Assembly (NCBI RefSeq): GCF_004010195.1 | Contig: NC_057718.1 | Span: forward strand, 8,207,552 to 8,271,551 | Direction of reading: 5' to 3' | Source: Chiloscyllium plagiosum | Lineage: Eukaryota | Length of the DNA: 64,000 nucleotides | Part shown: positions 1 through 64,000 of the stretch, piece after piece | How positions within the stretch are numbered: position 1 is the first letter of the stretch | Layout: each line of letters starts with the position of its first letter | Made by a program: the position numbers and the translations under genes | Notes under the pieces: model-generated | What the model saw: the letters and a program-made list of their open reading frames with translations, nothing else | Database searches by the model: none | Told to the model about the DNA's origin: nothing

Positions 1-182
1 GTCCAGAAAGATAATAAAAAGTATCAATAAAGTACTCAAGTTATAGTCCTTTTCCAACCTGAGTTCATGTCCGCGTGACTTCAGAACACGAGGCCACGCT
101 GTCTCCACACACTGCCCTCCATCCAGGACTCGCTCTGCACCCACTCCGGGACTTGACCCTTGACTCCCTCTGCTCTCCACTT

Positions 183-448
183 ATCTGTGTGGAGTTTGCA
201 CATTCCCCCCGTGTCTGCGCTGTTTTCCTCCGGGTGCTCCAGTTTCCTCCCAAAGTCCAAAGATGTGCAGATTAAGTAGGTTGGCCATACTATAGTGCAC
301 ATGATGTCCATGGATGCCTAGGGTTACTGTATCATTCATGGGAAAAGCAGGATGACGGGGAATAAGGTTGGGGAGGGCTGGAGGGATGGGTTTGGGTGGA
401 CCCGATGGGCTGAATGGCCTACTTCCATGCTGTAGTGATTCTATTCTG
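183..448 (+). mobile_element. 5'-truncated HE1-like V-SINE
   Basis: V-domain tgtgtggagtttgcacattccccc...ctccgggtgctccagtttcctccc, ending in a CR1-type tail (gatgggctgaatggcct...gattctattct). Confidence 0.8.
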
Positions 449-614
449 TAAAAACGGGAAACAAACAGCAGAATATTGTCATTGCACTACTGTGATTAGT
501 TAGATTTCACTACTACATAGGACTAGAAATGATTACCCAAATATATTTAACTCTTGTGACAACTGCAAGTGAGTGCCCACAGTTACAGGTTAGAAAGGGC
601 AGTTGAACAGCATT

Positions 615-1000
615 GATGGTTAGAAGAGTGAGAGGTGATTTATATAAAACATTCGAGGTCCAAGGGGGCCTTGAAAGAGTGGATGTGGAGAGTATTTTTT
701 TTCTTGTGGGAGATTAGAGAACAGGAGGTGGGTGGGGGGTCACTGTGAAGAAATAAGGGGTTGCCGATTTAAGACAGAGGTGACGAGAAATGTTTTCTTT
801 CAAAGGGGTGCCACCCTCAAAAGGAAGTGGAAGCAGAGTACTGGAATATTTTCACGGTGGAGATATATTCTTGATAAGTAAAGGGGTGTAAAGTTACAAT
901 GGGTAGGCAGGAATGTGGAGTCATTGGAACAACCATGAGCTTATTGAATAACAGAGCAGGCTTGACGGGTCTAATTGCCCATTCCTACTCTTATGTTCCT
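615..1000 (+). mobile_element. Degraded CR1 LINE 3' fragment
   Basis: Remnant of the ORF2 C-terminus (RR.RGDL...F) and 3' UTR ending in cctactcttatgtt. Confidence 0.7.
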
Positions 1001-1006
1001 CAAGTA

Positions 1007-1209
1007 CAGTCAGTTCCTCTATAACACAATGGTTCTGTTCTTGTACAACCCCACATTATATAAAAATCGCACTTAAAGTGTTGGCGATGTAATCATGTTA
1101 CGGTGAACACGTTTTAAAAGTTCGTGCATTAGAAACAGTGCCCCCGATTCATCAATCGAATTACAGCGAACTTGCATTTACAAAATGAGCATTATAACAG
1201 AATGACCTG
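1007..1209. mobile_element. Tc1/mariner (pogo/Tigger-like) MITE
   Basis: TA at 1005-1006 and 1210-1211. Imperfect TIRs CAGTCAGTTCCTCTATAAC / ATTATAACAGAATGACCTG. Confidence 0.65.
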
Positions 1210-1217
1210 TAGTACAT

Positions 1218-2114
1218 AAGAATAGAATAGAAATTTGTTGTCACTTGAACTTATACATGAAGAATACAGTGGAAAGCTTTAGAAGTTGCCCCACCATGGC
1301 TCTCACATCAATAACAGAAGTCATACATATTCATAAAAAGAAGAGAAATTAAGACAAATTTCATCACAGTTCGGTGAATGGCTCCCAGTTGGATACTGGG
1401 CCGAAGGCCGATTCAAGATTGATGGAATTTCCTGAAGACGTTATTGGGGTGAGACAGCCACACCAGGCAGTTGGATACCGGGATGAGACAGCTACTCCAG
1501 GCAGTTGGATACCGGGATTAGACAGCCACGCCAGGCAGTTGGATACCGGGATTAGACAGCTATGCCAGACAGTTGGATACAGGGTTGAGACAGCCATGCC
1601 AGGCAGTTGGATACCAGGATGAGTTGCCCATGCCAGGCAGTTGGATACCAGGATGAGACTGCCACACTAGGCAGGTGGATACCGGGATGGGTTGGCCACG
1701 CCAGGCAGTTGGATACCGGGATGAGAAGGGCATGCCAGACATTTGGATACTGGGCCAGAAGTCTCCTCTGAAGATGGCCACCATGCCAGGCCAAGACTGC
1801 CTGCGGGCCTCTGGAATATCTGGACACTGGAGAAGATCTCTACACAGCAATGTGACAACTGCACTGGCACAACACCACCATGCCAGGAAATCACCACATC
1901 GGGAGACGGATACACGGGGGCCGTGACAGTCTTTCTCCACCTTCAGGCGCCCGGGACCAATTGTGGACCTGGATCCCAAGCTTAGTCCGAGAGTCTGGGC
2001 CGGGGGAATTCAGTCTGGGACTTGGTCCTCACTTGCCGGAAACCCCGGGCTAGGGTGGAACTGTGTCCAGCTTTGCCTGGCATTACTGCTGCCACCGCCA
2101 CGAGAGGCCTCCTC
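1218..2114 (-). mobile_element. Putative composite non-autonomous retroelement with internal VNTR
   Basis: Read on the minus strand: GC/CpG-rich head (about 1760-2114), 34-bp tandem array, then a LINE-type tail GTGACAACAAAT(TTCTA)n at 1218-1243. No convincing TSD. Confidence 0.45.
1447..1755. repeat. Minisatellite, 34-bp unit, about 9 copies
   Basis: Unit CCAGGCAGTTGGATACCGGGATGAGACAGCCAYG repeated head to tail. It accounts for the overlapping repetitive ORFs at 1364-1985. Confidence 0.93.
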
Positions 2115-2357
2115 TAATATAATTGGTTATCCAATGTGTGACATTGATAATTGCTCTATGCAAATAAAAACAAAATATATAAACTATCAACATGATGAAT
2201 ATACAGGAGAGCTGGAACCCTCAGATCGAGAGAACAGCAATTTGGGGTCAACGGCAACATTATCTCCATAATGAAAATCCTTTTTTATCAGCGTGTGTTT
2301 AGCATCTTGAAAACACTGCGTGGAGGAAGCTGGTTCAGTCGTGGCTTTCAAACGGGA

Positions 2358-2705
2358 CTTTAAGTTATCTCGAGAACGTGATGAAAAAGAAGTTTTGGGA
2401 TTTATATACGAGTGAACCGAAACCTGCAACCTATGCTAAGAGATGAAAGACTTAACAGCAATCTAGGTTTGGCAGCATGTGAGGTTTCTCCAGCACCACT
2501 CTAATCTTGACTATAATCTCCAGCACCTGCAGTCTTCACTTTCGCCTAGCAATCTAGGTTTGTTCAATATATCATTTCAGTTGCATGTCACTGTAATCTT
2601 TTGCTCTAAATTTTGTGTCTTATTGTCTTGTTCCACAGCTACTTGATGAAGAAGCAGTGCTCCCAAATAAAGCTGTTGAACTATAATCTGGTGTTGTGAT
2701 TTATA
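2358..2705 (+). mobile_element. Penelope-like 3' tail (family C) with a nested family A stub at 2472-2547
   Basis: Similar to the PLE 3' region at 22620-22772, then a decayed hammerhead (ttgatgaagaagcagtgctcc) and ctataatctggtgttgtg. The nested stub is flanked by the 15-bp duplication AGCAATCTAGGTTTG (2457-2471, 2548-2562). Confidence 0.75.
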
Positions 2706-2709
2706 ACTT

Positions 2710-3030
2710 GGGGACGAGGTGGTGTCAAGGCACTGAACTGGTCGCTCAGGAACCAGATTATTATTCTGGGGCCATGGTTTGAATCCCACTACGATAGATG
2801 GTAAAATATGAATCCAATAAAAAAAAACAGCCTTTGGCTACCATGTCATGACTGTCAATTGTCACTTAAAACCCATTTGGTTCACTAATGTTTTTTAGGG
2901 AAGGAAAGCTTCCATCCCTTACCTTGTCTGGAATACACGTGACTCCAGAGCTGTAGCAATGTGTTTGGCTCTTAACTGCCCACTGGGGCATTTGGAAATG
3001 TCAATAAAAGATGGTCCAGCCAACAACACT
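2710..3030 (+). mobile_element. tRNA-headed SINE with tail related to the 32-34 kb LINE
   Basis: B-box-like GGTTTGAATCCC, central block aaaacccatttggttcactaatg...gctcttaactgccc, and tail ggggcatttggaaatgtcaataaa. Confidence 0.65.
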
Positions 3031-3364
3031 AACTGATCCTATGATGTTAAATTTGTAAGGCTGGGAGTGGGACTAATTCAATTACTCCTGCAGAGAGCCA
3101 GCATAAACATGACATGGCACAAACAGCTGTGTGCTGGAACCATTCTATGAATACAAAGAACCTTTGACAATGCTCCAAAATGCCTTAGAATCAAGAAAAT
3201 GCTTTTGATCTGCAACAGTGGAATGCACCAGCCAATGTGCACATAGTAAGCTATTCTGGACAGCAACAAGATAAATGGCAAGATAGCTTGAGTGATATTT
3301 AGACCGACAAATGAAGGTTGCTCAAGGCACATTTCTCTCCCCATATTTGGGACCCTGATGCCAG

Positions 3365-3480
3365 CTTTCACATGTGCCATACTACACTGGAATATCAACC
3401 TAGATATAGCACTCAAGTCTCTGGAGTGGGACTAACATCCATACTTTGAGTTGAGATGAGAACACTGCCTAGGAACCATG
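3365..3480 (-). mobile_element. Deu-domain-type (SacSINE1/AmnSINE-like) SINE 5' fragment
   Basis: Minus strand reads AGTCCCACTCCAGAGACTTGAGTGCTATATCTAGGTTGATATTCCAGTG, resembling the recalled SacSINE1 head. Confidence 0.55.
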
Positions 3481-3519
3481 CCTAACACAAATGATTTTTA
3501 AAAAATCCTCACATATTAT

Positions 3520-4956
3520 GCTGCAGACTTGATTACTTTTATTAGAGACAGATATAACAAACATGAAAGATGGGCAACATAGTCACAATGTGCACTGTAG
3601 AGTGAATACCTCATTGTCATAGACAGAATGGTACAATAAAGTGACAAGTCCAATGCATTTGTTTTATTTCTGTTCTGGTTTGATCAGCACAAGTAACAAA
3701 AAGGTGGAACCACTTCACATTTGTCGCAATCTGACCCACTGGATCTGGTTGCCAATGGGAAGTGGACGTACTCACTGATGATGGCATTTTGCTTGGTTTG
3801 AGAAATACCGCCAAATGGGCAATGATTCTTTATTAAATTTCTTTGTCATGAGCAAGTCAAGAACAATTGTATAATGTTAAACCTATTATGCGTTGACTCT
3901 ATGTTGCAGTAAGCTTATTTTATTTTGCAAACAATTAATGAATGGTAATTTTTATTGTTAGCCATACACACACACACACCACTCTCTTAACAGCTGGTGC
4001 AATTTATCTCACCTTACATCCCAGAAATAAAGAGAAACAGTCTGATACACATTTATTTATTACAAGACATCATGCTTAATGACACTTCTCCATGCATACT
4101 GAACATCTCCTCTGGCAACTGGTTATATGAACTCCAAAGCTACATTACTCCTCTGAATGGATATTCGGATAAACATTCAAATTGGGTTTCAAAAGACAGT
4201 GGAAGGTGCTGCTGACTGGCACCATGAGGTTTGGCTGTCTGTGCAAATAACATCTAAGATATGCTTCGAAAACAACTGTGCACAAAATTAAGATACCCAC
4301 CACCCTTCTTTCAAATGTGCTTGGAAGAACATGGTGTCCCACTGTTCTGAGGTGCATTTGCACTTTTTGCATTTGTAAAAGCCCCATGATATCTGAAGCC
4401 TGAGAAGCGAGCTGGATTTGAAAGTCGAGCTAACTTGCATAACATACAGCTATGGACCTGGCTCTTCTTAGACAAGATGTCAGGAAGTTGGGAAAGAGAA
4501 GGGAGGGGGTTGATGTGTGAATTATGCTCTGCTGTTGGAATGAGCCAAGTAGGACATGATACCCCCACTTAACCTGCTCAGTGCTGTGAAAGGGAATACT
4601 ATAGTTACATTAAATTACTGTAATGCCCGTAGACAAGACAGTTACATCACAGAAAAAGCAGCAGAATTTAAGAACCTGATGCACTTTTCTTTAGTGTTGC
4701 CATCACAAGTGCCATTTTAAAAAAAGTCCTTAGCTAGGAGACACAAGCCATTAATATTTATACCTGGCACCCAAGGCATATTCTTCTTTCCACTGGGATA
4801 AAATAATGCATCATGGCCCGTTGATCAAAGTGGGATGCCAATGGGGAAACAAAAGGCTCTTTAGTTACGCAAGGGTGGAGTGGAGCAACATACTGGTTAG
4901 TTCTTTGTGCCAGTGGAGAGGACACAAATTACGTGTGGGTACAGTTGGGCTGGGAC
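3520..4956 (-). other. VTA1: Probable VTA1 3' UTR (distal end uncertain)
   Basis: About 1.4 kb downstream of the stop with no recognisable interspersed repeats. Several minus-strand AATAAA (plus-strand tttatt at about 3538, 3663, 3829, 3918). The site actually used cannot be determined. Confidence 0.5.
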
Positions 4957-5102
4957 TCATTCCCTCCCTGTAGTGAGCAACTTGAGGGCCTTCTGGAGAT
5001 TCTGCACCGCGGTCCCCACGTCTTCGTACTGTAGGGCGCTGCCTGCATATTTGCAGTACTTCTGAGCTCTGGCGTAGTCTTCTGGGGTCAGGCGCACCTC
5101 CC
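4957..5102 (-). CDS. VTA1: VTA1 last coding exon (C-terminal VSL, VPS4-binding/dimerisation domain)
   Basis: Acceptor ttattgtttttcccatAG. Encodes (G)EVRLTPEDYARAQKYCKYAGSALQYEDVGTAVQNLQKALKLLTTGRE followed by TGA (4957-4959), near-identical to the recalled human VTA1 C-terminus. Confidence 0.97.
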
Positions 5103-5384
5103 CTATGGGAAAAACAATAATAACTCAGTCATTAGGAGATTTAGTAGAAGTGTTAAAAAGTGATGGGTTCTGATGGTGTTGTAGGGAGCTGTTTTCATTG
5201 GCAGGACAACAGGACAATCAGACAATGGGAATATTGTAAATTTTTTAAAAAAGTATGCCAAGTTGCAAGGATGGCAACTAACATTGGTGCCAGGAAAGCT
5301 TTTAGAATTGATAATCCTAATGAATGCTCAATTTTAACAATAGTGGACTGATCAAGGATGGAATTGTTGAAGACAAATTTAAAA

Positions 5385-5490
5385 ATGCTGGAAATAATAG
5401 GTCACGCAGCATCCATACAGAGACAGCAAGCTAATGTTTTGAGTCTAAATGTCTCAAAATGTTAGCTTGTTCTCTCTCCACAGATGTGGT
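5385..5490. mobile_element. Degraded palindromic PLE-derived mini-element
   Basis: aaatgctggaaat...cagcatccatacagagacagcaagctaatgttttgag / ctcaaaatgttagcttgttctctctccacagatg form inverted arms. Confidence 0.55.
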
Positions 5491-5599
5491 GGTTTTCAGT
5501 GAAGGCAAATTATGTTTATCTAACCTGATTGAGTTGTTTGCTTGATGAGGGTACAGATGGAGGATAGTGAATCGATGTGGTGCTTGATAAACTCCATGG

Positions 5600-6240
5600 A
5601 TCACCAATGGCAACATGGATATAAGAGTTGGCGAGACTCAGGAAACAGACATTTGTGGTGCACAGAACAGCGTTTTTCAGATTGGAGGATAGTATACAGC
5701 AAGGTTCCCGTGGTCAGTATTAGGATCACTGCTGTCCTTGAAGCATATTGACAACATAAACCTGGGTGTAAGGGGCACAACTTCAAAATGTGATGGAGCA
5801 TAAAGTTTGGAAGAATTGTGATTAATGACAGATTTCAACAGGAGATGGGCAAGTTGGACAATTTACTGCAGAGGTATATGATGAGACATATTTGATGGAA
5901 AGAACGAACAAAGAGAGGCAATAGAAAAGAAATTGGGGACAGGATCAGAGAGATCTGGGGATATATGCGTACAATGATTTGGGGTATAATAATTTATCAT
6001 TTGGGAATTTGGATTTTAAAGAGGAAGTAAAATAGGTCAGTGGTTAGGATCTGGAACGCACTACTTGCAGGGATGTTGGAGGCAGATTCAATTCCGGCTA
6101 CAAAAAAACGATTGAGTAAGTACCTGAAGAGGACAAATAATTGCAGGGCTATGGGAAAAGGGCCAGTGTGTGGGACAAGCTGAATTCTTGTTGCTGAAAG
6201 TCAGCATGGTCACGATGAACTGAATCACACAGTTATTACA
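5600..6240 (+). mobile_element. Old CR1 LINE RT/3' fragments
   Basis: Remnants such as W..V.S.VP.GSVLG and a CR1 3' UTR; heavily decayed. Confidence 0.6.
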
Positions 6241-6275
6241 GCACAGAGGCATCTTAGTTGGCTTTCTGGTATTTC

Positions 6276-6495
6276 GTTGAAACTTTATTGCTGGAACAGC
6301 ACAGCAGGTCAGGCAGCATCCAGGGAACAGGAGATTCGACGTTTCGGGCACAGGCCCTTCTTCAGGAATTCCTGAAGAAGGGCCTGTGCCCGAAACGTCG
6401 AATCTCCTGTTCCCTGGATGCTGCCTGACCTGCTGTGCTGTTCCAGCAATAAAGTTTCAACTTTGATCTCCAGCATCTGCAGACCTCACTTTCTC
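6276..6495. mobile_element. Palindromic PLE-derived mini-element, family A (young copy)
   Basis: Perfect 186-bp palindrome at 6276-6461 (centre GAATTC) plus a 34-bp one-sided extension. 14-bp TSD CTTTCTGGTATTTC at 6262-6275 and 6496-6509. Confidence 0.92.
6363..6409. ncRNA. Minimal type I hammerhead ribozyme motif (mirror copy on the minus strand at 6328-6374)
   Basis: CTGAAGA (6372-6378), extra A, stem II GGGC-CTGT-GCCC, GAAA, CG, TC with predicted cleavage after C6399. Stem I is CAGGAATTC paired with GAATCTCCTG (one bulge). Stem III is reduced to the palindrome ACGT. Confidence 0.8.
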
Positions 6496-7947
6496 CTTTC
6501 TGGTATTTCACCAAGTGCTGTTCTCGTCTTCCACCTGTAACCCCATATGTTACTGCTTTTTAAATTGCAGTCTAACTGCCTCCTCTATTGGTGGTGTAGC
6601 CAGTTTAAGACAGATTTAAGATAATGGGGGGGGTGAGGAGGGGTGGATGTTGAAAATATTTTTAATTTATTATGTTTTGAAGGATGGAGGTCAGTGCTGA
6701 TGGGATGGTGGAAAAAAATCAGTATTAACTTAAAAAAGAGCACTAGATATACTCGGAGTGCCATGGGTAACTAATGAGATAGGTTGACTAATGGATAGCA
6801 CTTTCGAAGAGCCATCACATGCACAATGGACTGAACAGTCACCTTCTGCTGTGCTCTTGGAAACTATTTAGTAATCACTGGTAGGCCATCAGAATAAGGA
6901 GGAATGGGGGGGGGAGGGGGGGGAGGAGGAGATTACAATGACAGTGCTATTACTGAGATTGATGAAGAGGCTGTTCAGATGAAGTTGAAATGCCCCAATT
7001 CACTGTGCCCTGGAACTGTTACATGAAAAGGGCTGAGTGATTAGAGCAACGAGTAAGAGCCAACATTGAAGGACATTTTAAAATGCTCCTAACTCCCACA
7101 CGATTCCGTTTCAAAGATGGCTTTGAAGACTAGCATTAAATGGATGGGAAATACACAAGTTTTAATTGATTGTACAATACAGGAAAACCTCACATTTGCA
7201 AACCATCTTATTCTCCAAAACATCCAAGCATTCTCACCATTATTTACTCTTTGAAATGTAGCTACTTGTTACATAGCAGAGTTAGCAACCATTCTACTAC
7301 TGATATGCCACAAACCAAAGGGCAACTGAGCTAGTTAATTGAGGAGTGAGGGGGGGCACTTAATTGGGCAGGATGAAGAGTTGCTTGACACAGAAGAATA
7401 GAGGTTTACAACTTGGTAATAATAATAAAAAGAGTATGACAAGCCCTTCCCAGGTTTCACCACAAAGGCATAGTCTTAAAATGAGCACCCATGTTTCACA
7501 CGGCAGAGTGAGTTCAATGCCTTTCTTCTTCCACCTGAATCCCTCAAAGGCATTACATTTTCCAAGACATAGCCTGAACTCCAAACTTTGTGTAATTTAC
7601 TTGCCTTTAATGAAACAGCGCCAAAGACATAATTAAGTAGAAAGAATGACTGGAGCCACTAGAAAATAGAATATTTAGCACGTAGGTCATCCAAGGTAAT
7701 TAAAAGTATCAGATATCTTCACAAAAGCAGTCTAAGTATGCAATCAACTTTTCATTTGTCACACATGCAAAATGATAAAACTGAAACCTTCAATTCGATT
7801 GCAGCCTGCAATTCACTCCCTGATATTCATTATTCTTCCTTCAAAGAACCATGTCCTCTTCCAGATTAATATCTTAGTCACTCCATGTACATTCATATAC
7901 TATCATTGTCTCTGTACCTTTTCAAAACTGAATGACAGTATAAACTA

Positions 7948-8175
7948 AAAGAGAAAATGCTGGAAAATCTCAGCAGGTCTGGCAGCATCTGTAAGGAGAG
8001 AAAAGAGCTGACGTTTCGAGTCTAACTGACCCTTTGTCAAAGCTTTGACAAAGGGTCAGTTAGACTCGAAACGTCAGCTCTTTTCTCTCCTTACAGATGC
8101 TGCCAGACCTGCTGAGATTTTCCAGCATTTTCTCTTTCGGTTTCAGATTCCAGCATCCGCAGTAATTTGCTTTTA
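7948..8175. mobile_element. Palindromic PLE-derived mini-element, family B (young copy)
   Basis: Perfect 190-bp palindrome at 7948-8137 (centre AAGCTT) plus a 38-bp extension. TSD GACAGTATAAACTA (7934-7947) / GACAGTATGAACTA (8176-8189). Confidence 0.92.
8041..8079. ncRNA. Minimal hammerhead motif with U3-A8 core variant (mirror copy on the minus strand)
   Basis: TTGACAA (8045-8051), extra A, stem II GGGTC-AGTTA-GACTC, GAAA, CG, TC (predicted cleavage after 8075). Stem I is AGCT/AGCT. Confidence 0.75.
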
Positions 8176-8669
8176 GACAGTATGAACTATCCTGACAAAG
8201 TTCTGTTTGCTTCTTTGCATTATCACCTTCCCTGCCTGGTAGATACCTTTCAATACTATTTGAAGACGCTGGAGAATTAATTATTTGTCAACATCAGTAA
8301 GCTAACAACCAGCCTCCTTCGACCTCATTGGAAAGAAAGTTCAATGCTTTGATTTGTCAAATATAACAATATCTTATTTAAAATAACTGACTTATTTTCT
8401 TAGAATCTGATAGAACTCAAAGCAAGGACCCCTGTCACTATGTTGGATCACAATGGGAGTTTGGCACACACTTCCTCTCATACTCAAGATTCACTGTTGT
8501 TGTTCAGGTGCTCCCCAAACTGCTGCGAGGGGTCCGAACTACAACCTCACATAACAAGCGCTATTTCAGTATCACTTTGACGTTTATTTGCAGATTCCAT
8601 CCAACTGGTTTTGCTGATCTGAATCACGTTTGTATTGTTGGTTATTCCACAAACCCGCCATTGTAAAAA

Positions 8670-8912
8670 CTCAAAACAAAAACTGAAATTGCTGGAAAAG
8701 CTCAGCAGATCTGGCAGCACCTGTGGAGAGAAATCAGAGTTAACGTTTCGGTTTGAGCAACCCTTCATCAGAAGTGTGTTTTGAGAAAGGGTCACTCAAC
8801 CCTAAACGTTAACTCTGATTTCTCTCCACTGATGCTGCCAGATCTGCTGAGCTTTTCCAGCAATTTCTGTTTTTGTTTCTGATTTATAGCGTCTGCAGTT
8901 CTTTCGGTTTTT
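8670..8912. mobile_element. Palindromic PLE-derived mini-element (family B-related)
   Basis: Imperfect inverted arms of about 100 bp. Minus-strand core CTGATGAAGGGTTGCTCAAACCGAAACGTTA. 10-bp TSD ATTGTAAAAA (8660-8669, 8913-8922). Confidence 0.85.
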
Positions 8913-8922
8913 ATTGTAAAAA

Positions 8923-9290
8923 GAAAACCCATCTAGTTCACTAATGTCCCTTATGGAATGAAAATCTGTCTGGTCTGGCCTACATGTAGTTCTAGATCAC
9001 AGAAATATGGTTGACTCTTAACTGCCCTCTGAACAGGCTTATCAAGGCACTCAGTTGTAATAAAACCACTAAAACATTCTCAAAGAAATGAAACTAGATG
9101 GACCACCTGGCATCGACCAATGCACCAAAATAGCAAACTCAGCCCTGTTGACCCTTCAAAGTCTCCTCACTAATATCTGGGAGCTACTGCCAAAATTGGG
9201 ACAGCTATCTCACATACTAGTTAAGCAACAGTCTGAAATATTCATACTCATGGAATTGTCGCTTACAGCTAACTTTCAGACACCTCAAAT
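8923..9290 (+). mobile_element. 5' portion of a CR1-like LINE (SINE-shared block running into the APE endonuclease start)
   Basis: aaaacccatctagttcactaatg...gactcttaactgccc followed by LLTNIWELLPKLGQLSHILVKQQSEIFILMEL, resembling the APE N-terminus (N..GL..K...L.......DI..L.E). Confidence 0.6.
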
Positions 9291-9694
9291 ACCCTACTGG
9301 TTTGTTCAATGCCAAATGTCAACACTACTGGTAACCTTCACTGCAATGGCCGCAATGTTCAATGATCTGCTTTTCATGGACAACTCAGACTGATCCTTAG
9401 ATCCATTTTAATAAAACCTTTTTTTAAAATTTCCATCCATTTGAGCCCACCTTCAATTTCAACCATATGTGGATGCCTGCTAATTCATCTCATAAAGAGT
9501 AATCAATAAACTCACTCTTTGTAACTCAAGAAGACCTGATAAATTGGCTCCTTTTTAAAAAGGCCATGGTGTCTGGGAGAAAGGTATTCACAAGGGAACA
9601 GATTCTTTTTCAGGTTAACATTGTTACACCAACTGAAGGGTTGGGTGAATAAAGAAGGGGAACCATTATTATTCGTCCTCACTTGGGAGTAACA

Positions 9695-9800
9695 CCGAAA
9701 TAGGAGCAGGAGGCCATTCGGCCCTTTGAGCCTTCTCAGCCATTTAATACGATCATGGCTAACCATCCAACTCAGTATCCTGTTTCTGCTTTCTCCCAAT
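9695..9800 (-). mobile_element. CR1 3' tail
   Basis: gaaataggagcaggaggccattcggccctttgag... is the reverse complement of a CR1 terminus. Confidence 0.65.
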
Positions 9801-9944
9801 AACCAACAGTTTGAGGTATCCTGGCTAGAACCATAATGAGTTGGAGAATCTTATACTGTGTCTGGCTGCAACAATATCAAAAATAGCTCTTCTCTGAAGA
9901 ATGCTGGAGAGCAAGGATCAGAATGAAGAAATCTTCAGGGTTCC

Positions 9945-10095
9945 AAACCTCAGCAGGTCTTGGCAGCATCTGTGGAAAGAGAAACAGAGTTATTGTTTCG
10001 AGTCCAAAGACATACTGGATTTGAAACGTTAACTCTGTTTCTGTCTCCACAGATACTACCAGATCTGCTGAGTTTCCCAGCATTCGGTGTTTGTT
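9945..10095. mobile_element. Degraded palindromic PLE-derived mini-element
   Basis: ctcagcaggtcttggcagcatctgtggaaagagaaacagagtt...tttcgag / ttgaaacgttaactctgtttctgtctccacagatactaccagatctgctgag. Confidence 0.75.
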
Positions 10096-12194
10096 TAAAA
10101 CAACAGGCTGAATAACAGAGAGAAGACAAACGTTTAAGAAAAACAAACAAAACATGATTTATTTTGGACAATGGTTTTCAATTGAGCTGCTAACTTGCCT
10201 ACTCGTAATTAAGACCGTTCCTTGATAAGTGAAATAAAACATTGACAGTTGACTCCAAAGAACCACACAGAATTCTCTTTGAACTATGGAACAGGCATAC
10301 AGAAAAGAAATAAACTCTCAAAAGAAAATTCATATGAGAATCCTCATGCCAACTGACCTACAAGCTTCAATTTCAAATGTTCATCCTTGAGTTCAAATCC
10401 ATCAATATCTCTGCAATCTGCTCTGGTCTCAGATCTTCCAAGATATGTGTTCTTCTCATTTTGGCCTTATATATATTGTTGATTTTGGTTGCTCCACAAA
10501 TGGCAGTGAAGCACTTGGGACATTTTCTGATGTTAAAGGAGTTAAATAAACGTAAGGTGCCATCGTGTCATTACAGAGCCTTACCTTTACCTATGATGAG
10601 ATAAAGACCATTCAGTGGTCTAGCTGCCCAAACTGAGAGTCCAGAGAACTGGGTTTCATCAGATTTCTGTGTTGCTTTTACTTGTTAATTTATCAGTATT
10701 ACAGTATTATGATGAGATTCTTTCTGATTACACTTCATTTCCTTTCTCACTTAATGGGATTTGGGAAATCCTTCTTATCCTGCTCCACCATCTCTCTCTT
10801 TCCACTCCTCCACCCATCTCAAGAGGATTACACTGTCAGCTAAAAAATAAAGAACAGAAAGCAGAGGCTACAAGAAACAAGTGAACTGAATACTTGCATG
10901 AATGAGTGGGTCTGAATGGAGAAGTGGGGGATGGAAGAGAGAGAAAGGAGGAACCAATCCAACATGTGGTATCTGTCAGAATCATCTTTTCAAACTTCTA
11001 TTTCTGGCTTCTGTAGAGTGGTACAAAAAGAATATTGCGGAACACTGAGCAATTCTTTGTTCTTAGCCTATTCGTGGCAAATTGTTCTCCTTCGCTGACT
11101 GGCTGTGTTCTCAAGCTAGTAAACACATGGCACTTGACTGAATGATGTAATGTGCTTCCTCTTGTTCCCTCTGGTGAACGAGCATCAGAGGTGAAGTTTG
11201 TCAATTTTTCAATTTAAAACCAAAACTCTCTTGAATGAATTGTTTTCTCACATCTCAGCAGGTTTGCGGCAAATTATTTCAACTCCTGTACAAATTAGAA
11301 TACGGATTTGAACAGTGGGCCTTTAATGTTTTGGGCAAAAATATTTCACCACTGCATTATGTAATACATTTACTGCATGGATGAGGAAAAATCGGAAGCT
11401 TTCTACTGTTGTGCTTTAGTTTGCTTCTCGTTTTCACCTGCCCTCTCTGGTGAGCAGCGGTGCATAAATGAGAGACAAACGTGTTAGTCTCTGTTAATAC
11501 ACAGCCTCTCCATTGTCAAGCGTTTAGCCGTGCCTTCTCGTGATGGATCTTGGAAACGAAGTTCCTCGAAGCGGCAAGCCATAAGTTCAGAAGAACTTTG
11601 AGGGGGTTTCGGCACCAGACATGAAACATGCAAGTCCACCAGCATGTGGACACTCAAAACAAACCTTCCAGTGATGGGCACATAACACCATCTCCTTGTG
11701 GATTCTTTCGGAGAGCTGAAAGCTAAGGGAGTAATACCTGAAAATAAAAATCTTGAGTGAAGTCCAAAGATGGATAGAAATCAAAACATTTTGTGGTTCC
11801 AGCAACCCCTGCAACCAGGCTAGTGTTACACATAGTGCTTTGCATTGCTTTGGACTCAACTGGGCAGCTCTAAAGGGTTTCCCGATGTTTAGATAGCTCA
11901 GCATCTCCACAAATATTGGGCCAGGTTTGCATTCTGGAGAGGGATTCTTCACTTGCAATGCAGTGCTAACATAACATGAGAGATAGTTACCAGTGATAAG
12001 CCCAATTCAGCCTGCATAGAGAATGGATGCTCCAGGTTCTCTCAGTTGGACAGCCTCCAATTTGTAAGATGCTGACTTGATACAGTTCACCTGTTTCAAT
12101 GGCACCTTGGAAACTTACAGTTTTAGCTCAACAAGGAGATGGAATCCATCACAGCAGATAAACAAGCAAAACAAATGAGAAGATGATGTCAACT

Positions 12195-13200
12195 CTTAGA
12201 CTGGCAAGCTGGAATGGGAGCTTAGCAAGGAAGGTTGTGGAGCAGCAATGGCAGGAGTCTCTGGGGGTAATTCGGGAAACAGAGCAGAAATTCGTCCCAA
12301 GGAAGAAGAAAGGGGAGAACGAGGCAACCATGGCTGACAAGGCAAGTCAAGGCAGGAAAAATGCAAAAGGAAAAGCTTAGAATGTGGTGAAGATCACTGG
12401 GAAGCCAGTGGCTTGGGAAACCTTTAAAAACCAGCAGAGGACAATGAAAGGTGAGGGGGGTGTGTGGTGGTGGTTGTGATGAGAATGATGACATATCGGT
12501 TTCAGCTAGCTATGAATACAAAACAAAAGACTGAAAAAGTATGTTTTGAAAGACTGTCCGTTAGGAAAACAAATGCAATGTTCGCACTCATTTCGAGAGG
12601 GCTAGAATACAACAGCAGGGATGTACTGCTGAGGCTGTATAAGTTCTGGTCAGACCACATTTGGAATATTATGAGCAGTTTTGGGCCTCGTATCTAAGGA
12701 AGGATGTGCTGGTGTTGGAGTGCACTACAGGAAGTTCACAAGAATGATCCCAGGGATGTAGGGCTTATCATATGAGGAGCAGCTGAGGACTCTGGGTCTG
12801 AATGCAATGGAGTTGAGAAGGATGAAACAGGATCTCACTGAAACTTGGATATTGACAGGTCTGTAGAGTTTGGACATGGAGAAGACACTTCTCCTAGTGG
12901 GAGAGACTAGGACCTGAGGGCACAGTCTTAAAGTGATGCAACAATGCTTTTGAACTGAGAGGAGGAGGAAATTATTTAGCCAGAGGGTGGTGAATCTATG
13001 GAACTCATTGGTGCAAGGGGCTATGGAGGCCAAATCACTGAGTGTATTTAAGACAGAAGTAGATAGGTCCTTCTTGAGTAAGGGGATCAAAGGCTGTGGG
13101 AAGACGACAAGAGAATTGGTTTCAGAAACATATCAGTTGTGTTTGAATGATGAAGAGGACTCAATGGAATGAATGGCCTAAGTCTGCCATAACTTAAGGT
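12195..13200 (+). mobile_element. CR1 LINE fragments (internal ORF2 and 3' end)
   Basis: Translations W...LA.K.VEQQWQE, ISRGLEYNSRDVLLRLYK and VVNLWNSL, ending in the CR1 tail gaatggcctaagtctgcc. Confidence 0.8.
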
Positions 13201-13411
13201 TTTATTGTGGTTCAGAATATGGTTCACTCTATCTGTTGTGCAACTCAAACAGGCTCAGTTATCCTCAACAGTATCTATATTCCAACACTGTGCTTCAATA
13301 CAGTGTGTAAGAATGCTCCAGGTGTCAATGGTATACTATTGAAACATAGGAATGCGTGCAGCATGGGAAGCCGATATGCCAAAACATCTTTCAGGAACCT
13401 GCATAATATTT

Positions 13412-13792
13412 TGTTCCTTCACGCGACATGGGGGTTGTTGACAAGGCCAGCATTTGTTGCCCTTTTCTAATTGTTCTTGTCCCTAGTGGTTTTCTATGTC
13501 ATTTCAGAAGACAGTTAACAGTGAATCACATTATTGTTGACCTGAAGACATGTGTAAACAGGAAGGATAACAGATTTCCTTTCCTAAAGGCATCAGTGAA
13601 TCCAATGGGTTTATATGACAAAGACAAGGTTTTCACACACAACATTACTGAGACTAGCTTTTCCTTCCAGATTGACTAACAACGTTAATTTAAACTTCAC
13701 CTGCTGTCATAGTGGAATTTGAACTCTTACCACCAAAGCAATAGCTCCGGTGTCTGAATGACTACTGCAGTGACATTATGACTACACCACCA
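13412..13792 (-). mobile_element. Near full-length tRNA-headed SINE (same family as 2710-3030)
   Basis: Minus strand: A-box-like GGTGTAGTCATAATG, B-box-like GAGTTCAAATTCC, the shared central block, and tail GGGCAACAAATGCTGGCCTTGTC...CCCCCATGTC. Confidence 0.7.
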
Positions 13793-14834
13793 TTATCCAT
13801 TACATGGGGACATGGTATATGAGCAATACAAGAGGTGGCATCTGGTAAATGCAGCTTGTGATGAACAGGTTACTTTTGACTAATGGTTCCCAAAACTCTT
13901 CACTACTAGGGTGTTTTCCTCATCTCTTGTCTGACTCTGTTGTAGACTTATAGAGGTTCATTACTGTGATTAGTCAACAGCTCTATTGTTGTAGTATCAT
14001 GTCACTGAGTCCTTAAGCACAACTTCTCTGGAACAGTTGGTTTTTCAAGTCCAGGCAAGAACAATAGTCTTAGCATATGCTACAGGCTGTGCAATTTTGA
14101 CACCTGTACAATTGAATCTCCCAAGTTGACCAGTTTTAGGGCCATTTAAAGCAACTTCATTGGCTAAAGATTGCCTCCCCAACAATTATTTGCTTTTTTA
14201 GACTTGCTTTTTTGTAGGTGAAGAGATAGATTGGGTTTAACAGTATATTTGGGTTTGAGAATCTGAGCTGGTGTAGTGCATACAGACGTAACCTAAATCA
14301 AACTAATTGCAGGAATTTCTTGTTAGAAAAGTGTTGAATGAGTGTACAGTGTTGTTTTGTTGAGCACTAACTCTCAGAATTATCCAGCACAATTACTTGA
14401 GGAAAAATTGCAATTAAGTGTGGGAAAAATAAATTTACAGTGAAATAAAAAGGCCAAATCACAGCCCATGTCTAGATTCTGCAACCAGTTGAAAGTTTCT
14501 CTAGAAATTATCTTTCAAGGGTGCGCCTCTTTTGTCCTTACACACATTTGTTATTTATGGGAGTGATTTTTCAGTAAATGCTGCAGTTCACTGGTGCAGC
14601 TTTGAAGTGACAATATTTCCATCTATGCTAATAAGGTCCCTCGGGCAACAATTGGCCAACTGGTTTCCATTCAGATTAACATGACTCTGAAAGATCATGG
14701 CCTCTTAAGGGATTAGGGAAGGAAACAAGGCACAGAGTGGAATTAATTATCTAGAAAAGAGTTGGCATAGCAATCTGATGCTATTGATTAAGGCGGAATC
14801 ATATGGGTTGGTTTCTGAAAAGCTACGAACAAAT

Positions 14835-16020
14835 AAGACCACAAGATACAGGAGAAGAAGTAGGCCATTCAGCCCATCCAGTTTGCTCTGCCATTCCATG
14901 AGATCATGGCTGATCAGATAATTCTCAACTTCAATTTCCTGCCTTTTTCCCAAAACCATTTATTCCTTTACTGATTAAAAATTTGTCAATTTCAGACGTG
15001 AATATACTTAATTATCCCGTCTTAATAACCCTCTGTGTGGAAGAATTCCAGAGATTCACTCCCCTCAGAAGAAGTTCCTCATCTTGTCTGAAAAGGGCAA
15101 CCCCTGACTCTCGGATGTCTTCTAATCCAAATTCTCCCATAGGGGAAACAACCTCTCTGCATCTATCCTGTCAAGCTCCTTGACAATATGCTAAGATTCT
15201 TCAATTAGAATCAATCAATCAAGACAATCAATTAGGTTGTCTTGCATTCTTCTAAATTCCAATCAGTATAGATTTAACCTATTCGACCTCTCATGATCAG
15301 GAAGTCCCTCTATACCGAGGATTAATCTAGTGAAACTTTTCAATGCACTGTCCCAATGCTGCAATATCTTTTTTTAGGTAAGGAAAAGCAAATGGTTCAT
15401 AATATTCTAGGTGTGATCAAACTAGCGCTTTGCATAATTCTAACGAGACTTCCATTCTTTTATCCTCCATTGCCTTTGAAAAATAGGCTAAGATTCCATT
15501 TGCCTTCCCCCATTACCTGCTGAACCAGCATGCTAGCCTTGTGATTTATGTACTAGGACTCCAAAACTCTCGATGCTGCAGCTTTTTCCTTTTAAATAAT
15601 ATTCAGCTCCCCTTTTCTTGTTACCAAAATGCATTACCTCACATTTTCCCATATTATGTTTCATCTGCTAAGTGTTTGCTCACTAGCATAATCTGTTTTA
15701 TTCCTCTGCAGATTGTGTGTGTCATCCTTACCACTTGTCATTCCATCTATTTTTGATATGGAGGGGCCGGTGTTGGACTGGGGTGTATAAAGTTAAAAAT
15801 CACACAACACCAAGTTATAGTCCAACAGGTTTATTTGCAAGCACTAGCTTTCGGAGCGCTGCTCCTTCATCAGGGTACCTGAAGGAGCAGCACTCCGAAA
15901 GCTAGTGCTTCCAATTAAACCTGTTGGACTATAATCTGGTGTTGTGTGATTTTTAACCTTATACATCTATTTTTGTGTTATTGCACTATAGTGCAATCCA
16001 CTCCCTCATCCAAGTCATTA
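14835..16020 (-). mobile_element. CR1 LINE 3' portion, interrupted at 15756-15963
   Basis: Tail agaccacaagatacaggagaagaagtaggccattcagccc, followed by degraded RT C-terminal sequence. Confidence 0.75.
15756..15963. mobile_element. Palindromic PLE-derived mini-element, family C
   Basis: Inverted arms around GGTACC. Intact minus-strand core CTGATGA-A-GGAGC-AGC-GCTCC-GAAA-GC-TA (about 15845-15873). 12-bp TSD CATCTATTTTTG (15744-15755, 15964-15975). Confidence 0.88.
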
Positions 16021-16046
16021 ATAAGTCTGAAGGAAACTGTGAAGGT

Positions 16047-16580
16047 ATTGGAATATTGTGTGAAATTCTGGTCTCCTTCCTATCGGAACGATGTTGTGAA
16101 ACTTGAAAGGGTTCAGAAAAGATCTACATGAATGTTGTCAGGGATGGAGGGTTTGAGCTATAGAGGGAGGTTGAATGGGTTGGGGCTGTTTTCCCTGGAG
16201 CGTCAGAGGCTGAGGGGTGACCTCATAGAGGTTTATAAAATCATGAGGTGCATGGATAGGGTAAACAGACAAGGTCTTTTCCCTGGGGTGGGGGAGTCCA
16301 GAACTACAGGATATAGGTTTAGGTGAGAGCAACAAGATATAAAAGGGATCTAAGTGGCAACATTTTCACATAGACGGTGGTGCATGTATGGAATGAGTTG
16401 CCAGAGGAAGTGGTGGAGGCTGGTACAATTACAGCATTTGAAAGGCATCTGGATGGGTATATGAATAGGAAGGGTTTGGAGGGATATGGGCCAAGTGTTG
16501 GCAGGTGGGACTAAATTAGATTAGAATATCTGGTTGGTATGGACAAGTTGGACTGAAAGGTACATCTCTTTGACTCTATG
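16047..16580 (+). mobile_element. HER1-type CR1 3' fragment
   Basis: LEYCVKFWSPSYRNDVVKLERVQKR...LERQRLRGDLIEVYKIM, with tail gactctatga. Confidence 0.88.
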
Positions 16581-16584
16581 AGTC

Positions 16585-18920
16585 AAGGAGAGCCCCAGAG
16601 GTCTGGAACATTGTTAATGTAACATTCCTGTTTTAGAAGCAAAGGACGCAGAAGACAGGAAATTACAGGCTGGATAGTCTGACCCCGGTTGTTGGTGAGA
16701 TTTTAGAGTCTGTTATTAAGGATGAGATTGCAGAGTACTTGTGAGTGCATGTTAAAATCGGGCTGAGTCAATACAGCTTCATCAAGAAGAGGTCAGGTCT
16801 GATAAATCTGTTAGAATTCTTCGAGGGGGTAACAGGCAAGTTAGACAAAGCAGAGCGAGAGATTTCCAGAAGGCCTGTGACAAAGTACCGCAAAGGAAGC
16901 TGCTAAACAAGAACCCATGATGTTGGAGCAAGGTACTGGCATGGATAGAGGATTGGCTGACTGGAAGAAGGCAGGGGTGGGGGGGGGTGTAAATTAATCT
17001 TTTGGAGGATGGCAGCGAATGACTAGTTCAGTTCTGCAGGGTTCAGTGTTGGGACAACAACTATTCACGTTATACATTAATGATCTGGATGAAGGAACTG
17101 AGGGCATTGTTGCTAAGTTTGCAAGTGACACAAAGTGGAGGGACAGATAGCATTGAGTGAGCAGGGAGGCTGCCAAAGGAATTAGACAGCCTAGGAGAGT
17201 GGGCAAAGAAGTAGCAGATGGAAAACAATGTGGGAAAGTGTGAAGTAATGCACTTTGGTAGAAAGAATAGAGGTGCAGACTATTTTCTGAATAGGGACAG
17301 GCTTTGGAAAGGATTTAGGAGTCCTAGTTCAGGATTATCTTAACGTTAATACACATGTTAGTTGACAGTTAGGAAGGTAAATACAATGTTAGCAATCATT
17401 TCAAGAGGGCTAGAATACAACATCAGAAATGCATACTGAGGATATATGAGTCTTCGGTCAGGGTGCGTTTGGAGCATTGTGAGCAGCTTTGGGCCAGATA
17501 TCCAAGAAATGATGTACTGGCATTGGAGGGAGTCCAGAGGAAGTTTACAAGAATGATCCTGGGGATTAAGGGCTTGTCACATGAAGAGCCGTTGAGGACT
17601 CGATCTGTATTCAATGAAATTTAGAAGGATGAGAGGGGATCTGATTGAAAGCGAGTTTTGAGAAGATTTGTAGCTCAGGTTGAGGTTCTGGATGTAAGTT
17701 TGCTGGCTGAGCTGGGAGGTTCATTTCCATGTTTCATCACCCTACTAGGTAGTACCTTCAGTGGGCCTCAGGCGAAGCAGTGTACATGATTCCTGCTTTC
17801 TATTTATATATTTGGGTTGGTGATGTCATTTGCTTGTTGTCTGTATAGGGTCTTTCACATTCATTCGCTGCTGTTTTAGTGTGTTGGTGGGCTTGTGAGC
17901 TACCATGATGCCAAGGGGTCTGAGGTCGTTTGGCAGTCATTTCCAAGATGTCTTTGATGTAGGGGAGAGTGGCTAGGGGTTTTGGACGTGTTTTGTTGGC
18001 TTGTTTGGATTTGTTGCTGAAAAATCGGCGGACTGTGTTCATTGGGTACCCATTCTTTTCGAATACAAAAGCAAAACTAACCTCATTAACAAAATACTGT
18101 GCAGAACGGTAACAAACACTACTCGGGACAAACAGGCAGAAAACTAGCCACCAGGATGCATGAACACCAAGTAGCCACAAAATGACATGACCTTCTCTCA
18201 CTAGTATCCTTACATACAGATGAGGAAGGACACCAGTTCGACTGGGATAACGCATCCATCGTAGGACAAGCCAGAGACATGCACGAGAATCCCTAAACAA
18301 ATGGCATTCCAACTGGAACTCTATCAACAAACACATCGAGTTAGAACCCATCTACCACTCCCTGAGAAAAAGAACAGGAAATGGCATCATCATGGAAAAT
18401 AACATTATTAACCCAAAGAAACCCAAACATATAAATAGAAAGCAGGAATCATGTACACTGCTTCACCTGAGGCCCACTGAAGATGTTACATGGTAGGGTG
18501 ACAAAACATCTGGAAATGAACCTCCCAGCTCAGCAAGCAAACCAACATCCAGATCTGATCGAAACTTACAGAATACTGAGAGCCCTAGAGTGGACATGGA
18601 GAAGCTGTATCCACTAGGATCAGAGATTAGGACCCAAGGGCACAGGCTTAGAGTGAATGGATGACTCTTTAGAATTGAGACAAAGAAGAATTCCTTCAGC
18701 CAGAGGCTCATGAATCTGTGGCATTCATTACCACAGAAAGCTGTGAAGGCCAAATTACTGAGTGTATTTAAGACAGAGATTCTTGATAAGTAATAAGATC
18801 AAAGGTCATGGGAGAAGGCAGGAGAATGGGGCTGAGAAATGTGTCAGCCACGATTGAATGGTGGAACAGACTTGATGGACTAAATGGCCCAATTCAGCTT
18901 GGATATTTTATGGTCTTATG
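16585..18920 (+). mobile_element. CR1 LINE RT-to-3' remnant, interrupted by a Penelope-like insertion
   Basis: Decayed RT motifs (NYR..SLT, QGSVLG.QLF.LYINDLD, KFA.DTK). The sequence resumes after 18564 and ends in a CR1 tail. Confidence 0.8.
17651..18551. mobile_element. Penelope-like element with internal inversion and inverted terminal repeats (family D)
   Basis: Minus strand about 17830-18062 gives FEKNGYPMNTVRRF...ATLPYIKDI. Plus strand about 18080-18380 gives a GIY-YIG remnant (GQTGRKLATRMHEHQ...HQFDWDNASIVG...NSINKHIEL). Inverted ends of about 150 bp carry decayed hammerhead cores. TSD GATCTGATTGAAA (17638-17650) / GATCTGATCGAAA (18552-18564). Confidence 0.88.
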
Positions 18921-18929
18921 TATTCTAAA

Positions 18930-21050
18930 TAATCGTGGCCCAAGGACAAACCCTATGTCAATCAACAAGTTACAGGTTGCCAGCCTGAAAACACCACTTT
19001 ATCCTAGCTTGCTGTTTTTTAAAATTATTATTGTCCCAATCTTCTACCCTTGCCAATATGCTACCCCTAACAAAACAGAAGTCGATGGTGTTAAGCAGCT
19101 AAACCTGTAGTACTTTATCAAAAACTTTCTAGAAATCCAAATATATTACATCCATTGGGTCCCCTTTATCCATCCTGCTTGTTGCCTCTTCAAAGAATTC
19201 CCATCAAGTTGCCAGGGAATATGTCATGAAACTGTGCTGTCTTTGATTATGGCCTAACATTTTCCTAATGTCAGATGTTAACAAAACTGGACTGGAGTTA
19301 CTTACTTTTTTGGCTGTTTCCCCTTTTGGACTAAGAGTGTAACTTTGGTATTTTTCTAATCCTCTGGGACTTGTTAAAAAATCTCAGGATTTTTGAAAGA
19401 TTACTACCATCTATTTATAATCTTTAAAACTTACCTCATTTAATTTCAAAAGTCACACGACCAGGTTATAGCCCAACAGATTTATTTAAAATCACAAGCT
19501 TTCGAAAAGCAGGTGCAGTGGAGGGATGTGCACAGGCACAGAATATATAACCTCAATATATACCGCAAGCCCACAGATAACCTCATGATGCTTCACCTCT
19601 CCAGCTTCCACCCGAAACACATTAAAAGAAAATCAAAATATAAATTCTGTGTCTATGCACCTCCCTCTACTTCACCTGCCAAAGGAGCAGTGCTCCAAAA
19701 GCTTGGAACTTTAAATAAATGTGTTGTACTATAACTTGGTGTTGTGTGACTTTTGACTTTGTCCACCCCAATCCAACACCGGCATCTCAACATCCTTGAA
19801 TATCCAAGGAGGCATTCCCAACAGGACAAAGGGAATCATCAGCTTTTAGCCCCATTAGTTTCTCGAGTGATATTTGCTATATTGATTTGCTGCTCCACCT
19901 CAGGCCTTTGATTATTCCATCTTTCTAGAAGGTTATTAGTCTTTAGGGTGGAGAGCACTGTCATCAAGTATTTATTCAACTTGTCTGCCATTTCTTGGTT
20001 TCCTATTATTAATTCCCCAACCTCATTCTCTGAAGGGGCCTACGTCCATTTTGAATTTTCCCTTGTTTTTCATGTATTTAAAAAAGCTCTTGCTGTTCGT
20101 CTTGATATTACTTTCAACTTTATCCTCAAAGTTAATTTTCTTCCTCTTTGTTTTATTTTTAGTCATCTCTTGTTAGTTTTTCAAACTTGCCAAGTCCTCT
20201 GGCTTACCACTAATATTTGTCACATTGTTCTTTTTCTTTCCATGTTATATTACCCAGTTAACCCTGGTTGGCTTACTCCATTCTCACTATGATATATCCT
20301 TGTTGTGAGTCACAATTTATTTCTTAAATGTGTTGTTCTTCAACAGTTTTGCTGCTAAACCCCTTTCCTAGTCCGCTCTGGCAAGTTCTGCCCTCATTCT
20401 TTTGTAATTGCCCTCAGTTTCAGCACAGTTGTTTCTGTCCCAAGTTTCTCACTGTCAAAATGAATGCTAAATTCTACCATGTTATAGTCACGATTTTCTT
20501 GGGGATCTTTTACTCTGACATTATTTATCAAACCTGACTCATTACATATTACCAGATCCAAAATAGCCTGATTCCTGGTTGTCCTTGGAAACTGTATTAA
20601 ATGTATCCTATGAATTCTTCCTTGTGGTGACTTTGCCAATGTACATGAAAATTAATGATTAACATATTACCTTTTTTTACATGCCCTAATGATCTCCTGA
20701 TTTCTTCTATCCATAATATATCTATGGTTGGGGCGGGGGAGGAGATGAAAAATGACTCTGACAAGTGTCTTCTTTCCCTTGTTGTTTCTTACCTCCACCC
20801 AAAAGGATTCTACACCTTCCAACCCAAGATCATTTCTTTCTACTGTACTTATTCTATTATGTACCAACACAACTATCCCACTCCCTTTTTCTTCCTGACT
20901 GCATTTGGAAAAGCCATATACCCTTGAATATTTAGTCCCTAGCTTTGATTTCATTTTAACTTTGTTCCTGTAATGCCCTAAAAGCATGCCCATTAACCTC
21001 TATTTGTACTGTTAATTCATTTACATGGTCTCAAATACCCTATGTGCATT
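18930..21050 (-). mobile_element. Degraded CR1 LINE (APE to RT), interrupted at 19444-19795
   Basis: ORF track gives GIVVLV...ESFWVEVRNNKGKKTL and QAILDLVICNE...DYNMVEF (APE motifs). Confidence 0.8.
19444..19795. mobile_element. Family C inverted-repeat element with a PLE RT-thumb fragment in its loop
   Basis: Inverted family C arms enclose about 19550-19627, which translates to LNIYRKPTDNLMMLHLSSFHPKHIK (PLE YRKPT...S.HP motif). Confidence 0.8.
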
Positions 21051-22154
21051 CTTACCTTTTTTATTATTTTCCCCTTATTGACCATAATGTCTGAAACTCA
21101 AAGAGGCCCTTATCTTCACAAGGCAGTTGTGGGGCAAAGAGGTGTGGAAAGAGACTGAGACAGAGAAGGAATCCTGCCTTAGGAACAGAATGCAATGGGG
21201 CAAAACTGAATGGATGAGGAACAGTACAGAAGCTAAATAAAATATATTCATCTTTTTTTGGTTAACTATCTATGGACAGCCAGCAGCTGACAACCAAAGT
21301 TGATTGCAGTTGAACTGGTGACCCAAGATATCATCTCAGCTCTCAACACTGTCAGACAACAGAAAACGTCTTTCACAATTGCGTACCTTCCCCCAATGCA
21401 GATGACACTACATTTGAGGGGGCAGTGGGGTGGGGGGGAGTGAGATATGGGGAGAGAATAGAAATGTTCTCAGATCTTTGAAAAACAAATTTCTCTTGAA
21501 AAATTTAACTGATTGGCTTGGTGAAGTTATCAAGTGTGATAGTGTGCAGAAACTGACAGAAAAGACCTTCATTTCAATGAATAGCTTACTGAAACATCCT
21601 TGGTCAGTGACAGTGTTTTAGTGGCACCAGATACAACTCCCTGTGACCCTCAGTCTGAAAATTCTTACAAGCTAAAAGATGAAGATAATCAAGATTGTGC
21701 TTGAACATAATCTGCTTGGAAGTGGTGAAAAGGTGCTGAGAGAAGAAAGAGGGTTATGCCCAGAGTTAACTTTAAAGACAACTTAAGAATGTAGAATTCA
21801 ATTTAGCAACGTTTTCTCAAAAATAAAGTAATAATGGAACAAAGGCATATATTCTATTACTTAGGTGCATTGCTTGTATTTAATTGTGCCATATAGTGGT
21901 TACACTATTTAATACTAATTGCTTCAGAATGTGCTAAACTAGTGCAGACTGGAACTTGTGTGAATACAAAGAGCTCAGAGAACATTCAAATTCACTTTTC
22001 TGCAGGAGATTCTGGAAGGGTTCACCAAAATAATAAAGATAAGAGATTCAAGTGTGAAATGACAAAAAAATCAAGACATCGTTATTCATTCCCATTCTTC
22101 ATTATTTCATATCTATTGCTTTACTTTTTGAAATTCATGTTCTAAATTGCTCTG

Positions 22155-22772
22155 CTCTCAGATCTTCAGGTAACCACCCTTCAAGGCTGACTTTGTGATA
22201 TGTAACAACGCAGAATTGCCCAGCAAAGGCTGATAGCCAAATCAGTACCCATGAAGAGGGCCTCAACCAGGATCTTGGATTCATGTCACACTACAGGTGA
22301 CCCCACAACACTATACACTCATACACGCACACACACTCTCATAGGCATACACTCCGTCACACTGCACGCATATGCGCACGCACACACACACACAAAAGTC
22401 TATGGGATGAATTTACATTTACAGATTTGTATTTGCAGATACATTTTATTTTATTCAAAAGGCACACAATTTGTAGACAGTCAGTCCATGTGACATTTTA
22501 TAAATTCCTACTTTGGAAACAGAACCACTTTGACTGCAGTTTGGGATACAGACAGATGCTAACCTCACACCTTTAGTGCATTGTCTGAGTTGAGATGTCA
22601 CTGTTTTATATACTGATAAAACCTTAAGTTACCTTGGGACTATGACTTGAAAGAAGTTCTGGGATTTACATATTAATAAATCGAAAACTGCAGCCCCACT
22701 CTAAGTGATTAGATGCTTACAGCAATCTACATTTGTTCAACACATCACATCACTTGTATGACACAAATCTTT
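22155..22772 (+). mobile_element. Penelope-like 3' end (GIY-YIG C-terminus plus 3' UTR, family C)
   Basis: QRRIAQQRLIAK..THEEGLNQDLGFMSHYR* followed by a CA-rich tract and a UTR shared with 2358-2705 and 23150-23530. Confidence 0.75.
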
Positions 22773-23019
22773 CCCAGAACACAACATTTTCGCTTAATAT
22801 CCTGTAACCTTCCTTATGTCATGCATGTGACTTGATACCCATTCCTCATTATTTTTTGCCATAAACCATCACAAGGTGATTGGGTGTTACGAATGCCAGG
22901 TAAAATATATAGTGCTATCACCTGGAGAAATACAATTTGAGCAATTCTAATTGGGAGATTCACTGAGGCAGAGAGATTTTAAGGGATTCTGAAACTCCAT
23001 GCTGTCAATGTACAATGGT

Positions 23020-23530
23020 AAAAGTTAAAAATCACACAACACCAGGTTATAGACCAGCAGGTTTATTTGGAAATCTTAGCTTTCGGAGCGCTGCTTGTTC
23101 ATCAGATAGCTAGTGGGACAGGATCCTAAGACACCGAATTTATAGCACAAGATCACAGTGTCATGGAAGTGATATGATATATTGAAGAAACCTAGACTGC
23201 TGTTAAGTTTTTCATCTTTTCGAATGGATTACAGCCTTTGATTCATTAATATGTAAATCTCAGAACTTCTTTCAAGTCACATTCCCGAGATAACAAGGTT
23301 TTGTAAAAAAAAAAGTGACATCGCAGCTCAGATATGCATTAAAGGTGTGAAGTTAGAGTCTATTTGTATTCCAACCTTGAGACAGACTGGTTCTATTTCC
23401 AAAGTAGGAGTTTATAAATTGTCACATGGATTGACTGTCTGCAGGGTGTGTGCTTTTTGAGTAAAATGGAATTATGTGCAAATACGATTCTCCAAATACA
23501 ATCCCAGAGACTGATATGGGTGTGCGGGTG
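23020..23530 (-). mobile_element. Penelope-like 3' UTR and terminal repeat (family C)
   Basis: Reverse-complement similar to 22400-22772. Minus-strand core CTGATGAACAAGCAGCGCTCCGAAAGCTA, then the family C terminus. Confidence 0.8.
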
Positions 23531-23539
23531 TGTACAACA

Positions 23540-23790
23540 CCTCAAGTTGCCCCAAAGTGCATTACGGTTGTGAAGGAAATGAGGCAACCGGTCCGCATAC
23601 AGCACACACCCACAAACAGGAATCATGATAGTGCCCGATTATGTTTTGAAACATTGGTAAGGGATAAATATTGGCCATCACACTGTGGAATCTTATGTAA
23701 CAACTTGAGAGCAGAATGAACTCAGTTTGAAATCACATTCGAAAGGTGGCACATACAGCAGCACTCTTTCAATATGCAGCTGTGTGTCAA
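23540..23790 (-). mobile_element. Deu-domain-type SINE remnant
   Basis: gggataaatattggcc and aaaggtggcac...agcactc blocks match the recalled Deu domain in reverse. Confidence 0.55.
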
Positions 23791-23968
23791 TTTGAATCCA
23801 GCAAAGTCCAACAAACTGCAAAGAGATAACAACCAAAAGACCTGCTTTAATAGTTCTGATTAAGGTACAGATGCAGATTAGCATAGACCAAGGACCCCTT
23901 TCTAGTTTAAAAAAGGGTTTCACCCATGCTCCTACTCTATAACTTCTATAAGTAAGTCATTCCTACTC

Positions 23969-24120
23969 AAGGCATTTGGATGGGTATATGAATAGGAAGG
24001 GTTTGGAGGGATATGGGCTGGGTGCTGGCAGGTGGGACTAGATTGGGTTGGGATATCTGGTTGGCATGAACGGGTTGGACCGAAGGGTCTGTTTCCATAC
24101 TGTACATCTCTATGGCTCTA
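23969..24120 (+). mobile_element. HER1-type CR1 3' tail
   Basis: ggcatttggatgggtatatgaataggaaggg...ctgtacatctctatggctcta. Confidence 0.85.
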
Positions 24121-25789
24121 CTGCAGTCATAGTGCAATGGAATCTTTGCACATTTAGATACAATGACAATACTTTTTACTGATTATACTAAAAGGCAAAC
24201 TCTCATGGCCAGTTTGTGCATATATTGTGCTATTGTTTGGGATTCGTTTTGTAGCTGGACTTCCCAAAATCTGGATATCAGTTGGAAGACACTTTTAGGA
24301 ATCTGACTGTGCACCTGGGACAACTTGAGTTAGTTCAAACACCACACATTCAGAAAAGTGTGAAGTTATTAAATTGAAAAATACTAGTGAGAACCAGCAC
24401 ATCTCATTTGATGTAAATCTCATTCACAATTATTTTGGCCTGAAAAACTCTAATCTTCAAAGAAAGCACTATAGTCCAATGATAGGTAGAGGGGGAATTC
24501 TAAAGAGAAACATGCAAAGCTTTTTATTTAAACAGATTACATTACTTAACAACCTCTGACAAACAAATCTGAAAGATTTGTGACAAGTAATAACATTGAA
24601 TGCTCTTCATAGGAATCTCAAACAGATTTCATCAGGTAAAGAAAATGATATGTTACACAGGCTCATGGGGATTTCCTTCTCATAAACTTCAAGTTTCAGT
24701 CAACTCATAGTGTACGATAAAGAGAGGATGACACACAAACCACAAACCAAACCATACCATTAATGCTGAGACTTGGCTCCGAATTAAAATTTGGAGCGGC
24801 CGATGACAGTGATAACTGACTCTGATTACACTGTAGACTTGCTGTAATTCACAGAAATACAATAATGAAAAAGACTTGGTTTTACAAATGAAGTAACTCT
24901 TTGAAAATACAATGAATGCTAAACTTAAATCGATAAGACTTAGAAACACCAGACCACATCCAAACACATTCTTTTAGAAGCTAAAAACATTCTTTGGGGT
25001 TGAGTGATGTTAATTAAATTAGGTTGATAATGTAGAGGCTCTCAAGACTACATGGGGCAAGAACAGGAAATGTTGTCAGGCAGATAGATGTTGTGCGCAA
25101 AAGGAAAAGCCTTGGAGGCAGATTGGGCTTTCGTATTGTATATTTTATACATCCTGTAACATACTCAATACTTTGCATTATACAGGTTATGTGTTAATAA
25201 ATCTTAGAAATTAATACATTTGTACCATGCTGTGCCTATTCTGAAGGATGTTAAAGACTTCATGATATCACTCAAACTAAAGCAATTTAGTTCTCTGCAT
25301 ATCATTCCTTCCCAAAATCAACATCACTAAAGACAGATGAACTTTCATCAGAATTGTTTAAGTGTAAACTTCTAACTTAATTCTTTCTGCAAAGATATTG
25401 CCAGACCTAATTATTCTATTGGAAGGTTTGCAATAAGTGTATGTGAACAGAAAGAAGGTTTTTTTTTTGAAAAGTAGAAGAAATCTGGATAGGTAAGATT
25501 TGGCAACTTCAATGAGTATCTTCATAGACATTCAACTGCGACTAAGTTTGGATCTATGTAGTAGTGAAAGTGCATTGACCTTCAAGTTGTTTGGATTATT
25601 TCCCAAAAGTGCAGAAGATTGCCTGGAACAGGAAACTCAATCATTCTGACAGCAACAACTTGCATATTATCTCCAGCATAACAAAGCTCCCCAAGGTGTT
25701 TCACAGGAGTGTTATAAAATAAATGTTTGACACCAATAAGGAGATATAAGGATAGCTGATCAAAGAAATAAGTTTTAAGGAATATCTCA

Positions 25790-26765
25790 GACTCAGATAT
25801 TTACAGAGCAGGAGGAGGCCAATCGGCCCATTGTGTCCACATCAGTTAATGAATGTCTCATTATACCAATTCCATTTTCCAGCTCTTGGTCCACAGCCCT
25901 GGAGGTTATGACAACTCAAACAAATGTCTACATACTACTTAAATGTTATGATAGTTTCTGACTCCACCACTCATTTTGGCAGTGAGTTCTAGACTCTGAA
26001 TACACTTTGGTGAAAAACATTGTTAATCTCTTGCATAAAATCTGTGTCTTGGTTATTGACCCCTCTACTAATGGAAAAAAAAAGTCTTCTTATCCATCTT
26101 ACCAATGCCCCTCAATCTTGTACACCTTTATCAGGTGCCCTCTCAAGCTTCACTGCTCAAATCCAAGTCTATCCAATCTTATTCTATTATATCCCATAAG
26201 CCTTCTTAACCATCTTATCGACGTGCCTTGCTACCTTCATGGATCCATGGATATGCAAAACAAGGTTCCTCTAATGATCTATATTCCAGGATCCGTTGTG
26301 CACTTCCTTACTTCATTACCCTTTACAAGTGCACCATCTCTCAGATTTCCAGGATAAATTCCATTTGCCCACTGCTCTGTCACCCAACAATCTGTTAATA
26401 TTCTCCTGCAGCCTACAGTTATCCTCCTCACTAGGTATACCTTACCGACTTTCATTCTCATTAACAAAACTCTTGATTATAAATCTAGGGCTGGCACCAC
26501 GCCATTCTTAACCCCACTGGAAGCAGACTTCCAGTCACAGAAACATCCTTCTACTATCACCCTCTGTTTCCTGCCACTCAGCCAATATTAGATCCAACAT
26601 GCTACTTTGCCTTTGATCCCATGGACTCTCATTTTCTTGACTGGACTTACCACGAAAAACCTTATCAAAAGCCTTCAAGTCCTTCTAGACCACACCAAAT
26701 GTTTGACACTATCAACATTCCTGGTTACCTCCTCAAAAAGATTTGATCGGGTTTGTCAAACCTGA
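25790..26765 (-). mobile_element. Degraded CR1 LINE 3' portion
   Basis: Tail caggaggaggccaatcggcccatt and decayed RT sequence. Confidence 0.7.
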
Positions 26766-26789
26766 TATGTTTTTCATTTCCTCTTCTTG

Positions 26790-27020
26790 TCTATGTGGGT
26801 TTCCACTGGGTGCTCCAGTTTCCTCCCACACTCCAAAAATGTGCAGGTTAGATGGATTGGCTGAAATTGCCTGCACTGTTCAGGGATATGTAGGCCAAGT
26901 GGATTACAAATATGGGGTAGCAGGATGTGGCATGGATCTGGGTCTGGGTGGGATGCCTATCGGAGGGTCAGTGTGGTCTCGATGAGCTAAGTAGCCTCCT
27001 TCCACACTATAGGGATTCCA
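26790..27020 (+). mobile_element. V-SINE (HE1-like) fragment
   Basis: gggtgctccagtttcctcccacactccaaaaatgtgcaggttag...ttccacactatagggattc. Confidence 0.7.
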
Positions 27021-27067
27021 AGGTTCTACGACCCTCCCTTAACAAATAAGTGTCTCTCCTTGTGTGG

Positions 27068-27254
27068 GCTGAAAATGTGTTGCTGGAAAAGCGCAGCAGG
27101 TCAGGCAGCATCCAAGGAACAGGAGAATCGACGTTTCGGGCATAAGCCCTTCTTCAGGAATTCTCCTGTTCCTTGGATGCTGCCTGACCTGCTGCGCTTT
27201 TCCAGCAACACATTTTCAGCTCTGATCTCCAGCATCTGCAGTCTTCACTTTCTC
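27068..27254. mobile_element. Palindromic mini-element, family A (right-arm hammerhead deleted)
   Basis: Arms gctgaaaatgtgttgctgg... / ...ccagcaacacattttcagc. Minus-strand core CTGAAGAAGGGCTTATGCCCGAAACGTC intact. 14-bp TSD CTCTCCTTGTGTGG (27054-27067, 27255-27268). Confidence 0.88.
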
Positions 27255-28250
27255 CTCTCCTTGTGTGGATATAGTTTGCCTCTCAGAATCTTGTCCCGAA
27301 ACAGCCAAAGAACAGTTAATCTTCAAGCTCCCACAGACGTGACTGCATTCACCTAAGGTAAGAGAATTATCTTGCAACAGATATTCCTGCACAGTTGGAA
27401 ACGAATAGGGTTTATTTCTTTTGCTGGAATGGCAAAACCAGGGCAGGAGAAAGAGACTTATGTACGATTTTCATAAAATATACTTTAACTTGGGGAGGGG
27501 GGCGCGGTGTGGGCACAGGCAATGAAGAAATGCTGAAAAAACTTGAACCGAGTCCTTTATTCATAGCCTATGAGTGAAAGCATTCTCTATTTACACACAC
27601 TGAATAGTGAAATCCCATTGTACCACTATAGATATTGGAGAAGACACAGGGATAACCTATCATTGAAAAGCTTAGTGTCAATGCCACCCATAACTGCACA
27701 ATGGGTATAACTTTAAATTAAGAAGCGGTATTGCTGCTCCTGCAGCTGAGAAGGGTATTTGAAAATCCTTCGGCATGCATGTAAAAGAGGAGGATGGACA
27801 TCTGCCCTGAAGACTGATACTCCTCTCAGCATTGATACTACCAAATAAATTCAGCTCAATTGGCCGCAGGAGCCCGCTGTTTAAAAAAGAATGCTTGCCA
27901 CTTCCATGAAATGGAAACACTTCAGAAATGATTTTTTTGAAACTTGACAGTGTGACATAGTTACACAAACCATTCTTTCTCTATTGACTGCCTCCAAGTT
28001 TTCATGGCTTTGCTATGTGATTGCATTCTTGATTAGATATACTGGAAATTCAGCTTCAGGCTATTGAGCTATTGGTTGCTGCTGTCAAATTGACATAATT
28101 CTTCATTAAATGTTCTGAATGAATGAAACATATTATATTGTGCTGTTGCTAGTACCCAGGCCACATGTATAGCATCAGATCATTACATCTTGTTGTGCAC
28201 AGTATCAATTATCTTATTGCTGGAAAACTTGGAAAAGATTCTGATCTTAC

Positions 28251-28334
28251 CCTGAGGCTTTACGCTGTACAACGCTGGGTCAATTATTGGTACATTCTGT
28301 GGCACTGGCTGTATTGTTGGAGTATTCTGCAATA
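28251..28334 (-). CDS. VTA1: VTA1 internal coding exon (linker; likely exon 7)
   Basis: Strong pyrimidine tract cctttcctctctttgcAG and donor CAGG|GTAAGA. 84 nt, phase 1-1, encoding (V)LQNTPTIQPVPQNVPIIDPALYSVKPQ(G), similar to recalled human TIQPTPQTIPAIDPALF. In frame with both neighbouring exons. Confidence 0.92.
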
Positions 28335-29269
28335 CTGCAAAGAGAGGAAAGGATAATTATTGGAAAAAGAACGCATGAAATCCAGAGTAACAGCAGAAAG
28401 CAGGGATTCCACTGTGAGGAGTAGCCTAGTGGAAACTGCTCCCTCAAAAGTCAGTTTATTCTGAATTGGATCCTTACTACTGTTTAAATGGGATTGAAAT
28501 CTCCATTTTAATTAAAATGTACCATTAGTGCAATTTTAATGTCGTAATTTAGTCAGTTCATGTTACCAATTTCTATGGAAGTCACACTACTTTTAAAATG
28601 AAATCCCAGTAAAAGTGATTGCTGGTTGCATATAACATGAATTCCAAACTGATCAGATTTCCTGAAATCTGATATTACACCCATAATTTAAAAAAAAACA
28701 CAGAAGATCTTCATTGTCATTGTTTAGCACCTCCAAGATAATTCCCCATTCTACAAATACAGGAGACTCATTAACATTTCTGTTCTACATTATTAGATCT
28801 CAAAGCAAGATGCAATATGGAGAAATGCAATAAGACATATGTTCTTTACTCATAACCTTAGTAAGTGTGCCAAAAATTAGGAAAATCTGTGACTTTCAGT
28901 TCTCTTATGTGTTTCATTTCTCCTTTAAAATAAGACAAGTAAAGTTTGATTCATTCCTCGGAATCTCGGAATGTCTAGGCCATGAAACTTGCTCTCACAA
29001 CCACAAATGCGGTGTCTCCAACTGCAATTTGACGCAACATAACAACTTACGCATTAATCCAAGGACTTTTTTTAAAATCAGGAAGAGGTTCATGTTCATT
29101 TGCTCAGACTTTTGCTTTTCCCCAATTGTTTCTCCACTTCCAATCCAAAATGATCTGCTAACGGCAATTAATCTGGATCCAGCAATATTGCCAAAAACAG
29201 TCTGGCTTCCTTTTTCGTTGGGAGACTAGCAGCTGAGTGAGCGAGGGAACATGGCTGGATTATATACCT

Positions 29270-29461
29270 AGGCGAAACTGAGGACTGCAGATGCTGGAGG
29301 TTAAAGTCAAGATTAGAGTGGTGCTGGAAAAGCACAGTAGGTCAGGCAGCATCCGAAGAGCAGGAAAATCCTGATGAAGGGCTCCTACCCGAAATATCGA
29401 CTTTCTTGGTCCTCGGATGCTACCTGACCAGCTGTGCTTTTCCAGCATCACTCTGGTCTTG
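29270..29461. mobile_element. Palindromic mini-element, family A variant (opposite orientation)
   Basis: Inverted arms with one plus-strand core CTGATGAAGGGCTCCTACCCGAAATATC. About 9-bp TSD TATATACCT. Confidence 0.8.
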
Positions 29462-29784
29462 TTATATATACCTGACAACCTCATGAACCATTGAGTCATG
29501 AAACCAGGGACCGAGAGTGTATAACTTGTGGTCAGTTTGCAAAGTTAGCTTGTAAACAGTCACGCACAACCAGAAGCTTTACATCCTGTTTTCATCCTGA
29601 GTTAGTTAATAAGAGCTGAGTGAGTGAGTTGAAGGAACGCAGAGTTAAACAAACATACTGGGCCTGGGCACCGTTCTTGATCGCTACATAGTGGAAAATA
29701 CCTACCTTCGTGAGCGGAGTAAAGACAGGTTTGATCTCAGTTGCTTTACGTAAGCTTCAAAAGGCAGCCCACACTACTATCTAA

Positions 29785-30200
29785 CAACAAAGTACATTCA
29801 CATAATGCCTTTAACATACCAAAATATTCCACAGAAAAAAATGTCAAAACAGCATGATCGAAATGCTTTTGACACAACCATGAGGAAGATATTGGTAGTA
29901 GGTTTTAAGGAGGGTTTTAAAGAGAGAGAGATGCAGAGAGGCTTAGGGAGAAAGTTTCAAAGCTTTGTCTGAGGAGCTGAAAGCATGGGTGCCAATGATG
30001 GAGTAAAGATGACTAGAGCTGTAAAGCAAACTAGAATTGGGAGAGTGCAGGTTTGTAGGGCAGGAGGTGGTTAATGAAAATACAAAAAGTAATGTGGCCA
30101 GGGACCAGAAGCCAATTTAGATCAATGAGCTCAGTAGGGATGAGTGAACAGCACTCAGTCCAAGTTAGGATAGCAATAGCAGGATTATAGATGAACAATG
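29785..30200 (-). mobile_element. Old L2-type LINE 3' remnant
   Basis: gtaggttttaaggagggttttaaagagagagag...tttcaaagctt...gctgaaagcatgg, typical of a reverse L2 3' region. Confidence 0.5.
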
Positions 30201-30519
30201 TTCACTTGCAGAACTGAAGCTAAGTGGGGGGAGAAAAAAAAACATGTTCAGAATTCAGTTACTTTTGCTCAGGCGTTCCTGGGTTACAGTCAGTCAAATC
30301 TTCATGCTGTAAATCACTCTAACGTCTTCTTCACAAAAGTGGAAGTGGTGAGAAGACCAAATGTCTGATTTTCATTTTGTGGCTTTCAGTATTCTTTTGT
30401 GTTTCATTTCTCCTTTTAAAATAAATTAAGTATCATAACAGTTTATCGCCAAGGGCAACTGCAGGGAGGTGAGGGTTTTTATAATCAAAGCATTTGACAG
30501 GGACAATAGAAGAATGCGG

Positions 30520-30727
30520 AGTCATAGAGTCATAGAGATGTACAGCATGGAAACAGACCCTTCAGTCCAACCCCTCCACGCCAATCAGATATCCCAACCC
30601 AATCTAGTCCTATCTGCCAGCACCCAGCCCATATCCCTCCGAACCCTTCCTATTCATATACCCATCCAAATGCCTTTTAAATGCTGCAATTGGACCAGCC
30701 TCCACTACTTCCTCTGGCAGCTCATTC
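30520..30727 (-). mobile_element. HER1-type CR1 3' tail
   Basis: agtcatagagtcatagagatgtacagcatggaaacagacccttc... terminus. Confidence 0.88.
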
Positions 30728-32084
30728 AAAGAAATCAAACTGAGATGCAAAGGGCACATCCAGATACTTCTAGAGTTTAAACAAGCTGGACCAACACAGG
30801 TTTACCCTGTACAATAGAGTTTTAACTAGTTCTGTTGCTTGGAAATTAGTACAGAAGTTCAAAGGAAATTTGAAAATTCAGTTCAATGATATACCAGGTG
30901 TGACTTGAAAATTAATTCTCTCAATAGCATAAGTCTGTAGCAACCTAGATAAACTGTACTAAGGTCAAAGGCTCTGTTGTCACATCATGAAGACGACTGA
31001 TAGAATCAGAAATGTAAGCCACAGCCAGATTCCAGTTGCTTTGCTCGGGCATTCTACATTACTCAATATGATCTTCCATGTTCAAAGAAAATTGTTTCAA
31101 TCTTCGCACTGAAAGGAATGCCAGCCAAGATTAGCAATTTCCTTCCTGAAATTGTTCCAATTGGCACACATCTTGTAGCCAAAATATTATCCTTGGGATT
31201 CCTTTGAACATCCCAAATGGAAAGCTGCTTAAAAGCCAGAAAAGATGATGGCCAAATCTGCTAGCAATAGTTATTGATTTTCATGAGGACAAGGAGCAGA
31301 ATGAGACAATGACAACACTTGGGTAGCATTGCCTCCAACTGCAAATGGAGAATCAACTGTAGTGACAGCCTGCTAGAATCACTTGCTATCAATGCTGATG
31401 GTAATGCTTGTGAGAAAAATGGTGCAAATGAGAAATAATAGGTATCACCTGTTCAGTAGGTGCTCAAGAAGTAGCTGAAAAGAAACAGTAGTAAACACTA
31501 AAAAAGAATATCTGTATCTGTGAGTTTCCATCCATGCTTTGAACAGAGGGCAACTTTGAACATACCTAACCAGACCATGCCAAGGATTACCACAGTTTCA
31601 TGAACTTTCATTTTTACCAAAGGCTTGGATTTACATAAGATGGGGGAGAAGCTTCACCTGCACAATTAGGCAGGAGACATCAGAGAATGCAGTGCTGGCC
31701 ACTTCCAAACATCATACTGAGACAGGGAATTAAATAAGCATCACTACTTAATTAGCAATCCACCAAGAGATTCCTGCCAATTCAGTTTGTACTGTCATGC
31801 AATTGTTGCAGCTAATTTAGCGGGCAACTGGGATTAATTGTAATTATGATGGGAAATTGTTGAGGATAATTCCCTCATGCATATTTACAAAGTTTTATTC
31901 TGGCAAAAAAAATCAAATTAAAGAATTCAAGGAGCCTGGTATTTGAGTTTACAGAGGTCTAATTAAAACAGAAAACACAATTGTAAGGGTAAAATCACTC
32001 ATAGTTTGGGTAGGGTGCCAAACTTGGTCAAAAGCACTTCTCCAGAGACTTGAGGGGTACAGTGGTATACAATCAGGTACAACC

Positions 32085-34250
32085 TTGAAATCCTCAAAGT
32101 TGATTGAATCAATTAAATTGACTCAACCCTTTGAAGTTTCATTGCATCAGGTGAATGGACAAGGAAATCTCCTGCTAATTAACACTTATGGTCTTCCCTT
32201 TGCTTATGAAACAGTACTTTCCTACATTGATTAGCCTTTGGAAGAAACACTAAGGGTAAACAGGGCACAGAATGTATTCTAATTGAGGACTTCAAAGCCT
32301 ATCGAAGAGAGAATTATCCACTACCAACCGAACTGAAGGACAGCGAGAATGTCAATATGAGGAAATTAGCCCTCACAAATCTACCTGTAGCAGTTCATTT
32401 TGTATTGGTGGGAGTAACTACAACACATTGCTTGTGGAGTCAAAACACAAAACCCTATCTTCACACAGAGAATGCCTTGTTGAATGATACAGCCATTGCG
32501 CTAAATGGAATAGACTCAAAGCAGGTATAGGATCCATGACACATTGCGTGCCAACAGCAGCAGCACGTTGCATTATAATCGTGTTATGTCCAGTCTTGAA
32601 TGGTGGTGGACAATTAAGCGACTGACAGGAGAAGGGATTGTCTCAAATATCCCTATCATCAATGATAGAGTGTAGCGCATCAGTGAAAAAGACAAAGCAT
32701 TTGCAACCATTTTCAGTTCGAAGTGTCCAGTGGATAAACCACCCTCAGTCTCCTCCTGAGGAGCCCACCATCATTGCTGATGGACTTCAGAAAATTCAAT
32801 TCACTCTATTGATAAAGAAATGCTGGGGGCACCTGATACAATAAAGACTTTGGGTCCTGACGTCATTCCAGCAACTACACTATAGAATTGTACGCTAGGA
32901 CTTGACAGGCCCCTAGCCAAACTGCTCCAGTATAGCTACAACACAGGCATTAAGCTAGTAATGTGAAATATTGCTCAGGGATGTCCACACAATAGAACAA
33001 ATCCAATCCTTTCAATTAGAACCACATCAATTTATCTTTGATCATGAGTAAAATGATGGATTTGTCATTTTCAGTGCTACTAAGTTCCACCAATCATTAC
33101 AGCCTTAGTCCAAACATGGACAGAAGAACGGAACTCAAGAGCTGAGGTGAGAGTGCCTTTGATATTAAGGCAGCATTTGATGCAGTGTGGTATCAAGGAG
33201 TCTGAGCCAAAATCAGTCAATGGGAATCAGGAAGAAAATGCTCCATTGGTTAAAATCATAGCTGGCACAAAGGAAAATTGTTATGGCTGTTGAAGGTCGA
33301 TCAGTTCCTTCCTAAGAATCTGCTGTAGGAATTCCTCAAAATAGTGTCCTAGGTCTGAGAATTTAGTTTCTTCAACAATGACATTCTTTCCATTACATGA
33401 TCAGAAAGTATATGATATATTTGCAAAACCATAGACCGCGAAGCAGTCTGTACCTATTTCAAAAAACCTGGACAACATAAGTGCAAATAATATTTGTACC
33501 ACATAAGTGCCAGGCAATGAGCAACTTCAATAAAAGCAAGTCTATCTATGTCCTATAGTCATTCAATGACATTATCATCGCTGAATTCTGCACTATCGCC
33601 ATCCTGGGAGTTACCATTAATCAAAAGTTGAACTGGACAAGCCATATAAATACTGTGGTTACAAGAGCAGGTCAGAGGCTAGGAATCGTGGCAAGAGTAA
33701 ACCATCTTCTGACTCTTGAAAGCCAGTCTATCTACAAGGCATATTTAGGACTGTAATGAAATACTCTCCACTCGTGTGGAATGGTGCAGCACCAACAATG
33801 CTCAAGAGCTCAATATCATCCAGGCCAAAATATTCCTGCTTGATTGGCACCCCATCCACCAGCACACACATTTGCTGCCTCAGGCAAAGGCACACAGTAG
33901 CAACATGTACCACCTGCAGATGTATTGCAGCAACTTGCCAAGGCTCCTTGGATAGCAACTTCCAAACTGCGACCATTTAGAAGCTCTGGGGCAGCAAATA
34001 TAAGGGAACACTGCCACGTGAAAGCTTCCCTCCAAGTCAAACACTATCCGAACTTGAAACTATATTGCTGTTCCTTCAATACTGCTGGGTCAAACTTCTG
34101 AAACTCCCATCATAACAGCACTGTGGGTGCACCTACACAACATGGACTGCAACTGTTTCAAAGAGCAACTCCCAACCAATTTCTCCAGGACAATTAGGGA
34201 TGGGCAGTAATTGAGAGCTTGACAGTGGTGCCCACATTCTAAAGAATAAA
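32085..34250 (+). mobile_element. Degraded 2.1-kb CR1-like LINE (distinct family)
   Basis: Decayed APE/RT motifs (GPD.IP, DIKAAFD.VW, G.PQ.SVLG, VMKYSPLVW) and tail caattagggatgggcagtaa...cccacattctaaagaataaa. Confidence 0.75.
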
Positions 34251-34309
34251 TAAAACCCAAAGAATGGCTAAAGACAAGAAAGAAAGACAGTTGCATGAAT
34301 GATATATCA

Positions 34310-34570
34310 AAATCTGTCATCTAAGAACAACATAAAGATTCTTCAGAGAACAACAGGGGAGTTCACCTACTGCCCTGATTAGAATTTATGTTAAAATCCT
34401 TAAAACATGTTTAGTTATTTCATCACTGCTAATGGAAAATCTTCCTTTGCATGACCTGGGTTGCTGTACTTATTAATACAAAAATAATTACAATTCAAAA
34501 AATACTCAACTGGCTGTGATTTACTTCCTGGATAGTTGGAGGATTGTGAAAACTCCAATATTTGTGCAAT
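34310..34570 (+). mobile_element. Deu-domain-type SINE remnant
   Basis: caggggagttcacctactgccctg...ttcaaaaaatactcaactggctgtg...gtgaaaactccaatatttgtgcaa. Confidence 0.5.
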
Positions 34571-35269
34571 TACTCTCATTGTATCATGATTATTTGTAGA
34601 GCTATGAATGAGGGGCCCCTTTAAGAACCTGAAACTGTACATTTTTAGCATGAGCACAATACAAAACGCTTGATGCCCACTCAGCAGAATATTGGAATAA
34701 AACAGTATTCTATCAGGGCTAAACAGTATGGACTGCAATGTGAAAGAAAGACAAATGAGGCATTGTGTGCATGAATGACCTAGTCTGAGAAATACGACGA
34801 TATTTTAATAGCCTACTATTTTCTGTAGAAAGCTGACTGCTATCTTCATCGGGTTAACATGACTTACTGGAAGATCGTGCTTACTCTGGGAATGGGGGCA
34901 GGGAGGGAAAAGCTTTGCAATCTGGTCTCAATTCAAATTAATTCATTTTGCAGCAACAAATTCCATAATCACTTGTTTGTATTATTTACTACAAACTAAC
35001 CAGTTTCAAGAAAGGGCCTTTGAATTCTCAGGAGTTATGCCAAGCTGTTTCACCAACTTAAAAAGGGCAGTGTTGAGTAGAAAGTGGAATGAACTATTGA
35101 TCCTCATTCTGATAGCACAGCTGGTCTCTTACAAATTTTCAATTTGCCACAATTTTCAAATCCGGTTCCTCCGACATTAGCTTTGGAGTTCTTTATTTTT
35201 TAAGAGAGTAAAATTGAGAAAGTAGCCACGACTTGTACTTCCAACATACAATGAAGACTGTACCCCTGC

Positions 35270-36880
35270 CTGATCAACTTGATTGAATTTTTCAAAGAGG
35301 TAACTAGGTGTATAGATAAGGGCAATATATTCCATGTAGTCTATTTAGACTTCAAGAAGGTTTTTGATAAGACCTATAGGAGAGATATATAGTGAAAGTA
35401 AGAACCCATGGGATCCAAGAAAATTGAGAAAATGGATACAGAAATGCAAGTGGTGGAAGCAGAGGGCAATGGTTGAGAAATGTCTTAGAGACTGGAAGCC
35501 TGAGACTCGTGGAGTTCTGCAGTAATGGAGCCCTTGCTGTTTCTAGTCTGTATAAACATTGAGACTTGAAGGAAGAGGGTTGACCAGTAAGTTCGCAGAT
35601 GATACAAAAATCCTCAATGGTGCACAGTCTCTCAAGGCAGCAGGAGAGATAGATACTGTTAAGGCGGCATTTGGGATATTGTTTTATTAGCCAAGGCATA
35701 GAGTTTTAGAGCAGGGAGGTGATGCTAGAACTGTATAACATGTTGGCCAGGCCACAACTATTGCATGCAGTTCTGGAATGTGATTGAACTGGAGAGGGTG
35801 TAAAGGAAATTTACCAAGATATTGCCTGAGCCGGAGAGTTTTAGTTATGACAGGTGATTGGACAGATATTTTCCCTGGAGTAGAGGGGACTGAGGTGGGG
35901 GGACATGATTGAGGTGTTTAAAATTATGAGGGGCACAGACAGGATAGACAGGAAGAAACTTTTTCTCTCATTCGAGGGATTAATAATGAGGGGGCAAGGG
36001 GCAGGAGGTTTAAGGGGCTGAGAAATATTTTATTTCACCCAGAGAGTAGTGGGAAGCTGGAAGCCACTGTCTGCAAAGGTTGCAGAGGCACAAACCCTCA
36101 GATCATTGTAGTAGTATTTAGAACGTAGAACATAGAACATAGAAGAACACAGCGCAGTACAGGCCCTTCGGCCCTCGATGTTGCGCCGATCCAAGCCCAC
36201 CTAACCTACACTAGCCCACTATCCTCCATATGCCTATCCAATGCCCACTTAAATGCCCATAATGAGGGAGAGTCCACCACTGCTACTGGCAGGGCATTCC
36301 ATGAACTCACGACTCACTGAGTAAAGAACCTACCCCTAACATCTGTCCTATACCTACTCCCCCTTAATTTAAAGCTATGCCCCCTTGTAATAGCTGACTC
36401 CATACGTGGAAAAAGATTCTCACTGTCGACCCTATCTAAACCCCTAATCATCTTATACACCTCTATCAAGTCACCCCTAAACCTTCTTTTCTCCAATGAA
36501 AACAACCCCAAGTGCCTCAGCCTTTCCTCATACGATCTTTCTACCATACCAGGCAACATCCTGGTAAACCTCCTCTGCACCCGTTCCAGTGCCTCCACAT
36601 CCTTCCTATAGTATGGCGACCAAAACTGCACACAATACTCCAGATGCGGCCGCACCAGAGTCTTATACAACTGCAACATGACCTCAGTACTCCGGAACTC
36701 AATTCCGGAGAAGGCGTGCGGAGAAGGCTTTAGATGTACACTTACGATGCTAAGGCATACAGGGCTTTGGGCTAAGTGCTAGAAAGTGGAATTAGAATAG
36801 TTAGGGGGTTGGTTTAGACCAGCACAGGTTTAAATGGCTAAAGAGCTTTTTCTGTGCCGTACAACTTTAAGACGGCATGA
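35270..36880 (+). mobile_element. Old CR1 RT/3' remnant hosting a younger CR1
   Basis: NLIEFF...VYLDF.K.FD remnants. The sequence resumes after 36734 and ends in a CR1 tail. Confidence 0.75.
36123..36706 (-). mobile_element. Young 5'-truncated CR1 insertion
   Basis: ORF 36314-36679 (LYKTLVRPHLEYCVQFWSP...RGDLIEVYKM), a (agaacat)n tail, and 6-bp TSD TTTAGA (36117-36122, 36729-36734). Confidence 0.9.
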
Positions 36881-37499
36881 TATCCAACCCAGAAACTAGT
36901 AGGTTTATATAAGTATCCACTGCTGGTTAATTAATTTCCCTATAAGAGTGAATCTTGCCTTATGACTAATTCCATTGTTGCTAAATTAATAATATACTTT
37001 GCTCAGAACTGTTCTCCTCATGAAAGTTATCATGTTTCTTGGGCAAATTAGGAGCAGAGGGTGCCCACAGGAGTATCAGCATTAGTTATGGTTCCAAGAA
37101 TTTGCGTATTTCCTGAAAGTTCCCCATGGTGCATCAATGTTCATGAAAACCACTGATTTGGAGAAGATCTTCCAAATCAAAACATCCGTTTAAGTTTTCA
37201 ACATGCAACTCTCCTTCTGATTCTAAAATAGTGGTGTCACCATATTCCTTAACATAAATAATTATAGACCATTTTATATCTGAACTGCAACCCATTTTGC
37301 CAACTGTGCTCCTGTAAGCCCCCACCCTGTGCTCCCTACCCTCTCCCACACCCTTTTAAGTTTCATATTTTCAAATTATTTATCCTCTTTGTTTTAAAAG
37401 ATTGCTATGGATTATGCCTTCACCACCATTTTGGAGAACTGACAATAGAAAATGTTGGCAATAGTGTACAGCAATACAAGTTGAATCAGGAAATCTGAA

Positions 37500-37700
37500 A
37501 CACTAACCAAAAATACAGAGTCAGGAAGTATCAGCATGAATTGAAAAACAGAAATGAAGTTTAAGGTCAATGCTCTTTCATCATAAAGCTTCAATAAAAG
37601 TTCGCTGACTGGAAATAAGTCTTACTTCTCACTGTATACTGCCTGACTAGCTGAATATTGCCAGTATTTTCTATCTATAGTTCATTTTCAGCCTCAGCCA
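37500..37700. mobile_element. Highly degraded palindromic mini-element
   Basis: gtcaggaagtatcagc...ctttcatcataaagcttcaataaaag...actgcctgactagctgaatattgccagtattttc. Confidence 0.45.
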
Positions 37701-39346
37701 GTATTTCACAAAATGCATGCTTTCTAGTTATTGATAGTTTATTGTTAACAGTGGATCCCTGGAAATATTTAGTGCATTGCTTTTAGTACCCTCATCAACA
37801 TTAACCCTCATTAATTCTAAAGCAGGGCACTCAAAACTGCAATTATTGTTCTAAGTACATTTTGGCCTGTGAGTTGTATAGTTTTGAGTTTAGCATTTCA
37901 ATTGTGTATTTACAATGCCTATTTACAAGTCATTGGATCCCTTGAGCTTCTTTTTAAAAAATCAGCTTTATTGACTTATTTACTTAACACCATGAAAAAT
38001 GACAACTGTGAACCCCCAGGCTCTCGTTTCTCCTCCACTGCTTTTACAGTTTTATCATCTTATGGTGCATTCTTCTCCTTTTCTTTCCTAATCATTATTA
38101 TCAGCTCCCACTGTTCCAACGTAAATTCCATCTTGTATCTGCCGAGTCCAATATTTGATTTGTCTCAGTCAGAAGCATCTTTGCAATGGGGAATTGAGTT
38201 TTTCTACAGTGAGTTATGACAATCTCGAATGAACTATCTGAAAGGTTGAGAGAGCTACAGGCAGAGGCAGGGGCAGGGAGACAGACTGAGAAGCACCTTT
38301 CGTGGAAAGGCTGTTAGAGCTCTCAGAGCTACTTTGGCTACGCAGCCTGTTAGTTCCAGAAGACACGTAACAGAAGGAAACCAAGAGAAATGGGGATTCA
38401 GAATATGCAATTAAACTTTGTTGTTCAAAACCAAAGTATTCAACCAGGAAAATAAATTACAAAACTCAATCTGAAACTTGTTATGTGACCCTGGGGATCT
38501 TAAAGACAGCACTATAAATCAAAACCTGTCCTTTTCATTAGTTCCCAAATCCCTCCTCCCCTGAAAGCTGGTTTTCTGGGAACAGAATGTTTTTCATTTT
38601 ATGCGTATAAGCATCAAACTCTCCCAAGCTCCAAATGTGCTTGGTAGCTGGAGAGGGCTCGATGCAGAAATAAAGCTCTCCGTACACTGGCCAACTAATA
38701 AACCCAACTGAAGCAAAACACACCTCCTATCAGAGCTAATGTATCACTTCAACAGTGTATACATAGGAATGTGGCTTGAATACATGAACTCTGCATCAGA
38801 AGCAACGGCCTTTCAATCAGGATTAACATTTAGGACACCTAAGGCAAGAGTTTTAGATGCAGAATGGGGGCCAAAATGAGATGCAGGGAGTGGAACTTCT
38901 TGCTACATGCTGGCATGCCAGTTTGCTGGGACTAATTTCCCTAATTTGGTTTTGGGTGCCTGAGCTACACTTCAGCAAGTGGTTCTTGCCAGTCAGCGAG
39001 CAGGCTCTATGGTCAGCTGAAAGATAGTACCCTCCCAACAAATGGTATGGAGGGGGGAGGGGATTTAATCTGAAAGGGACTCTCTCTACCATTCATTATG
39101 AGTATCAAACCATATTTACAGCCCAGTGTCATGGTTTTGACCCACTGAGGAAATCCTGTCGCGCGTATTTCAGCACAGGTAAATCTACTCTACTCCCTCC
39201 CAAACTTAGGTATACTCTATTGCAACAAGTCTGAGCAAAGCAATTTCAAAATAAAATAATCAAGGAATAGAGAAAACTTTCAACTCATTAGAGGTGTTCT
39301 ACAGTCCATTTCTCTAATGTGGATGAACAATAGGGTTGACACACTT

Positions 39347-39552
39347 AATAAAAGCAAATTACTGCGGATGCTGGAATCTGAAACCAAAAGAGGAAATGCT
39401 GGAAAATCTCAGCAGGTCTGGCAGCATCTGTAAGGAGAGAAAAGAGCTGATGTTTCGAGTCTAACTGACCCTTTGTCAAAGCTTTGACAAAGGGTCAGTT
39501 AGACTTGAAACGTGAGCTCTTTTCTCTCCTCACAGATGCTGCCAGATCTGCT
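39347..39552. mobile_element. Palindromic mini-element, family B (opposite orientation to the 7948 copy)
   Basis: Same centre gtcaaagctttgac and TTGACAA core on both arms. 14-bp TSD GGGTTGACACACTT (39333-39346, 39553-39566). Confidence 0.9.
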
Positions 39553-40174
39553 GGGTTGACACACTTGTTCACTTGTTTGTCCAGATAGATGGGCTGATTT
39601 GTGAAATATATTCCTGATTGTCTCAATGTTAACTACCATTCAGTTTTTAAATATTGATCTCATTCTTTCAACTTGCCATATGAACCAATCTAAAGTATGT
39701 CTTGCATTGGCCATTTGAAGATTCAATTATGACAACCTTAAGTAGCAACTTATCTTTTAGCAGTGCCCCAATATTTTGAGATCGCATTATAATAGGTGGG
39801 AGTAATATTGCAGTTATAAAGTTACCAAGAGAATGCTTCAGATTATATGTTAACTGTTCAACAAAGGAAAAGGAGAACTGTCCTTTCTGAGCCAAGTTGG
39901 GGGTTGCAGTCATTCTAATGTCCAAAACTCTGATATTTTCAGATTACGGCTTTTTTTTTGTGTTTAACATGTTGGTAAAATCAAGTCAAAGCAAGTAGAG
40001 ATACAGCGCAATGCTGACTCATCATCACCTTCACAGCACAATGCCTTCTCTATTCTGTCACTTTTCACTGTATCAAGTGGCTTGCAACTAATAACCAGAT
40101 AAAATCACTTGCATAAACCAGTCACCCACAAACTCCATATCACGCCCACTACACAGGATTGCTTTGTGTTTCAC

Positions 40175-40815
40175 TGCTTTGGTATGCTTTCCTTTATTGG
40201 TCAGAGTATTGAGTACAGGAGTTGGGAGGTCATGTTGCGGCTGTACAGGACATTGGTTAGGCCACTGTTGGAATATTGCGTGCAATTCTGGTCTCCTTCC
40301 TATCGGAAAGGTGTTGTGAAACTTGAAAGGGTTCAGAAAAGATTTACAAGGATGTTGCCAGGGTTGGAGGATTTGAGATACAGGGAGAGGCTGAACAGGC
40401 TGGGGCTGTTTTCCCTGGAGCGTCGGAGGCTGAGGGGTGACCTTATAGAGGTTTACAAAATCATGAGGGTCATGGATAGGATAAATAAACAAAGTCTTTT
40501 CCCTGAGATCAAGGAGTCCAGAACTAGAGAGCATAGGTTTAGGGTGAGAGAAGAAAGATATAAAAGAGACCTAAGGGGCAACTTTTTCACACAGAGGGTG
40601 ATACGTGTATGGAAGGAGTTGCCAGAGGATGTGGTAAAGGCTGGTACAATCGCAACATTTAAGAGGCATTCGGATGAGTATATGAATAGGAAGGGTTTGG
40701 ATGGATATGGGCTGGGTGCTGGCAGGTGGGACTAGATTGGGTTGGGATATCTGGTCGGCATGGACAGGTTGGACTGAAGGGCCTGTTTCCATGCTGTACA
40801 TCTCTATGACTCTAT
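40175..40815 (+). mobile_element. HER1-type CR1 3' fragment with open ORF2 C-terminus
   Basis: ORF 40109-40735 from FGMLSFIGQSIEYRSWEVMLRLYRTLVRPLLEYCVQFWSP to GRWD*, tail tctctatgactcta. Confidence 0.9.
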
Positions 40816-41478
40816 AACGCTGCAGTCATGTCTCAAAAGTAGATGCAAGTTCTGAAATGTTCATTGCCAGATGTTAGACCACACTTCAGACATAAAGTTA
40901 AGCAATTAAATCACTTTATGTAATGAAAGTAACATTTCTTTAGCATTAAAAGAAATCAGCTTTATACCCTATTGCAAAGTATTGAGACAAAAGGACTGCT
41001 AAATGCAATGTTATAATGTGAACAAGCAACTCAAAAATTCAACATTGGAGAATTCTGGATCACTTGTGTGGATACCATGGACAATTAAAGACCACATGTA
41101 AACCTTAAATCAAAGGTATTTTGCAATTAATTAAGAACTAATATAAACAGATGTCATTGTTGATTTAGGAATACAAAGGTGCAGCAGCTGTAACCAAAAA
41201 CAGTGCTCCCTACATTTCCAGACCAGAATGTTCATGTAGCCAGACCTCACTGTGGTAGTATGGTGGAAATCAAGATTTGTTCTTCCCAGAGTTGCAACAA
41301 TAATAAATGATTTAATGAAAATCTGTAAAACTTTTCAATTTACTCGTCATTTGGATCCAGGTTGACAGAAAGCATGGACTAAGTTTCTGCACAAAACATG
41401 AATTACTATTTTTTTTAAAAATAGATTCCTGCTGCAGGTAAAAAGCAATTATGGGCTGCTGGCAAATACCTCTACTAG

Positions 41479-41793
41479 ATTAGATTTAGATTACATTACA
41501 GGCCCTTCGGCCCAACAAGTCCACACCGACCCGCCGAAGCGAAACCCACCCATACCCCTACATTTGCCCTTTACCTAACACTACAGGCAATTTAGCATGG
41601 CCAATTCACCTGACCTGCACATCTTTGGATTGTGGGAGGAAACCAGAGCACCCGGAGGAAACCCACGCAGACACGGGGAGAACGTGCAAACTCCACACAG
41701 TCAGTCGCCTGAGGCGGGAATTGAACCCGGGTCTCTGGCGCTGCGAGGCAGCAGTGCTAACCACTGTGCCGCCCACGTGCCACCGTGCCGCCC
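41479..41793 (-). mobile_element. Full-length HE1-like V-SINE
   Basis: 5' GGGCGGCACGGTGGCAC...GTGGTTAGC (A box, partly duplicated), GGTTCAATTCC (B box), V domain and (tagat)n tail. TSD ACTAG (41474-41478, 41794-41798). Confidence 0.92.
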
Positions 41794-42761
41794 ACTAGTT
41801 ACAACCCGACATAAAACCCTATACAAAACTCATCGTACAGACACATACAGATAGACGCACAATAAGAAAGGATATTATGGGTGGAGGGAAAGAGCAGGAA
41901 AGAAGTTCATTGATCCCTGTCCACAGATTTTGCTAAGATCACTCAGATCTTACTGCTCCTCAACCTTCCTGCACTTGCTTGCAAGATACACAGAGCTACT
42001 GGTTCATACTCTCAAACGCTCTTACTAAGTGTTTGAAAGCCATAGCTTACAGCAACTGCTTAGGGGAAATAAAATGTCTTTCTTCAGGCTGGAGGTGCTT
42101 TTTTGGGCAAAGTAGAACAGCACCCCATTTTCCAGGGGGTCCGACGGCTTGAGACCAAACACTCTCACCCATATACTATGTGGGAGACAATCATATCGTT
42201 GTCAGGCAGAAGGCTTTTGTCATTGACAACTGGTCATCATTCCATAGACCAATCAGATACTTGTTGCTGGCCAAATCTTTGTAAACAACCCTTGATTTCA
42301 GTCTGCATGCAGTCTTTCAACTGCAACTTGGGCAGTGCAAAGGAATATCAGGTAGCTTGCTTTTAAAAAATGTGTGGACTGAAATACAGAAAAATGAAAA
42401 GGTATGGTATTTATAAAGTCAACAAAATAAGAAAGCTAGAATGAATTTTGTGGGGGCTCCCAGGGAATGTCTAGGTCTTGTTAAGTTTAGTTTAGCCATT
42501 TCTGACTTAGAAATTGCTCCTAGATTTGTTTTGCAATATTCTGTTCCACATGAGGACTAGTAATGGGAACTGGGTAATGCACAAGGTTGCATTGTCCAAC
42601 AGTTTGGGAGAATACAGCATGGATGATGCACACTCACAGACATTTACCTAGAGCTTGTAGATTTTATATATGCGGATATAACCCGATTTTCAGAATTCTT
42701 GCATATTATTGGCAGGAAAGGATTTGTCAATGAACGTGTGCCTTGTATTGCTGTGAATATA

Positions 42762-42999
42762 CAATAGTCCCCCCACCACCCCTCCACCCCGTATCTGCGA
42801 GGGTATGTTCCAAGACCTACTGCGGAAGCCTGAAACTGCTGATAGGTACTAACCCATTCATTGAAATGGGAAACGTACCTTCCCGGCAAGCCTCCTGGTC
42901 TCTGGTTCTGGAACGTTCTCTATAATATATTCAGGCCGCGAGAAACCACGGGTAACTGAAACAGCGGAAACTGAACCCGCGGATACTGTGGTCGCCCTG
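42762..42999. mobile_element. Tigger7/MER44-like MITE
   Basis: TA flanks at 42760-42761 and 43000-43001. Termini CAATAGTCCCCCC...GTATCTGCGAGGGTATGTTCCAAGACC and GGTAACTGAAACAGCGGAAACTGAACCCGCGGATAC...CTG. Confidence 0.75.
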
Positions 43000-43354
43000 T
43001 AATTAATGAATTGTTGACACTGAAAGTTGACACTGAAATTGAGACAATGACAAGTCTACAAGGAAACCAAATGTGCTCTCAGCCAAACCTTATGCGACTA
43101 GTGCTAATTACTTGATAGCACCAGGTTTCACTCTATGTCACTGAGTAGGTCAGCTGAGTGCACTGATGTACTCTGCCATTTTCCATCCAGCATATTCATG
43201 GGATATATGCATGCAATTTCCAAACGTGTGTGTTAGGGAATGGCTCTGTGTCAAAACTGAACAATCAGAAAATAGAGCTTCGTGTTGGCAGTACATTATA
43301 TGCACCTTTAAGCCTGTTCCCTGAATTCTATTCAATTGCTGTGGTGTATCGTAC

Positions 43355-43546
43355 CTGAGCTGCCTGGCACTTCTGCTGGAGTATTGGCTGGAGCATGTGC
43401 ACCAGGAGGGATCTGAATGGTTGAGAAATTTGATGGTGGGTGATCGCTAGGGTGCACTGGTATGTTGGAGAGGTCTGCAGCTGGCATGGATTCAGTGGGC
43501 TTCTTCAAGATTGGCGACTCTGAACCATCATGGTTACCCTCATTTT
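43355..43546 (-). CDS. VTA1: VTA1 internal coding exon (Pro/Ser-rich linker; likely exon 6)
   Basis: Acceptor tttacAG and donor G|GTACGA. 192 nt, phase 1-1, encoding (E)NEGNHDGSESPILKKPTESMPAADLSNIPVHPSDHPPSNFSTIQIPPGAHAPANTPAEVPGSS. IQIPPGAHAPANTPAEVP is the conserved VTA1 linker motif. Confidence 0.95.
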
Positions 43547-43778
43547 CTGTAAACAGATATTACATTTGGTTACTCAATATTGCAATTTAAAAGAGCTTTC
43601 TAATCATCAAAAATAATGCAGCATATTTGACAGCTTGTTTGAGACTCCTGCATTGGAAAAATAGCAAATTAGCCATTGTTCATCCATGCAAAGCAACATT
43701 CAGGTGGTTCTGATTGTAATTATTATAAAGCAGCTGACATGTATCATAACTTCATTTACCATGTTTGTGCTACATCTT

Positions 43779-46700
43779 AGAGTCACAAAGTCATACAGCA
43801 TGGAAAAAGACCCTTCAGCCCAAACGGTCCATGCTGACCATAATTCCAAACTAGTCTCATCTGCTTGCGTTTGGCACATACACTTTCCAAACCTTTCCTG
43901 TTCATATACTTATCCAAATGTCTTTCAAACATTGTAATTTGACCTGCATTCACCACTTCCTTTGGAAATTCATTCCACACACAAACACACTGTGTAGACA
44001 GTTGCCCCTTAAATCTCTCTTCCCTTAAAAATATGCCACCTAGTCTTGAAATCCCTCACCCCAGGGAAAAGACACCTATCATATAACTTACCTACACACC
44101 TCATGACTTTTTAAACCTCTACAAGGTTAACCACAAGACATAGGAGCAGAAATTAGGCCACTCAGACAATCAAGTCTGCTCAATCATGTCTGATAAGTTT
44201 CTCAACCCCATTCTCCCGCTTTCTCCCTGTAACCCTTGATCCCTTTGACAATTAAGAACCTATCTTAAATATACTCAATGATCTGGCCTCCAACAGCCTT
44301 CTGTGGCAACAAATTCCACAGATTCACCACTCTCTGGCTGAAGAGGTTTCTCCTCATCTCTGTTCTAAAAGGTCTTCCCTTTACTCTAAGGTTGTGCCCT
44401 CTGATCCTAGTCTCTCCTATCAGTGGAAACAACTTTCCAATGTCCACACTGTCCAGGTCATTCACTATTCTGTATGTTTCAGTTAGATGCCCCCCTCATC
44501 CTTCTAAACTCCATCGAATATAAACCTGAAGTCCTCAAACGCTCCTGATATGTTAAGCCTTTCCGCCCTGGGACCATTCTCGTGGACCTTCTCTGAACAC
44601 TCCCTAGTGTCACCTTTCCTGAGGTATAGGACCAAACACTGCGCACAATACTCCAGATGTGGTCTAACCAGAGCCTTATAGAGCCATAGAAGTACATCCC
44701 TGCTTTTACATTCAAGACCTCCCAAAATAAATGCCATCATTGCATTTGCCTTCCTAACTATTGACTCAACCTGCAAGTTTACCTTGTGAGAATCCTGGAC
44801 AAGAACTCCCAAGTCTCTTTACACTTCAGACTTCTGAATTTGTTCATTTAGAAATTAGTCCATACCTCTATTCTTCAAACTGCATGACCTCACACTTTTC
44901 CACGTTGTACTCCATCTGCCACTTCACTGCCCACGCTCCTAAACTGTCCAAATCCTTCTGCAGCCTCCCCGCCTCCTCAATTCTACCTGTCCCCCTACCT
45001 ATCTTTGTATCATCTGCAAACTTAGCCAGAATACCCTCAAGTTCCTTCATCTAGATTATTAATGCATAAAGTAAAAAGTTGTGGTCCCAACACTGAGCCT
45101 TACGGAACACTGCATGTCACCGGCTGCCACCCTTTTATCCTTAATCTCTGCTTTCTGCCATGGGCTGTTACCTTATGCAGTAGCCTCCTGTACAGTATCG
45201 TGTCAAAGGCCTTTTTGAAGTCCAGCTAGATAACATCCATTGGCCCTCCTTGGTCTAGCCTGCTTGTTACTTAGAGTCATTGAGATGTACAGCACAGAAA
45301 CAGACCCTTCGGTCAAGCTTGTCCATACTGACCAGATATTTTGGAAGAGTGTTACAGGTTGCGGGGGGACTTGGATAAACTGCAGAATAGAGCTGAGAAG
45401 TGGCAAATGGAGTTCAATGCAACTAAATGTGAGGTGCTGCACTTTGGGAAGAATAACAGGAAGGCAGAGTACTGGGTCAGTAGAAAGATTCTTGGTAGTA
45501 TGGACGTGCAGAGGGATCTTGGAGTGCATGTACATAGATCCCTGAAAGTTGCCACCCAGGTTGATAGTGCTGATAAGAAGGCATACCGTGTGTTAGGTTT
45601 CATTGGTAGAAGGATTGAGCTCTGGAGCCGCAATATCATGTTGCAACTATACCAGGCACACTTGGAATATTGCGTACAGTTCTGGTCGCCATATTTCGGG
45701 AAAGATGTGAAGCATCGGAAAAGGTTTGGAGGAGATTTACCAGGATGTTGCCTGGTCTGGAGGGAAGGTCTTACGAGGAACGGCTGAGAGATTTGCGTCT
45801 GTTCTCATTGGAAAGCAGAAGGCTAAGAGGGGATTTGATAGAGACATACAAGATGATCAGAGGATTAGATAGGGGAGACAGTGACAGTCTTTTTCCTAGG
45901 ATGATGACAGCAGCTTGTACGAGGGGCCATAACTACAAATTGAGGGGTGATAGATTTAAGACAGATGTCAGAGACAGGTTCTTTACTCAGAGTGGTAAGG
46001 GCATGGAATGCCCTACCTGCTAATGTAGTTAACTCAGCCACATTAGGGAGATTTAATCAATCCTTGGATAAGCACATGGATGTTGATGGGATAGTGTAGG
46101 GGGACGAGCTGAGAATAGTTCACAGGTCGGTGCAACATCGAGGGTGCTGTATTAGATTAGATTACATTACAGTGTAGAAACAGGCCCTTCGGCCCAACAA
46201 GTCCACACCGACCCGCCGAAGCGAAACCCACCCATACCCCTACATTTACCCCTTACCTAACACTACGGGCAATTTAGCATCGCCAATTCACCTGACCNNN
46301 NNNNNNNNNNNNNNNNNNNNNNNNNNNNNNNNNNNNNNNNNNNNNNNNNNNNNNNNNNNNNNNNNNNNNNNNNNNNNNNNNNNNNNNNNNNNNNNNNNNN
46401 NNNNNNNNNNNNNNNNNNNNNNNNNNNNNNNNNNNNNNNNNNNNNNNNNNNNNNNNNNNNNNNNNNNNNNNNNNNNNNNNNNNNNNNNNNNNNNNNNNNN
46501 NNNNNNNNNNNNNNNNNNNNNNNNNNNNNNNNNNNNNNNNNNNNNNNNNNNNNNNNNNNNNNNNNNNNNNNNNNNNNNNNNNNNNNNNNNNNNNNNNNNN
46601 NNNNNNNNNNNNNNNNNNNNNNNNNNNNNNNNNNNNNNNNNNNNNNNNNNNNNNNNNNNNNNNNNNNNNNNNNNNNNNNNNNNNNNNNNNNNNNNNNNNN

Positions 46701-49320
46701 NNNNNNNNNNNNNNNNNNNNNNNNNNNNNNNNNNNNNNNNNNNNNNNNNNNNNNNNNNNNNNNNNNNNNNNNNNNNNNNNNNNNNNNNNNNNNNNNNNNN
46801 NNNNNNNNNNNNNNNNNNNNNNNNNNNNNNNNNNNNNNNNNNNNNNNNNNNNNNNNNNNNNNNNNNNNNNNNNNNNNNNNNNNNNNTCTCTTTTATATCT
46901 TTCCCCTCTCACCCTGAACCTATGCCCTCTAGTTCTGGACTCCCCGATCCTAGGGAAAAGACTTTGTCTATTTATCCTATCCATGCCCCTCATAATTTTG
47001 TAAACCTCTATAAGGTCACCCCTCAGCCTCTGACACTCCAGGGAAGATAGCCAGCCCCAGCCTATTCAGCCTCTCCCTATAGCTCAAACCCTGGCAACAT
47101 CCTTGTAAATCTTTTCTGAACCCTTTCAAGTTTCACAACATCTTCCGATAGGAAGGAGACCAGAATTACATGCAATATTCCAAAAGTGGCCTAACCAATG
47201 TCCTGTATATCCGCAACATGACCTCCCAACAACTCTTATCTCCTCAAAGAAATTCCAGCAGATTTGTCAGGCATGACCTCCCCTTGATGAAACCATGCTG
47301 ACTTTGCCCTGTTTTACCATACACTTACAAGTATTCAGAAATCTCATCCTTCATAATGGATTCCAGGATCTTACCCACAATCAAAGTGAGGCTAATCAGT
47401 CTATAGCTTTTAGTGTTTTTCCCTACTCCCTTTTCAAACAGGGGTGTCATATTAAGTGATTTTCCAGTCCTCTGGGACCTTCCCTGATTCTAGTGATTCC
47501 TGATGGATCCTGATAACGCCTCCACTCTTCTTCAACTATCTCCCTTAGAACTCTGGGGTGTAGTCTATTTGGTCCAGGTGATTTAACAATCTTTAGGCCC
47601 TTCAGTTTTTCTAGCACCTTCTCCTTGGTGGTGGCCACATATTCTGCTTTATCCCCTCACTCTTTTTAATTTTTGGGATATTACGTGTGTCTTCCACCAT
47701 GAATATTGACTCAAAGTAATTATTCAGTTCCTCATCCAGTTCCTTGTTCACCACTATTATCTCTCCATCATCATTTTCCAGTGGCCCAATGCCCACTTTT
47801 GCCTCTCTTTTGCCCTTTATATTGCACTAAACAAATTCTTACAGTTTTCCTTTGTATTATTGGCTAGCTTACCCTCTTATTTAATCTTCTCCCTCTTTTT
47901 TGTTGCCTCTGTTGGTCTTTGCAAGCTTTCTAATCCTCTGGTTTCCCACTGCCCTTCGCCGTATTATGCATTTTCTCTTTTGCTTTTATGCTATCCCTGA
48001 CTTCTGTAGTCAGCCATTATTGCCTCGACCTTCCTGTACCATGCTTCTTTTTTGTCAGGATGAATCACTGCTGTGTCTCCTGAATTACTCCCAGAAACTC
48101 CTGCCATTGCTGTTCTACTGTATTTCCTGCCAGGCTCCTCTCCCAGTCAATTCTATACGGCTCCTCCATCATGCCTCTGTAGTTGCCTTTATTCAGCTGT
48201 AATACTGTTACCTCTGATTCTATCTTCTCCCTCTCAAATTGCAGAAGTAAATTCAATCATATTATGATCACTGCCTCCTAAGGATTCCTTCACCTTAAGG
48301 TCCCTTACTGAATCTGCTTCATTGCACAGCACTAAATCCAGTATTGTCTGTTCCCCAGTGGGTTCCATCACAAGCTGCTCCAAAAAGCCATCTCGTGGAC
48401 ATTCAACAAATTCCTTTTCTTGCAATTCACTACCAACTTGATTTTCCCAGTCCACCTGCATATTGAAATCCCCCATGATCACTGTAACTTTGCCTTTCCT
48501 ACACATCTTTTCTATCTCGTGTGTCTTGCGCCACAGCTCCAGACTACTATTTGGAGGCCTTTACATAACTCCAGCTACGGTTTAATTTACCTTTGCGGTT
48601 CATCAATTCTACCCACACAGATCCTACAGCATCTGACCCTACTTCGTTTCTTACTATTGATTTAATTTCAAGGTTACCCATCAACCTTCTACGTGCTCGT
48701 GAAAGAAGTCTCAGCCTGTCCAGCCTCTCCTTATAACTCAGACCATCTATTCCCAGCAACATCCTGGCAAATCTCTTTTGAACCCTCTCCTGTTTAATAA
48801 CAGCGTTTCTATTACAGGGTGAGCAGAAGTGGGCACAGTACACCAGAAGAGACCTCACTAAAGTCCTGTACAACCTCATCATGACGCCCCAACCCCTCTA
48901 CTCAAAGGTCTGAGCAATGAAGGCAAGCGTGCTGAACGATTTTTTAACCACCTTGTTTGCATGTGACGCAAACTTCAAACAATTATGTATCTGAAACCCT
49001 AGGTCTGTATATTTTACAACATTACTCTAGGCCAGACTTTTAACTGTATAAATCCTGACCTTGGGCTCATGCCCGAAACGTCGATTCTCCTGTTCCTTGG
49101 ATGTTGCCTGACCTGCTGCGCTTTTCCAGCAACACATTTTCAGCTCTGATCTCCAGCATCTGCAGTCCTCACCTTCTCCTTTTTTTTCAAAACCAAAATG
49201 CAATACCTCACATTTATCCAAATTAAACTCAATCTGTCATTTGTCAGCCCATTGACCCAATTGATCAATACCTTTTTGTAGTCTTAGTTATCTTAGATAA
49301 CCTCCTTCACTGTCCAGTAT
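43779..49320. mobile_element. Nested CR1/SINE cluster
   Basis: HER1 tail (-) 43779-44130; long CR1 (-) 44130-45270 continuing at 47230-48670 (RT to APE); HER1 tail (-) about 45272-45340; CR1 (+) 45340-46150; HE1 tail (-) 46152-46297; HER1 (-) 46887-47230; CR1 (-) 48670-49320 containing a family A half-element at about 49062-49180. Confidence 0.85.
46298..46886. other. Assembly gap (589 N)
   Basis: Run of N, flanked by an HE1 SINE and a HER1 fragment. Confidence 0.99.
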
Positions 49321-52300
49321 CATGAGTAAATTCTCCACTCATATGAAAAACTAGCATTAGCAATTAAAAATAAAATCAATATAAACATTGGGGATGCACA
49401 GAAGGGAAAAGCAAAAAGATAATATTTCTCGTCTAATTCATTTAGTGGATACTGATAACCTTAGATTGTTCAGCTGTGGGATTACTCTTTCCTTTCCTTT
49501 TATATTGTCATACTCCATTTGGGACAACGTGCTGATACTTGAGTTCTGCAACTCCCAGAGTTGTCACAAGTGTTAAAGATTTAATCAAATTACTTAATGT
49601 CTCCAATTTATCTGTTTGATGAACTCAGGTAAACAAAAAAAAACTGATTAGGTTTCTGTACTTAAGAAGAAACTACTACTTATTATAAAGAGATCAATTC
49701 TAGCTACAAGAAAACAAAATCTGAATTATCAACTTATAGCTCTGCTAGCTTAAGTTCTATCTCTTCCTAAACCTCAAAATACATGCAGGCTGACAGAGAA
49801 ATAAACATACAACGTTGTCAAGGCAAAGGGAATATTGGAGACTGACAGGTCAGGAGCACCAGCCTGTGGGAATTGGTGAATAATCAAAAAGAGTATTAGT
49901 CTTTTCTGCTTCTTCCAAGTCCCTTTGATCTCTATTTCCAGATCCTATTAGTTGTTCTCTGAAGACACAAGGTGATTGACATGTTAATTGATCAGCTTTT
50001 CAGTTGCTGATTAGAGGCAAAGAGTTAATAGAAAATGGTGGGAGTGAATAACTAGCTATGCTTCATTTTCACCATGTCACTGCAGAGAGGGGGGGAGAAA
50101 CAGAAACACACTGTTTTACAGTCTGAAGGCTTCTGAAGGCTATTGAACACACACAAGCTGTTCATCTGCCCAGAAGCCAGAGAATTATTCTCATGCTGAT
50201 GACTCCTGATCCACAAAACTGGGTTGTGACTGCACAAACCTGTCAGCAATCTGTCTCCAGGCAAATCTTGTTCTGCGCACAAATCCACGTGCATCATATG
50301 TCATCGTCACTGCTTGAACAAAGCAACAGTGTAAACACAATTCACATCAAGTTCCAGTAACTTGTTTTTAAAACTGTTTATTGTATAGAGTCATACAGCA
50401 CAGAAACAGACCCTTTGGTCCAACCTGTCCATGTTGATCAAGTATTCTGAACTGATCTAGTCCCATTTGCCTGCAATTGACCCATATCACTCTAAACCTT
50501 TCCTACGATCCTTCTTCCATTTTTGTCCACAATCCAAAATAAAGAATAAAAAACTATGATCTTCAAAAATGGGCAATACGGTACAGATTGCCATTAGAAC
50601 AAGAAAAAATAAACAATATTCTAAATCCAGATGTGAAATTCAAGTCAACAGCTTTTAGACACCTCAAATTGCTGACACTGCTCTTGAGAAACATTGGCCA
50701 AAACGTAACTCATGACAATAGTTACAATAACATTGCCCCTCCAAATAAACCAATGGGTATAGCACTTTGGCAAAAAAACAGAAATTGCTGGAAAATTTCA
50801 GCAGGACTGGCAGCATCTGTGGAGAGAAAGCAGATTTAGCATTTCGGTTCCAGTGATCCATCTTCAGAATGACATTTCCTTCTTTCAGTTTCTTTGGCAC
50901 CTAGATTTAGTACAAAGTTAAACTGCTGTAGAAACCAGATGCAACTTAAATTAAGGCACACTGCTTAATCTGTACTAACAACACACCATAAAGCCCAATA
51001 TGAATGATACCTGTGGTGGACAGAGTGTGTTGTCTGAAGAGTTGGTGGTGAAAGCAGATTCAACAGTAACTTTTAAAAGCAAATTTTTAAAAACAAACAA
51101 TTCATTCACAGCATGAGGATATTGCTAGTTATGCCTATCACTAATTGCCCAGAGGACAATTAAGAGTCAACCACATTGCTGAGGGTCTGTAGTCACCTGT
51201 AGGGACAGATTAGGTAAGGATGGAAGGTATCTCCCCAAAATGTCATTCATCAATGAGATGTTTTTTTTCCCCTACCAATGGACTCATGGTCATCATTAGA
51301 ATTTTAATATCAGGTTAATGCCCAGAAATAATACCATTCGGCTGTTGCTTCCGCAGCCTCTAATTGGACATGGAACTGAAAATATTTATTTTCCAGGACT
51401 ATGGAAGATGAAACGAGTGAGTCTAACTGAGTATCCCTTTAAAACAGTTGGCACGGCAATGGTGTCTCATATGGCTTCCTTCTGTGATGTATGATAATAT
51501 GGTACATCTGTGACTGCCTGCTACAGCTAAGATTACAGCACCAAATAAGCTTGAACGATTGAGGTTTCGGAGACACCTAACTGTGAAATTCTGACAAAAG
51601 TGTTGCTTAGAAGTTATCAGGTTTCAGGAGGTGCTCCGAAGGTTTTCCCACAAAAATTTCCAAACAAGTAAACGAAGCACATGGAATACATGCTTATAAG
51701 TGAGGTTTTATAGCACTACTTATGCTCTGTTTCAACATGGACCTTTCTCCCATTCCATTCTACTTACTCATTAGTTCCCTCCGCTTGCTAATGGAAAAAG
51801 AACGAGACTTACAGGCTATGCTTTCAAACAATAGAGTTCTTGTAATGGCCATGAAAGTGAAAAAGAATCAAAAAGAATCTTACAAACATCTTCCAAAGTT
51901 GGCTTATTTGAATTTGATATTCTGCTCTGCACTGCACAAACGTTGCAGCTAACCTCTTTCTTAAGCTTACACTGTTTAAACAATATGCCAAAGTCAATAA
52001 TTCAAGTGACAAAAGCATCAGCAAAGTCTTCAATGTATTTTTTTATCAGCTCTGCTGGACATCAATAGATGTTGCCAGTCAACATCCACCACTGCAGTCA
52101 ACAGTTTCAACAATGCAAGTCATTCCTACAATAATTGTGAAAGAAAAAGATAAGGCAGATATCCATTAATACAGAATTTAACAATTTCAAAATCCCAAAA
52201 CATTTTACAACCAAAGGAGTATTTTGAAGAGTGGTCACTATTGAAACATACATATTGGCAGCCAGTTTAGAACAAAGCAAGCTCCCACAAACAATGTGAT

Positions 52301-52388
52301 AATGAGTAGATGATCTGTTTTTATGATATTGGTTAGGATGCCAACGAGAATTTCCTGTTCCTCTTCCTATTATAACATTAACTACCCT

Positions 52389-52683
52389 TTAGATTACTTA
52401 CAGTGTGGAAACAAGCCCTTCGGCCCAACAAGTCCACACCAACCCGCCGAAGCGCAACCGACCCAGACCCCAATACCCTACATTTACCCCTTCACCTAAC
52501 ACTACGGGCAATTTAGCATTGCCAATTCACCTAACCTGCACATTTTTGGACTGTAGGAGGAAACCGGAGCACCCGGAGGAAACCCACGCAGACACGGGGA
52601 GAATGTACAAACTTCACACAGTCGCCTGAGGCAGGAATTGAACCCGGGTCTCTGACGCTGTTTGCTAAACACTGTGCCACCGT
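52389..52683 (-). mobile_element. HE1-like V-SINE
   Basis: Same head, B box (ggaattgaaccc on plus), V domain and tail as 41479-41793. Confidence 0.9.
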
Positions 52684-53064
52684 GGTCTTGTCTAAGCCAG
52701 AGAACCTGCTCGTCCATCAAATGCCAGGTTTAGTGCCAAGTGCTGATGAAATCGTGAGTGCAGTTCTATGCAGTGTCAATCATGACCAACAGCAATTAAT
52801 TTCACCTTCAAACTTTGTAGGAGTGGGAGCAGAAAGACCCAAGTTCCAGAGGTTAAATAACTCTACTGCATTTACTCACTGGGCCGAAAAATATCACAAC
52901 CAAGATTTAAAGCTATGATCTGTATAAATATGGTAATACTGGAGTATTCAAGTATTATTAGTAATTTGAGTGCTTTGTTTTTAAATCAGCAACATTTGGC
53001 TAATGAAGAAATATTTTTAAACCAAAAGTGCAATAACAATGCATGCTGGAAGAAATGCATCGTT

Positions 53065-53405
53065 TGACTCCATGGTTAGCGCACTCACCTGTGTTAGTGA
53101 ACTTAAATTATTATTAGAACCTTCAGCCTGTAATCCAAACTGAAATTCTCTGCTCTACACTAAGCAAAGCTCTCCAAAGTGACTGTAGAAGATCCTGAAG
53201 CAGACTTTTTAAGAATTGTAGATGAATTCTCCCTAGTGTTCAAGCCAACAATTAATTATCCTTTGAAACACAGGTTATTTAGTCATTGATACACTGGTAT
53301 AGGTGATTGCTTGCTTACCACAGCAACCACACTTCAAGTGTAGCTGTCAATGTGCTGCTACATTTCCTGAAGTCATGAAAGGCACCACATAAATGCAAGT
53401 CTTTC
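53065..53405 (+). mobile_element. Deu-domain-type SINE remnant
   Basis: gaattctccctagtgttcaagccaac...cctgaagtcatgaaaggcaccacataaatgcaagtc tail. Confidence 0.55.
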
Positions 53406-53714
53406 TTTATTTCAATGCCCTAAGTTACTTGGCACATTAGCCTAGCAAAGCCAATAATGCTGGGGATTCTGTTTCAACTGTTTGCAATGCAGCTCAATGA
53501 AGGTGCTCCAACAATATTTTCACTTGCTTGAAGATACTGAAATATCAGCAGAAGAATGATTGCGGTTCACTTTTGAAGCCAGCCTCATTGAAAAACTGGA
53601 ACTTTCTCCTCCCATCAGAATCCAGAAAAATGCTGAACATGCAGATGTTCAATACACTTAGTAAGCGCCATCAAATGAAGCATAAGCTCTGAACAAACAG
53701 AATTATAGACATCA

Positions 53715-53930
53715 AAACAAAAGCTGAGTACTGCGGTTGCTGGAAATCTAAAATCAAACCAGTAATTACTGTAAACTCAACAAACATCTGTGTACAGAAA
53801 AATGAAGTGCATATTTCAGGTTGTTGGAACAGTTTTGGCAAAAGGTCATCAACTTGAAACATGAACTCATTTTTTTTCCCTTCCTTGAAGATGCCTGATC
53901 CCATTCAGCATCTTTTATTTTGCAGTTTTC
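53715..53930. mobile_element. Highly degraded palindromic mini-element
   Basis: aaaagctgagtactgcggttgctggaaatcta...atttcaggtt...aaaggtcatcaacttgaaacatgaactc...gatgcctg. Confidence 0.5.
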
Positions 53931-54590
53931 AATTACAGACACATAACTTTCAAGTTTGCTGCTGGGCCCCAATTCTGATCAAAAATGGATGCCACAGATT
54001 TGCTTTCTTGCGGGGAAAAATATGCTGTTAAAAAAAAAACTGAGAAAGGCCAATATTACAAAAACTTGCAAGCCACCCATCTAAATGTCCCTAATGATCT
54101 GTGGAAAATACTCTAGAAAGCTCTTTAATTTGTTGTTTACACTGCCTGCCTAATTTAGCTACTTCCTGTCTTATCATTCCTAACAATTTCGGAAGCCTGA
54201 AGCCATACAAGAGGATGACCTCAGAAATGATGTACAAGAGGCCAGCAAGTAAACTACTAGGACGCAGTCTTCTGCTTCAAGTAATGTGGTCACTCCTCCC
54301 CTGAGATACCACTCAACCTTGAAAGTTCACAGTGTCAGTAATAGAACCGTCATTTTACTCCAATGCAATAATTTGTCCATATACACAATTTGAACATTTT
54401 TAACGTTGAGCAGCAACATTCAGCAGATGTTTGTGCACCAGACTTCAGCACAGGTCCAGTTCACTTTGTTTTGTTCTAAATGAATTTTGGACAGAAGGGG
54501 CAATTCCTATTTCTGCAATTGCACATTTACATTCTGGCTGGATGCTGTTAGGCCCCCATTTGTATTGAAGTACCAAAAGTTAATACTTAC

Positions 54591-54702
54591 CAAATAATTC
54601 GTCTTCCATCCCTACGGGACCAGACTGGGGGGTTTCGCCATTTTTCAAGCAGTTGTGGATATATGCTGCCTTCCATTTTGCATATTTCCTGTGTTGAACA
54701 TT
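54591..54702 (-). CDS. VTA1: VTA1 internal coding exon (end of second MIT domain; likely orthologous to human exon 5)
   Basis: Acceptor ...ctgtgcTAG and donor G|GTAAGT. 112 nt encoding NVQHRKYAKWKAAYIHNCLKNGETPQSGPVGMEDELF, matching recalled vertebrate VTA1 (RKYARWKATYIHNCLKNGETPQAGP). Phase 0 to 1. Confidence 0.96.
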
Positions 54703-56880
54703 CTAGCACAGAAGGCAAAAGAATAATAAAATCAATCATGGTGCACAGTAAAAGGAAAAAAAATGGACTCCATTAAAATTATCAGTTACTGTAAAAAAAA
54801 AGTAACAAGACTTGTCATTAACAGCTGGCTCCTAATGACATACATTTACTGAACTGATCTTTAAAGTGAGCATTAATTTTTGTTCAAATTTTAGGATGAA
54901 TATTGTACATGCAACTGCCAGTAAAAAAAACCTGTGACATGATGTTATTCATGCATCAACAGACCAGGATTTACTATGCAGCAGACAATTATTTAATGGG
55001 TTAGACACTTTATGACCTATTTGCCCTTCCATTAGACCAAAAGTAAACAGGCTCAAACATTTGAACAAGCATTGCACTCAGAACAAATCTTTCAATTGTT
55101 TATTTTAAATGGCAATACTGGGTCATAAGATGCACATACACTGAAAAACACAACATTGGATTTGGGCAGGCAAAGAAACTGGAGAGTTTAATTGTCTACA
55201 GGAAAATTAACATTAATATGGCACTCTTAACATAAGAAGATATCCCAAAGTTCCTTATTGCTGAAAGAAAATTAGACATTTACAAATAATTTATTGAAAC
55301 TGAAGTAATTTTGCTTGAGATTGGTAACAGCAACAGCCTGTTTTGATCACTACAGCAGGTTTCCCAGATTTAGTAGAAGATGCCAGGATTAAATGAACTG
55401 CTACAAGGTCATAGAGTACAGCATGGTAACAGACCCTTCAGCCCAACTCGTCCATGCTGACCAGATATCCTAAGCTGTATCCCCAGCTTGAGATAAAACC
55501 AAAGTTCTTTTTCTATAGCAGAAATAATGATTGGTTGCTACATCAATGCCAATTTTTCTCTCAAGACTTTAGTCATACGCCACTGAGCATGTTCAATGCC
55601 ATCACTTGAGTGTTGGGTAAGCTGAGACAGCAGATAATAGTTAGAAATCAGCTGAGATAAATGGATGATGAGAACATTTTCAGTGCCAATTCTAGAATAA
55701 GATTCTGATAGAAGTTTGGATCAATAAAGGTGGCAAAGTTACAATAATGGAGGCAGTAAGTCTGTAATGGAAAATACAAGGATAGAAGCTCAGTTTGACA
55801 GGACACCATTACTGCAAAAAGTCTGATTCAACCAGAGAAGCTGGTTAGGGAAAGAGATGGAATCAATGAGAAGGGTAAGTAGCTTTGGGATGAAAAGAAA
55901 CAAACTAATAACTTCAGTGGAAATATAGGAGAGTAAGAATAGAAACCAAACATAGCAATAGTCACAGTGTAATAAAGATTTCAAAATGGAGAGCTCAACC
56001 AGAGAACTGGTGGTTCAAAAACTATACAAGTATGCTACATTGGGGTCCATTGTTGATACAGTGGCCAGGTTATCCATCCATTCACAGAAAATCCTATAAT
56101 ATAAATCAATGAGTTTTAACCTGGGAAGGAACTGCCTGAGCTTTTCAAAAGTACATAACGGGAATGACCTCAACAATGTACTAAGCAGCCGCCTGCATCT
56201 CTCTACATTTTCCATTTGTCTTTCCAAAATACATAATGGCCTGAATTGGCAAACGTACAGTGCTAGCCAGCCAATCATTCCACACATTCATTTCACTTGC
56301 CCATGGGCTTTCATACGAGAACTAGCAGTGATTTGAAATACACTTGGTGTGATATGATTCTGTCATTTCTATTTCTGGGGAAACAAGGCATGTAAAACAG
56401 CATTTCCCTAATGTATGCATCTAACTGCACACATGCTTCCCAGTTTTCTCATAATGAAGTGAGTGCTAATTGCTTCACTACAATCTTTACCCTTAAAATC
56501 CAAGCCAACTGTTTAAAAGATAGCAAAATTATTTTCAATATAAGCCAGGGAGCCCACTTTACCTAGCTTTTATTTTTAAGAGTAAAGACGGTTTAAGATA
56601 GTCTTTTAATAATCATGCATTTAGTTTTGTTCTCACAGTTGACATCAGTTGATCAGTTCATTCCCAGAGTGAAACATAGCAAAGTGGGAACAAGCTAATC
56701 ATTGGAAGGTAAGTATTCAGGAATTATCATCATCTTTGATACACAAGTTTCATTCTCCTGTGCTGAACAGCATTCAAGGGAGTTTGCTGCTTTGAACGCA
56801 GTGTGGCCAATAACACCATTACCTTAAACACATTAATGGTTGCCCACCTCTTTAGAATTGTTAAAGCAATGAAAGCTTTG

Positions 56881-57950
56881 TTGAGTTGGGCAGATTCCTA
56901 GGAAATCACAACAGGAACCTAAATATCTCCATATGCTACAATTTTACCCTTGGGAAGTGATACAAGACAGAACCATTTCCCTTCCAAATTAAAGTATTTA
57001 CAAAGAAAGAATTAATTGTGCCTTGATACACTTGGACATCAGGGATGGTGTTAAATGACAATTTTTAGTATATCAATCATACATGGTGTCCCATGAAGGA
57101 ATTTTGATGGCAGAACGCCAATTTCTTGCCCTGAACTTTATGGTCCTGCTTAAGGAAATTGCCAGGGTGACATGCAATGATGGCACAGATTTCGACATCT
57201 GAATGGTCACCCAACGGGATAAAATGTGAACAGTTCAAGTGGTTCAAATGTTAGCTTAGAATGTTCCAAAGAAATGAATGGTTTCTACTGTTCAGCAGCA
57301 TGCACAGTGCTTTTCACACTTCCTGTTCCATTTCATTGTATATGCTTTGCACAAATCCTTCAAATTGACAAAAACAGAAGAAAAATAGTTGAGAAATGCT
57401 GCTTTTCCTCATTGTTCACATCTAGTTTCTCAACTGCGTACTTGAATTTGTACTGTCAGCCACATCTGCAACTCAAAGTGGTATAATGGAACACTATAAA
57501 TATAAGACCATAAGATACAGGAACAGATTCAGCCCATCTAGTCTGCTCCACCATTCAGAACATCTTCACTACGCCACCTCAGAGTGAAGAGAAGACCCTC
57601 AAAAGTGAGATGAGCAGAAATTTCTTCAGCCACAGTGTGGTTAATCTGTGGAACTCATTGCTGCAGAAGGCTGTGAACGCCTAGTCATTCGATATACTTA
57701 AGACAAAGATAGATAGGCTTTGAGTTGGGCAAATTGCAAGGAAATCAAAACAGGAACCTAAATATTTACATACTCTACAATTTCACCCTTGGGAAGTGAC
57801 ACATGACAGAAGCATTTCCCTTCCAGATGAGATTTACATAGAATAGCTTGTAAGTTTATTTAAAAAGACAGAATTAACTACACCCTGATAAACTGGTACA
57901 GAGATGGTGTTAAGTGGCACCTTTTAATATATTAATCATACATTTACCAT
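56881..57950 (+). repeat. Diverged local direct duplication of about 210 bp (56881-57090 and 57720-57950)
   Basis: Both copies start ttgagttgggca...ggaaatca.aacaggaacctaaatat...cccttgggaagtga...catttcccttcca and end gatggtgttaa...aatcatacat. Confidence 0.85.
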
Positions 57951-58164
57951 GGGACTAGAACTGCATCTTCCCAATCAAAAGGTTTAATACATGACTTATT
58001 ACTGGCAAACTACTGCATTCTCATAACAAATCACAGTGACCCATAAAGTGATCACACTGCCAATTCTCTAAATCCAAAATCCTTGCTAAAAACATGTAAT
58101 TTCGGCCCAGACAATCAGATCAACCAACCATCAACAGTTTTTCATCATAAAATATTAAGTTTCT

Positions 58165-58930
58165 TCTATTCATTCGTGAGATGTGGGCTGCACTGGTTGG
58201 GTCAGAATTTATCGTCCACCCCTGATAGGTATCTATACCTTCTTAAATGCTGCAGTTTATGTGGTATAGATATAGTGTTGCTAGGGAGAGAGCTCCAGGA
58301 TTCTGATTCTGATTCAGTGACACTGAAGAAATGGCAATAAATTTCCAAGTTAGGGTGGTGAGTTGCTTGGAGGGGAACTTACAGTTGCTGTGTTGACATG
58401 TATTGGCTGCTCTGGTCCTTCTAGAGGGTTTGGAAAGTTCTGTCTAAGGAGCCTTAAAGAATTTTTTTATTCTCTCATGGGATGTGGGTGTTGCTGAATG
58501 CCCAGCATTTAATGTCTGCCTCTAGTTGCCCTTGTGGTGGTGGTGAGCTGCCTTCTTAAACTGCAGTCCTTGTGCTGTAGGCATAAAATATTATTAAGGA
58601 AGGAGTTCCAGTGACTGCGAAGGAACAGGGGTATATTTCCATGTCAGGTTGGTGAGTGGCTTGGAGGGAAATTTGCAGGTGGAGGTTCAATCATGTATTT
58701 GCTGCCCTTGTCCTTCAAGATGCAAGTGAAAGATGCTATCTAAGAATCTTGAGCACATTTCTGCAGTGCATCTTGTAGATAATACACACTGCTGTTACTG
58801 AGTGTCTGTGGAGGAGTGAGTGGATCCTTGTGGATGTGGTGCCAATCAAGTGGGCTGCTTTACTCTGGGTGGCATCAAACTTCTGAGTATTGTTGGAGTT
58901 GCACTCATTTGCAGTGTACCTTTGTAGATG
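58165..58930 (-). mobile_element. Two tandem 3' fragments of the CR1-like family seen at 32-34 kb
   Basis: Tails attcattcgtgagatgtgggc and attctctcatgggatgtgggtgttgctg. ORF 58736-58990 (FDATQSKAAHLIG...IYKMHC). Confidence 0.75.
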
Positions 58931-59339
58931 GTGCAAATTGATGCTCCAGTGCAGCAGGATCCTCGAGTCTTTACTACAATTAGTGCTCAATTATTTCTTG
59001 AAGAAACCAAATGTTTGGTGAGAACACTCATAGCGTAGGTACAACGGGCTGTGTGGTCTCCATATTTGATGCAGCAATCTTTAATTCAAACAGTGGCTGG
59101 AAAGGCTTTTTCAGCAGCACCTTGCAAACCTATAAAGCTTCCTCACCTGAAAGGAAAGGTACATGGGAACAGCAACACATCCAAGTCACAGACTATCCTG
59201 TCATGGACGCAACAATTTTATCATCACAAGGTTAAAGGTCTGAAACTCCCTACCTAATAGAATATTGGGAGTATCTTTATCCCACAGGCTACAGCAATTC
59301 AAGGCACAAGAAGCTTAGATAACTGCTGTGCTATCAATA

Positions 59340-59700
59340 ATTTATAAAAGTTGCACAAAGTAGGAAATTAAGTTTGGAAAGTGATAAAGAGTCGGCAAAG
59401 GGATAGCAATAGGTTTAGTGAAGGGACAAAATCTCAGCAGTTGGAGTAAAATGTGAACTTGTCCACTTTGGCAGGACGAATATCAAAGCAATATATTAAT
59501 TAAATGGAGATGGATTAAAGAAATCGGAGGCACATATGTGCTTGGATATCTTGGTGTATGAATTGCAATATTTTAGAATGCAAGTGATTAGGAAAGCAAC
59601 TAGAATTATCAAGGGAACGGAAAATACAAGTAAGGATAGTTTGCTACAGTTGCAAAAGACACTGGCTGGACCATATCTACAGTGTTGTGTATAGTTTTAT
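59340..59700 (+). mobile_element. Old CR1 RT C-terminal remnant
   Basis: Decayed ..N..KCE..HFG, .LG.LV and LLQL.KTL..P.L..CV.F motifs. Confidence 0.6.
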
Positions 59701-60300
59701 GGCAGAAATTTCCCATTTTCAGTTGTTTTATCAAAGGAGATTTTTGATGTATCTGTCATGGTTCAGAATGATTTTTCTCATGCAACCTTCCACTCTAAAT
59801 TTAATTAATTAAGCAACCAGACTTCAGGCACCTTTCTTGAGAAATCGCCTAGCCAGAGATATGAAAGTGCTTCCTACAGTTGGGCCTTCATGCTGCTAGT
59901 GCCATATTAAAAGCGCAGCTGTACACCACTTCAGACTGCAAGCCAGGAACTGCCCCTCATACCGTGGCCTTGATTGTTATCACGGAGGACATTGCTCAAA
60001 GAAAACAAACTTAGAGGTCTTAGTGGACAGGACGGAAGAAAGAGCCCTGTTCTTTCTCCTGCACCAATCCATCAAACTAAGCCAACCTGATCCAAAAGTC
60101 AGCCCGGATTGGTGCTGTGTCCTGGGTGAAGAAGCAGGGAGAAGGTCAAATCCTCTCCAAGGGTAAGTACCACCATCTTCTCTCTGCTACCTCACACTCA
60201 CAGGGCCATTACTCACTCTAACTCTGCCATTACATGTGCCGTTCAACAAGACTCATGGATGACAACTCTCGCTACTGCATACATCATATCCACTCATGTA
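59700..60300 (+). mobile_element. Possible degraded PIF/Harbinger-type DNA transposon end
   Basis: Starts ggcagaaatttccc, with a TATA-like gccatattaaaagc, an LEVLVDRTEERALFF Myb/SANT-like remnant and a gtaagt donor. Weak. Confidence 0.3.
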
Positions 60301-60316
60301 AATGGCACACTTAAAG

Positions 60317-60478
60317 AGATGTGGAGGTGCTGGTGTTGGACTGGGATAGACAAAGTTAAAAATCACACAACACCAGGTTATAGTCCAGCAGGGTTAATTG
60401 AAAGTATTAGCTTTCAGAGCGCTGCTCCTTCATCGGGTAGCTAGACTAGCTGGTGTTGTGGTTTTTAATTTTGTACAT
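60317..60478. mobile_element. Palindromic mini-element, family C (right arm mostly deleted)
   Basis: ggtgttggactggg...aaagttaaaaatcacacaacacc...ctttcagagcgctgctccttcatc / ggtgttgtggtttttaattttgt. Confidence 0.8.
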
Positions 60479-61714
60479 TTAGAAATAGCATTTTATGTAT
60501 CTCTCATAAGTGCTTCATATACTGTTCAATGTCTCACCAGCAAATACAATACCACTGGCAAATCTATCAGCCATTTTATGCAGAAAAACCTTTTGTAAAT
60601 GAAGGATTTTGACAGCAGTTAATTCTTTCATATCCAGATTAACTTAGAGAGCAATGCTGGCCAGTAAACTAACAGACCTCCCTACTGCTCTTTTAGTAAT
60701 GCTGTGGGATCATTAACAACTATCTCAACCAATGAAACAAGTAGATGAGGCATCTTAGCTTAAAGACAACACTTCTGAAAACCGAGGATATCCTCACTGC
60801 AAAGTCAGGTAAATATTGCCTGCTTAATTCCTGAAGTGGAACTCAAGGCCACAACTTTCTGCTCTCATGGTGAGATTATTTATAAATGAGCTAAGATAAT
60901 ACAAAATTAATCAAGGGAATTGGACTCCAATCTAATCTAAATTATAACTACTTTGGATGCAAAATCATAACAATCTTTCCTCTTCCAGGGCCAAAAATCC
61001 TCACTTTCCTAAGTATTAAAAAGCACATGAGCCTAAACACGATAAAACTTAAAAGTCCAAACAAACACCTTAGTCTAAATCCAGAAAATCATATCTGCTA
61101 TTCACTTGATACCCATGGTCAGGACAGACAATTAACATTCATCTGCATCTAACCAGTCGCAAAAATCCCAAACGGTGTGAATATCACTTGCTTTCAGACA
61201 TGCAACTGAAAAACATTAGGATGAAAGGATTTGATTTGTGATAATGTACAATGTAGTTCTTTTGTCTTCATTTAACACAAAGTGGCTCTTTGTTACTTAA
61301 TATTTCCACCACTCGTCATGAAGGCTTCAGTGCAGGGGGGATATTTACTTGAAAATAGCCCAGCAAACAACCAGTTGCATCGAGACCATTTGCCAACTCT
61401 GCCTTTCTAAAAATGGTTAAATTAAGTAATGCTGCTAGAATAAAGAAAGATGAGCTGTTCAAGCAAGTATTGAGATTTATTAGTTTTCAAAGATTTAAAT
61501 CAGTTAAGCAAGTCTTTGGGCTTTTACAATACGTTTGTGTATAAATATACATCAATATGTTCACCTTGTGGCCTTATGTACTTGAATAATTCTGTTTTTG
61601 CATGCAGAGATGTGCAGGTTGTCCCAGGGTTAATTCAATGAGAAAACTTAGAAAATCTATCACATTTACCTGTGCAGTACAAAAAAAAAGTTATATTTAT
61701 AAAGCACCTTCCAT

Positions 61715-63000
61715 AAGGCCACAAGATATGGGAACAGAATTAGGCCATTCAGCCCATCGGGTGTAGTTGACCATTCGGTCATGGCTGCTTAGTTTCTTAG
61801 CACCATTCTCCTCTTTCTCCCTGTAACCCTTGCTCCACCTACTGATCAAGAACTTATCTCTCTCTTATAATACACGCAATGACTTCATCTCCAAAGCCCT
61901 CTGCAGCAATGAATTTCACAGATTCCCCACGCTCTGGCTGAAGAAATTCCTCAGCCCAGTACTAAAGGGTCATCCCTTCACTCTGAGGCTGTGCTCTCAA
62001 GTCCTAGCCTCTCCTATTAGTGAAAACATCTTTTTCATATTTATTCTATCAATTCTCTCAATATTCTGTAAGTTTCAAAGAGATCTCCCTTATCCTTCTA
62101 AACTCAAAGTCCAGAGTCAGAGACCTCAACTGTTCCTCATATGACAAACCCTTCATCTCCAGGATCATTCCTGTAAACCTTCTCCAATGCTAGTACATCC
62201 GTATTAATATGCAGAGCCCAAAACTCCCTGAAACAAAAACATGAAACAAGATCAATTGCTGATACGAAAATATGCTTCTGATTTCACTCCTAATAATCAA
62301 GCTCTATTTTTAATATTATCCCCTCCTTTTCCAAATTCATAAATTCAACACATTAATTTCTCTGTATTCTTCTAAACTCAAGGAATACTAGACTGGTTTA
62401 TGTAATCAATCTTCATCATTTAACTATTTAAAGCACACTGGTATATTCTGCATGGTTCCCTTCCAAGGCTAGTACGCAGTTCCTGAGATTAGGCACCCAA
62501 AACTGAATACAGTACTACAATCAGGATGTGCCCAAGAGTGCAAACTGAAACATTTCCTTATTTTTGAACCCTAGAACCTTGAGACAAAGATTAATGTCTA
62601 TTAGTCTTTTTTATTATTTTTCTAAATAGCTTTTAGTGATTTGTACGCTTGAACACCCACATCTCTTTGCTCCTCTACAGCTTTGAGACTCTTATCATGA
62701 AGAAAATATTCCAGTTGACTTTCTCAGATTTTAAGTAGATGACATCACACTTTCCTATACTGAAATTCCATTTGTAATAATTTTACTAACTCACTTAAAT
62801 TCCCTCAATATTCCGTTGCAATTCTCTCCACCCACTCTCTCAAATTACTGTGCTTTAGTGTCACTTGCTGACTTGGATATGCTGCCCACCATTCTTTATT
62901 CAAGCCACTATATTGCATGAAGAGCTGAAGCCACAGCCAAATCTCCTAGGAATACAACTTATCACATCCCTTTCAGAGTATGAATGTGTTATTCCTATTC
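61715..63000 (-). mobile_element. CR1 3' fragment (61715-62230) and older CR1 remnant (62340-63000)
   Basis: Tail ccacaagatatgggaacagaattaggccattcagccc, with reverse RT C-terminal sequence. Confidence 0.7.
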
Positions 63001-63289
63001 CTCATCTTCAATTTCACAATAATTATTAGTTCAGATCACAAAATTATCCACTGTACTCTTGTTCTTGAGAATAACAGAGTCATAGTAAAGCTACAATGCA
63101 GATAAAGGCCACGCAACCCATTGTAATTGTGCTGCTGAATAAACTTGCTGCCCATTCTAATCCCACTGCCCCACATCTGACTTGTAACCTTGTAAGTTAC
63201 AGTGCTTACAGTAGTAGGTTTAACTTTAGAGTCTAGTGTATTCACTGTGTCTTTAAAAACATTGAAAGCACGGTTAGTCAGATATAACC

Positions 63290-64000
63290 TCAAGCAAAGG
63301 CCTTACGTTCATCCCCCTCCGTTCAGGCATCAACAAATTCAATACGCAGTATGACATCAAACACTTCTTCTGCCACCTCCATCTCCGAGCTTACTTTTTC
63401 AATCAACACTCCTGCCCATCTTCCAAGGACCCCTTCTCCCACCTCCAACACATTCCACCCACCTGGACACCCCATGCTGACCTATCACCCGCCCTCGACC
63501 TCTTCATTTCCAACTGCCACATTCCACTCCGACCTTAAGTTCACCTGGACCATCTCCGATACCTCTCCCCCTTTCCTGGACCTCTCCATCTCCATCAACG
63601 GTAACTGACTCAATACTGACATTTTCTACAAACCCACCGACTTCCACAGCTACCTGGATTACACCTCCTCCCAACCAATCTCCTGCAAAAATGCTATCCC
63701 GTATTCCCAATTCATCCGCCTCCTCCGTATCTGCTCCCAGGCGGACCAGTTCCACCACAGAACACACCAGATGGCCTCCTCCTTTAAAAACCACAATTTT
63801 CCCCTCCCACATCGTTGGTGAGATCCAGTGCATCTCACCCACGTCCCGCACCTCCACCTTCGAATCCCACCCCTCCAACCGCAACAAGGACAGAACATAC
63901 AGGTCCTCACATTCCACCCCACCAAACTTCGTACACATCGCATCATCCTCCGCCATTTCTGCCACCTAGAAATGGACCCCACCAACAGAAATATTTTTCC
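63290..64000 (+). mobile_element. Internally deleted Penelope-like element (runs off the window)
   Basis: N-terminal remnant LTFIPL...DIKHFFCHLHLRAYFF, then RT/thumb FHSDLKFTWTISDTSP.FLDLSISI...TDIFYKPTD.HSYLDYTSS.P.SCKNAIPYSQFIRL.RICS. Confidence 0.88.

Follow-up and report, generated by a model that had tools for sequence, protein, structure and literature searches.

The perfect palindrome at 6276−6461, in a 64,000-nt stretch of the Chiloscyllium plagiosum genome (the window), probably consists of two 3' stubs of a Penelope-like element (PLE) which were copied from one short RNA off both nicked strands of the target and joined head-to-head. Each arm is the last ~95−130 nt of an endonuclease-bearing (EN+) PLE, and inverted head-to-head insertion is a known PLE habit that is extremely common in this genome.

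The two inverted arms (6276−6368 and 6369−6461; 93 nt each) are 100% complementary with a spacer of 0 nt, and the central AT (6368−6369) is common to both. The left arm, read on the minus strand (6276−6369), is the PLE 3'-terminal unit without its tail and matches positions 1−94 of the long copy L026 at 100%; the right arm, on the plus strand (6368−6461), covers the same positions 1−94, as established by the inverted-repeat match and by alignment to L026. Position 1 of the arm is the A of AUUCCUGAAGA. The element is enclosed by a 14-nt target-site duplication, CTTTCTGGTATTTC, whose left (6262−6275) and right (6496−6509) copies are direct repeats of 100% identity. Between the right arm and the right repeat lie 34 nt which have no left-hand partner (6462−6495, plus strand); this one-sided tail spans the interval between two classes of element 3' ends and corresponds to the published PLE tail. 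A first-pass annotation, made from the sequence alone, had described a perfect 186-bp palindrome with a one-sided extension and a 14-bp duplication, and the locus agrees with that description. An RNA spanning the palindrome is predicted to fold into a 91-bp perfect hairpin of −199.8 kcal/mol.

Each arm begins with a predicted minimal hammerhead motif of type I (6368−6403 on the plus strand; 6334−6369 on the minus strand, its perfect reverse complement). In the right arm the motif reads AUUC (6368−6371), CUGAAGA (6372−6378), a bulged A (6379), GGGC-CUGU-GCCC (6380−6391), GAAA (6392−6395), CG-UC (6396−6399) and GAAU (6400−6403), giving a predicted cleavage site between 6399 and 6400. Helix I is formed by AUUC/GAAU, helix II by GGGC/GCCC and the loop-less helix III by ACGU; helices I and II are also found in the minimum-energy fold of positions 1−60. 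Three sequence families of such arms are present, and the predicted helices I and II are supported by pairing and by covariation when these are compared by eye. The core is CUGAAGA, GAAA and GUC in family A; family B has UUGACAA, the published U3-A8 covariant; family C has CUGAUGA, GAAA and CUA (GAAAGCUA). For families A, B and C, helix II is GGGC/GCCC, GGGUC/GACUC and GGAGC/GCUCC, respectively; helix I is AUUC/GAAU in family A and AGCU/AGCU in family B. The earlier claim of a full minimal type I hammerhead in each arm therefore stands as to the motif, which has its core sequence in both arms; its proposal that stem I forms across the centre does not, as the 4-bp helix I lies inside one arm save for the central A/T, and the partner arm is thus not needed for it. 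The two back-to-back hammerheads are proposed to be a by-product of inverting a sequence that starts with the ribozyme motif.

Minimal PLE hammerheads lack the helix III hairpin expected by the Rfam hammerhead models. A search with such models, which the first-pass annotation had recommended, gave no hammerhead match: Rfam returned 0 matches at gathering score over the whole window, and at E up to 10 over 6200−6560 no hammerhead model was among the 10 matches. Eight of these 10 are miRNA-precursor models that fit the perfect hairpin but stay far below gathering score; the remaining two are weak matches to an IRES and a lncRNA model. A predicted cofold of two arm RNAs did not return the expected intermolecular helix III, so action of the ribozyme as a dimer is suggested by the literature. 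Arm 5' ends at the ribozyme cut site (positions 33−35) are not convincingly enriched; they make up 4 of the 19 ends within positions 11−35 of the sample described below (P = 0.19 within 11−35; P = 0.03 within 11−57).

The same design recurs across the window in families A, B and C, as had been noted, and each of the copies listed earlier was found and given coordinates; of nine inverted repeats in the window (30 nt or longer, within 400 nt), eight are copies of these families. Family A is further represented by a copy at 27055−27268 (element 27068−27255, 13-bp duplication TCTCCTTGTGTGG), with arms that start at position 1 (tail-less) and ~34 (tailed), and by a diverged copy at 29261−29473 (element 29270−29464, tail on the left, 9-bp duplication), with arm starts at ~33 (tailed) and ~3 (tail-less). 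A single unpaired family A arm with its tail was identified by alignment at 49053−49180 (plus strand), and a very short family A-like insertion, the last ~76 nt with the tail, lies between 15-bp duplications at 2457−2562 (plus strand). Family B contributes an inverted pair with the U3-A8 core variant at 7934−8183 (element 7942−8175, tail on the right, 8-bp duplication) and another at 39334−39566 (element 39347−39553, 13-bp duplication), whose centre is identical to that of 7942−8175 and whose tail-less arm stops at ~position 72; an older family B-like pair at 8660−8922 (element 8670−8912) has a 5-nt central spacer and a 10-bp duplication. Family C includes an inverted pair at 15744−15975 (element 15756−15963, tail on the left, 12-bp duplication) and a copy at 60317−60480 with one full, tailed arm and one heavily truncated arm. 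The inverted-repeat search also recovered a long-armed family C-like pair at 19454−19746, its repeats 195 nt apart and its hammerhead box decayed, and a pair at 9945−10084 in which both arms are truncated inside helix II around a 9-nt spacer. Target duplications are 8−15 bp long in the window and 6−17 bp over copies elsewhere. The copies at the window loci are inverted or single, and the partial tandem known as the pseudo-LTR is absent there; nor does the window hold a head-to-tail tandem array of the hammerhead unit, the arrangement that marks non-LTR retrozymes.

The identity of the arms was established on long copies of the same repeat, located outside the window. In the longer copies the order is reverse transcriptase (RT), the end of a GIY-YIG ORF, a 3'UTR of ~160 nt, hammerhead, arm and tail; the ORF upstream of the untranslated stretch ends in ...LIFRLGTLQPQGMN. 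The Pfam GIY-YIG model scores 22.7 bits on the long copy L062 (cut-off 22.6), and 18.8 and 22.0 bits, just under that cut-off, on two further copies. A 399-aa open frame has 47% identity (E 9e-123) to residues 429−800 of an 806-aa protein with RVT_1 and GIY-YIG domains. An RVT_1 piece (47 bits) lies on the same strand of L062 ~1.1 kb upstream of the GIY-YIG ORF; its surroundings are only ~70% alike to another copy and may belong to a different PLE copy, so the linkage of RT to endonuclease rests mainly on homology to full-length RT and GIY-YIG proteins. In the longest copies the central part of the ORF is given as N in the assembly. The long copies thus provide the RT and GIY-YIG sequences expected of an EN+ PLE insertion product, and the short copies provide the one-sided tail, the abutting inverted 5'-truncated copy and the variable-length target duplication of PLE insertions; inverted pairs with long arms also exist.

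One 25-mer of the arm has 125,527 exact matches in the 3.56-Gb assembly; by exact pattern counts 39,914 arms reach position 1, and at least 16,127 of these continue upstream, such that possible long masters are plentiful. Family A comprises two subfamilies, A1 and A2, both of which have long forms, and a comparison of 23 long with 57 short copies of A2 found no diagnostic sequence differences. The first-pass annotation had left two readings side by side, a distinct class of ribozyme-bearing element and extremely short inverted PLE insertions. The first is not supported, in view of the missing short/long differences; the second is supported by the arms being the 3' terminus of an RT and GIY-YIG element, and it also fits the published tail of 30−40 bp and the published inverted 5'-truncated copies. 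Of the distinct-class idea there remains one feature, the discrete 5' end of the short arm, which is not a random truncation point.

Arm ends were mapped in samples drawn from the first ~4 Mb of contig C1 and from 20 chosen sites, with exact anchor words required, so that old copies are under-represented. The 3' ends fall into two classes ~35 nt apart. In a sample of 93 arms (93 of 100 among the matches listed), 52 end at positions 88−108 and 41 at 125−131, with none between; in a second sample of 100 arms, 43 end at 92−99 and 43 at 127−131. The 5' ends pile up 4 nt ahead of the CUGAAGA box: 52 of the 93 arms begin at −9 to +9, 22 extend upstream, 19 begin at 11−35 and 0 at 36−57. Among unpaired copies 24 of 46 begin at −5 to +8; the target duplication directly adjoins this 5' boundary in 9 of the 24, and the upstream flanks of the 24 are mutually unrelated. 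At least one arm reaches positions 1−4 in 24 of 27 short pairs. The same boundary, 2−4 nt ahead of the core box, is seen in families B and C. An extra G at the 5' end, the footprint of a cap, was not seen in those unpaired copies whose target duplications are clear. Another source considered for the short copies, a start region close to the 5' end of full-length RNA in an upstream pseudo-LTR, is not supported, as the downstream flanks of the arms are not common to different copies; a full-length copy with an upstream terminal repeat was not found, the three long copies and all eight copies examined at their 5' region being 5'-truncated before any such repeat.

The inverted pairs follow further rules. 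Exactly one tail is present in 50 of 54 pairs (32/34 and 18/20); given that 20 of 44 unpaired copies have a tail, independent arms would give ~50% one-tail pairs (P = 1e-11). The exceptions are one pair with two tails (L175) and up to three without a tail; a few tail-less arms end at odd positions (18, 59 and 72). Both arms of a pair come from one source. Subfamily-discordant pairs number 0 of 51 (0 of 31 typed and 0 of 20 more), where 34% are expected (P = 6e-10), and in L179 the same 8-nt deletion is present in both arms. The junctions of 34 pairs comprise 15 with 1−3 nt of microhomology, one blunt, 13 with 1−6 nt of filler, one with 21 nt of filler and four that are complex. The notion that the tail-less arm is the leading, more complete one was rejected, as either arm can be longer, and a strict leading and trailing order of the two enzymes is not supported.

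It is hypothesized that the template is a short RNA whose 5' end lies 4 nt ahead of the hammerhead core and whose 3' end lies in the region where reverse transcription starts. DNA synthesis on this RNA would be primed by both strands of the staggered target cut; one synthesis would begin at the inner start site (~position 95) and leave no tail, and the other, from the outer start site (~position 130), would include the 34-nt tail. Each cDNA would extend to the 5' end of the RNA, and the two cDNA 3' ends may then pair through the self-complementary terminal AT and be extended on each other. The outcome would be a perfect palindrome between copies of a 14-bp target duplication, and since the cDNAs are joined at each insertion the palindrome would be made afresh rather than copied as a unit. 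The use of a single RNA molecule, the order of events and whatever sets the RNA 5' end are presumed parts of this scheme; one RNA molecule, two RNAs of one locus, and a second arm made off the first cDNA cannot be told apart. A more specific version is put forward tentatively as a possibility: the template may be a hammerhead-fronted RNA of 95/130 nt with a promoter-set start, having its initiator at the first base of helix I, which is copied off both strands by a dimeric PLE enzyme, each half using one start site once. If this were true, tens of thousands of near-perfect hairpin insertions would be a natural record of the two-headed reaction, and they may also provide double-stranded RNA against the element in large amounts.

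The main competing proposal, that the whole inverted unit of ~220 bp is transcribed and retrotransposed as such by PLE enzymes in trans, was favoured by the first-pass annotation because the family B copies 7942 and 39347 have one centre in common. It could also draw on the two of six family B pairs (among the 100 matches listed) with the same 34-nt spacing, and on the 721 sites that carry the exact 28-nt centre of 6276−6461. Most centres, however, differ: 17 inverted pairs (among the 100 matches listed) have start-to-start spacings from 38 to 530 nt, and the 721 sites stand against the 39,914 arms that reach position 1. Of 20 same-centre sites that were fetched, 11 belong to subfamily A2 and nine to A1, their outer ends differ, and all 12 detected target duplications are different, so that these copies are independent; the two family B copies likewise have different outer ends, different target duplications and no common arm asymmetries. 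Recurring centres are expected whenever the two cDNAs joined are full-length and their ends self-complementary, as they are in family A (AT) and in family B (AGCT). Furthermore, the predicted hairpin RNA would bury the start region of one arm and both ribozymes, and unpaired copies with the same 5' end and the same two 3' ends are equally common (46 unpaired arms against 34 pairs in the sample). The annotation itself had suggested comparing the centres of collected copies, with variable inversion points counting against a replicating unit, and variable they are; a palindrome replicating as a unit is largely refuted and has a very slight probability. Random 5' truncation of a full-length PLE RNA, the pile-up at position 1 being produced artificially by the alignment or by several PLE lineages that differ in their 3'UTRs, would agree with the heavy 5' truncation reported for PLE insertions (Craig 2021) and with the long forms, which end at scattered points from −13 to beyond −163; it is nonetheless very unlikely, given the 52 of 93 ends within a 19-nt window (P = 6e-28), the target duplications adjoining the boundary, the mutually unrelated upstream flanks, the abutment of partner arms at the same point, and the recurrence of that boundary in families B and C. 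A foldback or MITE-type DNA transposon, or an assembly artefact of palindromic reads, would explain the terminal inverted symmetry and the target duplications, yet symmetric ends with a duplication of fixed length are not what is found; the variable duplication length, the asymmetric tail at one end, the unpaired half-units with the same ends, the continuity of the arms with an RT and GIY-YIG element, and the thousands of independent flanked sites make its probability negligible.

Two further alternatives bear on how the arms arise. The arm of ~95/130 nt could be a SINE-like unit driven by an internal promoter (initiator at position 1, with further elements downstream), transcribed from its own copies and mobilised in trans, with palindromes as a frequent form of insertion. 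This would suit the discrete 5' end at −2 to +4, the very high copy number and the long-copy boundary CTC/ATTCC with an AT-rich TTTTAT at −32 to −27; CTC/ATTCC presumably fits the initiator consensus, with the A as +1. An internal promoter also has precedent in Penelope of D. virilis, described as TATA-less with Inr and DPE elements like those of LINEs (Schostak 2008). The likeness of short to long copies and the occurrence of long forms in both subfamilies speak against it, as do the position-1 arms that continue upstream; if the AT-rich element at −30 were required, short copies without it could not propagate. Two raw-read and two contig runs were compared. Run X21 gave 0 reads, and run X20 (single-cell polyA) gave 541, on both strands, 88% of which continue into unrelated sequence and whose depth tracks genomic copy number; in X20, a library type poorly suited to the question, there is no pile-up of read starts at position 1 and no site where many molecules begin or end, and an RNA with the 5' end of the proposed short template was not seen. 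On balance a SINE-like arm is considered doubtful. The second arm could instead be copied off the first cDNA by foldback or strand switching on DNA, with the tail-less end as a stop or joining point; the arms of a pair always being of one subfamily, the deletion common to both arms of L179, and L189, which has only an 18-nt inverted copy of the 5' end, would all agree with this. The tail-less outer ends, however, cluster at 87−109 in 26 of 34 pairs, as fits a start site, and the same end is found in 24 of 46 unpaired copies; in addition, the Anolis PLE enzyme extends both strands from RNA in vitro (Frangieh 2024). A loop-less perfect palindrome cannot come from simple intrastrand snap-back, and copying off the first cDNA is regarded as improbable.

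Twin priming of L1 also involves priming by the second target strand on the same RNA, with microhomology joining the two cDNAs. Second-strand priming and microhomology joining are features in common with copying of a short PLE RNA off both target strands; the inverted part in twin priming, however, derives from a different stretch of the RNA, nearer its 5' end, and hence gives no palindrome, whereas both primings here usually use dedicated start sites in the same 3' region. Among PLEs, the account of Craig (2021) describes an inverted 5'-truncated copy beside the element and a tail of 30−40 bp that is often at one end only, and ascribes tandem and inverted insertions to "still undefined features" of the transposition cycle. 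With the EN+ PLEs described there and by Schostak (2008), namely Penelope/Poseidon, Neptune and Naiad, the copies share head-to-head inversion, a one-sided tail of 34−35 nt, variable-length target duplications, a terminal-region hammerhead and, in long copies, an upstream ORF with RT and C-terminal GIY-YIG. They differ from the typical insertions of these accounts in being extreme stubs of 95−130 nt per arm in enormous numbers, in having a discrete 5' end rather than a random truncation, and in having no pseudo-LTR partial tandem at the loci.

A close biochemical parallel is the Anolis Poseidon element PAc, the basis of the first in vitro system for PLE transposition, which dates from 2024 (Frangieh 2024). 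As reported there, its enzyme nicks and extends both strands and starts reverse transcription from two adjacent internal sites, the tail being the stretch between them. The copies described here agree with that report in their two 3'-end classes ~35 nt apart with the tail as the interval, in a hammerhead a short way upstream of the start sites, in the use of both target strands, and in showing no sign of ribozyme-cleaved RNA as the main template. From cut site to first start the distance is 63 nt here and ~85−92 nt in PAc, and the ribozyme, which overlaps the ORF start in PAc, comes after the ORF and 3'UTR in every copy seen here (Frangieh 2024). Beside the PAc system of that report, the one-tail-per-pair and same-source rules are drawn from genomic copies. 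PLE transposition is poorly understood, and this genome is a very large natural sample of minimal insertion products. Models of the PLE cycle are constrained by three rules: two 3' ends ~35 nt apart, one tail per pair, and arms from one source with a fixed 5' end usually reached by at least one arm. For annotation, the perfect hairpins and the short stubs with hammerheads, which number more than 100,000 in the 3.56-Gb genome, are to be treated as PLE debris, not as microRNA precursors, ribozyme genes or a new class of element.

The motifs themselves resemble the minimal PLE hammerheads described by Cervera and de la Pena (2014), which are of type I with a helix I of 4−5 bp and an unpaired base at the 5' end of helix II, and in which helix III is reduced to a palindromic tetranucleotide, so that the ribozyme would act as a dimer; family B has the U3-A8 core variant of that description. 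The same authors find PLE hammerhead motifs to be mostly solitary, which they ascribe to truncated PLEs, and report "dual" motifs close together on opposite strands in Schistosoma (Cervera and de la Pena 2014). Compared with the motifs of that paper, helix II is 4−5 bp here versus 7−8 bp in Schistosoma, and the first base of helix I here is also the terminal base of the inserted unit. Animal non-LTR retrozymes are described as tandem hammerhead repeats and proposed to be non-autonomous PLE derivatives (Li, Clavereau and Pollet, bioRxiv 2026); the likeness to them lies in short hammerhead sequences related to PLE termini and in dispersed "monomers", which that preprint describes as common. Retrozymes, however, are head-to-tail tandems thought in the preprint to pass through a circular RNA stage, whereas the copies here, paired in inverted orientation or single, have target duplications and tails. 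The only tandem array encountered, with a 213-bp period in L173, consists of PLE 5'-region sequence; its repeat units are without a hammerhead, and a hammerhead is seen solely where the array ends, in a 3'UTR-arm stretch. L062 has one partial tandem of the 3'UTR-hammerhead region.

The palindromic element consists of two 93-nt arms (positions 6276-6368 and 6369-6461) that are 100% complementary with 0 nt between them, with CTTTCTGGTATTTC repeated directly on either side (6262-6275 and 6496-6509); the perfect palindrome and 14-bp target duplication described in the first-pass annotation are therefore real, as is its observation as a whole. An extension of 34 nt (6462-6495) separates the right arm from the right repeat and has no counterpart on the left, and the further copies named in that annotation are present, each with its own target duplication. 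Of the window's nine closely spaced inverted repeats that measure 30 nt or more, eight come from these hammerhead-bearing families. The window contains a run of 589 N at 46298-46886, which is a gap or withheld sequence, and no other N.

The reading frames upstream of it identify the arm as the very end, on the 3' side, of an endonuclease-bearing Penelope-like element (PLE). Several copies extend upstream of the arm; in the sampled locus L026, about 160 nt separate it from an open frame ending ...EERLIFRLGTLQPQGMN, and a genome search with this frame-end peptide returned 75,009 first-look candidates, of which all 150 that were scored are matches. Frames from long copies score 18.8, 22.0 and 22.7 bits with the Pfam GIY-YIG model (cut-off 22.6). 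A search with the 399-aa frame of locus L046 retrieved 72 longer proteins (about 700-1,130 aa), whose precomputed domains include RVT_1 in most and GIY-YIG too in some; the frame aligns with residues 429-800 of an 806-aa protein (47% identity, E 9e-123) which scores for both RVT_1 and GIY-YIG. This homology, together with the GIY-YIG match of the upstream ORF, identifies the arm as a PLE 3' end. Locus L062 has an RVT_1 piece (47 bits) ~1.1 kb upstream of its GIY-YIG ORF on the same strand; the piece may come from a different PLE copy, because its surroundings are only ~70% alike to another copy. Three copies of ~2.7 kb (L162-L164) are unpaired insertions with duplications of 14, 11 and 12 bp and a different 5' truncation point in each; their central parts are N, so none is legible end to end. 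The central ORF is also N in L038, L042, L053, L063 and L065, and the long 'open frames' listed include unknown residues.

The PLE 5' region, sampled at L165-L172, is made up of imperfect repeats of ~30 nt with abundant CCCCGCCCC, a GC-box-like sequence; all eight copies are truncated, each at a different place, and the arm precedes none of the eight. At L173 (G000:C1:136150100-136150900, with the array running to about 136152990) this region is repeated in tandem with a 213-bp period; pattern hits mark at least 14 units, and one end of the array is joined directly to the PLE 3'UTR, hammerhead and arm; the sequence looks like an internally deleted PLE derivative. A partial tandem in L062 (G000:C1:19735600-19741600, - strand) restarts 7 nt past the predicted ribozyme cut from a point ~110 nt earlier in the 3'UTR, then continues into another hammerhead, arm and tail.

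Counts of exact word matches in the complete assembly (3.56 Gb, 101,977 contigs), with both strands pooled, gave 63,349 matches for a 26-mer spanning the ribozyme cut site, 39,914 for the arm's first 24 nt, 125,527 for the 25-mer at arm positions 58-82, 1,979 for a family B arm word and 3,914 for a family C arm word; reversed controls gave 0 hits every time. Arm position 1 is the A that begins ATTCCTGAAGA, with the real copies L026 and L011, rather than a consensus, as references, and the predicted ribozyme cut falls after position 32. The samples are small (93-100 arms, 54 pairs), were drawn mostly from the initial ~4 Mb of a single contig and comprise copies with an exact match to an anchor word. 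The 3' ends of arms form two sharp classes: among 93 arms anchored at 58-82, 52 end at 88-108, 41 at 125-131 and none between, while 100 arms anchored at 36-59 include 43 ending at 92-99, eight at 101-109, 43 at 127-131 and six earlier. The two classes match the result obtained in vitro with an Anolis element, in which reverse transcription starts at two adjacent internal sites and the tail is the stretch between them (Frangieh et al. 2024). The 34-nt extension of the palindrome is such a PLE tail.

The 5' ends are also discrete. Of the 93 arms, 22 run upstream to -52 or beyond and 52 start at -9 to +9, including 19 at position 1 or 2; a further 19 start at 11-35 and none at 36-57, and chance as the source of the pile-up is excluded (P = 4e-16 and 6e-28). 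Unpaired copies (n = 46) behave similarly, with 24 starting at -5 to +8, 18 long and four starting at 22-35; the upstream flanks of the 24 short copies are mutually unrelated, and a target duplication of 6-14 nt adjoins the 5' boundary in nine of them. The discrete starts, adjoining duplications and unrelated flanks identify the boundary at position 1 as a true element end; families B and C have the same boundary, 2-4 nt ahead of the core boxes. Among the 39,914 arms reaching position 1, the long form's upstream YCTC is present in 16,127 or more. In long copies the boundary falls between CTC and ATTCC, and TTTTAT, which is AT-rich, lies at -32 to -27; this context would fit a putative initiator plus a weakly TATA-like motif, which may be what sets position 1. 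Schostak 2008 describes an internal Inr/DPE promoter in D. virilis Penelope; the ribozyme's GAAACGTCG (window 6392-6400, present in all family A arms), 25-33 nt past the arm's first base, is alike at 5/8 positions to the downstream promoter element RGACGTGY reported for that Penelope, a likeness that may be coincidence. Of the 19 arms starting at 11-35, four start at the ribozyme cut site (33-35), no clear excess, in agreement with the uncleaved RNA that is the main template of the Anolis element (Frangieh et al. 2024). Comparison of short and long copies found no diagnostic differences, and so the stubs may be dead-end products of longer masters with no separate lineage.

The first-pass annotation preferred a replicating palindromic unit with a fixed centre over extremely short inverted PLE insertions. 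By the annotation's own criterion, a replicating unit is refuted, since inversion points vary between copies: 17 inverted pairs among the first 100 matches listed for the cut-site 26-mer have start-to-start spacings of 38, 48, 48, 53, 53, 53, 56, 56, 62, 63, 63, 65, 71, 85, 211, 281 and 530 nt, the palindrome at 6276 itself having 64 nt. Junctions in 34 pairs resolved to the base comprise 15 with 1-3 nt of microhomology, one blunt, 13 with 1-6 nt of filler, one with 21 nt and four that are complex or long-armed. Identical centres in family B had been cited for a replicating unit; family B pairs vary in spacing (34, 34, 37, 39, 84 and 150 nt; 34 in the pair at 7942-8175), and this pair and that at 39347-39553 differ in target duplication and in where the tail-less arm ends on its outer side (about 101 vs 72), and have no arm asymmetry in common. 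The exact 28-nt centre of the palindrome occurs at 721 sites in the assembly, yet the 20 examined divide into 11 of subfamily A2 and nine of A1, with variable outer ends and 12 detected target duplications, all different. Recurring centres are the product expected of two full-length cDNAs with self-complementary ends (AT in family A, AGCT in family B). The reading as short inverted insertions is correct, in line with the arms being PLE 3' ends and with the PLE signature in Craig et al. 2021, an adjoining inverted 5'-truncated copy with a 30-40-bp tail, often single-ended; the structure is this known signature in an extreme and very abundant form. In the inverted pair L088 (G000:C1:2142945-2143207), one arm starts 66 nt and the other 78 nt upstream of position 1, within the 3'UTR, so that head-to-head insertion is not limited to the short unit.

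Pairs with exactly one tailed arm number 32 of 34, and among same-centre copies 18 of 20, the exceptions being one pair with two tails and up to three with none; since 20 of 44 unpaired copies are tailed, ~50% one-tail pairs would be expected if arms were independent (P = 1e-11). Arm subfamily is concordant in 31 of 32 pairs, ambiguous in one and discordant in none, and concordant in all 20 same-centre pairs, where an A1 share of 22% of all arms predicts 34% discordance (P = 6e-10). In L179 (G000:C1:31161651-31161978) the same 8 nt are missing from both arms right after the predicted cut site (GAATCTCC), so that both were copied from one variant template; with the concordance, this shows that both arms of a pair derive from one source. 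It is proposed that the PLE enzyme would nick both target strands, as the Anolis enzyme nicks and extends both (Frangieh et al. 2024), with each 3'-OH priming on a shared RNA, or on several RNAs from a single locus, and the two primings using one start site each; one cDNA would then run to the RNA 5' end and continue on the other nascent cDNA wherever that has got. Such a switch would fix at least one arm at position 1 and leave the other variable; in short pairs at least one arm extends to positions 1-4 in 24 of 27, and the second starts anywhere from 1 to 100, the complete arm being tailed or tail-less. L189 (G000:C1:64096066-64096393) carries a tailed full arm and just 18 nt of inverted 5' end before the target duplication, and looks like second-strand priming at an arbitrary internal point. 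These quantitative pair and end rules, read from natural copies, usefully complement the in vitro study of 2024 (Frangieh et al. 2024).

Each arm reads, in sense-strand order, AUUC, CUGAAGA, an unpaired A, GGGC-CUGU-GCCC, GAAA, CG-UC and GAAU; the motif is a predicted type I hammerhead core with helices I and II, in which helix III is shrunk to a self-complementary ACGU. The minimum-energy fold of positions 1-60 is predicted to form helices I and II, and helix II varies in sequence among the three families with pairing kept in all. This fits the minimal PLE hammerhead which, in Cervera and de la Pena 2014, has a 4-5-bp helix I, an unpaired base ahead of helix II and a palindromic rudiment of helix III implying dimer action, with low in vitro activity and mostly solitary motifs; opposite-strand 'dual' motifs are already on record there. 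The family B core UUGACAA (window 8043-8075 and 39449-39481) is the U3-A8 covariant core reported in the same paper, a covariation described for Schistosoma Cercyon elements. An older pair at 8670-8912 has CUGAUGA in one arm and UUGAGAA in the other. Rfam hammerhead models gave no match, in the window at gathering score or in the palindrome's region at E up to 10; the latter search gave ten hits, eight of them to microRNA-precursor models that fit the perfect hairpin but score below the gathering threshold. The hairpin at 6339-6398 scores 47.9 bits with mir-4662 (gathering score 97) and less with three other miRNA models; such palindromes could pass wrongly for miRNA precursors. RNA spanning the whole palindrome is predicted to form a 91-bp hairpin of -199.8 kcal/mol, which would exclude the ribozyme fold. 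The back-to-back ribozymes are a by-product of inversion and no design feature, because the inverted unit begins with a ribozyme.

Raw single-cell polyA reads under the same species label fall on both strands of the arms with a depth that follows copy number, and the library has no reported place where many molecules begin or end. Arm copies are present within longer transcripts, 88% of these reads on arms continuing into unrelated sequence.

Follow-up and report, generated by a model that had tools for sequence, protein, structure and literature searches.

Does a hammerhead motif whose core has changed at two positions at once, from C3 and G8 to U3 and A8, owe that double change to selection? 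The question is raised by a short inverted-repeat element of Chiloscyllium plagiosum, which lies in a stretch of 64,000 nucleotides that was analysed as a whole and is here called the window, and in which the core reads UUGACAA. The full-length hammerhead structure of Martick and Scott (2006) reportedly gave the first sight of the pair between positions 3 and 8, and the preliminary description of the locus took a double change at exactly these two positions, fixed in a family, to indicate selection for catalysis in the mobile element. According to our analysis, the observation itself is real and its interpretation, taken as a whole, is partly supported. We consider it probable that the motif at 8041-8079 is a minimal type-I hammerhead without helix III, placed at the 5' end of a non-autonomous retroposon unit of about 135 nt which derives from the 3' end (the pseudo-LTR region) of a Penelope-like element (PLE), and that the fold of this motif has been selected while cleavage does not define the ends of the copies.

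The hammerhead motif and the elements that carry it

Three related families, A, B and C, are present in the window, and their features are collected in Table 1. Both family B elements are zero-spacer inverted repeats, with arms of 101 nt at 98% complementarity in copy 1 (7942-8042 and 8043-8143) and of 72 nt at 93% in copy 2, and copies 95-100% identical to copy 1 are found elsewhere in the genome. The target-site duplication of copy 1 reaches up to 13 nt if one mismatch is allowed. Since the duplications that flank the two copies differ (gacagtat versus gggttgacacactt), these are separate insertions, as had been proposed, and all four of their arms carry UUGACAA. The 35-nt stretch from UUGACAA to AGCU has four matches in the window, at 8045-8079 (+) and 8006-8040 (-) with no mismatch, at 39445-39479 (-) with one and at 39484-39518 (+) with two, and no match in 100 shuffles. 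In copy 2, whose plus arm reads GACUU and GUG, the cleavage triplet is decayed on both arms. The preliminary description spoke of the core being found on both arms of each element. This pair of motifs is real, but its two members lie on opposite strands, so that one transcript would contain one hammerhead and one antisense copy, not two ribozymes.

Table 1. Elements of families A, B and C in the window, with their hammerhead motifs, tails and target-site duplications
Feature	Position	Strand	Description
Family B copy 1	7947..8175	+	Head-to-head pair of retroposon units; left boundary uncertain by ~5 nt (7942-7947)
Minimal hammerhead motif, copy 1	8041..8079	+	U3 = 8045, A8 = 8050; predicted cleavage between 8075 and 8076
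Minimal hammerhead motif, copy 1, inverted short arm	8006..8044	-	0 mismatches
38-nt tail, copy 1	8138..8175	+	Right arm only; spans proximal to distal 3' end of the unit
Target-site duplication, copy 1, left	7934..7941	.	gacagtat; may extend to 7946 with one mismatch
Target-site duplication, copy 1, right	8176..8183	.	gacagtat; may extend to 8188
Family B copy 2	39347..39552	-	Tail-bearing arm on minus strand; short arm truncated
Target-site duplication, copy 2	39333-39346 and 39553-39566		14 nt, gggttgacacactt
Hammerhead motif, copy 2, minus arm	39445..39483	-	UUGACAA kept; CGUC -> CAUC; 1 mismatch
Hammerhead motif, copy 2, plus arm	39480..39518	+	UUGACAA kept; C11.1>U, C17>G; 2 mismatches
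Family C element	8670..8902	+	Flanked by attgtaaaaa; minus arm CUGAUGA; plus arm UUGAGAA with G12>U
Family A element	6276..6496	+	Both arms CUGAAGA-A-GGGC..GCCC-GAAAC-GUC; arms 100% complementary; flanked by tttctggtatttc
Family A element	27068..27255	+	Right arm begins near the predicted cleavage site; flanked by tctccttgtgtgg
Family A copy, single arm	49063..49179	+	5'-truncated inside helix II
Family C-like head-to-head copy	9940..10090	+	Both arms truncated inside the hammerhead; bounds approximate

The motif at 8041-8079 reads AGCU UUGACAA A GGGUC AGUUA GACUC GAAA C GUC|AGCU. On both arms of copy 1, helix I (AGCU/AGCU), helix II (GGGUC/GACUC, with one G.U pair), GAAA and GUC are intact, which agrees with the preliminary description, and both arms contain the nucleotides of a hammerhead core, namely U4, G5 and A6, A9, G12, A13 and A14, the A15.1-U16.1 pair and a cleavable H17. 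After GAAA only C, G, U and the cleavage nucleotide follow, which leaves the motif without helix III; A15.1, C15.2, G16.2 and U16.1 make up ACGU, which is self-complementary, and an unpaired A, which is common to families A, B and C and was passed over in the preliminary description, stands between A9 and G10.1. The absence of helix III, the self-complementary ACGU, a helix I of 4-5 bp and an unpaired nucleotide before stem II are all found here, and they are the traits by which the minimal hammerheads of PLEs (min-HHRs) are recognized by Cervera and de la Pena 2014 (PMC4209133). Among 45 sampled family B arms, the majority nucleotides are U4 in 44/45, G12 in 37/45 and C at H17 in 44/45; the search pattern itself required G5, A6, A9, A13 and A14, and their presence is shown solely in the window copies and by the exact-match counts. 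Positions 3 and 8 form a Watson-Crick pair, which is U-A in 40 of the 45 B arms and C-G in families A and C, and about 44% of the sampled B arms (20/45) are without the CpG of the ACGU palindrome.

None of the Rfam hammerhead models matched at gathering score in the 64 kb, as one would expect of a motif that lacks helix III, and no hammerhead family was among the 27 Rfam matches at E<=10 in 7900-8950. What Rfam gives at E<=10 are solely miRNA hairpin families below threshold, such as MIR6457 with 109 bits versus a gathering score of 140, which we treated as generic hairpin matches. The thermodynamic optimum predicted for the B RNA retains helices I and II and adds GAC/GUC pairing through the core, which is possible because N7 is C; the bare two-helix hammerhead is placed at +2.7 kcal/mol versus -10.0 kcal/mol for the optimum. 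The ribozyme would probably be competent only as an intermolecular dimer held by the ACGU palindrome, or with the help of a protein. Dimeric cleavage by small PLE hammerheads has reportedly been described by Lunse et al. (2017).

Positions 3 and 8 and the divergence of the three families

The whole assembly (3.56 Gb) was searched for 21-mer cores, with the B helix II as context. U3-A8 was found in 3160 of the 3352 B-context cores, followed by C3-A8 in 157, U3-G8 in 29 and C3-G8 in 6. This tabulation confirms that U3-A8 is fixed in family B, and the outcome which the preliminary description had set against its own claim, a C3-G8 consensus with random changes at the two positions, is not what the genome contains: the consensus is U3-A8. 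Of the C3-A8 places, 20 of the 157 were fetched, and three of them have AGCU upstream and thus a true T>C change, while in the remaining ones the "C" is contributed at a junction, either by the flank or by the other arm. The minority-state sample, which also comprised all 6 C3-G8 places and 14 of the 29 U3-G8 places, gave median divergences of 4.2%, 4.7% and 4.2%, versus 3.1% for 37 U3-A8 arms. Divergence of this ordinary degree points to mutations that followed insertion and not to an older amplified intermediate, and no amplified intermediate subfamily with C3-A8, U3-G8 or C3-G8 in B context was found. The minority states therefore appear to be artefacts of arm junctions or mutations of ordinary age in single copies, and U3-A8 is the fixed state of family B, all of whose arms trace to a U3-A8 source.

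Outside family B, U3-A8 is rare, since 97 of the first 100 matches listed, out of 2598 to a family-neutral U3-A8 pattern, were of B type. CUGACGA is present in two of the six C3-G8 copies in B context, and UUGACGA variants also exist. Family B comprises about 3000 arms in the 3.56-Gb genome, at a median of 3-4% from the majority sequence. Exact patterns were counted 50,033 times for the 23-nt tail of family A, 1,923 times for the family C motif and 1,653 times for the B tail, with 0 matches for each of the reversed-pattern controls, that of the 21-nt U3-A8 core of B included. In contigs of three public runs with different organism labels, the B core has no alternative letter at positions 3 and 8; these contigs were picked by 90% likeness to B, and hence they tell that B with U3-A8 is present there and leave room for other states. 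All three contig runs also flagged two changes that are private to the reference copy.

The motifs of the three families were tabulated by a regular-expression scan in exact register. Family C is the nearest relative of B, with which it shares the helix II stem GGGUC/GAC(C/U)C, and it is older, with a median of 11.5% from its majority sequence versus 4.2% for B. Among the first 100 matches listed of the 1923 to family C, 79 cores were C3-G8 and none was U3-A8, the others being C3-A8 (8), C3-C8 (6), U3-G8 (4), G3-G8 (2) and A3-G8 (1). It follows that UUGAGAA on the right arm of the element at 8670, an arm which also reads UAAAC through its change at G12, is the decay of a single copy, an explanation that the preliminary description had already considered. 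In family A, C3-G8 is found in 36 of 43 arms.

In the majority sequences of families A, B and C, taken in this order, the pairs are C-G, U-A and C-G at 3-8; C-G, U-A and U-A at 2.1-1.1; U-A, C-G and U-A at 2.2-1.2; C-G, U-A and U-A at 10.4-11.4; and G-C, G.U and G-C at 10.2-11.2. Helices I and II thus covary, with double changes at 2.1-1.1, 2.2-1.2 and 10.4-11.4, although three lineages can provide only few independent covariation events. The 3-8 switch behaves like these helical covariations, and it is a single evolutionary event in one lineage. Comparison of the B and C majority sequences identifies differences at 10 of the 39 motif sites and at 16 of 93 sites downstream. The ten motif differences are the double change at 3 and 8 (C-G to U-A), a second double compensatory change, in helix I, at 2.2 and 1.2 (U-A to C-G), the change at 11.2 (G-C to G.U), those at N7 and H17 (U to C, both allowed) and three in loop positions. 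All ten are compatible with the fold, none of the roughly 12 invariant nucleotides is changed and no stem pair is broken, an outcome which ten random substitutions on the motif would produce with a P of 9e-6 to 4e-4, depending on the transition bias. Such uniform compatibility suggests that the source lineage was under constraint from the hammerhead fold at the time when B was arising, and we deem it good evidence, at the level of sequence, for selection on the fold in that lineage. By descent alone, however, the progeny would inherit any two changes of their source copy and show them as fixed. Both C3>U and G8>A are transitions, the latter at a hypermutable CpG if CUGACGA was the ancestral sequence.

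Anatomy of the copies and their 5' ends

The family B unit consists, in this order, of AGCU, UUGACAA, A, helix II, GAAA, C, GUC|AGCU, a block of about 60 nt which is conserved across the families, the proximal 3' end and the 38-nt tail. Insertion is accompanied by target duplications of 8-14 bp, and the unit usually faces a second arm, inverted and without a tail, in a head-to-head arrangement. We drew tail-anchored samples of 60 B and 60 A copies by taking, from the list of 100 places for each tail pattern, the first 60, a choice made without regard to either the hammerhead or the 5' end. An inverted second arm was present in 35 of the 60 B copies and 38 of the 60 A copies, the rest being single-armed, 5'-truncated or longer. 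In a second B sample, chosen by core and made up of 40 loci with 22 two-armed copies, exactly one arm was tailed in 21 of the 22, none in one and both in none; the tailed arm reaches the distal 3' end (positions 132-135), and its partner stops at 96-116. An inverted 5'-truncated copy, a tail of 30-40 bp at one end and a target duplication are known features of PLEs (PMC8557442), and the families described here possess all of them. The tail reflects two internal start sites of reverse transcription, and the PLE protein, that of the Poseidon element PAc of Anolis carolinensis, nicks and extends both strands (Frangieh et al. 2024, PMC11167929).

At two loci, the long forms of family A continue, some 250-430 nt upstream of the hammerhead, into an ORF with a GIY-YIG match, which scores 23.2 bits in one (above the Pfam cut-off of 22.6) and 20.5 bits in the other (below it). 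An RVT_1 match near family A long forms is LINE-like in appearance. The long forms of family B are palindromic around a central run of N, and a search beside them for a reverse transcriptase or endonuclease ORF found none; a short B frame opens at a conserved AUG and closes at a UAA inside the tail. Taken together, the missing ORF and the frame closing in the tail make B best read as non-autonomous. Several long forms adjoin runs of N.

The box TATAAATA is located 31 nt upstream of the AGCU start in all six aligned B long forms, which suggests a promoter-defined, TATA-positioned RNA start at AGCU. This start of the B arms lies 35 nt before the cleavage site and 4 nt before the core. In the tail-anchored sample, 15 of 60 right arms and 18 of 35 left arms of B start exactly at AGCU, and 30 of the 60 right arms start within -37..-30 of the cleavage site. 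Arms beginning at the cleavage site itself number only 2 of 95 in family B (-3..+5) versus 10 of 98 in family A (-3..+4; Fisher P=0.033). In family A, 10 of 20 truncated arms fall within an 8-nt span near the site (binomial P=1.3e-5), although three of these ten are at -3, which exact cleavage does not explain. In family B the corresponding number is 2 of 12 (P=0.55), without any cluster.

Of the B junctions, counted genome-wide, 272 join two full arms, 24 join a full arm to an arm that starts at the cleavage site and one joins two arms that both start there, whereas two control junctions with 3-nt microhomology elsewhere were found at 8 and 9 loci. The cleavage-site junction has a microhomology of 4 nt (AGCT), and its roughly 3-fold excess over the controls therefore proves little. 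We set these 24 junctions aside as a trace of cleavage, since the longer microhomology can account for them. B copies bear no sign of self-cleavage in vivo, their 5' ends piling up at the AGCU start and not at GUC|A. The position of these ends at the putative promoter start agrees with the finding that, for a PLE in vitro, unprocessed RNA is the main template, hammerhead mutants leave insertion unchanged and no RNA-seq reads end at the hammerhead site (PMC11167929). Cleavage by the min-HHRs of PLEs is described as poor in vitro (PMC4209133). The one raw-read RNA run that was searched had 0 reads on the stretch.

Readings of the core switch and known systems

A plausible sequence of events can be proposed for the reading that we favour, in which a selected fold sits at the 5' end of a PLE-derived unit. 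Source copies would transcribe an RNA of about 135 nt from AGCU, 4 nt before the core, and the PLE reverse transcriptase/GIY-YIG endonuclease would be supplied in trans. The protein would nick both target strands, and target-primed reverse transcription would copy the B RNA from each nick, priming taking place at the distal site for one strand and at the proximal site for its partner. At the 5' ends of the RNA, both cDNAs would come together and be joined via the self-complementary AGCT, which would give the palindrome. The change from C3-G8 to U3-A8 would have arisen once in the source lineage, by two transitions, possibly through a U.G wobble as intermediate, and would have been retained under purifying selection on the hammerhead fold, the hammerhead probably acting at a step other than defining the ends of the copies. 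A bolder version, which we hold to be decidedly unlikely, would make family B a natural and dated crossing of the core pair from C-G to U-A in a live vertebrate retroposon lineage, accompanied by a compensatory change in helix I. Its fold would be selected for a step other than making copy ends, for example the formation of an RNA dimer or protein-assisted handling in a two-template, two-strand integration complex that gives one tailed and one tail-less arm.

Three other readings were weighed. Neutral hitch-hiking, whereby the B hammerhead is a relic, two transitions of the source copy were inherited and the match between positions 3 and 8 is coincidental, is unlikely but retains an appreciable chance of being correct. 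There is one event in one lineage, 5' ends are not in excess at the cleavage site, PLE insertion in vitro is unaffected by hammerhead mutants (PMC11167929), and both changes are transitions, with N7=C making the ancestral 7-8 step a CpG. However, chance inheritance would have to bring about fold compatibility in 10 of 10 motif differences between B and C, including the second double change in helix I, and leave some 12 invariant nucleotides unchanged, for which random substitution gives P <= 4e-4; moreover, no amplified mismatch subfamily is found. The same evidence divides the claim that the double change indicates selection for catalysis. Selection is supported for the fold by the ten compatible differences and their P value, but the extension to catalysis is not supported, as it is drawn from one event and the copies start at a putative promoter end.

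A benefit unrelated to catalysis is conceivable, since the B changes at 2.2, 3, 7 and 8 turn the 5' end beside AGCU into the near-palindrome CUUUGACAAAG, self-complementary at 10 of 11 positions, which could help cDNA ends or RNAs to pair in head-to-head integration. All four changes increase self-complementarity, some copies (L007 and L018) are joined through this stretch rather than AGCT, and the exact AGCT-centred junction recurs at 272 loci. Nevertheless, the head-to-head share is equal in B (35/60) and A (38/60), the co-fold of two B 5' ends does not use this duplex, and this reading gives no reason for the corresponding change in 1.2, a position on the downstream side of the cleavage site; we hold it to be a very unlikely account. 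An RNA dimer formed via the 5' near-palindrome of B was considered and discarded, as it was not favoured in co-folding. The elements could also be no hammerheads but MITE-like DNA transposons or microRNA-type hairpins with a chance resemblance to the core. They share with both of these short, abundant, near-perfect inverted repeats, here perfect and without spacer, and Rfam yields no hammerhead and solely sub-threshold miRNA hairpin families. Yet the combination typical of MITEs, terminal inverted repeats with a fixed-length duplication and symmetric ends, is absent: the target duplications range in length between 8 and 14 bp, the tail on one arm alone makes the two arms asymmetric, and many copies lack an inverted arm and start at AGCU or are variably 5'-truncated. 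In addition, three families retain the core in spite of covariation in helices I and II, an ORF with a GIY-YIG match precedes long forms, and the architecture fits the min-HHRs described in PMC4209133, including the unpaired nucleotide before stem II. This explanation is largely refuted and scarcely credible.

The favoured reading, a selected PLE-type hammerhead fold, finds counterparts in known systems. Covariation of C3-G8 to U3-A8 in natural hammerheads appears in Perreault et al. 2011 (PMC3088659), which states, citing Przybilski and Hammann 2007, that in vitro activity had previously been demonstrated for cores of this kind. The two positions and their nucleotides are the same as here, but the hammerheads of that paper are canonical, with three helices, whereas the family B motif is known from sequence and has no helix III. 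In Schistosoma mansoni, the min-HHRs of PLEs likewise include U3-A8 cores, for which about 1,300 hits are given (PMC4209133). The U3-A8 covariation is therefore already published, in 2011 and for PLE hammerheads in 2014, and family B is a new example. A search of the literature found no report of this particular family, which is weak evidence that none has been published. The Cercyon min-HHRs of S. mansoni resemble family B in placing a U3-A8 minimal hammerhead in PLE pseudo-LTRs. They differ by a helix II of 7-8 bp versus 4-5 bp here. Family B, on the other hand, resides in an animal genome of vertebrate size (3.56 Gb), confines U3-A8 to one young family with identifiable C3-G8 sister families and has a putative TATA-positioned RNA start 4 nt before the core. 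Family B adds a well-resolved vertebrate case to the U3-A8 variants: its arms number about 3000, its C3-G8 sister family is older, and mismatched intermediates were not found in amplified form.

Non-LTR retrozymes (PMC7229834; Li et al. 2026, bioRxiv) are similarly non-autonomous, related to PLEs and equipped with type-I hammerheads thought to act as dimers. They are direct tandem hammerhead repeats that give circular RNAs, unlike the copies described here, which are single or inverted head to head, so that one transcript is without two sense ribozymes; in the window, the motifs of each element lie on opposite strands and no direct tandem repeat with sense hammerheads is formed. In PAc the hammerhead is located just upstream of the region where reverse transcription starts, as in family B, and two start sites 30-40 nt apart likewise give an optional tail (PMC11167929). 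C3G and G8C each abolish cleavage by the PAc hammerhead, which the double mutant partly restores. PAc is autonomous and has the canonical C3-G8, in contrast to family B, which has no ORF of its own. A PLE inserts equally well with a dead ribozyme in vitro (PMC11167929), and families A, B and C constitute a natural set for asking if it is catalysis that maintains the hammerheads of PLEs. Our counts of 5' ends and one-sided tails provide genome-scale numbers for features of PLE integration that were so far described qualitatively, and in one respect they depart from PAc: the tail is one-sided in 21 of 22 two-armed B copies, whereas PAc in vitro displays no difference between the strands (PMC11167929).

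Arm asymmetry of head-to-head insertions

The two arms of head-to-head insertions of family B, the short PLE-type retroposon units with a U3-A8 hammerhead core, do not end alike. The asymmetry is strict in the sample of family B loci chosen by their core (L177-L216): in 21 of 22 head-to-head copies a single arm extends to the distal site and bears the 38-nt tail that separates the two 3' ends, the second arm stops at the proximal site, and copies with two tails were not found (0/22). PLE strands in vitro were reported to be without difference (PMC11167929), whereas the genomic family B copies studied here carry a one-sided tail. In the family C element of the window, the arms are 90% alike overall, and by eye the likeness is about 94% in the outer parts versus about 77% in the central hammerhead part. 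It is possible that two different RNA templates contributed to one insertion or that change is faster at the centre of the palindrome.

Owing to the family B-specific bases at hammerhead positions 2.2, 3, 7, and 8, the first bases of the family B RNA form a near-palindrome, CUUUGACAAAG, self-complementary at 10 of 11 positions and present in every family B unit. In the genomic copies L007 and L018 the arms are joined via this near-palindrome and not via AGCT, and co-folding did not favour an RNA dimer through it. The CpG within the palindrome ACGU has been lost in 20 of 45 sampled family B arms (L031-L090; TG in 11, CA in 9), and with this loss the predicted dimer helix could be beyond the reach of nearly half of the genomic family B copies.

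Long forms of family B and their surroundings

The long forms L004, L009, L017, L024, L025, and L153 share a conserved extension of at least 290 nt upstream of AGCU, the start point of most short family B copies, and TATAAATA lies 31 nt upstream of AGCU in this extension. Together, these features suggest an internal promoter in the long forms, which would launch short copies that themselves lack it.

Minority states at positions 3 and 8 also occur among long forms. L202 carries CUGACGA, a C3-G8 core in which positions 7-8 form a CpG, together with a changed TATA region; since its divergence of 5.2% does not make it clearly older than family B, its C3-G8 fits both a relic of the ancestral state and a double mutation. 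Long forms account for 6 of the 14 fetched U3-G8 copies, and two of these, L207 and L210, have in common a tttttgt variant before AGCU that was seen in none of the other long forms, so judging by this shared variant they may represent a very small U.G sub-lineage.

Runs of N, which occur immediately before long-form elements or in the middle of long palindromes, may be assembly gaps at palindromes or stretches withheld from the sequence, and they mask the part of the long forms where an ORF would sit. LINE-type reverse transcriptase ORFs adjoin PLE fragments at two loci (RVT_1 match of 66.7 bits in L155); they were read as unrelated neighbours.

A block conserved across families

The block GAUGCUGCC(A/U)GA(C/U)CUGCUG...UUCCAGCA is shared by families A, B, and C, and in public contigs no other part of the element comes close to its depth. 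The frame MLPDLL(R/S)FSS opens in it and ends early in family B and in the family C copy at 8670 of the window. The block is a candidate protein-binding or RT-initiation region. Elsewhere in the window, a lone UUGAAGA...GAAACAUA match to the loose pattern, without family context, is probably due to chance.

Coordinates of the features discussed
Feature	Sequence	Position
Head-to-head family B insertions	Window	7947-8175; 39347-39552
Near-palindrome	Window	8041-8055
Conserved block, examples	Window	8098-8128; 6408-6446
Family C element, arms compared	Window	8674-8878
Lone loose-pattern match	Window	52218-52260
C3-G8 long form	L202	G000:C49:7255787-7256307
N runs	L100-L102, L121, L131	
N run	L153	8818-8950
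N run	L154	5959-6868
LINE-type RT ORF	L153	5321-6727
LINE-type RT ORF	L155	5189-6955
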